NCBI GenBank assembly: GCA_964016885.1
Contig: OZ024741.1
Coordinates: 63,178,001-63,242,000, forward strand
DNA length: 64,000 nucleotides
Source: Eledone cirrhosa
Lineage: Eukaryota
Reading direction: 5' to 3'
The position numbers and the translations under genes were made by a program. Within the stretch, counting starts at the first letter, position 1; the number at the start of each line of letters is the position of its first letter. The notes under the pieces were generated by a model, which was not told the origin of the DNA, searched no databases, and saw nothing but the letters and a program-made list of their open reading frames with translations. Below, one piece after another: positions 1 through 64,000 of this stretch.

Positions 1-1972
1 AATTTGATCAAACAGACCATAGGATACATTTTGCTGTTTATATCATATATAACCACCACGTAGATAATTTCCCCTTGGCTCGTATCATTTCCTCGTTAGA
101 CCGCCCACCTATTGTTTTGGAATAAAGATGGACCCTCACACACACAAATCAAGCTAAAATTCTAACTTATCAAACTCACCTATCTGGAAAAACCTGTGAA
201 CGTTCTGGGTGCACACCTTCAACCATTGACTAGCTTATATGACTCAACTATCCCATTAAATTGTAGTTTATTAGTGTATAGTTTACAGATTACAGAGATG
301 TGGAAAGTAAAATGAACTTTGATCATGATTGGTTCCACGCCAAATATTAATTTCTACTACTCACGGCACATTGTCTCAGTTTAACTCTTATATATTTATT
401 TCTGTTATGATCCCTAATGATGTGCATTATCACTCTCATTCCTATTTTAGTTATTATATTTATCAACTCTAATGATATTTCTATTCAGAGACGAAAGCAA
501 CAACTACAACAAAAGAAAATAATCCACGTATAACACATTTTACTGGCGGCCATCTTAAACTCATTATTATTCTGCCTCATTTTTTTTCTGCTATACCTGG
601 TTACATTGTAGGATCCACCATGCGAAAGAACCTTTGTGGGATAGTTCGACCTACTGAAAATATCAGTCACTTTTCCTTCAAATCGACATTATTATCTTAA
701 AATATGGAAGAATATATTCGAAAATAAAGTCCTTGATACATTGCATCTGAAAACCATGATGCAATGAATGGTAATTTTGGTAAAATAAATGGTAACCACG
801 GTAAACTAAATGGTAACCATGGTAAAATGTGTGTAACCATTTTTAAATGAATTGACTTAGTTGTATAACAACTAATGAGGTTTTCAAACTAGTTTTCATC
901 CAGAAATGCTCTTTAATGGATGGAATTTAATCAAATTCCTGCGGGACATCCTTATTTATCTGCGTTTGATACGCAGGTTTAAAGTAAGGAAACAATTAAA
1001 TTGATTTGTTTTTAAATATTTTGATCATTCCAACGACTGTTTTCTTTAATCATTAAATCTTCTTTATTGCTTTAAGTCCTACAATATTTGCTATTGAAAA
1101 TGTAGATTAACGTCATTTAATTCACAAAGCAGAAAGAAGACGTCCTGTGGATTTTCTTTTGTTAGGTATTATTTTTTATGTATTATTTTTATGAATTATT
1201 ATTGATTCTAATTTTTCAATAGTTTCCTAGGAAACTTCAAGAATAATCTTTTTTGTGTTCTTGAGCAGAAAAGCAGAGTGTTGTGTTGATTATTAATTTC
1301 TTTACATCAAAGATTAGCATTTCTATTTCTTCAATTGTAGGATTTCAGATAATATATAAGTATCATTTTCTGAGCAAGCATTTCTCTAGAACACAATAGT
1401 CGACTGTAATTGCAGTTTCTGTGGATACAAGGCATACGTTCTAATAGCTTTTCAAATACTGTTCATGCGCAGTCAGAAACGGCTAGCACTTTCTACTTGG
1501 AATTTAATATTTTTACACTAAATCTTCGAACGTATGGTTCTAAACACTTATTTCTCAAATGAGTCAGTCACCTAGCTGTAACTAGATTCTATTACGTGGT
1601 GAAAAAAAACACTTTTAGCAGCTAAGTATTTACAGATGTATTTTTTTGTCGCTCCCAATTTGCAATTTATATTTTATCAAAATATCGCTTTGAGAAAAAT
1701 AAACCTTGAAACATACTAGATTGATTCAATTAAGCGTATTATTCTTTTTCTACAATGAAAAGAAATAATCTTGCGCCAAAGCAAAAACAAAATATTATTT
1801 TATCAATACGAATATAAAAAATCTATATCGAGTGGTGACCATTAATTTAATAACTTAACACCATATCAATAACCATCAGATTGGGCGGACTAAAGTACAA
1901 CCGAATGTAATATAATTGACATATTTTGTATGAAGACTTTCTTGATTGAAAAAGGAAAAAATGTATATTTAC

Positions 1973-2042
1973 CACGATCACAGCCAATCGTTGACCATCC
2001 ATTATCCAAATGTAGGGTAAGAAATAATAGGACAACCAGCAT
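1973..2042 (-). CDS. PDFR: Exon (ECL2-start of TM5) of the PDF receptor-like GPCR
   Basis: tttaaAG acceptor, GTAAAT donor; 70 nt, phase 2 to 0. Encodes (R)CWLSYYFLPYIWIMDGQRLAVIV, with the class B CW...WI..G motif. Confidence 0.88.
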
Positions 2043-2846
2043 CTTTAAAAAGGTGAAGTAAAAGAACGATGTATTAGTTTAACAGAGAATGGAAAGCTAT
2101 ACAATATATTTTATCGGTTCTAAGTCATCTAATTTGGCTATCGATTAAAATAACAGACTGCAGAAAATATTCTTTCTGTCTCTTATTCTTCTCGCCATAC
2201 TTTGTTGTTTTTTTCTCTCTCCTTTTCAATGTTGCTTTCTATCTCCATTTCAATCTTTCTTTCCCGCACCATCTTCTTACTCTCTCTTTTACATTCTCGC
2301 TCAGTCTTTCTAAACATTGTCCTATAATTATTTTTAAAAGATGTATCAACTTACAAGTAGATAATCAAAGGGAAATTTCCAATTAAATAAGGGCATATAT
2401 AACACACACATACAATCGTACATGTATGGTTCTATATATGGGAGAATGTATCTATCAATTTAACAAATTACATACATACCTACATACATAGATGCATACC
2501 CACGCCTTCTAACGTATTGCTAGTATATGCATGTATATGTAGATCTAAATGTATAAAAATGTCTATATGTATTTACATTATAAATACATATATATATAAA
2601 TGTGTGTGTGTGTGTGTGTCTGTGTTGTGTGTGGTTATGTGCGTGTGTGCGTTTGGCAAATAAAGAAAGCATTGATAAAGCAAGTATATAAGAATAACAA
2701 CTATATATAAATAGATCTAGAAAAGTGTAAAATAAGAATGACAATATTTATACCCTATATATTTTATATTTCAAGATTCAAAATTTTACTTTCTTTGTTT
2801 GCCTATATCAACAGAAACACAAACTTTGAAATAGCTTCCTATTATA

Positions 2847-2886
2847 GTCTTCTGATGAAGGGATTTTAATCCCGAAATATTAGGAC
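2847..2886 (+). ncRNA. Minimal type I hammerhead ribozyme
   Basis: gtctt CTGATGA a gggatt-tt-aatccc GAAA ta tt aggac; stem I gtctt/aggac, perfect stem II, vestigial stem III. Confidence 0.7.
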
Positions 2887-3002
2887 AGATGAATAACAGA
2901 TGAAACACTAACTTCGTTGCCTTTATTTATTCCAAACTCTACCTTTCATTTTGCATTGTCAGACTCATTGAATAATATATATATATTATAAGACCAGATT
3001 AA

Positions 3003-3053
3003 AGTTTAAGCAAAGAATTGCTGCTTTCACCCTTAACGGGATCTTCTGAAACT
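3003..3053 (-). ncRNA. Hammerhead-like motif with variant core CAGAAGA, in a truncated copy (about 2991-3150) of the 33727 family
   Basis: On minus: agttt CAGAAGA tccc gttaa gggt GAAA gca...tgc TT aaact. Confidence 0.55.
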
Positions 3054-3220
3054 AAAAATATCAATCTGTGGACGCAGAAGTAAATATTTCGAAAAGCGTT
3101 ACAATGGAAGGAAAACAGGAAGACCATACTTTGGTTCGTGAAGACGTACCCATATATATATATATAACAAATGTAAGGTCTGGTTTCTTGGGTCTGTCAC
3201 CATTTATAAAACAAATTTTG

Positions 3221-3281
3221 TATTTTATCTGATGAGAGCGGACCAAAATTTTGGTACCTTTGAAATATATGTAATAAAATA
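3221..3281 (+). ncRNA. Type I hammerhead ribozyme (same family as 29976 and 58149/58309)
   Basis: tattttat CTGATGA [stem II] GAAA tatatg TA ataaaata; 8-bp stem I. Confidence 0.8.
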
Positions 3282-3410
3282 AATATGGTTTTATAAATAT
3301 AGTTTCCATTTATTAATATAATTGATATTATACTCCGGAAAACTTGTAGAGTGCTTCGAATCTGTTATAAATAAATTTGTTGAATAACTAGCGAATTAAA
3401 TATCTATTTG

Positions 3411-3533
<123 letters not shown>

Positions 3534-3868
3534 GCGCGTGTGTGTGTGTGTGCATGTATGTATATATGTTTGTACGCATATATGTTTGTATGTATGTATG
3601 TAGAAGTATATTGGCTTATATATAGAGAGAAACAGACAGATATATAGCAAGCTAAGTGTAAGTAAACATAAGCTTTTGAACATGAACACAAATATCAATG
3701 CACTCAAGTAAATCATGTCAGTAGGGAAAAATTCTATATAGAATATCAGATGAAAAGTACATATATGAAGATTCATCAGTTATGACGTTCTAAAAACTAG
3801 TACCACTGTTATATGGTCTTCTCATATATAAGCATATATACATACACATGCATATATATATATATATA

Positions 3869-3962
3869 GAAGAAGCTCCTTCTATAAAATAAAAAAAATT
3901 TACTCTGCCATGTATTGAGTACCTTACTTACTGTGGTTATCCCCGACTCAACCCGGGACCTA
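3869..3962 (+). mobile_element. Short fragment of the 52960-53150 hammerhead element family between TA tracts
   Basis: gaagctccttcta...tactctgccatgtattgagtaccttacttactgtggttatccccgactcaacccg matches the reverse complement of about 52965-53050. Confidence 0.75.
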
Positions 3963-3963
3963 C

Positions 3964-4015
<52 letters not shown>

Positions 4016-4100
4016 TATATATATTCATATATACATACACACGCATATATATATATATACGTGTGTGTGTGTGTGTGTGTAAATAATATATATATTCTAT

Positions 4101-4176
<76 letters not shown>

Positions 4177-4669
4177 CATAATTTACCATATATATACATG
4201 TGTACACCCCTTTCACACACTTATAAATATACACATACATGCATACATACATACATACACATACATGCATACATACATACATACATGGTGGCTGCCAACT
4301 CGTTTTCGAGTACGGCCATTACTTTATATCCATGTAGGAGAACCCCTACCGATGCACTGAACGAGTGTGACTTTTTAGTCCAGCCAGCGACTTGAAAACT
4401 CTGGTACAAACACTACACTTGTGACAATTATAGACACATAGTGCTGGCCTCATGGTACCATGTGACGACATGTGCAGAGAGATCTCCAGATATAAAGTAA
4501 TGCCTGTGCTGTGAAGCTTTTATAGTGACAAAGCCAGTCCCACTCTCTTAACCAAGATGATATTTACCAAAAAGAAGAACAAGTCAACATCATTGGATAC
4601 CATCAGGGTTGCAGGTGTTTTATCAGAGTTTTCCTTCTCCTAGAATTCTGCCTTGACAAAGGCTAAGGT

Positions 4670-4768
4670 TTCTTGGTGAGGAGGGTGATTTGGACGTCCT
4701 GCAGGACTAAAAACAAAACCTGTCAAAGGGCAAAGGAGCTCTTAAGAGTCAATGGCCATCCAAAATCA
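4670..4768 (+). repeat. Dispersed repeat, also at about 12410-12545 (-) and 26455-26585 (+)
   Basis: Shared gagggtgatt(t)tggac(a/g)(c/t)cctgcaggac...aaagggc...aagagtcaa(c/t)ggcc sequence. Confidence 0.75.
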
Positions 4769-4870
4769 CATACATACATACACACATACATGCATACATA
4801 CATACATACATACATACATACATACATACATACATACATACATACATACATACATACATACATACATACA

Positions 4871-6865
4871 TTATTATCAGAGCCATAGAGAAGCTGTCTT
4901 CTTCTTGGGATACTATCCTAAGGTTAAAAACAGAGAAGGAGGATTCTATTTTCACTGATAAAATAAAATATCGCAGGTGTATATTTCAGGGAGACAGTCT
5001 CTTGCTGCTCAAGAAATGTGAAGGATACATCATTGGATCACAGGAGGACAGAAATACGAACCTAACCCATAATTTCTTTGTGGGTGATCTGAAACTCTAT
5101 GCCAAGAACATGGATGGGAGGAATAAAAATCTTGACCTGGTTACAACGTTCTCAAAGGATATAGGAATGGAGTTTGGCCAAGATAAATGCTCATATCTGA
5201 CTGTAAAGCGGGGAAAAACAACAACCCCATCTAGCAACATTGTCATCAATGGCCTAACTGTTTCACCGATAGCTGAGGAGGACTGCTACAGATACCTGGG
5301 GATAGATGAGAACATATCCTATAATGGTATCTCTAATAAGGAACTCGTAACCAGAGAATACTACACCCGATTAAGAAGGATCTGGTCATCGGAACTCTCT
5401 GTGCAAATCAAAACAGTGGCTCACAATGTGTTTGTTGTGCCTGTCCTAACACCAACGTTTGGAATACTCAATTGGACGATAGACGAAATCCGAGCAGTTG
5501 ATGTTGGAACTCGAAAAATACTGAACAACACCGGAAACTTCCACATCAACAGTGACATAGACCGCCTTTACTTGAAACGTAAGCAGGGAGGCAGAGGCCT
5601 AACATCAGTCCAGACAACATTTGAATGTCGCATATCTCTCCGACAACATCTACGAACCTCGAAGCGTAGGAGCCCGCTTCTCAAGCAAGTCTATCTGCAT
5701 GAAACGGATAAGATCATGAGAGTTGGGAAGGAACTCCTTGAGAGATATTCCCTGTGTGATAAATAAAAACTCACACCCAGGGATGTTTCCAGCAGTATCG
5801 CAGTGAATCCATGGATGAAAAACTGCATGCCTATCAGCAAAAAATCATGCATGGATATGTTGCCAGAAAGCTCCAGAGTGAGAGTAGTATAGATAAGGAA
5901 AGTAGTCTCTCTTGGACCAACAACCGCTATATTGGCTCCCACTTTGAAGGATACGCTTTTGCAATCCAAGAACAGGAGATTAGCACGAAATACCTGATTC
6001 ACAAAAGAGATAGGGATGCAGGCAAAACACCTAGATGTGATAACAAGCGCAGACTCTGCAGAACTAACATCGTGGATATCACCCATGTCATCAGCAGCTG
6101 TCCAAAGATGTCGTCGCGGTACTATCTACCTATGAGGCATGATGTAGTGGCCAAAACACTGTACAATGCAGTTCGTAAAAAAGATAGCCCCGATAATAAA
6201 CACATTAAAAGCTACAACAATGTGGAAGACATCTATGTACATAATATGAAAGAGTACTGGTGGAATGTTCCAGTAAAGACCCCAATAAAATGCAGGCATA
6301 ACAGACCAGATATTATGATATGGGACAGGGAGAAGAAAACATGCACAGTAGTGGAAATTAGCTGCCCAGCAGATGCCAATATAATATCAAAGATTAGTGA
6401 AAAGGAGAATATTTATGCAGAACTGATGAGAAATCTGGAGATACTCCACCCTGATTACACCTTCAGATTTATGCCTGTGATTATTGGGGCACTGGGATAT
6501 GTTAGTAACTGCCTCAATACAAATTTTGAGAAGCTAGACTTCACAGGAAGAACACAACTAGTTAGGAAACTACAAGTACAATCCATTAATGGAACAGTAA
6601 AAATATGTAAAACATTCCAAAAATGTTGCATCTAATAACTGCATATACACATGTACAGATACAAAGCATATACACATGCACACATACAACTCAAATCATA
6701 AACATCAACACATACAATAACATCCATATCTACACATGCATGCATAGATACATATCTACCTAGTTGATGTTGTGTAAATTCCAATGAGAGAGTCTTGAGT
6801 CTATGTTAGAAACCGACTCTCTCTCTCTATTGGTAAAACTTTGTGAAATTATAAAACCAGAAGAA
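4871..6865 (+). mobile_element. 5'-truncated, frameshifted R4/Dong-like non-LTR retrotransposon (RT + CCHC + restriction-like endonuclease)
   Basis: IFQGDSL (about 4982), FFVGDLKLYAK (decayed xDD motif), YRYLG, GGRGL, zinc knuckle ...LC...THVISSC, RHD, RPDI, VEISCP, PVIIGALG. Flanked on both sides by (TACA)n. Confidence 0.9.
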
Positions 6866-7399
6866 CATACATACATACATACATACATACATACATACAT
6901 ACATACATACATACATACATACATACATACATACATACATACATGTAATACTCGGTTTGTTATTCTAATAAATTTGCAAACATATTCGTCATGCACACAT
7001 GACTGTGACACATATAAACACACTCACTGTTCATGTGACATTGTATTATCAGATGATTAAGATGTACGCCGTTATTTCTAACTGCGTCTCTAAAAATGTT
7101 CTATATGACAAATTTGTACGATTAGGTTGCTACTGCATGAAAAATGCCAGTGATCTCTTTTTAATTTGTAGAAATCCTAGTGACCAAGCCATTGCGGTAA
7201 ATGTTTACCTATTTGGATCTTCTCACAAACTAGACATTTATTTCTTATGTATTAAATTCAACACAGAAAATATATTTAATGCCACGCGAAAATGACGAAT
7301 GAACTGACAGTTTGGATTAGATTATGTCACGGAGAGGTATGTATTGACACCTTTCCTAACAAGATGAATGTCGTAGCCACAAAGAACCGATCCTCAATC

Positions 7400-8700
7400 A
7401 GGTTGTTCTAGAGAGATGTTCTTCTAAGTTTGAAACATTTTCCAAAGAACTTATGTCTGATGTTAGGAAGACGAAAAAAGTGTTGATGGGTGGCCTCAAT
7501 GTAGGTTTTGGGTAATAGGGAGTGAAATTCTTCAGAGCATTTTCCGTGGAAAATCATAGAATAATGCCAGGCTCGCGATGTCACGTCTGTGAGAGAGTGG
7601 CTTGTGAGATGAGAGGAGTTCATCTCTAGGATTACGCAAGAGCTCTGTACTCTATCTAGTCGGAAAAGGGAGCTTTGTTTAGCACCGCCCCAGATGTAGG
7701 AACAGTACTCCATTTTCGGTCTAATCTGACTCTAGCAAAGGTAGAAAATTGAGATGGAGTCTTATATTTTCTTGAACGATAGAAGGACCCCATCATTTTC
7801 CCAGAAGCTTTCGAAACTGATCGAATATAGGAGATCTAATGATGATCTGGAGTGTATTTCAGGCCTATGTGTCACTCAAAGCAGGGAGCTTCTTTCAACG
7901 AGGCACCATTCATATGAACAGGTGGAATGTCGGAGACATTCGGATCACGCTTGAAAGCGTGAAGCTTAGATTTTGAGATGTTAAAGATAACAAGCTACTC
8001 ATTTCCCCATTGAACATTGCAATCTAAGTCAGAGGAGAGATCAGCTGCCAGGAATATGTCGTTGCTGTTCCTGGATGTACAATTACAAATTGTGGTGTCA
8101 TCTTCATAAACGGTCTTATGTGGTGTCATCTTCACAAACGGTCTTATGATGTGGCCAGGCAGATGATTTATAAATATTAGGAATGGCCTTAGTCCTAGGA
8201 CAGATGCGTGTGGTACGCTAGACTTGCTTCTATAAGCATCAACGTTTGATCATTCACCACCACATTCAGAGATCGATCAGAGATAAAAGACTTAATCGAA
8301 TCAAAGTGATTGATGCGCATTACTACATCTCGCGCAGACACAGAGATGACAATAAGAATATTATTAGTCAGAGTAGGAAAGCAGAGTAGAGCATGACCCT
8401 GGTCATTAAAAGTATACAGTTTAAGGCAAACTTTATAGGAATAGGCTTTATCAAAAGTGGACGAAATAACCCCATGGCCATTGATCACTGTAGGTACAGA
8501 AGCATTGCATCTATTAAGAAATCTGTTTGTCATTCTATAAATTTCACGGGATACAAGTCTCTTGCCTTTTGTCCAAGACTGGATTGATTGAGCCTAGTCA
8601 TCATTTGCATTCTTCAATATAATATTGTAGCAGTTTCAAGTGGTCTTAAATGCTATATTTGTGAACTAGACATCTGGCGCTTGGACCAGTTTGAAGATAG
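7400..8700 (-). mobile_element. Highly decayed CR1/L2/Jockey-group LINE fragment
   Basis: RPKMEYCSYIWGGA...LDRVQ and FHGKCSEE remnants; many stops. Confidence 0.6.
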
Positions 8701-8838
8701 CGTAAATAATTATAGCACGTTCAATGCATTTTTATGAAAAAATATTAATATATTATTAATGCAGTTTAACAAAGGTAAATAAATCAAAATCTAAAATTGA
8801 AATGGCTATGTTAGTGTCCGTGTATTTGCCTGTACTCA

Positions 8839-8875
<37 letters not shown>

Positions 8876-10536
8876 GAGGTGTGTGTGTGTGCGTATAACA
8901 GTCAACATCTACGTAGGTTATTCCTTGTGTTGTAAACTCTCTTGTAATCGGGTAAGATACACACCTAATTTTAAAAGTATCTTCATGGGAAGATTAATGT
9001 AGGACAGACAGTTCAAAGCTACATTTAATATGAGATATGTTATGAGAATTTGGAACCTGATATAATAGCAAAACCGCTGAAATATATAGAGTATATATTT
9101 TAAGTCTGATTGCGGAAAGTGCTTCCCGTTTCCTCCTTCCACCGCATGAATAGCTTTAAACTCAGTACTACGAAGTCGACGAAAACGTTCACTGTTACAT
9201 ATTTATTGTGCAGGGGATAGTTTGATTTACCTATGACATAGTATAAGGTGTAGCTATTCAATTGTTGCCTTAGTATTCTGGTATGCTATCACATCAGACA
9301 TATACGGCCCTTGATTCTTAATCTATGGATCCAAATTCGAGGGAAAAAAACTGACATCACATCTTTTTAACCATTCTAGGTGGTTATACACGAAGATATT
9401 CCATACAGAACCATAAAGCAATCGCTACACATATTAAAGAAACAATTGTTAGTAAACCCCCCAAAGCAACTAATATTTCTAGGCTCCATAACCATTGATA
9501 ATGAAGTATTGCAATTTCAAATGTATTATTATATATTAGACTGCGTCCATAATCCCAGAAAATATTTATGAGTGATTAGCAACGTGTCCTTATCAAATCA
9601 CATTCGTCTACAAAAAATGTCCATTTCACTAATTGTTAAAAATTCACTTACCAATATGCTGTTTTCTCTATATGCAAATTCTATCACTATTGAAACAACT
9701 TCCACTTTCATGATATAGCTACACACACACTACTTTCACTCATCTCAACTGGTCACATATAACCTCCACCTCTACAGGCCTACTCTATATTCTTCTAGCT
9801 AGTGCACCAAAAACAATGCTCAATTCTTCTCCAGCAGAATAGTAGATATTTCGATTTTTTGCCGTACCCAACAACGAATGATATTCACATTGAACACCAT
9901 ATGTATCTATATATCTATCTAGGAAGAACTTCACATGTCATGACTGCTGTCACATTTTTCCATAACGAATATTTCTTGCTTTGAACAATGAAACATTTCA
10001 TTAAACCATAAAGACATCCCCTTCCCTCTACATATGTCAATAAACCTGCATGCATCACTATATGTATTTCTCGGCTTAACATCCATTAAGATGTTATTAC
10101 AAAATTTCTAATACATTAAACGCATTTCCAAAATCTTATTCAGAATCAAATTGTCATCCTCTACACATGAATATTTTTAGATATAAATGTTTGTCAGTAT
10201 TGTTGCATTATTTTGTAAACATGATTGATTCAGTAATGTATATCTAAAGAACAAAACGTTGTATTATAAGTAATTGGCCTAACTTGCCTTCAGTCCGCAA
10301 CTCCTGATGGAGTTGGAGTGGCGCTGTCCTAACATGCAGCGTGTAACTGATATCTAAACATGACGGTAACCATTCAGCTCCAGGATATCGAAATAAGTAA
10401 TTAATTTCTGTAATCTATCAAACTTGAAGTTTTGGTTATATTATTATATTAATTTTCCTATCTTAAATTGCATTTACATCAAGTTAAAACATGTTTTGTA
10501 TAGCAATTCCTTATATAGCTTGCATAAATAATAAAC

Positions 10537-10700
10537 GCAGGCCTGGTTGAGCGGTTAAAGAGTTCGCATGTCAACCGGCTACATCTTTATGAGGACGAGT
10601 GTGTAGCAACTTGGATATGTGTCTCCCGCTATAGCCTTGGGCGGATCAATATTTTGTGAGTGAAGTTTCGTTCATTGAAGCTTTACGTTCACTGAAGCTA
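10537..10700 (+). mobile_element. Decayed tRNA-derived SINE (similar remnants at about 32920-33080, 38235-38340, 56205)
   Basis: A-box-like ggttgagcggttaa and body ...tgtctcccgctatagccttgggcgga...ttgtgagtg resembling a common octopus SINE. Confidence 0.55.
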
Positions 10701-10726
10701 CACGTATATAAATATATATATATATG

Positions 10727-10824
<98 letters not shown>

Positions 10825-11024
10825 TGATTAGTTAAGCAAAACAAGACCACAAATTTGTCAAGGAAGACATTATTAAAAGATTGTCAACATATTTTAGTTT
10901 GATGTAAGGAATGTATAATAATTGTAAGGAATGTAGAATAATAATATTAACATTAATAATAATCTCTCCTCTCATATCTCCTCTACTATCTCCATCTCTC
11001 TCTTTAAGATTGGTTACTCTTGAA

Positions 11025-11076
<52 letters not shown>

Positions 11077-12622
11077 GTGTGGGGACCCCGGCGTCTTACT
11101 GCATCCATTTTGATATATGTATATATATATAGGGATTGTAACGTCCAGTTACTGTAGGTTCATCACAGTGAGCACTTGATGCGTAGTTTCCAGTAAATAT
11201 AGAGGTGTGGAACAAAGCAGAGTGTAATAATAATAAAAAGGACATGTCTGTGTGTGTCTGTCTGTCTGTATCTGTTTGTATTTGAATTAGAAGTGTTAAG
11301 TTCGATCACAGTAATCTTTATTTTTTATTTTATTTGCGGAAATTAATTTAGAGACGGAACTGAAACAATTCATTACAATTGTTTTCGTATATCAAACGCT
11401 TGTATTTAGAGTTTCAGTTCATTTGCCGTGAACAAGACCGTCACTAAACACACAATCACTGCACATTACCGTAAATTTCTTTACCTATACATATAATGAC
11501 TTAGAAGCAAGAAAACAGCAACTACGTTGTCGTCCAGTTCGCTAGAAATAACAGCCACATCACCCTTAAATGAAAACCTACCGTTTAAACAAGATACATT
11601 GATATATAAAAATGAAAGAGTCATGGCTGGGGCACCTTTAACTCTTAACGTAATGTGTGTCATGAAAGAATATTAGCAAACACATTCTTCAAAATTAGAG
11701 ACCTAACTAGAAAAGATTTACGTTAAGAAGTAAAGTCGTTACTCTCATATTACAAATTTTCACAGCAATCTGTCCATCAGTAAAGATTCTAAAAAAACAT
11801 TTGAATTACCAACCCATTTTTAGATGGTTTCTATTCAAAAATTTGAGAATGTAAAGAGATAAGTTCATAGTACAGCTCAATAAGAGTTGATCTAGGCTGA
11901 GCAACTACAACTAAGACTGCAACAACCTCCAACCATTTTACTTCCTTGCCTTTGGAAAAGATAGGGATATTCCCAAATCCAAAACAATTAATGGATAGTC
12001 GAAAATATGTTTATTTGAAGGTCTATAAACAATATGTGGAGAATGATGCATACATACACCATATATATTTAATACATGCACACACACATACCTAAATACA
12101 TGCACACTTACATATATAATCTAATCTAATCTGTCCGAATTTATACTCGCAAATAAGAAGAACCAGGGCCGCCTCTAGAAGCATTGAATTTGGTGTATTT
12201 CATATTTGTTCCGGTTACTGAATACAATCAGGGGTCGCTGCTTCTCCTGAAAGTCAATAGTTCTCTTCTAACTCGAGTGGGAGCCCCTTTCCATTGGCAA
12301 ATTGCATTGATCATCTGCAAAGTCACATTGTTTTCAGAACCACTACACCAGTCTTTCGATGCGTGCAGCTGGAACTACTGCCACCCATTGATTTGGCAGG
12401 ATTTTTCTTTTAGAAGGCCGTTGACTCTTATGAGTTCTTCTGCCCTTTATCAGGTTTTGTTTTTCGTCCTGCAGGGTGTCCAAAATCACCCTCCTCACCA
12501 ATCACCAAGTAAACTTGGTGAGGTTGCCGGTTTAGTCGCATATATAAGTACATACATAATACAAACATACATAATGAATGCACACACACACACGCACACA
12601 CATATTTATATATATGTATATA

Positions 12623-12721
<99 letters not shown>

Positions 12722-12894
12722 AAATGTATATGTGTATATATATATTTTTATACATATGCTCAAACACATATTCACACACAGGCATACGGATGTGATCATT
12801 CATGCAACGCGGAGCCAAACATATTCCTTTCTCTGATATTGTTCAGTATCATATGATTATTACGGATATGTAAGTAGAAGATAGTCTCAGTTAC

Positions 12895-12955
12895 CTGGAT
12901 TCACTGTAGAATACCATTATGGCTGCCCATACACCAGTGGAAACAATTGGAGAAC
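12895..12955 (-). CDS. PDFR: Exon (TM4) of the PDF receptor-like GPCR
   Basis: tcaacAG acceptor, GTAACT donor; 61 nt, phase 1 to 2. Encodes (G)SPIVSTGVWAAIMVFYSES(R), completing GWGxP...W. Confidence 0.88.
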
Positions 12956-13049
12956 CTGTTGAAATGACACAAAAAGACAGAATAGGCACATTACATTCCA
13001 AAATCAAATTAAGGTGAATAACTAAATGCAGTCTAATCACTGAAACCCT

Positions 13050-13116
<67 letters not shown>

Positions 13117-13121
<5 letters not shown>

Positions 13122-13773
13122 TAGGATATGTGTTCCTTCACGCACAAGGCGCTAAGGTACGCATGTATTGTCCAACCAAAATGCCAGTGTGGTTCAATGG
13201 CAGGTTAATAAATTAACGAGCCAGAACAAATTTAAACAAGGTTTAGCAAATAATGAAAAAGTTTCAAAATAAATTTTAAAAAAAATTGACTTTACCTACT
13301 ATAGTTACCTTTACCGATCGGTTTCGAATCCCAAAAATAAAACGGAGACCATACGGCCTTCGTTGCAAAGAAAGATTCTCGTCAGAAGGTTCTTTTCATT
13401 CAAAGAGTATAAAATTCCTGAATTTAAATTACAGACTAGCGCTATCAAAACTGTTCCCGGGATGAGAGTGGATGATGTAGAAACAGGTTTATCAAGGGCC
13501 GAAGTAAAGATAGAGGCAGATAAACCTGTTTCTACATCATCCACTCTCATCCCGGGAACAGTTTTGATAGCGCTAGTCTGTAATTTAAATTCAGGAATGT
13601 TATATTCTTTGAATGAAAAGAACCTTCTGACGAGAATCTTTCTTTGCAACGAAGGCCGTATGGTCTCCGTTTTATTTTTGGGATTCGAAACCGATCGGTA
13701 AAGGTAACTATAGTAGGTAAAGTCAATTTTTTTTTTATTTATTTTGAAACTTTTTCATTATTTGCTAAACCTT

Positions 13774-13778
<5 letters not shown>
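13117..13778. mobile_element. Fold-back hammerhead element: tail 13117-13232, arms 13233-13493 / 13519-13778
   Basis: Near-perfect inverted repeat of about 260 bp with a 25-bp spacer, bounded by (TA)n. Confidence 0.92.
13622..13705 (+). ncRNA. Type I hammerhead ribozyme (mirror copy 13307-13390, minus)
   Basis: acctt CTGACGA gaatc...gattc GAAA ccgatcgg TA aaggt; intact core, stems I and II paired, palindromic stem III, GUA cleavage triplet. Confidence 0.92.
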
Positions 13779-13816
<38 letters not shown>

Positions 13817-13840
13817 TGTGCGTGTGTATATATATACACA

Positions 13841-14620
13841 CAAGGCTTTTTGCCCATATGGGTTTGTGAGTATTGATTTATTATTTTTTAGATCGTACAG
13901 GCAAACTATATGTATTTGAATTAAGATATTTCATTCTAACGATTTTATTAGTCAATTACAACTAAAACATGTAAATGTTCATCAAATATTAATTTATTCT
14001 GCTCAGAAGCGATTCTTAGAGCTGAAATGATTGTAAATGACCCCATTGAGTGTAAACTCTAAGTTATATTATATTACTGCTCCCTCAGTCGAGTAATCCC
14101 ATATAAACGGCTGTTATTTCTAGCACTATGTGTGGGACGTTAGAGGACTGGAATAAGTTGTGTGCAAAACCTCGTGTATTTTCGCTACGCTAACCAGACC
14201 TTAGATATTTTTCTGAGGTGAGGTTATTTAATTTATCTGGGTACCTATTGATAAACACAGAAAATTAATTAACTCACTACTAATTAATTAATTATTTCAC
14301 TATTATACCATCCTTTGTTAAACATGTTTAAAGTTTGAAGTTCTGACCGATCTGCGGAAAAAGTTTGTATTTTGAAATTTAAACGTGTCTAGGTACCAAG
14401 GCCTTTTGCCCATATGGGTTTGTGAGTATTGATTTATTATTTTTTAGATCGTACAGGCAAACTATATGTATTTGAATTAAGATATTTCATTCTAACGATT
14501 TTATTAGTCAATTGCAACTAAAACATGTAAATGTTTATCAAATATTAATTTATTCTGCTCAGAAGCGATTCTTAGAGCTGAAATGATTGTAAATGACCCC
14601 ATTGAGTGTAAACTCTACGT

Positions 14621-14630
<10 letters not shown>
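13841..14630. repeat. Partial tandem element: about 234-bp direct repeats (13841-14074, 14397-14630), period 556
   Basis: caaggc(t/c)ttttgcccatatggg...gtaaactcta(a/c)gttatattatat occurs twice with few mismatches; ends in (TA)n. Confidence 0.9.
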
Positions 14631-14654
<24 letters not shown>

Positions 14655-14656
<2 letters not shown>

Positions 14657-15225
14657 AAAGTAAAAGTATGTGTTCCTACATGCAAATAATACACATAGGG
14701 AGACAAGTATAGTCCGACCGTATGCAAGTGTGTTTCAATGGCAAGTCAGAACATATAAAATCAATTTATTAACTTGACATTGAACCACATTTGCATACGG
14801 TCGGACTATACTTGTATCCCTATGTGTATTATTTACATGTAGGAACACATACTTTTATTATTATTCTCCCCCAACGGTAGAGAAACCTTTGGTCATTTGA
14901 ACGGCTGATATTTTTTGTAGCGAGAGATTGACCTGTCCTCCTTGCTTTCAGTCTTTGCACACGGTACTAGACAAAATTATTTCATCATTCATTTGTTGGG
15001 TTAGTTTTGTATGGCGCCAGTTTGTATTTTGAACTCGGGAATCTTATATTCTCCGAGAGAGTAAAGCCTTCTGACGAGGATCTCTTTCTCAATGGAAATC
15101 CACTTGGATTTTCTATTTGTTTCGGGATCTGATACCTCGGTAAAGGCACATATAGTAAGTACAGTGAATTTTCTGAAATTTATATTAAAATGTCTTCTTT
15201 ATTTGCTTTCCCTTGATCTTCTATA
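14655..15225. mobile_element. Diverged relative of the 13117 element: inverted tail (14661-14746 / 14772-14857) followed by body and hammerhead 15066-15147 (+)
   Basis: tatgtgttcct tail shared with about 13127. gcctt CTGACGA ggatc...gatct GATA cctcgg TA aaggc (GAAA mutated to GATA). Confidence 0.8.
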
Positions 15226-15227
15226 TA

Positions 15228-15385
15228 TAAGGAAAATAAATTGAAAATGCAACTGGAGTCATTTTAAAGGAAACAAAAAATATTCTTAAAAAGACTGCAA
15301 TGGCATTTTCGATATCTTTTCCTTATACTTTCACTCGTGTAGGACATCTCGTTTTTTTTCATAAAAAAAAACCTCATTTTCCTAT
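15228..15385. mobile_element. Short hairpin + tail element (family also at 51120-51320, 51800-52003, 57075-57254)
   Basis: gaaaatgcaactggagtc...gactgcaatggcattttc hairpin, then ccttatactttcactcgtgtaggac...aaacctcattt tail. Confidence 0.8.
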
Positions 15386-15447
15386 ATACATGCATACATA
15401 CATACATACATACATACATACATACATACATACATACATACATACAT

Positions 15448-15502
<55 letters not shown>

Positions 15503-15505
<3 letters not shown>

Positions 15506-15615
15506 CGAAGGTAATGTGGTAAGGAACCAGGTGAACCATAACGCACCAAAGTACTCAATACTTAGGGTAGTAGAGTGGGTAATAGGGACAAGTAAGACCC
15601 CGGGGTCTTACTTGT

Positions 15616-15621
<6 letters not shown>
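15503..15621. mobile_element. Tail + perfect 40-bp palindrome (15582-15621); family also at 41491-41673 and 52815-52910
   Basis: atagggacaagtaagacccc|ggggtcttacttgtccctat between TA tracts. Confidence 0.88.
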
Positions 15622-15686
<65 letters not shown>

Positions 15687-16318
15687 AATTAGAATTGGTG
15701 CTCTGAAATAGCGATATATATATGAATGTATATACAGTGTATTTTGCAATACACTGTATGCTTAATTAAAACCATTTCGAAGACCTTACGCTATTGTTTT
15801 AGAGTAGTGACAGTCTCACTTACTTTAAATTTTCAGCAAACAGGGGAGATAAAGCTGACAGAGCTCTGATTCGCACTTTTTGGTGCTTATCAAAGCTAAC
15901 TACTCCACCTGTTTGCTGAAAATCGTGAATGTTTGATTCTTATAGAATTCTAGTAATAATCAGGAACTGATTATTACTAGAATTCTGATTATATATATCG
16001 GTATTTCAGAGCACCGATTCTAATTTTCAATTTCTGCTTGACCGGCAACCGCTCTGTATAATTAGTTCCGGATTATTACTAGAATTCTATAAGAATCAAA
16101 CATTCCTGATTTTCAGCAAACAGGTGGAGTAGTTAGCTTTGATAAGCACCAAAAAGTGCGAAACAGAACTCTGTCAGCTTTATCTCCCCTGTTTGCTGAA
16201 AATTTAAAGTAAGTGAGACTGTCACTACTCTAAAACAATAGCGTAAGGTCTTCGAAATGGTTTTAATTAAGCATACAGTGTATTGCAAAATACACTGTAT
16301 ATACATTCATATATATAT
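15687..16318. mobile_element. Fold-back element with arms about 15715-15961 / 16071-16318 and a degenerate hammerhead (16135-16179 +)
   Basis: Inverted repeat of about 250 bp. agct TTGATAA gcac..gtgc GAAA cagaactctg TC agct. Solo relative at 37031-37330. Confidence 0.88.
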
Positions 16319-16376
16319 GTATGAGTGAGTGTGGGTGTGTATTGTGTTGTATATTCCGTCAGTGTTTTTGGAGAAA

Positions 16377-16501
<125 letters not shown>

Positions 16502-16507
16502 TATATA

Positions 16508-17040
16508 TTGAGTTTATGTTGGTTGTATACCAACACCTCAGTATGCAGGCTGGAGCACTCAACGAAGTGCGCAGGTTGGTTTGGTTACTCCGGAGTAGTG
16601 TAAAATAAAGTTAAATAAAAGTCAAATGATTAAAATTTAGCTTCGTTTATTACTGCTATATATATTTCAGTGACAGCCATCTTTGGCCGTGACCTCTTCA
16701 GGCAGTTTGAATTAGTATGGTATAGACAAGTACATATGTTGTTTAGGTGTATGATATTGTCAATACTCTGATATGCCCAGTTCCTTGTTGGGTTGTTAAT
16801 TCACTGGGGAACTGGAGTCATATCATATGACTCCAGTTCCCCAGTGAATTAACAACCCAACAAGGAACTGGGCATATCAGAGTATTGACAATATCATACA
16901 CCTAAACAACATATGTACTTGTCTATACCATACTAATTCAAACTGCCTGAAGAGGTCACGGCCAAAAATGGCTGTCACTGAAATATATATAGCAGTAATA
17001 AACGAAGCTAAATTTTAATCATTTGACTTTTATTTAACTT

Positions 17041-17047
<7 letters not shown>
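16508..17047. mobile_element. Fold-back hammerhead element: tail about 16508-16600, palindrome 16601-17047 centred on 16824
   Basis: 223-bp arms, 1-nt loop, one mismatch seen; bounded by (TA)n. Confidence 0.93.
16942..16996 (+). ncRNA. Type I hammerhead ribozyme (mirror copy 16652-16706, minus)
   Basis: actgc CTGAAGA ggtcacggcca-aaaa-tggctgtcact GAAA tatata TA gcagt. Confidence 0.9.
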
Positions 17048-17082
<35 letters not shown>

Positions 17083-17193
17083 TCTCCCCAATGACTGACC
17101 GAACACGTACGAGCTTTGTCTCAAAAATGTTTTCCGATCCTTACTCATTTCACTCCCTATTTTTTTTTTATTTCATCGTATATTTCTCATTCT

Positions 17194-17230
17194 ATCTTCT
17201 GATGAATGACTATTGTTCGAAACGTGAAAT
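17194..17230 (+). ncRNA. Decayed hammerhead in a repeat (about 17090-17270) also present at about 43740-43915
   Basis: atctt CTGATGA atgactattgttc GAAA cg TG; cleavage triplet is GUG. The second copy has CCGATGA...CAAA. Confidence 0.45.
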
Positions 17231-18976
17231 CTCTTTTCCTACTATATCAGGCATTAAACTGACATATTTCTTCATTGTATTGTCTCGTTTGCTTTGTTTT
17301 TCTGTTTACTCTTTGCATTTATATTTATATTTCTATATTTTATCATTCAACTTGAAAAATTGTCACTTCCTTCTCCTCCCCCTCTCTCATGCTACTTTTC
17401 TCATCTCTTTGTTGTAACACAATATAGAAACAGCATCTAAGTGGAATAAAAAGTAAAAAATGTAGACATGTTTATTAGTCTTCGTTTGTTGTTGCTGTTA
17501 TTTGTATTAACACATAAGATAGATTTTCTTATGTACGTACAAACATAATTTGTTATTTTATAGAGAAAGTGTATAGTTGATTGAAAATCTTATCTGTTCA
17601 AATATAAGACGTGTTATTTATTATAATATCGCGACTAATATCATGTAAAATCGCAGATAAATAAATATCTTCCAACTTTCATATTAGTAAACATATTTTT
17701 TAGATATATATTCATTTCTATGCGCACGAGTTGTTAGAATGCTGGAAAGAATGCACTGTAGTGTTTGATCCAAGTCCTTATGTTCTAAGTTCAAATCTTA
17801 CCGACGTCACACATCAAATAGTTTTGCTTTGTTTCAAGGAGGACAGATAATATATTGGTGTCCATTATTCTTCCTATGCTCCACTCGCACTATCACTCAC
17901 TCTCGTTCTCGCTATCTCTCTCCCTGCTGCTCTCTTAGAATTGGTTACGCTGTGCCGTTAAATGAATTGTGAGAGACCGATTACAGTAAAATCTTTTCCT
18001 GGAACGAAGAAAAGTTCAGCGAGGGACTAACGACAACATCTCATAGAAAACGTATGCGACTGAAATCTGATATGCAGTAAAGGACACAAAGAAAGAATAA
18101 ATGAAAGAGAGAGATGAGTATCGATCCCAGTGCATATTTAGCACGTTATGTACATATCTCGGAAGGACAATAGATAAAATTGACATCAATAAGATTTGAA
18201 CTAAATCCATGGTATTGGAAACAATAGCGTGAAGCATTCCATCAGCCGCTACAACGACTCATGTACATGCAAGCGCAAATCTATATCTAAGAATTGAGTT
18301 ATTACAACGAAAGTCTAGACATTTTCAGATAACTGTGATTTCAATTTCTATTAGTCGCAAATCTTATATCATTTCTAAACGACAGATTTGATTTAAAAAT
18401 TCATATCTAAACAGAGTGAAACAAATTACAACATTGACATCTAAAACTACCCCTTATCTACATTTCCAAAAATAATTTCTTCATCCGACAATATCTTTAT
18501 CGCTTATCTAAAGCTGTGTGAAAATACAAATCATCGTGTGGAAACATATTTTCGAATGATATTAATTATTATAGGTGACGCTACGATCACTTGGAGGACA
18601 ATGACAGTTGCGATAATTGAAAATAGAAAAAATATATTCATTTTGGGGGGTTTTGTTTCCAATAACTATAATAATAATAAATCGAAAAATATTAACAATA
18701 TTAAAACAAAGCTGATAACAAATTTCCCAACAACATCTTGGGATCAAATTTTAAATGCTTCAAGCATAATCTCGTGTTTAATGAAACTTGGCTATGTCAA
18801 TGTGCCCGATCACATATAAAAAAAAAACGGACATCAGCCTGATAACAGTGGCAGTAGTATATTAGTTATTGACAAGACCATATTAAAGGACAAAAAGCAG
18901 AAACGGTAGTGAATAATAGATACACAAACCCTCTACACACACAATAATACGCATTCATATATGTATATAATATATA

Positions 18977-19064
<88 letters not shown>

Positions 19065-19089
19065 TACACGGATGTGTATGATTGTGTAT

Positions 19090-20190
19090 AGAAGATTATA
19101 TTAATAAAAGGAATTCCAACTTTGTCTGATTTACTCATTTTATTTACAATCGTTTAAAATTATAATGATATTATAATGACATTGTATGGTAGAATATTAA
19201 ATGTTAAGTGTTAATTGAACAAGTACTTTCATGCTTTCATAATCTTCAGGTTGATATTCAGTGGTGACAGTCAAGTTTGCAATTTTCAACTGTAATGAGA
19301 TGGCTAAAACTTGTGCATTATATACAGTAAAAAGGGGCTAAAAAGGTATTTCGACCAATCGGTGTGTAATTTCACTAGATTACTAAAGCTGATTGGTTAA
19401 GGAGTCACAGTTGGTTGAGCATGTCTAACGACTTTTATTTGACCATATCCAAAGCATCAATTGTTTTGCTATTTTTAAAAATGATGAAAATAGCATTTTC
19501 TAGGGTTTTTATAAAAAATCTTCAGTAATCATCACAATCAACATCACTTTTATTATTATTATGTTGTTGTTGTTGTTGTTGTTAGTGGTGGTAGTCGACA
19601 TGGTCGTAGGCGTAGTTATAGTAGGAGTAATACTCCTAACCATTATTATTGTTCATTTAGCTTGGGTTGGAATTTATCAATAAAATTCTTTTCTTTAATT
19701 TTTCTCTTGATTTCACTTGGGCTGTGTAATTTGTAGAATGGAAATATAAATATTTTCTGACCACATGTTGCTAGATGGTTACTCAGGGGTATCTGACGGA
19801 CATTTGGGTCTCTGATTTGCTGTCGATGCACCCGTGAACGTTCCGATAGTGCATTTCCAGTTTGACACACATATCGTTCTTCACAATTCGGGCATTTAAT
19901 GCAGTAAATTAGATTTCTGTTTTTGAAGTTCATATTTGCATTTGGGAATATTTTTCAAGTTTTTGTGTTCATATATTGACCAGTGTGTATGGATTGACAT
20001 GTGCCATATCGACTATCATTGCATTTAGATACAGTGAATGATTGGTCTTTGTTGTTAAGGCCAAACTTTGCCTTTATTAGTAATTGCTTCAAATTTTTCG
20101 GATGTCTTTTACTAAGAGTCAAAGATCGGTCTGTGATTAAACCTTTTAATTCATTACTTTGAGCAATGATCGGTAGGTTTGCTTTGGCAG
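19090..20190 (-). mobile_element. 3' portion of a Neptune-type Penelope-like element (Cys linker + GIY-YIG endonuclease + 3' UTR)
   Basis: KRHPKNLKQLLIKAKF...CNDSRYGTC; NLIYCIKCPNCEERYVCQTG...ER..VHRQQI...RKIKEKNFIDKFQPKLN*. Clade assignment from the Cys linker is tentative. Confidence 0.85.
19218..19252 (-). ncRNA. Minimal hammerhead in the 3' UTR of the Neptune-type PLE
   Basis: aac CTGAAGA tt atg-aaag-cat GAAA gtac TT gtt; palindromic stem III AAGTACTT; same strand as the endonuclease. Confidence 0.7.
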
Positions 20191-20199
20191 TGTTGAAGA

Positions 20200-21130
20200 T
20201 ATATATAAAATAAACACATGAAACAATCACAGGGGATAATTTGTAAAGTGTGTAAGCACACATAGCTAGGTAGGTAACTAATTAAAGTTAACTAGAACTT
20301 CAAATATGATTAATCTTCCTTGTATATATTTCATTAAAGAAATATATTTCACCATTAATCCGTAAACTCACAGTAGTCAAAACGAATCTTCAGCAAGGGT
20401 GAAGATTTAACTATCTGTGTTTACACATCAAATGCAAATCTGCTAATGACCCGTCACACATGTTGCATTTCTAAAACTACACACATCGTGCCACCGTCAT
20501 CCCAGTGGCGTGAATAGGATTATCGACAGCTAGAAATAGCAGCCGAGTCCTTTCAACTGAGTTAGCTCTAAAATCAAGGGGCCGTGTATATATCCAAAAT
20601 TAAATTAAGGGAGTCATGTCCGGGACATGCGCCATATCCACCGTAGAATAAGCTCAAAGATTCTAATGAATAGATCCGAGTATTTTATATCAACTAGAAA
20701 TTGATTGACATATAAATATATATATCTAAAATAAACACATGAAACAATCACAGGGGATAATTTGTAAAGTGAGTAAAAACACAGTTAGGTAGGTAACTAT
20801 TTAAAGTTTAACTAGAACTTCAAATATAGATACCTTTTTAAAATGATTAATCTTCCTTGTATATATTTCATTAAAGAAATATATTTCACCATTAATCCGT
20901 AGTTCTAGTTAAACTTTAATTAGTTACCTACCTAGCTGTGTGTGCTTACACACTTTACAAATTATCGCCTGTGATTGTTTCATGTCTTTATTTTAGATAT
21001 ATATATATGTCAATCAATTTCTAGTTGACATAAAATGCTTGGATCTATTCATTGGAATCTTTGAGCTTATTCTACGGTGGATATGTGGATATGGCGCATG
21101 TCTCGGACATGACTTCCTTAATATAATTTT

Positions 21131-21135
<5 letters not shown>
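20200..21135. mobile_element. Non-coding hammerhead element: 1.3 tandem units (period about 520-540) plus an inverted copy (20591-20818 / 20902-21135); family also at 27280-27610 and 36153-36470
   Basis: taaacacatgaaacaatcacagggga... repeats at 20211 and 20732 and is inverted at about 20960-20995. Hammerhead 20318-20398 (-): ccttg CTGAAGA...GAAA tata TA caagg. Confidence 0.85.
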
Positions 21136-21220
<85 letters not shown>

Positions 21221-21224
<4 letters not shown>

Positions 21225-21653
21225 TAAAAGAGAAAACACAGGTAAGCATTAAGAGAAGGATTTTAACCAGGTATTTACGACCGTTTCATTGGTAAGTGCA
21301 ACCTTATATTGCTATACTGAAAATAGAAGCCACTCAATTATAATTGTTGTTCACAGTCCAAATTTTCAAAATAGTGAGTAAGTTACTCTTGAAATAATTC
21401 TTAATATATCGAGAAGAACATTTATTTGGAATTGTATTTACTAGTATAGAGAGAGAGGAATCAGAAGGTGAGGGGACAAACGGAATAGTATAGAGAGAGA
21501 GGAAGGGGGAGGAAGAATTAGGAAGTAGAGTGACAAACTGAGATGGAGGGAGGGGTAGAGGTGGAAGGATTCCTTCATCAGATTTGATTGTAGACTTCAT
21601 GTCGTGGAATGTAGTGAGTTAAAGAGAATTAAATTGATCATAGTGGGAGGGAT

Positions 21654-21744
<91 letters not shown>

Positions 21745-24671
21745 GAGATATAAAGAGATAAATATATATATAAAAAATAAAGATAAAGATAATAATGACA
21801 AAAATAAAAGCAAATAAGGGGCAGAAAGAAGAAAAGAAAAGATAGCCAAAAAGAGGAGGGAAGGAAGGAAGAAAACGAAGAAATAGAAGTGGAATGAAGG
21901 AGAAGAGGGGGATATAGGTATTGGCTTTTGTGGGTGATTAAAAGGGTTTAGATACAACAAGAGGGTATAAAGTCTAAGTATATGCAGTTTGTCAGTTGGT
22001 AGTAAGAGGTTAAGGGTTCGATTTGCACTTGTAGTGCGAAAACTTCTCTTTGAGTCTATGGTTACAATAAATTGATCTTTCGATTTTATTGTTGAGTAAC
22101 TTATTCTTCGAACTCAAGATGTGGAACAGCTCAAGGTCGCATAATCGACAGCTTCTCATACCACTCCGATATGGGGGCGCGTTCGATAATTGTTTCCACT
22201 TCAGAGTGTATTGATGGTTACTTTCCCTCAGTTGCCAGGTCTTGTTTCGAAGGTTAGTTACATAACGATGCTGGGAATGTTTCATTGCGTAACGGTGTGT
22301 ATACCAACGGGCTTTAAATGTATTCCCAGTCGCTCCGATGTAATACCATTTCTAGTTGTCTGATTCCACTGTGCATTGGTAAACCAGGTTAGACTGCATA
22401 CATTCATTATGTAATGGACAGGTTTCAGGTAGGTGGCAGTTACAATTCTTGTCATGGGCAACTTTGGCATTATTGGTGGGCTGCGATGCCTGCACAAGTG
22501 TGTTATGTTTTGTTTGCCTATTAGTGGGTGGTTGTGAATTAGATATTCTGTTGTGTTCAATGGTGATTGTATTGTTATTGTTGTAAATGTGTGTTCTGGT
22601 GTTGTTATGTATCTTTTTAGCGTTAAGCATCTTAATGTGTGCCTCTATATTTGGTGCCGTGGAGTAAGATAGTATAATAGATTTAGTGTTAAGGATTTTG
22701 CTGTATCTATGTGAATTTGGAAAGTGCTTATTTATTATTGTAAAGAAGGTAGAGGGTAGGCTAGCACTAATAGAGGTGTTAAATATGGGGTTATACCAAA
22801 TATATTTTCTACTGCGTGACTTGTTTGATTTCGATGTTGTATTTCTATTTACCGTATACTTTGTAGTTCTATGCATAAGTGCGTGTGTTTGGAGATTTGT
22901 GTTATGCGTGTTCGTGTGCGCTTACGGAGGCTTTCATCTATATATTCTACTCTATCTAAGTGGCCTGCCTTGTCTAATGCGGTATTGTAGTATTATGCAT
23001 GTTATTCGAAGATTTTTCGGTTAGACGAGAGTCGGGAGATCCTAAGGGATATACTGTGTGGAATGGATTTAATTATGGATAGTGGGTGGTTTGAGTTACA
23101 GTTGATGTATGCTAAGTTTTCATTTATCTTGTGAAAAAGTCTTATAAGTCCCGTATTTAGGTTAAGCGTCGCGTCTAGAAAGTTAACTGTTTTAGTGCTA
23201 TACTCATACGTTATGCTAAGGCCTAGTTTCCCGAGGGTCTTTCTAATATTCTTACGGAGTCTTTCTATGCTCTGGTTATTTAGGTTCTTAACTAGGAGAA
23301 GGGCGTCGTCTCTGTAGATTCCACCGTGAAGGTCGCTAAACTCACTTTGTTAACTGTGGGCTATGTAAATACCTACTAAATCTGTGACTTGAGCCGAGTC
23401 GTTAACCCCATCGTGATGTCAAAGTTATTTAATCTATCCTTACGTTCCCAATAGGCGTTTTCAAATTTAATTATTGTTTTCCTAGCAGCTAATACGATTT
23501 TTATCTCGTCGTCTGTTATGTCAGAATTGGCTTTGGCAAATGCTAAGGCTTTATCCAAGGTGTTGGGGAATATAGAGGAGTAATAGTCGTTAATGTCAAA
23601 TTGTATAAATTTAGATACTTCTTTGTGAGCTATATTGTTAAACCACTTAATTGTTTCGGTAGCGTTACCCCATAGTTTAATTACTAGTTTATTCTTCATT
23701 TGTGCTATCACTCTGTCTAATATATGTTTACTAATTTTCCCGATGTCCGATTTGGACGGGCATATAAGTCTAATTGTGGGGTTATAATCAAAATTTACTT
23801 TGTGGTCCTTGAGATTAAATGTGGGGGTACATGGCCGAAGATCCTCCGTTCTGTCGTCTATTCCTAGGTGTTTGACTATATTGTGTGCCTCATTGTTGAT
23901 ATTTATCAGTGCCGCCTCATTAGTTTTTTTGTATTTCCTATGTAATTCCTTCGGTATGAAGCTATTGTATGTATTAACATCCATCGTATACACATTTGAT
24001 GTTTTGTCCGCTTTGACAATAATTCCATTGGTGGTTCCCAGCTTTTTTAGGAATGTATTTATGTCATTCTGGAGTTTATTATTCCTCCGCTTTTCGAATT
24101 TGATATTCATAATCATCTTCAGTAAGTCCTGTTCAAAGGCTTCCAGTTGAGGGTTGGTAGGTGGGTTTTTACACGATTTGAAGCCGTATGTTTCCTTGTT
24201 GTATTCCACGGTGCGACCATTACGTCCTTTGTCGAAATGGAAAGTTTTCCATCTAACTGCGTATAAAGTCGTTTGTTCGCTGTATCATCCCGAGGGTATA
24301 ATCCTTTCTCAGAGGTATAGGAATGTTCTTTATGGACATACCTATGTAATGCTTTTCCATAGTAGTACCGTAGGTTTAGGTGGTTGGTCGACCGATAAGG
24401 AACATGTAGTTAGGGAAGCAAAAAATTGCTTTTTCTGATCCAGTTCGTGGTTATGAAAGCCAGTTTCATGGATGGTTTCAACTTACGGTTAGGGGTAACT
24501 CCACAAGTTTGTAAGGATTCCGATCAATCTTGGAGTATAAAGTATAAAAGAGAAAACACAGGTAAGCATTAAGTGAAGGATTTTATCCAGGTATTTACGA
24601 CCGTTTCATTGGTAAGTGCAACCTTATATTGCTATACTGCAAATAACAGCCACTCAATGATAATTGTTGTT

Positions 24672-24675
<4 letters not shown>
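21221..24675 (-). mobile_element. Near full-length, pseudogenised Penelope-like element (RT + C-terminal GIY-YIG, tentatively Nematis-like) with 135-bp direct terminal repeats
   Basis: Disrupted ORF about 24360 to 22010: SIKNIPIP, KADKT, LKDHK, FDINDYYSSI, FDITMG, IYRDDA, VNFLD, IWYNP, CNC..CPL..C..NLVYQCTV...YYIGATG..FKARW..H, CRLC. Direct repeats 21221-21355 and 24541-24675. Confidence 0.93.
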
Positions 24676-24720
<45 letters not shown>

Positions 24721-24795
24721 GGAATGCCCCGAAAAATGTATACACACTTTAATTAGAATGGTGTTTATATATATATACGCACACATATATATATA

Positions 24796-24839
<44 letters not shown>

Positions 24840-24853
24840 GCGGTGGCCCAGCA

Positions 24854-24890
<37 letters not shown>

Positions 24891-25774
24891 ATGTCTGTGT
24901 ACATGAGTATGTGTGTGTTAATACAAAATCGAAGTTTCGTAAGGTTTACCCAAGTTAGCAAGACGTTGTTCTTTTGTCTTAAAAAACACATAACACCTGA
25001 ACAACTTCACTTCATAAAACAATATTCCTCCTCTATAGTGCATAATTATTAAAAAAAACAACCGGTTATTAAGCTAACGGATGAATATATTACCTACTCA
25101 ACTAATAATAAACTACAGTTCATCTCATCTGCTGGGGCTTGTATATATCTCCTAGACATAATGATTAATTGATCAATTTAATTTGACAATTTCATTGATT
25201 GGTTAATTATTTAAGTTTGTTTAATAAGGATCTGATTGAGTGCTTAATTCAGTTTGTGCATGGAATTTTTTCCATTCCTCATAATTTTTGAATTGACCGC
25301 CATAAACCGGGATTACCTCCTTTTGGAGTAACATGTGCTTCACACCGGTTAGAACGAAAGCCTGTTGAGAAAGTAAATTCCTCTTCGATATTCCAGAAGC
25401 CTAACTTGTATACACCACAAGCGGATTTTGTTGATTTGGGATTTACAGAAACCTCACTTAGATATTCAGTAATTTCGAAGTGATGATCCTGGTATATTAT
25501 ATATACAGATATGTGCATATATGTATGTATGTATATTCTTATATGTATATATGTATGTGTGTGTATGTGTGTGCGTGTGTATATCCTTTTCTCACTAGTC
25601 AGTTCTTTCGTTGCTACAGAACACGCGGCTGAATTAGCGGTCGCTATTTTCAACTTGCAAAGCCCTTTAAATTGTATGTTATTATTCTGAGGTCTATTCC
25701 TCGTCGAGTGCTTGCCTGCACTGCTGAAGGCATTCCTTGGCTTAGCTGCTGATCGAACTTCGAATATGCTGTAC

Positions 25775-25863
<89 letters not shown>

Positions 25864-26143
25864 CATACATACACTCACACATTGTATATGTAATATATAT
25901 GCATGTATATAAATACATATACATGTTTGCCGAACTGTCAAAAGGGGCTTAACATTTTAGTGAGAAAAAACGCATTTAACAACAGAAAATTGAACAATAA
26001 AAGCTGCAGTTAATATCTTTAGACCGTAAGGAGTATATAAATGCAAGTTTGTAGTCAATCGGAGTAGAAATGTGAATTTGTATAGACTTTCCACACACAC
26101 ACACACACACACAACTTCAGTTTTATATAGATGTATAGATGTA

Positions 26144-26301
<158 letters not shown>

Positions 26302-26336
26302 CATGTATATATATGTGTGTTTGTGATTTATATATA

Positions 26337-26392
<56 letters not shown>

Positions 26393-27027
26393 CGTGTAAC
26401 TCTTTAGTGCTACTAGTAACATGTAACCCAATACAACCTGTCGCATGGTCGGGTCGTCGGCGACTAAACCGGCAACTCCACCAAGTTTACTTAGTGAGGA
26501 GGGTGATTTTGGACACCCTGCAGGACAAAAAATAAAACCGGACAAAGGGCGGAAGAACTCATAAGAATCAACGGCCATCCAAAAGTGTGTAAATATGTAT
26601 ATACACATGTACATGTGTATGCATATGTATATGTGTATATACACGGGTGCATGTGTGTGTATATGCGCGGGGAATAGAAATAGTCGGGCTGGACACCCGA
26701 TCGCGCGCTTAAACGACTGGGAGTGAAGGACCCGTAGCCTCTGTCAGGGCATTCTTCTAGGAGAAGGCATCTCAGGAAACTGGGATAACTCCGATATAAA
26801 ACCTGCGGCTCAGTAGTTACCGATGATGTTGATCTTTTCTTCTTTTCGAGTGATAGCTACTGTCGCTCAGAGAGTGGGATTGGCTCAGTGCACAGTCTCT
26901 CCTCATTTAAAAAAATATCTTCACGCACAGGCATTGCACGATAGAATTAATTAATAATTATTAATAATGCTATATCGGGCAGTGGCCATACTCGATAACG
27001 AGGGGGCAGCCATCATATATATATATG

Positions 27028-27133
<106 letters not shown>

Positions 27134-27361
27134 AGAGAGAGAGAGAGAGACGAACAAGTAAGGATGGAAGCAGCAGGGAAATATGTTTAAAGGATTTGGA
27201 TTCTTTTTTAATGCGACAAAGTGATTATTATGAAGAAGGCCTGTTCATTTTTGTGTTGAGAGGAGACAGATATATATATTGATATTTTTTTTTAATGCAT
27301 CATGTGGTACGAGTCATTCACAGATTTGCATTTGCTGTGTAAACACAGATAGTTGGATCTT

Positions 27362-27452
27362 CTCCTTTGGTGACCATCCGGATTTGACTACTGTAATTTA
27401 CCGATTAATTGGTGAAATATATTTTTTATTTAAAGAAATATATACAAAGGAG
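27362..27452 (+). ncRNA. Decayed hammerhead of the 20200 family
   Basis: ctcctttg GTGACCA...GAAA tata TA caaaggag; 8-bp stem I retained, core mutated. Confidence 0.5.
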
Positions 27453-27650
27453 ATTAATCATTTTAAAGGGTATCTATATTTGAAGTTCTAGTTAAACTTT
27501 AACTAGTTACCTACCTAGCTATGTGTGGTTACACACTTTACAGATTATTCCTTGTGATTGTTTCATATGTTTATTTTATATATATATATGTCAATCTATT
27601 TCTAGTTGATATATATATATAAATACATAAGAACGTATATAAATATATAT

Positions 27651-28272
27651 CATCATCATCATCATCGTTTAACATCCATATTCCATGCTTGCATGGGTTT
27701 GGACGGGAGTTTTCCCACTTGAGGCAAGAGTGGTTGTCTTGCTCGCATAGGACTGTCTGGCGGGTTTTCTACAGCTGGATGCCCTTCCTAACACCAACCA
27801 CATTTACAGTGTGGACTGGGAGGTTTTTACCGTGTTACCTACACAGCCACATTACAGCGTGGACTGTGTGTGTTTTTTGTCGTGACACCTACACGACCTC
27901 ATTTGTTTCGGCCTGGATGTTGGTACCAACATAACTTTACGTTGAAAGGGGTGGTGTGGATGGGGTGGGGGTAGTGGGGCGGGGGTGTATTTTGTTAGAG
28001 GTGCCTACTGACTGTAGTAGGTTTTACTTTGTATTTAGGTAAGGCGGGTCTTCTTTATTACTGTGTAGCGCCAAAGATCTCGGTCCAGTGACATTGTCTT
28101 GGAGAGGTGTAAGTGTGTGAGGTCGGAATTTATCAAGTCGTCCCAGGTTTTTCTGGGTCTGCCTACTCTATGGCTACCGTCTAATTTTATTGCCCTGCAC
28201 TTTTTATACAGCTGTCGTCTTTCATGTGCATCACGTGACCATACCAACGTAGCCTTCTCTCGAGTAAACAAC
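27651..28272 (-). mobile_element. 3' end of an RTE-clade LINE, same family as 44160-45705
   Basis: KKCRAIKLDGSHRVGRPRKTW, near-identical 3' UTR, (GAT)n tail. Confidence 0.88.
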
Positions 28273-29975
28273 ATATATATATATTATAACAATTTATTCA
28301 GTTGCTGCAGACATAGATTGAACTCAACGTTTAAATATAAATATAAATTTAAAATGTAGTATAATTGATTAAGCAATTTTAGTTAATATATGGAACCTGT
28401 CGATAAATCATTAGATTCCTTCACCTTTTTCTTTTTAAACTTTCTTCCTAAATATAAACAAGGATATAATAGACTACTCTAAAATGTCTATACTTCCAAT
28501 GTATTAAATAAAATATACGTAAGGTAAATTTCTATACTAAATATAAGGTTATCTGTAGAATCATTGGGTTTTTAAAATCTTTTAAATTATTTTTATTTAT
28601 TTGTTTTGATTATGATAGCTTCTCATAACTTTCATAAGTCTACCCTTTCAATATGTTGATTGAGATATACGCAGGATAAATTTCTATACTAAATATATAA
28701 AACATATTATTTTAACTAAGATACTCTATAGTATAAGACATTTAATGCTTTGATACTTCTAGATTTCTTTTGTCTATACTGATATAGTTACATTTCCAAA
28801 ATATATTCCTTTGGTATTTTAAATTTATATTGTTATGGTTATATTTACAAGTTATAATCCTTTAGTAATATATTGATATTGGATTATCTCTATACAAATG
28901 CATATGTGTATATTAACATGCATAAAGAGTGTTATAGGTTTTTTGTGTCTATATATGTCTGTATATATACATGAGTGATGCGTGACGACGCACGCAAATA
29001 TTTATTTATACATATGTGTGTGTGTATACGTATGTGTATATATCTATGTGGTTGAGAGGTATGTTGGAGATATGCATAATATTAAGCACATGAATGGTAA
29101 TCGTATATATGAGGACTTGAATGTTAATCGTATATATTTGTATATATATACTGTGGAATTTTTATAACACAAGGAATGTATAGCAGTGATTAAGAGAAAT
29201 CATTTACGTTTTGTATGGCTATATTGTTGGCTTGAGTAAACAAAATTTCTAGTTTCAGGACATGCGTATCTATGTATATATATATATACATATATATTTG
29301 TATGTCTTTGCATAAAATACTGATCTCTATAGCAAGGGTACATTTTGAACTCAGATTTTGGTATATTGATCTCAAGTTTCTAAACTAAGCATATAGTCAT
29401 TATTGAACAATGTTTAATTTCTCATATTATATATCTATGTCACATTCATGAATATTGATACTTATATTTTTATTATTCATTTCATATAAATTGTTAACTC
29501 AACTTAATATGACATGACGTAAAATTTTCATTGTCCCCCCCTCTCTCTATATAGTATTTCTCTCTCTTGAGTGTTTCTCTCTCTGTATGATGACTTGATA
29601 TCCCTCTGCTGCTTTCCTGTTTTTCTTATTTCTTCCTTTTCTTTCTTTTTTCTTTTTTCTTTTTTCTTTTTTCTTTTTTATTTCCTCCTATCTGTATTTA
29701 TCTCTTTCTTTTCTCCATACATTTCTCTCTCTCTCTCCGATATTTCTCCAGGGTTTCTTTCTCTTTCTTTCTCTCTCTCCCTCTTTGTTCTTTTCTCTCT
29801 CTTTTTCTCTCTCTCCGTCTTTTTCTTTTTCTTTCTCTCCGTCTTTTTCTAATTGTGCTTAACAATATGACTTATTAAAACAATGTAAACAAATCACTAT
29901 CCAGACAGCCTCCAAAACTAATGGTTGTATTTTAAAAGGGTACGTCAAAGCTATTTGTAAAACTGTTATATATTG

Positions 29976-30040
29976 TATTTTGTCTGATGAAGGCATACCA
30001 TAATTTAATGTGGTATCCCTGAAATATGCATAATGAAATA
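29976..30040 (+). ncRNA. Type I hammerhead ribozyme (3221 family) in a solo element ending at (TA)n near 30080
   Basis: tattttgt CTGATGA aggcataccata...tgtggtatccct GAAA tatgca TA atgaaata. Confidence 0.8.
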
Positions 30041-30079
30041 AATATGGTTTTATAATTATAGTTTCCATTTATTAATATC

Positions 30080-30166
<87 letters not shown>

Positions 30167-30359
30167 ATATGTATATATTTATATATATATTTATATATAT
30201 GTTTATACAGGTATATATGTATACATTTATATAAATGTATATGTATGAATATAAATATATATACATTTATATAAATGTATACATATTTATATAAACATGT
30301 ATTCATTTATATATATGTATATATATATATGTATATATATAAATATACATTTAAATATT

Positions 30360-30418
<59 letters not shown>

Positions 30419-30443
30419 AGAGAGAGAGAGAGAGAGAGAGAGG

Positions 30444-30551
<108 letters not shown>

Positions 30552-30899
30552 AGTTTAATATGACAAGGCGAAGAGTCTTCACACGCTAATTTCCATCCTT
30601 GTAGTCACGGGATCTTCAGTCGAGACAGAAAATATGAAAGAGTGAAAGAAAGAGAGAACAACATTTGTTTAAAATTTCACGCTGTAATATTCTTTATGGG
30701 AATTTTATAATAAGAGTTATTAGCGGTGGTGCGTTTATGTTTGAGAGAGTGAGTGTGTGAGAGACCGGTGTAAGTTGTAGTGTTAACGCCGAATATCTCT
30801 TTAAATCTTGGATGTATATATTTTCCGTCGTAAATCTAACATCTGTATTGCTAGAAGGAAATGGATAACCAGCTCATCATTCTTAAACCACATCAACAT

Positions 30900-32650
30900 T
30901 TCGTCTTTGATATCCAGCCATTTTAAGAAAGAATTATCTAATCGACTTTAAACCTCTCTTGCTCCAATGCAGATACGTTATGGCATTGAATCATCTTTTA
31001 AATCCCTCATACACCATCTATGTTACTTCCTTTCCACCGTTTACGGACATAACAGGATTCGTTTAATAATTACACCGCAGTTTTTCAACAACTGATCAAG
31101 ATACATTATGCACACAAGACCTGGATGAATTATAAAAACTACACTAAAAAGCGTTCATACAACGAATGCAAGAAGCAGGTGTAAACTGCCCTCAGGAAAC
31201 TGAAGGAGTCTTGATGGTTATCTAGCTTTGCTGAAATGCAGAAAGCAGGAAGCATGAAAGATGCAAAAGCTTTCTATGAAGGCCTCAAATATATGTTTGG
31301 GCCCCTAAAAAATGGTTCATCTATTCTATCTTCTGATATTAAAACTCTTTTAATGGGTAGAAATCCAATTATTTCCCGATTGAAAGAGTATTTTGAGGCT
31401 GTTCATATTTTGCTCTGTCATCAGTGATAACGTAACTATTTCTATTGCTCAAAGAATTATGCATAAAAAACGGTTGAAGATTCCATAAAACAAATGACAT
31501 CTACCCAAGCCTCTACTAGTGATGGCATAACACTCGAAATTTTCAGATTTTTTTCATTATTCTCACAGAACAAGGTGCGTTATGGCTCTAGTTGTCTTAG
31601 CACTTTTCTTTTCAGTCATGATGTACCATGCTTATGAAAACCACAACTCAGGTGTATAATTCTACTTCCTTAGCAGTAGTGGTCTTTTCAATCACCAACG
31701 CTTTAAATTAAAAACACTTGTCAATATGGCAATGATACATAACTTCTTATTTACAGAAGCTTGTTAATTGCTTCTCTAATGCGAATAAACACTTTGGTCC
31801 CACAATTATCATAAAAAAGACTGAAGTTGATGAACTGCTAAGGCCCAAATCCAAGCTTATCAGAGATATAAAACAACTAGTTCATCAGTTCACTATCACT
31901 CTCTCCTTCATCGATGACACAAACATGAAATATATAAATATTTTCTCCTATCTGCGGAGCAGAGTGACCTCAAGTGCTTGCTTTGGCGATGAAATAATCC
32001 AGCGTATAACTAAAGATAGAAATGATTTCAGCAAACCTCGTCATCGTCAGTAGGATAACCGGAGAATCTCACTGGAAACAGAAATTGATGCGTACCAAGC
32101 TGTAGTGTATTCTAATCGCCTGAATGGATGACATATTTTGGTCCCCCACCTGTCACATATTACCCAGATTGTCATTGGTCCTATTTGTGGATCCATCATA
32201 AATGACAGAATATTTAATATTGTCCTAGTCTATGAATGTAAAATTGATGTCATTGAATCCTTTCTTTTGGAATCCCAATTAATATGGATTGTTCATGTGG
32301 ACAGAATGTGGATAGAATTCGAAAAGTCTTAATGTATAACCAGCCCCAGGATGGAAAGGTAGGATGACTGTAGCTGAGGTACAAGGATAAACCCAAAGCT
32401 AACTTGAAAACACAGAGTTCCCTCTAGAAACATTTTTAAAACGACTGCGATGAATTAAATGAATGGAGGTTAACTTTCATCAAAATCATAAAACATCTAA
32501 TACTAAATCACCTGGAAAGAATTGAGAGCAAAGGCAAAATCTCGATCAAATCCGCTAGCCACTTCATATAAAATCTCTCCCTTGTCTCTAATCTGTTAAC
32601 TAGTGTGCAAAGCATTAGCTGCATTAATGTCTCATAAAAGACACAATGAT
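30900..32650 (+). mobile_element. Heavily decayed RTE-clade LINE
   Basis: Remnants KAFYEGLKYMFGP, FSYLRS, ISLETEIDAYQAVV, RYKDKPKANLK, terminal C..LAALMSHKRH. Confidence 0.65.
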
Positions 32651-33726
32651 CATAAGTTAAACGAATTGGTTGCTGAACACTCACATCTAAATCCACGGGG
32701 GAATCCATTATTAATACATAAAATATTTATATTTAATAAGTTGTGGTTGTTTCTAATTAAACAGTGGTATTTCAAAAAAATATGCTCAGCTACTGAATAA
32801 TTACTGATATTAGATATTGTACTGATATTAGATATAAGAGCTAGAATAAAACCAACCATGTTGTTTCTCGTCCCATTCTCTAGCGTAAATAGAGAGTAGA
32901 GAAATTCAGAGATGTTTAATGAAAGATTGAGTTTGTGTGCGACAGAATGTTCGATTAGTCCCATGTTCGATTCCAATAAGTGCCATATTCAGCAAATGTC
33001 ATTTACCACAGCATTATGTTGATCCATGCTTTGTGTGTGAAATTGTGGAGACGGAAACTGTTTTGGGAAACCTATCGGATGGACGATAGTACCTGTAAAT
33101 CAAAGGGTTTTCCTTATCACACTATATCTCCATGAGAATGACAGTAAAGATACATATGTTTATTTCATGAGCAAGGAACAACTGGACCACTCCCTATCAA
33201 AATCAACATACGGCCATTCTATGTGTGAGATAATGATATGAGCCTAGAAGAATTTTAATTTGGTTAACACGAACACCTCTGAGATATGCTTGAATAGTTA
33301 TATCTTTATTCGGTGAATTAACCGTGGAAGTAATATTTAATTTTTCCAACTTGAAACCCAATTCAAATCAAAAATTCGATTTCCAAGTTTTTTTTCTGCA
33401 ATAATTCACGTTGTGGATAGAAAATAAAGAAATAAAAAAATAATAGAACACATTGTTACAACTTAGTTCAAAATAAATAAATATATAACTGATTTCTAAA
33501 GAACTAAATTCATTTCATATAATTTAATAGTATTCAACTGATCAAATTATAATTCAATTGACCTATTAAGGATAATATGTGATTAGTAGTTTTTTAATCA
33601 TAAAATAGATAATTATAATAATTACTCTATTTATTTTCCTATTATATGTTACAGTACATCTACAAGTCAGTAAGTGATCGTAAAGAGCGAAGTATTTGCA
33701 CGCCTTTCTCATAAATCATATATATA

Positions 33727-35072
33727 TATTAAAATAACAGATTAAAGTTTAAGCAAAGAATCGCTGCTTTCACCCTTAACGGGATCTTCTGAAACTAACA
33801 AAGTCAATCTGTAAACGCAGAACTGGATATTTCAAAAAACGTTGCAACCGGAGGAAGACAGGAAGACGATACTTTGGTTCGTGGTAACGTTCGCTGGCAA
33901 AGAACGGGAAAAAACGAATAATACGTCATTAATAGGAGCGGTGAAAAACAATTACGCGCAAAGACAAAACCACGTTTATGGTATAAAAGAGGTCGTAGAC
34001 TAATGTTCTCTTAGGTGGTGCATAGAGACGTTCTCTGGCAATGAACGAAAAAACGAAGATAATAAGTCATATGTGGAGCGTGGAGAACAATAGCACGCAA
34101 AGACAAAACCACGTACGTATATTTGACTGTTATAGCGTATAATTTTTACATATTTTGGTATTTAGGGTTTGGATATGTGTATACGGGAGTTTTGCGTCCG
34201 CGTGAGTGTGCAGGCTCGTACGTATGGTGGGTGTGTGTATATGTGTACTTCTTGTTTTAGTTGACTTACGTCTCCGAACATTCGTGTATTTATATGTAGG
34301 TATGCGTGTGCGCTTGTTATATACGTATTTATTTACTTATATACGTTTATATAATTATTTGTTTATTTGTACACAAGCATACACACACACACATATTTAT
34401 ATGTGCGTGGTTTTGTATACCCATGGTAAGGTTTTGCGTATGCTTGTGTATGTACGTATCTGTTCGCGTGTATGTATTTATTTGTTTCTATTACTTCTGG
34501 ATTGTATTTATTTACTTTGTTCTTAACTCTGTAGCGGAGATTCATTTGGTCTCCTAGTTAGAATTTTAGTCTACGACTTCCGCTATACCATTTACGTGGT
34601 TTTGTCCTTGCATGCTATCGTTCTCCACGCTCCACATATGACTTATTATCTTCGTTTTTTCGTTCATTGCCAGAGAACGTATCTATGCACCACCTAAGAG
34701 AACATTAGTCTACGACCTCTTTTATACCATAAACGTGGTTTTGTCTTTGCGCGTAATTGTTTTTCACCGCTCCTATTAATGACGTATTATTCGTTTTTTC
34801 CCGTTCTTTGCCAGCGAACGTTACCACGAACCAAAGTATCGTCTTCCTGTCTTCCTCCGGTTGCAACGTTTTTTGAAATATCCAGTTCTGCGTTTACAGA
34901 TTGACTTTGTTAGTTTCAGAAGATCCCGTTAAGGGTGAAAGCAGCGATTCTTTGTTTAAACTTTAATCTGTTATTTTAATAAATATTTGCTCTACGGTTC
35001 TTATATATTTGATATATATTTTCCTTATCGAGCCCTCTTTGGATTTTAGTCTTCAATGTTATTCTTATTACT
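33727..35072. mobile_element. Large fold-back element: arms 33727-34115 / 34593-34981, 477-bp spacer, tail to about 35072
   Basis: 389-bp near-identical inverted arms with an internal subrepeat of about 140 bp. Variant hammerheads at 33746-33796 (-) and 34912-34962 (+). Confidence 0.92.
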
Positions 35073-35644
35073 ATATATATATATATATATATATATATTC
35101 TATATTCTTCCTCTTTCTCTGTATCTTTACCCACTCTAACAGTCACTCTCTATGTTAGCCTCTTCCTCACCCTTCACTCACTCACTCTCTGTTACTACCT
35201 CTCCTCCTCATCCTTCACGTTTGACCTGTGCGTAATTCTTTTCTTTCGCACGCTTGGTCAGGCTGGTTCGCCTTTTTTCTCTCTCTCGTCTACGATTTCA
35301 CAGAACTTATGTTCACCGAATTCACAGACTAGATTCCTTCTTCCTCCCGTTAGACCTGTACGGAATTCCTTCCTTGCTCACATTCCAACCAGGTTTGATG
35401 GTCTTTATTCTCTCTCGTTCACGATTTCACCGAACATATATTCATGGAAAATTGGGACTTGACTCGTTCTTCCTCACTTTTCTTTGCTTCACCATCTTTG
35501 TTTGTTTACACTCTCGTGTCCCCTTTATTTACGTGTCCCAACGACTTTTTTTAGCCGTTGCTCGCACCAACCGGAGGTATATGGTCTTTAAAGCGATGAA
35601 ATACCAATGATGGTTGGAAGATCACTGATGAAGGACTAACTTTA

Positions 35645-36139
<495 letters not shown>

Positions 36140-36291
36140 ATATATATATATAAATCAACTAGAAATAGACTGGCATATATATAAAATAAACATGTGGAAC
36201 AATCACAGGGAATAATTTGTAAAGTATGTAAGCACACATAGCTAGGTAGGTAACCAATTCAAGTTTATTCCCTGTGATTGTTCCATATGTT

Positions 36292-36348
<57 letters not shown>

Positions 36349-36467
36349 AATCTATTTCTAGTTGATATCAAATGCTCGGATCTAATTCATTGGAATCTTT
36401 GACCTTATTCTGCAGTGGATATGGCGCATGTCTCTCAGACATGACAACCCTTAATTTAATTTAATTT

Positions 36468-36580
<113 letters not shown>

Positions 36581-36719
36581 TGGTAGCTAAGATGCTTCCA
36601 GAGACGGTATGCCGGTTGAGCACTCTATGCTCTTAGAGAGCAGAGTATGATAGAATAGAAATCGAATAATCAGTGATGCATCTGAACTCAATTTATTGTA
36701 TATACATATATATATATAT

Positions 36720-36998
36720 ACATGTTAGGTATTTCCGAAGAAAAAGCAAAGGAAAAAAGAGTGCGCTATATATAGAACAGAGCTTTTTAATTAGTAAGTG
36801 AACAACACAATATATAACTACTCCATTACCAAAGGTTTCTGGATCCTAGACAATATTAATATACGTCTAGTTCGTTCTATCAGACAGAGATGTTATAACG
36901 TCTAATGAACGATATAGACGTATATTGATATTGTCTAGGGTCCTGAAACCTTTGGTAATGGAGTAGTTATATATTGTGTTGTTCACTTTCTAACTAAA
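36720..36998. mobile_element. Tail + fold-back (36796-36869 / 36915-36988) with a degenerate hammerhead
   Basis: Right arm reads CTAATGA...GAAA cctttgg TA atgg. Confidence 0.75.
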
Positions 36999-36999
36999 T

Positions 37000-37036
<37 letters not shown>

Positions 37037-37157
37037 CACCAATCCTAATTTTCAATTTTTGCTAGAGCGGCAATCGCTCTGTATAATCAGTCCTGATTAT
37101 TACTGGAATTCTATAAGAATCCACCCTCTATAATTTTCAACAAAGGTCGGCGAGTGC

Positions 37158-37203
37158 TAAGTTCTGATGATCACCAACTGTGTGAAACAGATCTGTCAGC
37201 TTA
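37158..37203 (+). ncRNA. Type I hammerhead in a solo unit of about 300 bp (37031-37330) of the 15687 family
   Basis: taagtt CTGATGA tcac-caact-gtgt GAAA cagatctg TC agctta. Confidence 0.8.
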
Positions 37204-37462
37204 TCTCCCTTCGTTTGTTGAAATAAGAAGTAAGTGACATAGTCACTACTTTAAAATAATAGCGTAAGGTCTTCAAAATGTTTTTAATTAAGCATACAGT
37301 ATATTGCCTAATATACTATACATATATTCATATATATATATATATATATAGTGTGCGTGTGTATGTGTGTGTGTGCGCGCGCTTCTGTATGAGTGTGCCT
37401 GTGTGATTGTGTGGGTGTGTGTGCCTGTTTATATATAATATACGCACACTGAGATATATGAA

Positions 37463-37543
<81 letters not shown>

Positions 37544-39399
37544 CATATAATTTCTTGATAAGCTATTAACCTATAAGATCATAGCAGAGCCAAACTTGCT
37601 GCTCATATCAAGGAGATATGTTTGATTTACATCCTCTCTAAATATGAAAACCAGGAACTGAAACCGCTGATGTTTCGTGAATTTGACCTTAATATATTAT
37701 GAAAAAACGCTTGTATGTAACAGATTTATTCGACACAGCTGAGAAAGCGGGTTCCTACATCTGGCTGAAAAGCGAGATGAGTGGTGCACCTGATACACTG
37801 GGGTGAATGGAGACGTCTCGCTCAGTTATAACTCCAGACGCGTCAAATGTCATGCTGTCCTGGCGCATTGAGGTTGACGGAGTCAGAACATGAGAGTCAC
37901 CAAATATTGCGCTGTTGTGCAGAAGTTTCATTGCCTATATAGGTGGGTGTCCTCGAGTAGCTCTGGTGTCATGGTGGAAGAGGCCGAAACACCTGGTGAG
38001 ACACCGACTCCTGAATTCGGAGACAGCAGCTCCTTCAGAAAAGGTCTATATTTACCTAGTATATGTGTGTGTATGTGTCTAGAGATAGGGGCTGTGCGCA
38101 CACCCGAGAAGAAGACAGAGAGGCAACGTGGGTATCGGCATGGGAAGAGAAAAATGGTTTTGTTCAACAAAAATATGTTGCAGGATTTAGCTCTGTCGAG
38201 TTATATCCCTCATCGTCAAGGTTGACTAGGAGATATGAAGGCGTGTGGTTTAATGGCTAGAATGCAAGGCTCACAACTGTAATATCGTGAGTTCGTTTCC
38301 CAATACTGGTGGTTTGCTAAGTCCTTCAAAAACATTTACTTGTTGTACCTGTAAATTCAAAGGGGAGGCCGATGATTACCGTAAATGTATACATATTTCT
38401 TTAGCTCTTGCACATGAATATCCCAAGCCAACTGTTCCATTTACCGAACAACTGCAACACACATCGTTGGAACCGACTAAGATCCAACACATATTACGAG
38501 ATAGAAAAAATACGTGCCAGATGAAGTGCTCGGACACAACATAATATAATACTCGATGGTCGTGCCCTGGTATGGACGGAGTTCATGAAACTAACCGAAA
38601 GAATTTAATAATATTGTTCAAATACTGGTTTCCTATACATATACTACACTACTAATATGCTTTAAGTTTTGGGAAATAACATGGGAAAGTATCTTAAAAC
38701 TGATGTACATTTAAACAATTCCTTTATTATAGGTGCATGAATGGCTCGAATATCGGCATCATAATGGCATTTTTAAAGTTCATTTCCTTTGTATTATATT
38801 TCCTTGTACTGTCTTTTTTATATGCTGAAGAGTTAAGCAACATCTACTGTGTTCATTAGCAGCAGTATTAGTGGGAAAAGAACTGATTATTATGTGTTAT
38901 TTTATTCAATAATAAAACTAATTAATATGTAAACCCTATTATTAAAATGTTGTTGGGTGAGATCCTCTACGAATAGAATGCGAATTTGATCTTCAACAAT
39001 ATCCATTTGTTGACTGGTTTGCAAGAAGATTCGGATTAACTCAAAGTTGTTAGAAGTGCGTGAAGTAGAACAACAGATCGATATTATATTAACTTGGAAG
39101 ATATTTTTTATGCAATGAAAACGGCTGTACGAATAAATTAACACTTGCAACTTTAAAATAATTTAAGTTTCTAGAGATAGCACATAACTTTAATAACAGA
39201 AAGTCTCAACTGTGAATTAAAACTAGTGATTCTATATTACATGTAAACCCCAATTCACCACACAACTTGTATTCTTAAATATTTCAAATAACATGTGCGA
39301 TCAAATTTCGATAATGTTGTATGATGCAGTATTGTTCAATACAGCCAGTACAGCAATACTTTGGTATTGTGGGATTTCCAAACGACATGAATAATTAAA

Positions 39400-39670
39400 A
39401 CCAACGACGAATTTAATAATCACAGAATACCTAACAGAGTACAGACATGCAATTGTCACACAGAAATTAAATGCCAAGTTATCGAAAAATGCTTGAAGGA
39501 ATCAGCTATATATGCAATCACTGTCACGTTAAATATTTAAAAAGCACCGTATCAACAATACAAGTATGATTGAAGAAAACAATATAAGGACCGACTTCAG
39601 TAGCTTAACAATGCATTTAGAACATTCCAAAGAAGAATGGATACAAAATATGCAGCACAGATATAGTTCA
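39400..39670 (+). pseudogene. Ancient PLE endonuclease remnant
   Basis: TCNCHTEIKCQVIEKCLKESAIYAITVT resembles the CNC..C...C...VY..TV motif of the element at about 22400. Confidence 0.45.
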
Positions 39671-39884
39671 ATATCTTTTTAACAAGCGTCTGTACACACG
39701 CAATCATATTATTTTTGTAGCATGGAAAAGTTATTGATTTCGAAATAGCACTGAATTATTAATTTACCATACAAGATTAATTCCATCCTCACGTGAAGGT
39801 GTGAAATACAAATTCTTAGAGCCACTTGAAGAGAAGTAAAATAGAATTCCACAATCTCTCTCTCTCTCTCTCTCTCACCCGCGC

Positions 39885-39953
<69 letters not shown>

Positions 39954-39959
39954 GTGTGA

Positions 39960-39999
<40 letters not shown>

Positions 40000-40326
40000 G
40001 TGTATGTATATATATATATGTATGTATATATGGGGCTGGGTGTATGTGTGAGAGTGTTTCAGTATGTTTGTAAACATGCACGTACGCGCGTGGTGTTTCA
40101 ATCACCAGACAGCCGCCATGCTGAGGCACGACTTTGTATATATATATATATATTGTGTAATTGTTTTGCAATATTATTTATGTGAAATAATGTGTGGAAC
40201 CACAAATTGTTATTGTAATTTGAAAATGTGACAAACGCGAACAGGATAATACCTGTAACAAAAGTCGATCGCTATAAATAATAGTATTGTATTTCTCCAA
40301 TATCCTAAGTTATCTATATACATGTG

Positions 40327-40438
<112 letters not shown>

Positions 40439-40791
40439 TTAGAAACACACAGATACATGCGGACACACACATATACATGAATGCATCCGCACCCAACCGT
40501 GAGTTAAGGGTGCCAACTTCACCGATGTTGCTCAATGAATGACTGGGACAGACCAATCCGGTTGAACTAGACTGAACCAGTATCAGAGTTAAAAATACAT
40601 TATGAAGAGAGAAGAAACATTTAGATATAATTAGTAATAAAATGTAAATAAATAAATGCAAGGACTCTATATCTTTATGATGTATTGTTTTTGTTTATGC
40701 CACGAAACTACGTAGTCGAGGAATCTAGGAGCAGTTTAGGTATGATACATTTTAATACTAATTATATCTAAATGTTTCTTCTCTCTTCATA

Positions 40792-40874
<83 letters not shown>

Positions 40875-40879
40875 TACGT

Positions 40880-40948
<69 letters not shown>

Positions 40949-41490
40949 TATATAATTATATGTTTACTGAATATCTATCTATCTATCTATATATATTAGA
41001 AAATGTGTGAAATCAAGTTGGTTAGAACTACAAGTGAAATCATTCTTTTCCTTTTTTTAAATGTACCTAACTGTGCCAAGGACTTCACATATTTTCCAAT
41101 ATTCTACCACTTTGTACACAACAGAATGGCTAACACACGTTCAATATCTGTTACTGGATCCCTCAAAAAAGCTCTCCATAATAATATATAAGTACCATTC
41201 TCTTAATAATGCCGTACATGAAATGGAACAACAAACACGCAGCTATAGGGAAAAGCTCGATTCCCTAATTACAGACCCCCAGAAACAAGAACAAATCTGA
41301 CCCTCGGAAATAGTTACACACGACCAGAATTCCATCGTTCATAATGCGTTTAAAGAATGGAATGAACTGAATCTGGAAAAAGCTTTAAAAGAAAGAAACC
41401 ACTAGATCTACCAAATCATAATATAAAATTAAATCAAGTTGTTTAGAATTACAAGGGAAGTCATTCTTTTCCCTTATATATATATATATA

Positions 41491-41673
41491 TAACGAAGGA
41501 AATGTGGTAAGGAACCAAGTGGACCATAACGCACCAAAGTACTCAATACTTAGGGTAGTAGAGTGGGTAATAGGAACAAGTAAGACCCCGACGGCTGAGC
41601 TCAAGCCGTTTCGACGGCTAATTAGCCGTCGAAACGGCTTGAGCTCAGCCGTCGGGGTCTTACTTGTTCCTAT
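41491..41673. mobile_element. Tail + perfect 104-bp palindrome (41570-41673) carrying the 3' half of a hammerhead
   Basis: GAAA cggct-tgagctc-agccg TC ggggtc in both arms; same tail as 15503. Confidence 0.88.
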
Positions 41674-41799
41674 ATATATATATATATATATATAAGAAAA
41701 TAACGAAATATATTATCACAATTAGAATGGTTAATCACTAAATATATATATATATATATATATTTACTGATTAACCATTTTAATTGTGATAATATATTT

Positions 41800-42210
41800 C
41801 GTGTCGTCCGAAACCATAATTCTCTGCTCTTACATTTAGCACACTGAAGCACAGATGAACCACGTGTAGAGGTGGTTTATTTCCCTCCAGAATATGGCTA
41901 AGGCAGTTCTGATGAAACCTTCCTAAAGTATTTATGTGCTTTCTGTATCTGGTCCATCTTTCGGAGGCATACAAAAGTGCAGTGAGACTACAAGCTTCAT
42001 ACATTGTTACCTTTCTTGATAACTGGGATAACAGTCTCTTTTGCAACCTATCAAACGTTGATCATGCACTTCTAATACGGAAATTCAATTGTTCACCTTA
42101 TGAACCGTCTTTTGAGATTGTACTTCCTAGACAAATAAAGCAATTGACATTCGCTAAACGAACTCCACCAACAAAAATGTTTGGCTCTTGAAATGAATTA
42201 AGAGGTGCCG
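41800..42210 (-). mobile_element. Decayed RTE-clade LINE fragment
   Basis: MYEACSLTALLYASERW...LGRFHQNCLSHIL. Confidence 0.7.
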
Positions 42211-43573
42211 GAGTAAAATGAAGTCAGTCGCGGAATACTGAATAGTTTCTATTGATTGACAATGTCTAGGGCAACATTCTAGCCCCGTCCTTTGAAAAGG
42301 GATGATCAGTGTTCTCCTAAATAGGGCTGTTAAAACAGAGAGGATCCTACCGAATCAGCTAGTATCAGAACACAGAAAGCGATATGAGATGAGATCGTCA
42401 GCCGCCATAATGTTCTGTGCAGAGTTTTGACTAAGATCCTCCTACTTGGCACGCCTGTTCCCATCGCCATGCCCCCATCGCAATAGGACCTCGGTTTGTC
42501 AGCAAGAAAATCACCTACACATCCTTGGATTTAAGTGGCATGTGCTTGTGCAGCATACATACTATGCTCTGAGTATTAGCAAAAATAATCCAGTGACAAG
42601 ATATAAATCAAGATGACTGGCTAAAACTGAAATAACATGTTTTATTAACTGGGTGTTTGGACACCCTGCGGTTGATGCGACATTCTAGGAAATGAGGCGT
42701 CGACAAAAAGCGTTTGAAAATAGAAGAAATTTATAATGATAAATATATACACAAAATATATTTAAAAAACATATATACTTGTATACACATTATTGGATGG
42801 CCTTTCCCCCTCCCGAGTTCCTCCGCACTCCTCATACACCCTTCATTCTTCATTTTTTATATCCATTCCTACGTCTTAATCATCACCCTACGTCTTAATC
42901 ATCACATAAAGGCAACTCCATTATCCACTAAATAATTTAAACACGCATCTGCTTATCAAAATTAATTTCATCACGACCACCAACATAAACACCCATTAGC
43001 AGAAATCTACTGAACCATTTCATTTGATTTACTCCATCCACTACCACAATACAAAGATATTTACAATTCTATTGTTTCTTTAACAATTCCTTTTTTCTAA
43101 AATAATTCTATTTTTCAGAAAATCTTACATTCACTGCCAGCAATTGGCATATATCCATCTACCTATCCATGTTATTTTCCATTCATCTAATTTTCTCTCT
43201 TCATCATCATCTGAAACGTCACCTCTTCTACTAATTCCTATCATCAACTTCATTATCATCATTGTCGCACATACCATGTCCATGCCTTCCTTATTTCTCT
43301 CGGAGTTTCCTTTTTCTTTACCTTTTTTCATTTTATAACACCCTTCCTTCTCACCTGACACACACACCCATCCAAAGTCACCTATCAACCCAGCTTTCTG
43401 CCTTCAGACACTATTTATACTGTTTCTGTAATTGAGAATCTAGTCTTCTATGATGATTCTGCGAGTGGGCAGGTGATATTTCAGAACTTCCGAGGAAGGA
43501 GACTCACCAGTTAGCTATAATAAATGAATATCCAAACTCTACTTCGGCATTGAGTACTCGTTCCCATGGTCCG

Positions 43574-43733
<160 letters not shown>

Positions 43734-44159
43734 TCCAAAACGGCTGACTGAATATGCACGTGTGTATTTCTTTAATATGTTTTCCGGTGCTACCTCCGCC
43801 CACTCTCTATCTTTCTATTTCATCTTTTATTTCTCATTCTATCTTCCGATGAAGGACTAATATTCCAAACGTTAAAACTTTATTATTTCAAACATTTAAC
43901 TAACATATTTCTCATATATATATAAATACATGAGGGTAGACTGAAAATTTCATAGTCTGAATATGAATAAGTGATGCTAGAGCTGTGAAATATTACCTGC
44001 ATTGAATTCAATAGAGAAAACATATTCCTGAGTTTAGGGAACTCACATGCCAAATTTGAACATGATTAGTCCACTGGTTTTTAAGTGCATACCAGACAAA
44101 CGGACAAATAAACGAGCTATTATAAATATATATATGTGTATATATATATATATATATAT

Positions 44160-45702
44160 CATCATCATCGTTTAACGTCCATATTCCACGCTTGCATGGG
44201 TTTGGACGGGAGTTTTCCCACTTGAGGCAAGAGTGGTTTTCTTGCTCGCATAGGACTGTCTGGCGGGTTTTCTACGGCTGGATGCCCTTCCTAACACCAA
44301 CCACGTTTACGGTGTGGACTGGGAGGTTTTTACCGTGTTACCTACACGGCCACATTACAGCGTGGACTGTGTATTTTTTTGTCGTGACACCTACACGACC
44401 TCATTTGTTTCGGGCTGGATGTTGTGGTACCAACATAACTTTACATTGAAAGGGGTGGTGTGGATGGGGTGGGGGTAGTGGGACGGGGGTGTATTTTGTT
44501 AGGTGCCTACTGACTGTAGTAGGTTTCACTTTGTACTTAGGTAAGGCGGGTCTTCTCTATTACTGTGTAGCGCCAAAGCTCTCGGTCCAGTGACATTGTC
44601 TTGGAGAGGTGTAAGTGTGTGAGGTCGGAATGTATCAAGTCGTCTCAGGTTTTTCTGGGTCTGCCTACTCCGTGGCTACCGTCAATTTTTATTGCCCTGC
44701 ACTTTTTTATACAGCTGTCGTCTTTCATGCGCATCACGTGACCGTACCAACGTAGTCTTCCCTCGAGTAAACAACATCTGATCCCTTTTATTTCTAATTT
44801 TTCCTTTAGTTCGTTTATGCTTTGCCGTTCACGTATATTACTATTACACATGCAGCGGAGCATGCAAGCTTCGTTCCTCTCCAGTCTGCGTATATCATCT
44901 GCACACAATGCCCAGGTCTCACTGCCATGCAACATTGCTGTTCGTCTGCAGGCATCATACAGCCTGCCTTTCATTTTTAGGGAGAACCCTTTAGCGGCTA
45001 ATAGTGGTATAAGCTCTCTGAACTTCTTCCATCCAGTTCTGACTCTAGCTACTGTACTTTCAGAGCACCATCCCCCACTGCTGCTTTTGTCACCCAGGTA
45101 ACGGAAGCTGTCCACTATTTCTAAAGAACCATCTGTGCAATGGAATGAGCTAGTATTTTGTGGGCACTTGCTGCTACCTATTGCACCAGAGCACCGGCCA
45201 CATATAAAATCTATGTTCTTAGTTAGCTTACCTGTGATCCCACTACATCTTTTATGCACCCATACTTTGCATTTGGGACATAAAATGGAGTTTCTACCTA
45301 CTCATTTCCTACACACTGAGCATGGCCATTTCCCGGATGGGACCGGCGCCCTATTTTCCTTCCTACAAACTAGAACTTTAGTCTTAGACAGGTTAATTTT
45401 AAGGCCTTTTGATTCTAGGCCATGCTTCCATGTTTGAAATTTCTTCTCTAGTTCGGCCACTGATTCAGCTATGAGCGTTAGATCATCTGCGTATATGAGT
45501 TCCCACTGGCAGCCGGTCTTAAACTCCACTGTTATAGCCTGAAGGGCAATAATAAATAGTAGGGAGCTAAGAACCGAGCCCTGATGAACACCAACTTTTA
45601 CCCTAAACTCTTCACTATATTCGTTTGTTAATTCTAACCTTGCTGACTGTTTCTTTATACATGGCTTGTATAGCTCTCACAAGCCATTCATCAACACCTA
45701 GT

Positions 45703-45705
<3 letters not shown>
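44160..45705 (-). mobile_element. 5'-truncated RTE-clade LINE with a Cys-rich (PHD-like) insertion after the RT core
   Basis: VGVHQGSVLS, LIYADDL, WPCSVCRK...CPKCKVWVHKRC...FICGRC, FRYLG, GSETW, RLRWYGHV, GRPRKT; (GAT)n tail. Confidence 0.92.
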
Positions 45706-45749
<44 letters not shown>

Positions 45750-45917
45750 TTCCATGACTGAATTTTAACCATCTACTTAGTCAAGGTATGTCATGCATCA
45801 TCTTATTTTATCTGATGATGACGTACTGTCGAAGATAGCTCAGGACCTCTGAAATATGTATAATAAAATATACTTGATCACACGAATGTCTATTTTTGTT
45901 AATATTTTGAATTAATA

Positions 45918-46380
<463 letters not shown>

Positions 46381-46414
46381 ATCGTTTCAAATTTTATACA
46401 TGTATTGTACTTAC

Positions 46415-46571
46415 CCCAACCTAAGAGGTAATACAGCTTGTAATTTGGATTGCCAGAAAATACGGATACCACGATCATGTTGTGGAGGTAAAATCCTTCG
46501 AGAAACATCCACATGAAAGATACTGTTTTGCTATATTCCAGCAAACTGTACACAACTTTACATACGGACGG
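46415..46571 (-). CDS. PDFR: Exon (TM3-ICL2-start of TM4) of the PDF receptor-like GPCR
   Basis: tttcAG acceptor, GTAAGT donor; 157 nt, phase 0 to 1. Encodes [52 protein letters not shown](G), with the class B WMxxEGxYLH and GWG motifs. Confidence 0.93.
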
Positions 46572-46779
46572 CTGAAAGTATATAAAACAACTCAAATAAA
46601 TAGAAAATCAAATGGTTCCAAAGAATGGTATGATTAAATACTAAAAGATAGAATTAATAGAAATTTTTATAAAAGTCAAGTATACGAATATGGTTGTCTA
46701 TTCACCACGTAGTATGACATCCAAGACTTTAAACTATATTCATGTTGACAATTGTATTATATTATTTTCACACAGTAAG

Positions 46780-46968
46780 GGCGGTGGATTGGCAGTATCG
46801 GTAGAGGGTCGGACACCATGTTTTCCAGCATAGTTACGTCTGTTTACGATCTGAGTTTAAATCCCGCCGAGGTTGACTTTGCCTTTCATCATTACGGGGT
46901 TGATAGAATAAAGTACCAGTAATGCACTGGGTAATTGCTGGCCTTGTGCCTAAAGTAGAAACAATTAT
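46780..46968 (+). mobile_element. tRNA-derived SINE; other copies on - at about 48650-48845, 48855-49030, 49225-49420, 55436-55615, 60974-61160, and decayed on + at about 17725, 55650, 61410, 62210
   Basis: tggcag..tcggtag A box, gagtt(t/c)aaatccc B box, core gccgaggttgactttgcctttcatc, tail ggccttgtgcctaaagtagaaa. Confidence 0.85.
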
Positions 46969-49655
46969 TTTCACACAGTAAAATAATATCAGTGACGCTA
47001 TCTAAGTTATCTATGGCTCCCTCTAAGTGAAAATAACTGCTACCTAGAGTTCTATTATAATTTCTATAAATGTATGACTTTTTCGCTATTCAAATATTTT
47101 CACCTATTTCCATCTTTTAACAATTTCTGTTATCCCCAGGGTTTGTCCTTATAATAACAATCTTCTATACAAGGTTATATGCAAACTATTATGTTCTAAA
47201 CTTTATCCTCTTATTACTAATTCACAGTAGAACAATCAGTTCCGATAGCTGCACAAGACGTTAGGGATATGTGATTGGGAGGTTTAGGGTGGGGATGCAT
47301 AAACCATAACTGTGTTAGTCTTGATTAAATTGTCCTATGGTTAAAAACATTTTAACTGTTACTTTCCAGTCGTTATAGTAGAATCTAGCATAAAAATACG
47401 TTTGTTATTTTTTGGCAGCTCGTGCCACTGCTTATTAATTTCAGCCACGAATCTATGCCTGTTACATTAGAAAACAGCATGATTATAGTCGTCTTTAAAC
47501 TAGGAAACTGGACCTGATTCTTGCGACGGATTAGACCCCATTAAATACATCCAACAGCTAAGTGGTAATTGCCATGCCGGATGGGTGTTATTGAAGTACA
47601 TATAATATATGTACAAACACATGACTTGATAGCGGCCACATCTCTCAAGACATATATGTTCGGGTGATCTGAATATTGTACGATTGTGGAATAAGTTTCA
47701 ATTTTACATTCCATTGTACATTAATTAAATGAACATAGGTGTTATTGATAGATAATTAGATGGCTTGAACATTGAAAATTGAAAATGTAAAGAGTTGAAT
47801 GCTCTCTGCCACAGACAGAAGCAAACCTCAACTTTCAGTGAAAACAAGATTCACGTGTAGTGTATATACTTTGGCCCATTTAATTATACATACGAAGTAG
47901 CTAGGGAAGAATGGGAAGTTATATACCTCATGTTATTTCATTTGGTCTTAAATCATTTCTAATGAAACATTTCAGAAACTATTTGTGAATGAATACTTTG
48001 TGTTTCCTATATAACTGTTGAATGGTTATTGTTACATATTCACACCACCATGATATATAATACATTCCTCAAAGCAGTTTAGTTTTAGTTAACAGAGCTT
48101 CATACTTCCAAAAATTGTATCTCTTACCTCGGAGCTCATGATCTAATTCCAATATTTTTGCATTATGGCATCTGTCATTCAATAACACGATCTTCATGCA
48201 ACTGAAGCCCATATTTGCATTGATTCGTTGAAGTTTTCGAGGTTTTTTTCAAATGTTTTCGCACAAACTTTTCGCTACAATTATTTTTAAATATATGCTA
48301 TATTCTGGAGTATATCGTTTTAATTTCTTTTCTTTCTTCATAGTGACTACATAATAATGCATTTGTGAATATTCTCCGTCTCTCTTGATGCCTTTTGGTC
48401 CATAATTGACGACAAAGAATATGTGACTTGAACTTGAATATATGTAGGACGGGTGGGTTAAGTGTTTCTAATATTCTTGCATAATTCCAAGGTTAAGTGA
48501 AACTATTCATTATTATATAAGTTTGAACATTCGCATTCCACCGACATTTGTTTCCGGTTTCTATTATTTGCTTCTTCTGCGAGGTCAGTTATAAGTCTTG
48601 AGATGTAATTCGCATCTGTCAGCACGATAGCTCTGTAGAAACGATTGATTTCTATTCTAGGCACAAGGCCAGCAGATTCGGAGGAAGCACAAAGTTGATT
48701 AAACTAAACAAGTACTTGATCGATACTATATTTAATCGATCCCGGAAGGACGAGATGTAAGGCTGATCATAGCAGAATTTTAAATCTGAGGCAGAATAAA
48801 TAGAGCCATGTTATTTTATCCGACGCTCTACCAATTCTGCCAACCTATATTATGTATCTATCATAGGCACAAGGCCTGCCATTTTGTGGAAATGAAATGT
48901 CGATCATACTGACCCCAAATGTATTGATCTCGGAAGGACGAAACATAAAGTTACCTCGGCGAAATCGGAACTCAGAAACTACAAATCTGGAACAAATACA
49001 TCTAAGCATTGGTCCGAAACTCTAATATATTCTCCATAGAAAACATGCCACCAAACGTACTTTCAAATATTTCACACATTCACAAAGAAACAGTTTCATG
49101 TAGCAGCAATTTTCTTTTACCTGATTTACCTATATGGCTGAAACCGTAAAAAAACTCCAGTTTATCTCGATGTTTACCGTCATACATACTTCTACTGCAC
49201 ATTAGATATAAAAGGACCGTAATAATTATTTCTAATTAAGACACTCGGCTAAGAATTTGGGGAAAATGCAATTATAGCGATCCATTTCTTTACTGGTACA
49301 ATATTTTACCGAACACCAAAGTGTGAAAGCAAAAGATGATTTCGGTGGTATTTGAATTTAGAACGTAAATAAATCCAACAAAATATTTTCTTCGACTCAC
49401 TACCGTTATTGACAATGCAATGCCCTTTGATTGATCATAATAATAATTCTAGATTTATGCTATGGCAAAAACCATAAAATCTCGAATGCTTGCAACGGAG
49501 GATAATCCGTTGCAAACAGCAATTTACAAAGTGGCGGCTTTACGATGGACCACATATTTAGTCTACCCACTCCGACAGAAAACAGGAACAGCCCTTCTGA
49601 TAAGGTTCCATACACTTTTTATCAAATTTAATGAATAAATATACATACACACAAA

Positions 49656-49706
<51 letters not shown>

Positions 49707-49729
49707 ACAAACACACATATATATATATG

Positions 49730-49852
<123 letters not shown>

Positions 49853-49854
49853 GC

Positions 49855-49892
<38 letters not shown>

Positions 49893-49900
<8 letters not shown>

Positions 49901-50125
49901 ATGCTTTGGGAGGGTCATGTTGCCAATAAGAAACTCACGCACCAGTTGCTTTCACTCCAATTTATTATAATTTAAATTCATAAATTTAATTTATAATAAA
50001 TTGGAGTGAAAGCAACTGGTGCGTGAGTTTCTTATTGGCAACATGACCCTCCCAAAACATAACAATATCGGTTTCAACACACGTTTTCAGATAAAGAATC
50101 TTGCTAAACAAATTCAGAAACGAAA
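49893..50125. repeat. Fold-back (49893-49970 / 49991-50068) with a one-sided extension, between TA tracts
   Basis: atattgttatgctttgggagggtcatg... / ...catgaccctcccaaaacataacaatat. Confidence 0.88.
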
Positions 50126-50160
50126 TATATATATAAATAAATAAATAAATAGATAAATAA

Positions 50161-50287
<127 letters not shown>

Positions 50288-50424
50288 AATTAAAATACTA
50301 GAGTGTGTTGGAGAAGTAATTTGATTGGTTTGTCAATAATTATAATAAATTTCGCGCCAGTTCGCGTTACAATAGTTCTTCAAATAAGAGGGGGGGGTTG
50401 TCACAGGTTGTTTTTTCATATATG

Positions 50425-51050
50425 AGTGTTTGAATTTCTTTTTACTTGAAAAAAGGAGGCTCACGAAGGCTTTTTTTTGGTTGGTCATAAATGAAATTAT
50501 GGCTGTCACGTGAACAAATTTTCATTAAATTTGTGTGCCCTTATTTGGAAATCCATTATGTAGCCTTTTTAGAGAATTTTATGATAAGTGAAAGATAATG
50601 GTCAAGAGAAAGGGATGGGAGAATTGTTCTGGTTCAGTGAATATGGTTAGTTCACTGGGGTGTCAGAATTCAGATTTTTTATTGAATAAAGAAAGTAAAG
50701 ATATGTGTGTTTATCTGTGTGCTTGTGTGTGTGTGTGCGTGTGTGTGTGTGTGTGTGTGTTTGAATTTCTTTACTTTAAAAAAAGGTGGCTCGCGAAGGC
50801 TTTTTTTTAATAAACGTGATTTGATTGGTTATAAATGAAATTTGGCTGTCACGTGAACAAGTTTTCATTACATTTTTGCGCCCTTATTTGGAAAACTATT
50901 CTGTAGTCTTTATAGCGAATGTTATGACAATGGAAAGATAGTGGTCAAGAGAAATGGGATTGGGAGAATTGTTCTGGTTCAGTGAATATGGTTAGTTCGC
51001 TGGGGTTTCAGAGTTCAGATTTTCTATTGAAGTGAAGATATGTATGTTTA
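50425..51050. repeat. Diverged tandem duplication, period about 330 bp
   Basis: gtgtttgaatttctt...ggctgtcacgtgaacaa...ggagaattgttctggttcagtgaatatggttagttc occurs twice. Confidence 0.85.
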
Positions 51051-51313
51051 TTTGTGCGCAGTTATTTTTCGTGTCCGCTAAGTCGTCCCTTCACGTATCA
51101 TATACACATATATATATACTTATAAAAGAAAATGAGGTTTTCTTTCATAGAAAAACACACACACAAAAAAAAATGTTGTCCTGCATGGGTGAACACATAA
51201 GGAAGAGAAATTGAAAATGCAACTGTAGTCTTTTAAGAATATATATATTTATTTATTTTACCGAAATAAATAAATATTTTTAAAAGACACCAGTTGCATT
51301 TTCAATTTCTATT

Positions 51314-51365
<52 letters not shown>

Positions 51366-51370
<5 letters not shown>

Positions 51371-51528
51371 CGAAACATACTTCAATTGCATGAACTCATA
51401 ATCCTTTATTTACTGCTATATATATTTCGATGATAGCCATAGAATGCCTATGACCTCATCAGGCAGTTAGTCAGTTCTTAGATATGCCAGCTCTGTGTTG
51501 ATAGTGTTGATGGTATCGGAGCCTTGGG

Positions 51529-51563
<35 letters not shown>

Positions 51564-51725
51564 GTGACGAAACATACGTCAATTGCATGAACTCATAATC
51601 CTTTATTTACTGCTATATATATTCCAATGATAGCCATTTAATGGCTATGACCTCATCAGGCAGTTAGTGAGTTCTTAGATATGCCAGCTCTGTGTTTGTA
51701 GTGTTGAAGGTATCGGAGCCTTGAT
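51366..51725 (-). ncRNA. Two tandem hammerhead units (period 197); ribozymes at 51412-51467 and 51609-51664
   Basis: actgc CTGATGA ggtcatagg...ctatcatc GAAA tatata TA gcagt; the second copy has GGAA. Related to the 16942 ribozyme. Confidence 0.85.
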
Positions 51726-51739
51726 ACACACACACACAG

Positions 51740-51805
<66 letters not shown>

Positions 51806-52464
51806 AATAGAAATTGAAAATGAAACTGGTTTCTTTTAAAAATATTTATTTATTTCGGTAAAATAAATAAATATATATATTCTTAAAAGACTACAGTTGC
51901 ATTTTCAATTTCTCTTCCTTATGTTTTCACCCGTGCAGGACAACTGTTTATTTTGTGTGTGTGTGTGTTTTTCTATAAAAAAAAAACCTCATTTTCTTTT
52001 ATAAATATATATATATATTTAAAAAGGCCTTCGAAGCTAATGACTTCAAATTTTGATTTAAAGACTTTGGGGTGGACATCACTACAGTTTCTAGGTTTTA
52101 ACGTCAATACTGTTCTCTCCTCTGTGCATGGAGTCGCAATAAAACGGGTGGCAACAGAGATAGGACGAGTATACCTCTTGCTGAATTATTCATGGAAATA
52201 TTAAAACTGAAAATACTAAAAAATTAAATTAATTAAAATGTTACAACCATTTTTTTTTGTTTTGGTCTTTACTTGAGTAATTCCACGAAAGGTATACTCT
52301 TCCTGTCCTTGTTCTTACATGTTTTGTTGCGTCACCATGTGCTCTAGACTGAACAGTATTTACTTTAAAGCTTCGAAACTGTTGCGATCTCCAAGGATTT
52401 CCGTTGTATCTTCCGTTGTCTTTGTCACGTGCGCACCAATGGTTTTTACATACACATGCGCACG

Positions 52465-52603
<139 letters not shown>

Positions 52604-52905
52604 CAGGCTTCTGCTCAGTAGTCCCATCCTACCAAATATGACTCAGTCAATGAAAGAATAATTTTGCCTACTCTGGGCAGTGGGATTGATAGCAGAATCA
52701 CTTGTTCGCTCCAAACTTAGTAGCGATGCAGTCGTACCGACTGGCAGTTACCCACTTCCTCTCGCCCAAAATGGAAACTCCTACCTACGATATATACACA
52801 CACACATATATATATAACGAAGGAATTGTGGTAACGAACCAGATGGACCAGTCCAGAAATAGCCGTCGAAACGGCTTGTGCTCTGCCGTCGGGGTCATAT
52901 ATTTT

Positions 52906-52939
<34 letters not shown>

Positions 52940-52959
52940 TGTGTGTGTGTGTGTGTGTG

Positions 52960-53146
52960 TGTTATTCGGGTTGAATCGGAGGTAACCACAGTAAGTAAAG
53001 TACTCAACACATTGCAGAGTATAAAAGTTTTAACATAGAATAGCTTCTACAGTTCTACAGGACTAGAACTGTTTCATTCGTGAGAAATCATCAGTGCTTC
53101 CTGATGACTTCTCACGAATGAAACAGTTCTAGTCCTTTAGAAGCTC

Positions 53147-53151
<5 letters not shown>
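52960..53151. mobile_element. Tail + short fold-back; hammerhead 53096-53144 (+)
   Basis: gcttc CTGATGA cttc-tcac-gaat GAAA cag ttctagtc ct(t/g) TA gaagc; the mirror arm ends at tcatcag, 53094. Confidence 0.8.
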
Positions 53152-53217
<66 letters not shown>

Positions 53218-53222
53218 GTATG

Positions 53223-53289
<67 letters not shown>

Positions 53290-53464
53290 AAATTTCGCTC
53301 TACATGGCTGAATACAATAGATGTAATCTGAGTTTTTCGAATATTAATAATAACATTCGATTCGTTTGCAATTTTGCAAACAAGCCTCAATTTTATAGCC
53401 ATGTCAGTAGAATGAACACTTCATTCTTTGATTCGTCAAAGTGACATTATATATGTGTATACAT

Positions 53465-53499
<35 letters not shown>

Positions 53500-53500
<1 letters not shown>

Positions 53501-54105
53501 GAGAGTTTGCTTGAAGTTTGCTTGAAGTTTGCTTGAAGCATTGTGGAATAATAAGATTTATTTTCTTTTGGTCGTTTTGGAAGCCTCAACAATGCAGATG
53601 GGTAAGTCTCCGGGTAACAGGATCCGGTGGTGAAGAAAGAGATGTAAGGGAATGTAGAATGAGATGTATAGTGTGTAGAGGAACGTAGGAAAGAGCGTAA
53701 AAAAAAATAATAACACGAGATAGGAGACCTTGGGAGAGATTTAATTTGTCCCTATATTTCTGATTCGCATCCATTAACTGGGGGGGGGGGTTTCCGGGGG
53801 GGGGGAGTTATCTGTTGGAGAGGAACGGGGTAGGTGTCCTCTGTTGTTCGCTGTTTGTGACTAACTGAGGTATTCTGCAGAGCACACGTGCGCGCGGAAT
53901 AGGTGCGGTCAAGCAAAGGTCGAAGCAGTTCATTTAATTGAGGGAGTGGGATGGCGTTAGCTGTCAATCCATTGTACTATTTATCTGTGCTGGTTTTTGG
54001 TACTAGCAGTGTAGTATAGTCGTATGGTAGTAGTCTGCCTGGTCACTCGTTGGTCGGTGGGAGGTGGCGGTGCTACACACACACAATACCAATCGTTCGA
54101 ATGCC

Positions 54106-54200
<95 letters not shown>

Positions 54201-54340
54201 GCGTGTGTTGTTGTCTCGTTTGTTTACACCAACCACCTCATCTCGCTTCTCTCGAATCGGTTATTTATTTGTGGCCCTAGGCGTTTGATCCAAAGTGCTT
54301 CCTTGATTCGTAACGTGCCGACGTTGCGTTCTGTTGCTAG

Positions 54341-54342
<2 letters not shown>
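53500..54342 (-). mobile_element. 3' end of a Penelope/Poseidon-type PLE (last about 40 endonuclease codons + UTR)
   Basis: LLATERNVGTLRIKEALWIKRLGPQINNRFE*, typical of the PLE GIY-YIG C-terminus. Confidence 0.6.
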
Positions 54343-54377
<35 letters not shown>

Positions 54378-54996
54378 CATACATACATGCATACATGTGT
54401 GTGTGTGTGTGTGTGTAATATTGATATGTGAGTGTGTGTGTGTGTGTGTGTGTGAAGAGTATATATATTGCAATACTCATACATATGTACTATATTCTTA
54501 TGTATGTATGTATGCGGAGTGACAATTGAAACTGTATAGAACTTAACATATAACCATTAATATAAGCTAATATATGTTACATACGACAACAGGTAGCAAT
54601 GTTATACTTCCTTTCTACTTTATTTGCTGAAAGGCTACGACAATATTGCAGCTAACTTGCTTTATCTGGCACAATGACAAAGATAACACCTGCACACACA
54701 CACAGACATTCATACATACACACACAGGCCGACAAAACTACCGAGACACATTCAACCATATAATCAGGAATACACGCATGCCCTTTACACATTTTATTTC
54801 CGTTTACATTATCTATTTATATAATATCTTTATATGTATCTATGGAGCCGTTTAGTAAACTTTGCACGAAAGATCACACTTTTATTTTGGAAATACTTAT
54901 TGTTAAATAGCTACAGAGACAAATAATGGGAAAAAGTGAGATGCAAGAGCAGATGGATAGATAGATAGATAGAAATATATATATATATATATATAT

Positions 54997-55051
<55 letters not shown>

Positions 55052-57015
55052 AGAGGCAGGAGAGCGTGCCGTATGAATGTATTGAAGATGCGGATACATA
55101 TTCAAATTTGCTCTAATAGAACTTTAGGATTACACTCACATAACTCTACTTCAAAGTTAACTAGTTATTCTCAGTATAGAATATATTAAGTCGTTATGTT
55201 CCATTATGTGTCACGTAAATTTTGTTTATATAGACTACTCAGCAAATCTCCACAAATGCATACTATATTCAAAATAGTAACCGATATATTAGTTAGATTG
55301 TAAAGAATTGTATAGAATTCTGTCTCAACAAAAGTGACACTAGAATGAATCGTTATATATATATATATGTACAATATTTATCAATATTATGAACTATATA
55401 TATATATATATAGAAAGAGAGATAATGTATATAACTGTTTCTACTTTAGGCACAAGACCAGCAATTACCCAGTACATTACTGGTAGTTTATTTTATCGAC
55501 CCCGTAAGAATGAAAGGCAAAGTTAACCTCGGCGGGATTTGAACTCAGACTGTAAAGGGACGTAACTATGCTAGAAAGCATCGCGTCCAACCCTCTACCG
55601 ATACTGCCAATTCACCAATGTATATAACGTCAGGCTAAATGTATTGGTATTTGTTCCGCTTTGGTGCTTTCAGAGGCTAAATTCCTCTAATGTCTTCTTT
55701 GCCTTTCATGCTTTGAAGGTTGAATGGTAAAATACTATTGCTGGGCTGGTATTTAATTAATCGACCTTGGTATTGCTACATCATCAATATTGAACTCGGC
55801 CATGAGTGATAGATATTTAAATTGCAGCTCTTTTTGCCCAGGATTTGCGCCCAGGAGATTGTATCAGAAATGGAAGGATCAAGTTTCTTTCGTTTACTCT
55901 GAGAATTGGCTTCTTTCCTTTCATATATATATAGAGAGATATGTATGACTGAGACTGTCTATGCTTCAACTGGAATGTAAACAAATCAACACCACACAAA
56001 TGCTATCCACGAACCGAGCCAAAAATCAAATCAGAATCTGACATTCAACCCATGACAAAAAGTGTTACCGCATCACCCTTAAACTAATTTCACACATGAC
56101 CTCCAAGACCATACCGCAATTCTCTCCGTCAAACAGCAAACAACCTGCTGCAATTACTCTTATGGGCCTAACGAACGTCAATGGGGTGCGTTTGTCGCAT
56201 TATAGGCATGGCTGTGCGATTAAGAACTTTGCAAATAGTGTGTGTTGGAGCACAACATTTTAAACGATTTTCTAAATAATGTTTTCCAGGATGTGTGATG
56301 TGAAGCACCGTAAGTGTGTATAAATGATCTCAGAGAATATCTTTGTTTTGGAATACTCGTAATATCGATCTATAGAGAATAAAATTCGCACTTTTAACAA
56401 ACTACATCCAACTTAGTTTTTCAAATTTGTAATTTTTCATACTTGTGTCGTTTCTCCCCTATCTAATTACATCTAGTAGTTAAAGAAGTTTAATACACAA
56501 CTTAACATCTCGTGAAAGATCATATCAAGGGATTGGCCATAATAAAGGTCATACTGATTATGTGTATTCAAAACGTATAATACCATTTGAATAGAGATTT
56601 AGTACTGATCTTGTCATGCAGTCATTGCACATAAAGATTACTGCGTCAATTTTAAACCTATGTTAAAACCATTTCATAGTTTAAAGAAACCTTTCCTAGC
56701 ATATATATTTATATATTTAAACAGAAAAAAATGTTTTTGTGTTTAAACAAACAAGATCTAACATTTAGGAAATAAAAGTATTATTAGTTACTTTGACTTT
56801 TAAACTTAACAGCTAATCAGTAAATAATTTATTTATTACATGGCTAAGAAAGAACACTGGAAATAACATTTCCCCTTTTCTCTTTTGTTAATTCTTATTT
56901 ATACTAAAACTTGCATTCCCTCCCATGCACTCCTATATTTCCTCCACCATAATTTCCATACCCATCACCTCCTCCTCTTTTACTTTTGTGTTCATTACAA
57001 CAGTCCACTAACTGT

Positions 57016-57080
<65 letters not shown>

Positions 57081-57247
57081 GTGAGGGTTTTTTTACAAAA
57101 TGAAAAATAACCGAGGTGTCCTACACGAGTGAAAGTATAAAGAAAAATAGATGAAAAAGAAAATGCAACTGGAGTCTTATATTTTTTTTAAATATATATA
57201 TTTTTTTAAATAAGACTCCAGTTGCATTTTCGATTTCATCTATTTTT

Positions 57248-57290
<43 letters not shown>

Positions 57291-57987
57291 TTTTAACTTA
57301 TTGTTTAGCTCTAGTCTTTTTTAAAAACTATTGAGCGCTTGCCAGCATTTCTACGATTTTGCGTTTCGTTTCGCTTTTTCTACCAGCCGAAATACGATTC
57401 TCGCTGAATTATATTTGTATTAATCTCCCGAGTTTTACAATTAACCTTTTAATAATTCTATTGACAGATTAATTGCATAAGTTTATTGGAAACCCCGATC
57501 GAATCGTAATGGCATTCTCATAACTCTTTAAAACTGGCGGAGCCCATCTACGCCCCAGGTCTGAAACACGACTACTTTTTTCCAGAAAAGGAGAGAAAGG
57601 GTAAAAAAGACGGAGTGAGAAAGATATATAGAAGAAGAATCTAACATATTTAGTACTAGACCGGTTCTATATTTATAGCCTTCGAAGATTACATGCAATG
57701 TAAATCACACAAAGTGTCCAGAAAGCCTGAATGAATGCGACAAAGCATTCTCTCTGTCTCTGCAAAGCACCGCCTCCATAAACTATTATTTACACGAATT
57801 TATTACTATATGTAAGCAAGGTTCATCTTACTAATATTGATTTAAAAAGCAAATGGTATCGGTGCAAATTACTATCGGCGAAACAGACACTATTTATAAT
57901 AAATAATAGTAGAATTTCCAAACACTATGTAAGTCGGTATACACAGAGAGACAAACAAGTAGACCGACAGACAGACATACGTACACG

Positions 57988-58020
<33 letters not shown>

Positions 58021-58023
<3 letters not shown>

Positions 58024-58417
58024 TTCTATTTAAATTGTTGAGATACAACAAGCAAATATTTTTATAACTGATATAAAGCACTCAACACATTATTGGAGTA
58101 AAAATACGATATATTAACAAATGGAAACTATATTTATAAAACCATATTTATTTCATTATACATATTTCAAGGACACCAAGTTAAATTATGGTGTGCTTTC
58201 ATCAGATAAAATATAGAGCAGTTTTATAAATATCCGGGAGCTTCCAACAGAAATGGTCGCATTCTTTAAGGGTATGTCAATATTTATTTATAAAACTGCT
58301 CTATATTATATTTTATCTGATGAAAGCACACCATAATTTAACTTGATGTCCTTGAAATATGTATAATGAAATAAATAAGGTTTTATAAATATAGTTTTCA
58401 TTTGTTAATATATCGTA
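58021..58417. mobile_element. Tail + fold-back (58105-58232 / 58286-58417) with hammerheads at 58149-58213 (-) and 58309-58373 (+)
   Basis: tattttat CTGATGA aagcacacca...tgatgtcctt GAAA tatgta TA atgaaata. Confidence 0.9.
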
Positions 58418-58442
58418 TATATATATATATATATATATATAT

Positions 58443-59029
<587 letters not shown>

Positions 59030-59057
59030 TATATACATATATATATATATATACATT

Positions 59058-59131
<74 letters not shown>

Positions 59132-59136
59132 TATAT

Positions 59137-59164
<28 letters not shown>

Positions 59165-59173
<9 letters not shown>

Positions 59174-59645
59174 TAAACAAATAATGAATAAACAATTCCT
59201 TATATTAAACAAAAAAAGTTCATTATTTAACGATCGTTTCTAGGATATATATGTGTTAGAATTGGTATGCATATTTAACAGATCTATGTACAAAATTATA
59301 CAAAATTATACAAATTATCAAGATTAAATATACATACCAACACATATATACGCCGTCTTGATAATTTGTATAATTTTGTATAATTTTGTACATAGATCTG
59401 TTAAATATGCATACCAATTCTAACACATATATATCCTAGAAACGATCGTTAAATAATGAACTTTTTTTGTTTAATATAAGGAATTGTTTATTCATTATTT
59501 GTTTAATATTTTATCTTGACTCTGTATACCGTTTATCTTTCACCGAAAGTGATTTTTCATTACATCTCTTCTTTCCATGATATCCGGAATACATTGAGTT
59601 CTTCATACGGATTGGACACTACCGTAAACTCTTGGTAGATTTATC

Positions 59646-59648
<3 letters not shown>
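59165..59648. mobile_element. Fold-back (59165-59323 / 59356-59514) + tail; hammerhead 3' half only
   Basis: 159-bp arms containing GAAA cgatcg TT aaataa. Confidence 0.88.
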
Positions 59649-59702
<54 letters not shown>

Positions 59703-61787
59703 TTATATATATATACACATATATATATATATATATACTTCAATATACGTATATATAAATATATATATGTGTTTGTGAGTATGTGTGTGAATACGGTTTG
59801 AAGTGAAATTAGGTTTTCTACTAATTTCTCACTTCGTAAGTTATAGTAATTTCTGTTGTTTAGTGAAGATGAAAATTTCAGATGTTTTTTTTTATACAAA
59901 TTCACATTGAACATATTTGTTATACAAACTTCTTTGTTTTGTTTTAATATTTCATATAACATCAAAGGATTTGTAGAAGTCGCTTTAATGTTTATACGCG
60001 CACAATAATTTGCTCTCTATCTCTTACACACACACACATACCCCCCCTCCCCCATACACACACAGACAGAGAATCATATGAAAACTCATTACGCAAATGG
60101 TACACTATCATTGTGCTTCCAGACGTTTATTGTTGTTTGCTTCTAACTACATCCTTATAGGTTATTTTATGTACACGGAATTGGGTAATATACGTGTTTG
60201 GTTGATCGCAGGCATTGTATACTTTCAAGATAATCTATTATTTTATATAATGTCTACGTAATCATATCAGAGGGGAAATGAGATACATTTAAAAGATGGC
60301 AAAATAATAGTTATCCTATTTGTTTCTTTATTTTATTGGATAGAGGGAAATCTATTTTTACAGCAGGATGAGTAGCAACAAGTAAATACTATTGACATTT
60401 AATCTGCTGATCCCGGGGGAAAAATGGAATTATTCAATTTATTGATTTGAATTAAGAAATCAATGGCCCAGCAAAAATGGCTACTTTAATGTTTGAATTT
60501 AGCAACATCGCAAACACATTTAATTGTTTTTTTGTTTTGCTTGCAAACGACACAATATTGTTGTAAAGGTACAACAAAATAGTGTATAGACATATCTCTA
60601 GAGAACAAATTATGTGACCTCCTCATTGATACACTAATATATTCTAAATATTTTATTTTGCATGGCGTATACAAATAAAAGCATCGTTAAGTTGGTGTTA
60701 ACATATTTAATGTACTGAACAATAAAATCTTAGTTTCCCGCACTGACCATTGAATTTAAATATGATAATTTACTCAATTTTTAGGAATAATACTTTTATC
60801 ACCACGTTGGCACATCGCTGAAAAGATATTAAAAAGAATGTAATATTTACGAAGTTGTTCCCAATAGTCATAATTATCTATTTAGGGCTAAAACCTTTTC
60901 TCATAGAAAGATTGATCTGATTCAAATCATTGTAGGACGTTCTGATCTGCAGTGTAGGATTGCATGTGAATAATTGTTTCTACTTTTGGCACAAAGCCAG
61001 CAATTACCCAGTGCATTACTGGTACTTTATTTTATCGTCCCTGTAAGGATGAAAGGCAAAGTTAACCTCGCGAGATTTGAACTCAGAATGCCAAGGGCCG
61101 TAACTCTATGAGTCAAGGCATGATGTCCGATCCTCTACTGATACTGCCAATCCACCGCCCCTGCTTTGCATGTAAATAATAATTATAAAATATACGATTA
61201 GCAACCAAATATCTTGAATATTATTGTCCTTATTTTTAAAGGTCAATACATAGTTACTTCCTTATATTTAATGAGATTCAATCTTGCTTGTTTAGATTTT
61301 GCCATTCGTATTTTAGTTGAAAATTAAATAACAATTAAATACTTGGGTCAATATAACAGATCGTCCTCAAGGACAAAAATGTGTAGCCTATGCAGGAAAG
61401 CAATAAGGTAGCAGATTGGCAGAATCATCGAACAAAATGCCTCGCAGTAATTTGTTAGGTTTATTTATATTTTGAATTCAAATATCACTGGAATCTGTTT
61501 TGAAATCTTTCATTATCTAAAAATATGATCATTTAAGTGTGCATGCATGGATATAAAACTCCTGGTTCATTCGTAAATGCGTCATCGTGATATAAGGCTT
61601 GTTTGGGCATCTTCTAAACATGGAGGATCCTACCTTCCCTCCAGATCTGAACATGGCTGAGAAGTAAGTGGCTCTAGAAGGAGAAGGATATGAGAAAGAG
61701 ATACAGTGGTAGATTTGACCCCCACTGCAGGACCTCAGCAGGTTTTGAACTCGGTACACAGAGAGCCGGAAAGAATAACGCAAGTTG

Positions 61788-61821
<34 letters not shown>

Positions 61822-61904
61822 ATCATTTGTCTTCATCATACACATCAAGTTTTGTGTTATTCCCAAAGTTAGAAATAATTATCTTTGTTATAAAAGGAAC
61901 TTAC

Positions 61905-62064
61905 AATTGTAGTGATCACTGATAAACGGCCATAAATCATAGATGATTGACTTTCGTGCTGCGATACAATCTGATCAACGTATAGAAGCAGTCGTATTAT
62001 CACTTGTATGATCATGGCACAGAACAGGTTCTTGTGTATTCTAGTGCGGTGACATTTCAAACTT
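61905..62064 (-). CDS. PDFR: Exon (ICL1-TM2-ECL1) of a class B/secretin-family GPCR, PDF receptor-like
   Basis: Polypyrimidine tract + ttgcAG acceptor, GTAAGT donor; 160 nt, phase 2 to 0. Encodes SLKCHRTRIHKNLFCAMIIQVIIRLLLYVDQ..., matching the PDFR-type RT(R/K)IHKNLFxAMxxQVIIRLxLYxDQ signature. Gene symbol is by motif recognition only. Confidence 0.9.
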
Positions 62065-62406
62065 CTGCAAATAGAGAAGACAAAGAAGAGTATATTAGAA
62101 TTAGAGTATTATATATGTTATTATAGTTGGAGAATTTAACAAGACGTCAGCCCTGATCAAACACGTATCATTTAAAATATTGCAACGAAATCTATCGAAT
62201 TTCAGCGAAAAAATGTTTAGCGGTATTTATTCCGAGACTGTGCGTTCTGACTCAAAATCTGAACAAGGTCATCTTTGCCTATCATTCTTTTGAGCTCGTT
62301 AAAATAAAGTATAAATTATATTCTTAATTGTAATATCAATGATGAGACAAAACGTCAGAATGAAATGGAATCTACTTCGAAGATGCCTCCTCATTTAATA
62401 GATTCA

Positions 62407-62472
<66 letters not shown>

Positions 62473-62474
<2 letters not shown>

Positions 62475-63854
62475 GGAGGTGAGTTTTATTGTAGTACAAT
62501 AAAGCAATGCAGATATCGGATAAGAAGCACTCTACAGTTTGTAGGACTGGAGTATACATAATATAAGATCAAAAGATGGTTAAAGGAGTCCCATGTATTT
62601 TATTATGCGCATTTCAAAAACAAACATCATCATGCAATAATATTTGTGTTTTCATCAGATAAAACAGGAGAACATGATATGAAGGCTAAAAAACACTTGT
62701 GGATAGTGCAGTTTTAAATCAACATATGAAAAGTGGTTTTAGATTGATGTGTGATATTGGGAAAAAATATTTTATTTAGAGAGGGGGGGTGGAAAGGATG
62801 AAAAGGGGGAGGAGATGAGAGGGAGAGATGGGTGATAGAGAGAAAGAGATAGTTTTTATAACTGAGAAAAAGATATATTGTTTTACATAGAGAGGTTGAG
62901 AACCGTTGGAAGATAATGTATAAATTAAAGGAATTTGAAAATTAACGAAGGGAATTTATGTATGAAGATAGAGAGAAAAAATAATAATTGTGGATGAATA
63001 TTCTAACGTCAAAAAAAGTGTATGTTGATAAGTATTGTGGCAATTTCAAAATTAACGAAGAGAAAAATTATTACGGTTTGTGTGTAGAAGGATTTGAGAA
63101 AAATAATGTGAAGTTAAAGTTTGTATATTGAAGGAATTGATAATATATGCGAATAAAGAGTTAATATGTATTAAGAATGAGTTCGTTGATGGGGAGAAAA
63201 AAATAATAAATTAAGGATGAAATTGAGATTAAAACGATTTATGATAGAGAGAAAAAATAATAATGATTGCGGATGAATATTCTAACGTCAAAAAAACAAA
63301 TGTATATGTTATGAAGGATTTTACAAGGTGAAGATAGAATGAGGGTAATGAGTAAACAAGTATTATAGAGTGTATAATTTCTCTCTATCACCCATCTCTC
63401 CCTCTCCACCTTCACTCTCATCTCCTCCCCCTTTTTTCATCCCCCCCCCCTCCCTAAATAAAATATTTTTTCCTCGTTGATTTTCAAATTCTTTTAATTC
63501 ATACATTATCTTCCAACTGTTTTCAACCTCTCTATGTAAAACAATATATCTCCTCTCAGTTATAAAAACTATCTCTTTCTCTCTATCACCCATCTCTCCC
63601 TCTCATCTCCTCCCCTTTTTCATCCTCCCCCCACCCCCTCTCTAAATAAAATATTTTCCCCAATATCACACATCAATCTAAAACCACTTTTCATATGTTG
63701 ATTTAAAACTGCACTATCCACAAGTGTTTTTTAGCCTTCATATCATGTTCTCCTGTTTTATCTGATGAAAACACAAATATTATTGCATGATGATGTTTGT
63801 TTTTGAAATTCGCATAATAAAATACATGGAACTCCTTTAACCATCTTTTGATCT

Positions 63855-63863
<9 letters not shown>
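62473..63863. mobile_element. Long copy of the 58443 family: tail + arms about 62558-62950 / 63470-63863; hammerheads at 62597-62665 (-) and 63755-63823 (+)
   Basis: Same gtaggaggtgagttttattgtagtac tail and ribozyme; purine/pyrimidine strand switch near 63375. Confidence 0.92.
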
Positions 63864-63893
<30 letters not shown>

Positions 63894-64000
63894 GAGATGT
63901 GTAATATACATATATATATATATAAATGTAAGTATGTATGTATGCATACATATATGTATACAGACGTACAGTAGTATGCATATATATACATACATGCACA

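Follow-up and report, generated by a model that had tools for sequence, protein, structure and literature searches.

In Penelope-like elements (PLEs), hammerhead ribozymes whose helix III is palindromic show weak cleavage and act as dimers (PMC4209133; PMC6765202). Studied in vitro, a purified PLE protein nicked AT-rich DNA on both strands and extended them, with reverse transcription beginning at two sites within the RNA that set the limits of the tail; for this element, the only one tested in this way, insertion did not depend on cleavage (PMC11167929). PLEs with inverted arms, with tails, and with internal deletions have been described as well (PMC8557442; PMC3846280). Retrozymes were proposed to be non-autonomous PLEs, a link that is based on co-occurrence and pLTR homology and leaves the mechanism of mobilisation open (bioRxiv 10.64898/2026.07.22.740005).

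Two inserts of one short non-coding repeat were observed at 13118-13776 (insert 1) and 14654-15221 (insert 2) of the 64-kb stretch of DNA that was analysed as a whole (the window; Table 1). Both consist of head-to-head arms flanked by (TA)n, with a spacer of 25 nt in each, and TA runs adjoin all four insert ends, the shortest run being TATATATA. In both, one arm stops at a position termed site A and the opposite arm approximately 117 nt beyond, at site B. In case of insert 1, the plus arm ends at site A, 76 nt past the predicted cut, and the minus arm continues to site B, 194 nt past the predicted cut; hairpins are predicted in its tail, the end of the tail is AC-rich, and the spacer aligns weakly as a 5' continuation of the minus arm. 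In case of insert 2, the minus arm consists of the tail alone, and the plus arm of 462 nt (tail, middle, and body) ends at site A, 79 nt past the predicted cut. Its tail segment is 68% identical to the tail of insert 1. At the 5' end of its inverted arm, approximately 12 letters resemble, with a 16-nt gap, the link found past site A in insert 1; these letters are absent from the plus arm.

The motif TATGTGTTCCT is found at 13127 and 14667 and as reverse complement at 14841, so that the tail, read on the ribozyme strand, stands after the body in copy 1 (minus arm) and before the body in copy 2 (plus arm). The sequence-only reading had already noticed the tail of insert 1 upstream of the body in the 14772-15225 copy, which is correct; since insert 2 is two-armed, the permutation is real but belongs to one arm only. 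That both inserts are head-to-head palindromes and that copy 2 begins at 14654 with an inverted tail arm are additions to that reading. All three frames of the insert 2 plus arm are closed, no ORF of at least 150 aa overlaps either insert, and neither insert carries the RT plus GIY-YIG ORF of an autonomous PLE. A 234-nt direct repeat (13841-14074 and 14397-14630, 98% identical) lies between the inserts; it has no similarity to either of them and was excluded.

Table 1. Features of the two inserts and of related loci in the window (positions refer to the whole stretch)
Feature	Position	Strand	Remarks
(TA)n run, left target flank of insert 1	13050-13117
Tail of insert 1, site A to site B	13118-13234	minus	117 nt; minus arm only
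Minus arm body of insert 1	13235-13493	minus	254/259 columns identical to plus arm
Type I hammerhead, insert 1 minus arm	13307-13390	minus	CUGACGA from 13385, GAAA, predicted cut after 13312
Spacer between insert 1 arms	13494-13518	minus	25 nt
Plus arm of insert 1	13519-13776	plus	ends directly on (TA)n
Hairpin 5' of helix I, insert 1	13590-13613	plus	9 pairs, 2 two-sided changes versus copy 2
Type I hammerhead, insert 1 plus arm	13622-13705	plus	predicted cut after 13700
(TA)18, right target flank of insert 1	13777-13812
(TA)n run, left target flank of insert 2	14621-14653
Inverted tail arm of insert 2	14654-14758	minus	ends at site B on (TA)n
Tail segment opening insert 2 plus arm	14760-14858	plus	81/86 columns identical to inverted arm
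Non-coding middle, tail to body, insert 2	14859-15002	plus	144 nt
Body of insert 2	15003-15221	plus	about 70% identity to insert 1; ends at site A on TATATATA
Type I hammerhead, insert 2	15066-15147	plus	53-nt helix II domain 15078-15130
Broken near full-length frameshifted PLE	21216-24675	minus	RWK, DKT, YRDD, CxCX5C, YIG
Palindromic (TA)n inserts	starts 15585, 16603, 33729, 36184, 36787, 41573, 49896
Palindromic (TA)n inserts, further	starts 53053, 57140, 58108, 58538, 59168, 62565
Other hammerhead motifs	2852, 3229, 16701/16947, 29984, 51462/51659
Other hammerhead motifs, further	58205/58317, 58631/58758, 62658/63762

Both arms of insert 1 contain the core boxes CUGANGA, GAAA, and NUH between three helices, with a helix I of 5 bp, a 53-nt helix II domain (13634-13686), and the palindromic helix III ACCGATCGGT. 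The features of the PLE dimer type, i.e., a short palindromic helix III, a helix I of 4-5 bp, and a helix II of 7-8 bp, were all observed. Insert 2 reads GATA instead of GAAA in the core (change at 15133), and its helix III is not palindromic (change at 15137). Seven public sequencing runs were listed for 14772-15220, none of them recorded as RNA, which says nothing about expression, and four of the seven were aligned at 80% likeness: contigs of organism A (X1), contigs of organism B (X4), and two RAD-seq runs of organism A (X5 and X6). The family reads GAAA at 15131-15134 at approximately 95-100% in all four runs, position 15133 being A in 6065 of 6075 depth (X1), 322 of 322 (X4), 210 of 221 reads (X5), and 194 of 197 reads (X6), and position 15137 is G in 12404 of 12439 depth (X1), 214 of 225 reads (X5), and 185 of 197 reads (X6). 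By the reads of other copies both changes are private to insert 2, which is thus a decayed copy. The palindrome CCGCGG accounts for approximately 94-100% of the depth in the three runs of organism A and for 65% in organism B, where loose ends read CCATGG. Helix III is therefore palindromic in three sequence forms (CCGATCGG, CCGCGG, and CCATGG), with predicted self-duplexes of -11 to -17 kcal/mol (copy 1 -16.6, majority motif -14.1); the predicted value for copy 2 as it stands is -4.5 kcal/mol.

In both copies the predicted free fold is more stable than the hammerhead-constrained fold (-21.9 versus -19.8 and -26.7 versus -19.8 kcal/mol). When the window was scanned with a simple descriptor of type I hammerheads, 16 hits were obtained, one of them doubtful, versus 4 in 20 Markov shuffles; 3 of the 16 fall in inserts 1 and 2. 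Rfam yielded no match at the gathering score in the window, and its hammerhead models gave no match over either insert at E up to 10; sub-threshold matches to Rfam miRNA families were rejected as artefacts that the palindromes produce by forming hairpins. Between the predicted cut and site A (13701-13776 and 15143-15221), the RNA is predicted to fold as a hairpin. Judged from the modelled folds, it is possible that the 3' strand of helix I pairs instead with the CCTT just before site A, which would constitute a switch between a cleavage fold and a priming fold. A conserved GTRAGT 10 nt past the predicted cut resembles a splice donor in its letters and sits within a predicted hairpin.

Stems I and II, as given in the sequence-only reading, were confirmed: ACCTT (13622-13626) pairs with AAGGT (13701-13705) and GAATC (13634) with GATTC (13682-13686) in copy 1, and GCCTT (15066-15070) with AAGGC (15143-15147) and GGATC (15078) with GATCT (15126-15130) in copy 2. 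Among these 10 stem pairs, two changed on both sides (AU to GC twice), one on one side (GC to GU), and none is broken. Under neutral drift at the divergence of the flanks, the probability that all 10 are kept is 0.01-0.02, and 0.001-0.002 if at least two two-sided changes are included. Helix I contributes one two-sided change, and the 7-pair base of helix II one two-sided and two one-sided changes. The compensation proposed in that reading does not extend to the pair that opens helix II, since T makes up approximately 45-76% of the depth at position 15078 in the four runs, which gives U.U and hence no covariation. The flanks are diverged, as it had noted (75% and 68% identity, tail 68%), but less so than the helix II domain itself, whose 53 nt between CUGACGA and GAAA can be aligned gap-free over the two copies and are identical at 29 of 53 positions (55%).

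This domain has a shared predicted fold with a 7-bp base, an internal loop, and an apical hairpin, the latter with two-sided changes as well; conservation does not reach an outer extension of helix II, in which 2-4 pairs are broken. A reciprocal test was applied, in which the structure predicted from one copy was scored on the other (53 nt, 24 changes). One direction kept 14 of 18 pairs with 4 two-sided changes, the other 16 of 18 pairs with 5 such changes. The joint P values are 0.005 and 0.00015 if the changes are distributed at random, and 0.010 and 0.009 if the changed positions are fixed; single measures range from 0.0005 to 0.10, and in two of four tests with fixed positions they are weak (0.10 and 0.056). 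Elsewhere in the repeat the test gave two two-sided changes in the 5' hairpin, three in the tail, and none in the 3' flank, so that structure extends beyond the ribozyme. A structure of 39 pairs, compared between the two plus arms, shows 7 two-sided changes and no broken pair (slid controls 0-1), with P values that are inflated because the structure was chosen with both copies in view. Taken over two lineages and read-level variants, these sequence comparisons support that the RNA structure of the repeat family is under selection, over a wider range than the earlier claim had it: apical, 5', and tail hairpins carry two-sided changes, and all three sequence forms of helix III are palindromes.

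Copies in the sequencing runs repeat the anatomy of the inserts at both ends. Loose ends enter (TA)n behind 14858-14861, corresponding to site B, and behind 15190 plus approximately 20 nt, corresponding to site A. Among the 40 of 156 variants listed, 2 of 22 body variants fall in shared helices, which cover 72 of 218 positions (P approximately 0.01). Pattern scans for relatives gave no match in viral contigs and none in metagenome contigs.

The segment order body, tail, middle, body supports a closed unit of approximately 475-480 nt, assembled in sequence from overlapping pieces only. The body-to-tail joint is given by insert 1 and by three joints in X4, the tail-to-middle joint by insert 2, by record 1 of X1, which spans 14772-14955 with 18 other letters, and by one loose end in X4, and the middle-to-body joint by insert 2. 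A contig of X1 that differs at 14979, 60 letters from its nearer end, probably spans this last joint too, and two forward tail-to-body joints are present in X4. Record 9 of X4 holds body, 89 letters, and tail, which sums to 386 + 89 = 475 nt, and the 20-nt link after site A plus the 459 nt from 14763 to site A give approximately 479 nt; from these sums the length of the unit follows. The value of about 460 nt given previously corresponds to the plus arm 14760-15221. In X1, X5, and X6, the middle is covered in every bin by copies with other letters, with depth pinches near 14907-14936 and 14982-15002; in organism B, depth is zero over 14907-14996. More than 100 reads in each RAD run carry approximately 110 unaligned letters upstream of 15004, and these unlike letters point to other subfamilies with a different or longer upstream part. 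The wrap-around monomer suggested previously holds as to the closed order of segments; a record that spans a whole unit was not found among those listed, nor a head-to-tail dimer or tandem of the unit in the window. Three backward-running joints in X4 fit a tandem and a tailed arm equally.

The tail, the inverted arms, the (TA)n target, and the palindromic helix III are published marks of PLEs. Similar to the hammerheads in the pLTRs of EN+ PLEs (Hydra and Neptune), those of the inserts have a 5-bp helix I, a 7-bp helix II base, and a palindromic helix III (PMC4209133; PMC8557442), and they share with these elements the inverted 5'-truncated arm, the tail at one end, the (TA)n target (Hydra and Naiad), and heavy 5' truncation (PMC8557442). 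Unlike EN+ PLEs, the unit measures approximately 478 nt and lacks an ORF, helix II, 53 nt long in total, is interrupted by an internal loop and bears a further conserved hairpin, and the one-sided tail has 117 nt versus the 30-40 nt in print (PMC8557442). With animal non-LTR retrozymes the family shares, by way of overlapping pieces, a short, self-closing, AT-rich, non-coding unit with one type I hammerhead (PMC7229834), a length within their range of 51-972 bp (PMC7229834; bioRxiv 10.64898/2026.07.22.740005), the proposed PLE origin, and U.U at the base of helix II, as also found in an axolotl family. Retrozymes occur as head-to-tail tandems with at least two hammerheads and as circular RNA (PMC7229834), whereas the inserts are seen in genomic DNA as dispersed, head-to-head copies, and their hammerhead is of the PLE dimer type. 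Two internal RT starts, an AT-rich target of which both strands are cut and extended, and an AC-rich end recall Poseidon_Ac in vitro, an autonomous element whose short tail falls within the start of its ORF, whereas in the inserts A and B lie 117 nt apart in a non-coding RNA and the priming is inferred (PMC11167929). Non-autonomous Chlamys PLEs, e.g., MRC1, are likewise non-coding derivatives that keep the terminal signals, although Naiad and Chlamys are without canonical hammerheads and with N-terminal EN partners (PMC8557442). In the titles and abstract openings that were searched, neither this family nor a 53-nt helix II nor tails of approximately 117 nt were found; subscription papers, Repbase, and Dfam may hold them.

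The fold is conserved through compensatory changes, the inserts have two fixed 3' ends on (TA)n and arms placed head to head, the order of segments is defined, and an ORF is absent; together, these observations lead us to regard the repeat family as a non-autonomous PLE of the non-LTR retrozyme type, copied in trans by a PLE protein into (TA)n, to which we assign a probability of roughly 0.7. In the proposed mechanism, a master copy of more than one unit would be transcribed, and two hammerheads would associate by way of the palindromic helix III and cut in the dimeric state, which would release monomers that are possibly ligated into circles. A PLE RT-GIY-YIG protein would bind the hairpins around sites A and B and nick both strands of the (TA)n target, cDNA synthesis would be primed internally, at site A on one strand and at site B on the other, and joining of the two cDNAs at their far ends would yield a palindrome with a one-sided tail. 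Insert 1 would represent the usual truncated product. In case of insert 2, synthesis of the A-primed arm would have continued past the cut site and covered nearly a whole unit, and since the plus arm crosses the cut site, this would presuppose as template an uncut multimer or a circle rather than a linear cut-to-cut monomer. Both arms of insert 2 stop within approximately 20 nt of site A. In this single case the arm ends fit one turn of a circle, with the A-primed cDNA having stopped approximately 20 nt short of a full turn and the B-primed cDNA at A; a linear multimer on which site B of one unit and site A of the following one served for priming would account for them as well. We regard it as possible, though less likely than not, that insert 2 was left behind by a circular, ribozyme-bearing RNA of approximately 478 nt that a Penelope-type enzyme reverse-transcribed once around.

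The inserts might alternatively be truncated ends (pLTR plus tail) of an autonomous coding PLE, in which case an internal deletion or template jump in one or a few copies, and not a short unit of the whole family, would account for the wrap-around order of insert 2. Most hammerhead palindromes of the window look like such ends, internal microhomology deletions of PLEs are described (PMC3846280), and the summed depth in X1 is approximately 54,000 at 15027-15056 versus 330-2,200 over the middle; a whole-unit record is missing among those listed, and most RAD reads are unlike the repeat upstream of approximately 15004. On the other side, the middle is covered throughout X1, X5, and X6 by copies with other letters, the X1 contig with the difference at 14979 and record 1 reach into it (60 letters to the nearer end and 14772-14955, respectively), X4 has forward tail-to-body joints, and the plus arm is without an open frame, which makes this explanation unlikely. 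Fold-back of a single cDNA, i.e., self-primed second-strand synthesis instead of two primings at A and B, was proposed for the inverted repeats of PLEs (PMC3846280) and would suit the short spacers of 25 nt in both inserts and the fact that the arms of most palindromes stop near the same template position. We judge it to be rather improbable, given the approximately 12 link-like letters in the inverted arm of insert 2 that its plus arm lacks and the purified PLE protein that cleaves and extends both target strands (PMC11167929); fold-back would in any case alter only the cDNA-joining step of the proposed mechanism.

Long inverted arms, TA-rich flanks, and the missing ORF are also found in foldback or MITE-type DNA transposons with long terminal inverted repeats, in which the hammerhead would be a passenger. 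However, the two ends differ by the 117-nt one-sided tail, the inversion point is placed differently in the two inserts, and compensatory changes maintain pairing on one RNA strand within each arm; this explanation is largely refuted and scarcely credible. That the paired changes arose by chance or from a misalignment in a decaying repeat might be argued from the restriction to two lineages and from the choice of the 39-pair structure with both copies in view. Against this, the 53-nt domain is free of gaps, the reciprocal tests are jointly significant, and body variants are few in shared helices (2 of 22, among the 40 of 156 listed, P approximately 0.01), and we consider such a coincidence very unlikely.

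The window is AT-rich and contains 121 tandem-repeat rows, mostly microsatellites, and at least 15 inserts between (TA)n runs with a one-sided tail of 31-137 nt; all five palindromes with a descriptor hit in both arms have the tail on one arm only. These tails mostly exceed the 30-40 nt in print, and a TACTC...GAGT motif is common to several of them and to the coding PLE. The tail is located on the left (minus) arm in 12 of the 15 tailed palindromes (two-sided P 0.035, noticed after the fact), a bias that could reflect the direction of transcription or replication. The broken coding PLE has a duplicated terminal repeat of 140 nt, one copy at each end, that ends on (TA)n; its motifs match the Hydra-clade marks in section 11 of PMC8557442. 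Since Pfam gave no useful family in two PLE fragments and the Atlas comparison RT-like clusters only, the assignment to the Hydra clade rests on these motifs. A blastn search of the unit of the inserts versus the coding PLE and the other hammerhead families of the window gave no hit, and the tail motif of the coding PLE is unlike that of inserts 1 and 2. With this lack of similarity, the coding PLE indicates that PLE machinery acted here, but is not thereby indicated as the partner of the inserts. Its 140-nt repeat holds GAAA-CGGTCG-TA without a CUGANGA box, which, from the sequence, may be a half-core or a variant ribozyme.

At least four other type I hammerhead families occur in the window, with the palindromic helices III TATATA, TATGCA, and TGCGCA; none of them was scored by Rfam at its threshold. 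The hammerheads 51462/51659 form a 197-nt direct tandem. A palindrome at 15761-16271 has ends that are alike and sub-threshold matches to Hammerhead_HH9 at 16125-16194 (plus strand, 25 bits) and 15826-15907 (minus strand), and another at 33722-34986 has 98% identical arms, an internal tandem of approximately 125-140 nt per arm, and a 92-nt tail, but no descriptor hit. On the plus strand, 4711-6635 contains a broken ORF of a non-LTR retrotransposon with a weak match to RVT_1 (E 0.02), the C-terminal region of which may be restriction-enzyme-like (R2/R4 type).

Nothing is overturned by this locus, as there is published precedent for every component. The 53-nt helix II domain and the flanking hairpins are candidate protein-binding signals. 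If insert 2 indeed derives from a circle, it would be direct genomic evidence for animal retrozyme circles inserted by two-site internal priming of a PLE, together with a new hammerhead with a long helix II, a tail three times the described length, and a family present in at least two species. A non-coding unit with the marks of PLEs makes the mechanism of retrozyme mobilisation testable.

What the first reader, a model, noticed from the sequence alone, without database searches (positions are those of the whole stretch)
15503..15621. Palindrome centre coincides exactly with the predicted ribozyme cleavage site
Seen: longer family members (41570-41673, 52855-52910) contain GAAA-cggct...agccg-TC|ggggtc, a hammerhead 3' half predicting cleavage after GUC. 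In the 15503 copy both arms start exactly at ggggtc (taagacccc|ggggtctta). Inference: the RT template was the self-cleaved RNA, whose 5' end defined both cDNAs, so this is a genomic fossil of in vivo ribozyme activity. The 5' CUGANGA half of this family is not present in the window.
Basis: partly seen in the sequence, partly recalled or inferred. Interest (0 to 1): 0.85.

Follow-up and report, generated by a model that had tools for sequence, protein, structure and literature searches.

The report
Ribozyme cut scars in Penelope insertions
This palindrome is one of about 23,000 short mirror-image insertions of a Penelope-like jumping gene; a few hundred of them fold back exactly at the predicted cut site of the element's hammerhead RNA, which likely records that the ribozyme cut itself in living cells, a step not yet shown for these elements.

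Summary
The palindrome at 15582-15621 is real and its centre is the predicted hammerhead cut (GUC|GGGG). It is one of 23,019 (TA)n-flanked head-to-head copies of the pseudo-LTR of a Hydra-clade Penelope-like element. Full pLTRs (5,722 matches) hold the missing 5' half, but as the known U3-A8 variant (YUGANAA), not CUGANGA; stem II covaries between subfamilies. Most copies do not centre on the cut: they centre 41 nt upstream, inside loop II, at a site with a cap-like extra G, likely the transcription start. A minor class (about 1-1.5%) is sharp: of 97 loci with both arms near the cut, 45 end exactly there with untemplated bases and 28 are blunt like 15503. When the partner arm reaches the start site, only 3 of 30 end at the cut, so the template itself ended there. 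The class lacks the cap signature. Self-cleavage in vivo is the best reading (0.72); no cleavage assay or RNA data exist, and the 15503 junction alone is ambiguous by 1 nt. The scan proposed the same idea on another genome, where enrichment was judged mild.

The parts
15479..15504 (.). left (TA)n target microsatellite
   Evidence: sequence
15503..15601 (-). long arm: pLTR sense on the - strand, from the predicted cut (+42, GGGG) to the distal RT start / tail end (about +141)
   Evidence: position in the full pLTR
15503..15581 (-). 80-nt tail between the two inferred RT start sites; present on one side only
   Evidence: same in all 15 loci shown (one is this copy)
15582..15601 (-). left half of the palindrome; shares the A>G variant (ggGacaag) with the right half
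15602..15621 (+). short arm: pLTR sense from the predicted cut (+42) to the proximal RT start (cctat, +61)
15601..15602 (.). palindrome centre = predicted hammerhead cut after C17; blunt, ambiguous by 1 nt (CG)
15620..15673 (.). right (TA)n target microsatellite
   Evidence: sequence
41491..41673 (.). family copy centred at AATT (41621|41622, about +8); each arm holds the hammerhead 3' half (GAAA at 41631, cut 41653|41654)
52815..52910 (+). family copy whose sense arm starts exactly at the main end AGTCC (52850 = +1); GAAA at 52868, cut 52890|52891

Best explanation
The locus is a short head-to-head insertion of the pseudo-LTR of a Hydra-clade Penelope-like element into (TA)n, and its centre likely marks the 5' end of a template RNA that the element's U3-A8 hammerhead had cut. 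Shown: the family, its full-length parent (pLTR-ORF-pLTR, period 3.0-3.2 kb), the complete hammerhead fold in full pLTRs, two sharp end classes (+1 and +42) and their different added bases. Inferred: the element's nuclease opens (TA)n; both DNA ends prime reverse transcription at two internal sites (+61 and about +141, hence the one-sided 80-nt tail); both cDNAs run to the RNA's 5' end, gain a few untemplated bases and are joined head to head. Most RNAs likely start, capped, at +1 inside loop II and so carry only half a ribozyme (main class). Read-through RNA carries the whole ribozyme in its downstream pLTR; when it cuts, the uncapped 3' piece still holds both RT start sites and would give the 15503 class. 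Uncut read-through RNA would give the long copies, so cutting likely removes templates from productive transposition rather than being required for it.
For: Sharpness: 45 of 97 loci with both arms near the cut end exactly at it with untemplated bases, 28 are blunt, 24 are other; 24 of 67 unambiguous ends within 12 nt of the cut are at it, p=5e-17 against a flat null. Coupling: with a partner arm complete to +1, 3 of 30 end at the cut (p=2e-4 versus 45/97), at most 9 of the 100 rows listed (my reading). That is about 20 such loci against roughly 1,100-1,700 expected if arms ended independently (rough, the patterns differ). Microhomology control: the next CG upstream gives 1 palindrome against 28 at the cut. 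Cap contrast: single inserted bases are C/G 6: A/T 1 at +1 (my reading of 50 loci) and C/G 2: A/T 21 at the cut, p=3e-4; 1,183 arm ends carry a C after +1, where the genomic base is G in 0 of 33 references. Ribozyme: 5,722 full matches, controls 0/1; N7 free, position 8 = A in 56 of 60; stems I-III pair; three stem II pairs change on both sides between subfamilies; the minimum-energy fold of 2 of 5 pLTRs is the exact three-way junction. U3-A8 is described as active and natural (PMC3088659, passages) and as present in Schistosoma PLEs (PMC4209133). The subfamily with C3.A8 in 5 of 9 pLTRs is under-represented in the cut class (13/73 versus 20/59, p=0.043).
Against: No cleavage assay, and no RNA run was listed. 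The 15503 junction itself is of the ambiguous blunt type. The cut class is about 1-1.5% of copies. Rfam finds no hammerhead in the window or in three full pLTR loci. Folding energy is not exceptional (z -1.77 and -0.23), and 3 of 5 folds were not the exact junction. Stems I and III show almost no compensatory change, and the stem II covariation is essentially one event between two subfamilies (pairs changed on both sides: 4, 236/500 shuffles as high). Part of the core was forced by my search patterns. The subfamily depletion is weak and absent in the within-search comparison (13/73 versus 6/24, p=0.55). In Anolis Poseidon, no RNA reads ended at the cut and uncut RNA was the dominant substrate (PMC11167929).
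Confidence: 0.72

Rival explanations
1. The RNA template did end at +42, but through a protein: a 5'-3' exonuclease stopped by the G run, by stem I or by the bound element protein, or an endonuclease.
For: It predicts the same coupling of both arms and the same lack of a cap base. The RT start sites lie just downstream, so a bound protein could protect this region.
Against: It must stop at the one bond that the hammerhead geometry predicts, with almost no ends at -1 to -3 among unambiguous junctions (1, 3, 0 versus 24). It does not explain why the catalytic core is kept in two subfamilies whose loop II is unrelated.
Confidence: 0.11
2. The centre was trimmed after insertion: long perfect palindromes extrude as cruciforms and lose their middle symmetrically, with end-joining adding 1-2 bases.
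For: It gives symmetric, coupled ends; the family is made of perfect palindromes.
Against: Nothing singles out +42 as a DNA-level stop; ends at -12 to -1 total 13 against 24 at the single position 0. Long palindromes of the family persist intact in many copies.
Confidence: 0.07
3. For this locus only: a chance join or fold-back through the CG overlap (both arms ending at -1), unrelated to cleavage.
For: The junction reads equally as -1/-1 with a CG overlap. Overlap junctions are common in the family (e.g. AATT at 41621). Fold-back self-priming has been proposed for PLE palindromes (PMC3846280, passages).
Against: The neighbouring CG gives 1 locus versus 28, and 45 sister loci have no overlap at all.
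Confidence: 0.06
4. RT stalls at stem III or after the G run on ordinary start-site RNA, or a minor capped start site lies at +42.
For: A hairpin lies 2 nt upstream of the cut, and C|G is a pyrimidine-purine step (initiator rule recalled).
Against: A stall should also show when the partner arm is complete, and it does not (3 of 30). A capped start should add C, and it does not (2 of 23 single inserts; 9 of 48 first bases of longer inserts).
Confidence: 0.04

Closest known systems
Hydra clade of C-terminal EN+ Penelope-like elements (Craig et al. 2021, PMC8557442)
   Same: RT followed by GIY-YIG; RWR for RWK, DKT, CxCX5C linker, no cysteine pair between the GIY and YIG parts, CxxC before the conserved E, (TA)n targets, hammerhead near the 3' end, inverted 5'-truncated copy and one-sided tail.
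   Different: Core UUGANAA, where all Hydra hammerheads in their File S2 (the part read) begin CUGA; loop II of about 35-40 nt holding the inferred start site; 4-5 bp stem III with a 7-9 nt loop; 80-nt tail (30-40 reported); unit about 3.1 kb. The family's motifs were not found in their supplement.
Poseidon of Anolis (PAc) in vitro (Frangieh et al. 2024, PMC11167929)
   Same: Two internal RT start sites that bracket the tail; both DNA strands cut and extended at AT-rich DNA; uncut RNA is the main substrate.
   Different: They found no RNA reads ending at the ribozyme cut; here a genomic class ends there. Their hammerhead overlaps the ORF start; here the ATG is 190 nt past the cut.
R2 HDV-like ribozyme and its 5' junctions (Eickbush et al. 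2013, PMC3774820)
   Same: Genomic 5' junctions record where the ribozyme cut the template, with untemplated bases.
   Different: R2 needs the cut to leave the rRNA co-transcript; here the cut class is a minor by-product, the ribozyme is a hammerhead, and the record is a palindrome centre.
U3-A8 hammerheads (Cervera and de la Pena 2014, PMC4209133; Perreault et al. 2011, PMC3088659)
   Same: Same core covariation; a long helix II with unpaired bases at its base; pLTR location.
   Different: Here stem III is complete, so it is predicted to fold as a monomer, and loop II is very long.
L1 twin priming and the extra 5' G (PMC11702581, passages)
   Same: Two cDNAs from the two ends of one break; an extra G marks a capped 5' end.
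   Different: In L1 the two pieces are adjacent, non-overlapping parts of the RNA; here both cDNAs copy the same stretch to the same 5' end, giving a palindrome.

Membership tests
EN+ Penelope-like element | single ORF with RT then GIY-YIG between direct pLTRs | tested here: met
   pLTR-ATG-RWR-DKT-YRDD-CxCX5C-YIG-pLTR order in L288, L291, L292, L293; Atlas hits 0.95-0.97, clusters with RVT_1 48% and GIY-YIG 47%. Pfam itself gave no hit; the ORFs seen are broken.
EN+ Penelope-like element | inverted 5'-truncated copy and one-sided tail | tested here: met
Hydra clade | DKT, RWK-like motif, CxCX5C linker, no CCHH, CxxC near the conserved E | tested here: met
   motifs against PMC8557442 section 11; RWR rather than RWK
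Hydra clade | (TA)n targeting | tested here: met
Hydra clade | placement in an RT phylogeny with reference Hydra proteins | not tested
   no reference proteins were fetched; assignment rests on motifs
Neptune clade | CX2-5CxxC linker and CCHH | tested here: not met
   linker is CxCX5C, one cysteine between the GIY and YIG parts
Type I hammerhead ribozyme | three helices around the core, G10.1-C11.1, A15.1-U16.1, NUH | tested here: met
   88% of 839 cells paired versus 22-49% for slid partners
Type I hammerhead ribozyme | canonical CUGANGA core | tested here: not met
   U3 in 55 of 60, A8 in 56 of 60
Type I hammerhead ribozyme | Watson-Crick 3-8 pair (C-G or the U-A variant) | tested here: met
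   U3-A8 in 42 of 48 distinct full pLTRs, C3.A8 in 5, U3.G8 in 1
Type I hammerhead ribozyme | match to an Rfam hammerhead model | tested here: not met
Type I hammerhead ribozyme | self-cleavage after C17 leaving a 5'-OH | not testable with these tools
   indirect genomic evidence only
Non-LTR retrozyme | head-to-tail tandem units, each with a full hammerhead | tested here: not met
   short copies are head-to-head and hold only the 3' half or none; definition from 10.64898/2026.07.22.740005, part 1
Pol II start site at +1 | capped RNA 5' ends at AGTCC | tested here: inconclusive
   extra-G signature and conserved TTAGT/TCAGT; no RNA data; the TATTTA at -31 is not kept in the divergent subfamily

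The most novel reading that the evidence does not exclude
The element splits its own hammerhead with its promoter: the start site sits in loop II, so new transcripts carry a harmless half-ribozyme at the 5' end and a whole one only at the 3' end, where cutting caps read-through and destroys templates (or, by pairing the two ends, removes the cap or frees a unit-length monomer). Thousands of twin-primed palindromes then act as a genomic 5'-end map that separates capped from self-cleaved RNA, and give the first in vivo record of cutting by a Penelope-like hammerhead.
Probability: 0.5. Interest if true: 0.8.

Novelty: new variant of a known kind. Interest (0 to 1): 0.64.

Why it matters
The role of hammerheads in endonuclease-bearing Penelope-like elements is described as still unclear (PMC8557442); they cut poorly in vitro (PMC4209133), and RNA ends at the cut were not found in Anolis (PMC11167929). 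A genome-wide, nucleotide-sharp, cap-free end class at the predicted bond is evidence that one of them cuts in the germ line, and its rarity suggests cutting is not the productive route. The same read-out (palindrome centre = RNA 5' end; extra G = cap) can be applied to any high-copy PLE family from assembly alone. It also supports priming from both DNA ends on the sense RNA over antisense self-priming as the source of PLE palindromes.

Tried and rejected
CUGANGA directly upstream of AGTCC: 11 hits, none a natural 5' half. Neptune assignment, my first reading: dropped on motifs. TATA box at -31: seen in one subfamily only, not claimed. Intron acceptor at TTTAG: considered, not tested; arms include the AG and an extra G. 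The apparent spike at -20 and other hairpin positions is an artefact of stem III self-complementarity and was ignored. Rfam: only sub-threshold microRNA-type hairpin hits. Pfam and PDB sequence searches: nothing useful; 23 longer homologues were unnamed bar one uncharacterised protein. Sequencing runs: no RNA holder listed; contigs of four runs showed a roughly tenfold depth step near +1 and a few contigs in two other coded organisms, not used as evidence. The repeat finder was swamped by microsatellites. Earlier-findings look-up by sequence was empty. The organism was not established; one paper search used 'octopus' as a guess from recall.

Full report
Observation. The window is G000:C2:63178001-63242000 of a 3.0-Gb genome. 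At 15503-15621 there is (TA)n, an 80-nt unique stretch, a perfect 20+20-nt palindrome centred at 15601|15602 (cccc|gggg), and (TA)n. Two more copies lie at 41491-41673 (52-nt arms, centre AATT) and 52815-52910. The cut lies within a CG, so the 15503 centre is ambiguous by one base.

The family. The pattern tail...cctat(TA)n has 23,019 matches, 0 for the reversed control; 2,275 are short. In 97 of the first 100 listed matches no arm reached beyond 47 nt upstream of the cut, and 57 had at least one arm ending 38-47 nt upstream, around the A of AGTCC, here called +1. The cut is +41|+42, the short arm ends at +61 and the tail at about +141. The variable 9-11 nt loop was identical in the two arms in 58 of 76 scorable copies (13.6 expected by random pairing); a few, such as L120, join two subfamilies. 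So both arms usually come from one source, but not always, which fits two cDNAs better than a fold-back.

The parent. L111 showed the tail running on into an ORF. Ten 6-kb stretches around ORF starts gave broken ORFs; eight were mapped, and four of them (L288, L291, L292, L293) show pLTR, ATG at about +232, RWR, DKT, YRDD, CxCX5C, YIG, CxxC-E and a second pLTR 3.0-3.2 kb on, with single motifs missing in some copies. These motifs and the (TA)n target match the Hydra clade as defined in PMC8557442 (section 11 read whole; passages; supplement part 2 of 59 and two searches). No tree was built. The Atlas placed the protein with RT/GIY-YIG clusters; Pfam gave nothing.

The ribozyme. CUGANGA in register with AGTCC does not exist in natural pLTRs (11 hits). 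Full pLTRs instead read ACCCC-YUGANAA-G..CGGCUA-long loop-UAGCCG.UC-GAAA-CGGC..GCCG-UC|GGGGU: 5,722 matches, controls 0 and 1. A divergent subfamily adds 152. In 30+30 loci, position 3 is U in 55, position 8 is A in 56, position 7 varies, and stems I-III pair in most copies. G5, A6, A9 and GAAAC were fixed by my patterns. Three stem II pairs change on both sides between the subfamilies, whose loop II sequences are unrelated but equally long. On 40 of these 60 sequences, 88% of cells pair against 22-49% for slid partners; the count of doubly changed pairs is not above shuffles. Rfam does not detect it, and folding z-scores are modest. U3-A8 cores are reported as natural and previously shown active (PMC3088659, passages) and in Schistosoma PLEs (PMC4209133, parts 1-2 of 4).

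Is there a spike at the cut? In the first 100 short copies, 24 of 67 unambiguous ends within 12 nt of the cut are exactly at it (p=5e-17), and 14 copies have both ends at 0 or -1, which scales to about 320 copies, 1.4% of the family. A pattern for three subfamilies with both arms reaching GGGG and at most 14 nt between gave 307 matches. Of its first 100 rows (98 loci) I held 97: 45 end exactly at the cut on both sides with untemplated bases (3 of these, AAT, could be CpG decay), 28 are blunt like 15503, 3 have one end there, and 21 extend upstream. They fall in 62 tail haplotypes. The 21 single A/T inserts are not CpG decay, as the undecayed form occurs only twice. The next CG upstream yields 1 palindrome against 28.

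Template end or stall? With the partner arm complete to +1 (226 matches), 3 of 30 held loci end at the cut, and at most 9 of the 100 rows by my reading. Independence predicts roughly 1,100-1,700 such loci against about 20 seen; this is rough because the patterns differ. Ends at the cut therefore come in pairs, as expected if the RNA itself began there.

Cap signature. Both arms are complete to +1 in 2,991 loci. By my reading of the 50 listed, 15 have a C after the arm end, and single inserts are C/G 6, A/T 1; in the 15 loci held, 4 of 30 ends have C. Genome-wide 1,183 ends have that C, about a fifth, while the genomic base there is G in 0 of 33 references. An extra G is read as a cap signature for L1 (PMC11702581, passages). 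At the cut, single inserts are C/G 2, A/T 21 (p=3e-4 for the contrast). So +1 behaves like a capped start and +42 like an uncapped end. A second group of ends at -3/-4 may be a neighbouring start.

Natural mutant test. The subfamily with C3.A8 in 5 of 9 pLTRs makes up 13 of 73 cut-class loci and 20 of 59 comparable unbiased copies (p=0.043), but 6 of 24 non-cut loci of the same search (p=0.55). This is weak support.

Mechanism. Two internal RT starts bracketing the tail and extension of both strands were shown in vitro for Anolis Poseidon (PMC11167929, parts 1-2 of 4). Applied here (inference): both ends of a break in (TA)n prime at +61 and +141, run to the RNA's 5' end and are joined. Capped RNA from +1 gives the main class, cut RNA gives the 15503 class, and uncut read-through RNA gives the 5,722 arms that cross the whole ribozyme. 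The cut class is far smaller than the uncut one, so cutting is inefficient or its product is seldom used. Whether the downstream ribozyme cuts in cis, or its 5' half cuts the leader in trans, cannot be told apart here.

Prior art. Ribozyme cuts recorded in genomic junctions are known for R2 (PMC3774820, passages). PLE palindromes and pLTR promoters are known (PMC3846280, passages). Retrozymes are tandem, unlike these copies (10.64898/2026.07.22.740005, part 1 of 5). Ten full-text searches showed no paper using PLE inversion centres to record hammerhead cutting or placing a start site in loop II; the other listed papers were seen only as listings. The library lacks most subscription papers, Repbase was not seen, and supplements of PMC4209133 and PMC11167929 were not read and may bear on this. 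The scan noted the same idea on another genome with only mild enrichment (e1-9850483); I did not re-test that genome.

Verdict. A known kind of element and a known ribozyme variant, but with unusually clean genomic evidence that the ribozyme cuts in vivo and that the promoter likely splits it. Samples come from the first listed loci of C1-C3, and all RNA-level steps are inferred.

Noticed in passing
window 13385-13627, 16701-16947, 58205-58317, 58631-58758, 62658-63762: Pairs of canonical CUGANGA hammerhead-like motifs on opposite strands facing away from each other (stem I 5-8 bp), e.g. a palindrome with 142-nt arms centred at 16823; probably inverted pLTRs of other PLE families.
   Followed up: partly
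window 2852, 3229, 29984, 37164, 45812, 51462, 53101: Further single CUGANGA...GAAA motifs with a possible stem I; some may be chance.
   Followed up: no
window 22130-23615, - strand: Broken remnant of a related PLE ORF, 33-43% identical to the L286 protein.
   Followed up: no
window 33722-34986: Inverted repeat with 394-nt arms, 98% complementary, 477 nt apart.
   Followed up: no
window 36794-36992, 49925-50036, 59278-59401, 15943-15985: Other near-perfect hairpins; the Rfam microRNA hits on the first three are below threshold.
   Followed up: no
L120, L121, L163: The two arms carry different subfamily loops, suggesting two different RNAs at one insertion.
   Followed up: partly
L057, L139, L151: Runs of up to about 17 A or T between arms that end at +1: strong untemplated A addition by the RT.
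   Followed up: no
L294:3386-5230 (- strand numbering): A second, more distant Hydra-like ORF (DKT, CxCX5C) sits right behind the first.
   Followed up: no
L018-L023: Six copies with the same flanks on C18 and C28: a segmental duplication, not separate insertions.
   Followed up: no
L209: A G3.A8 core variant; C3.A8 in 21 and G3 in 2 of the 100 rows by my reading: likely weakened ribozymes in subfamilies that still spread.
   Followed up: partly
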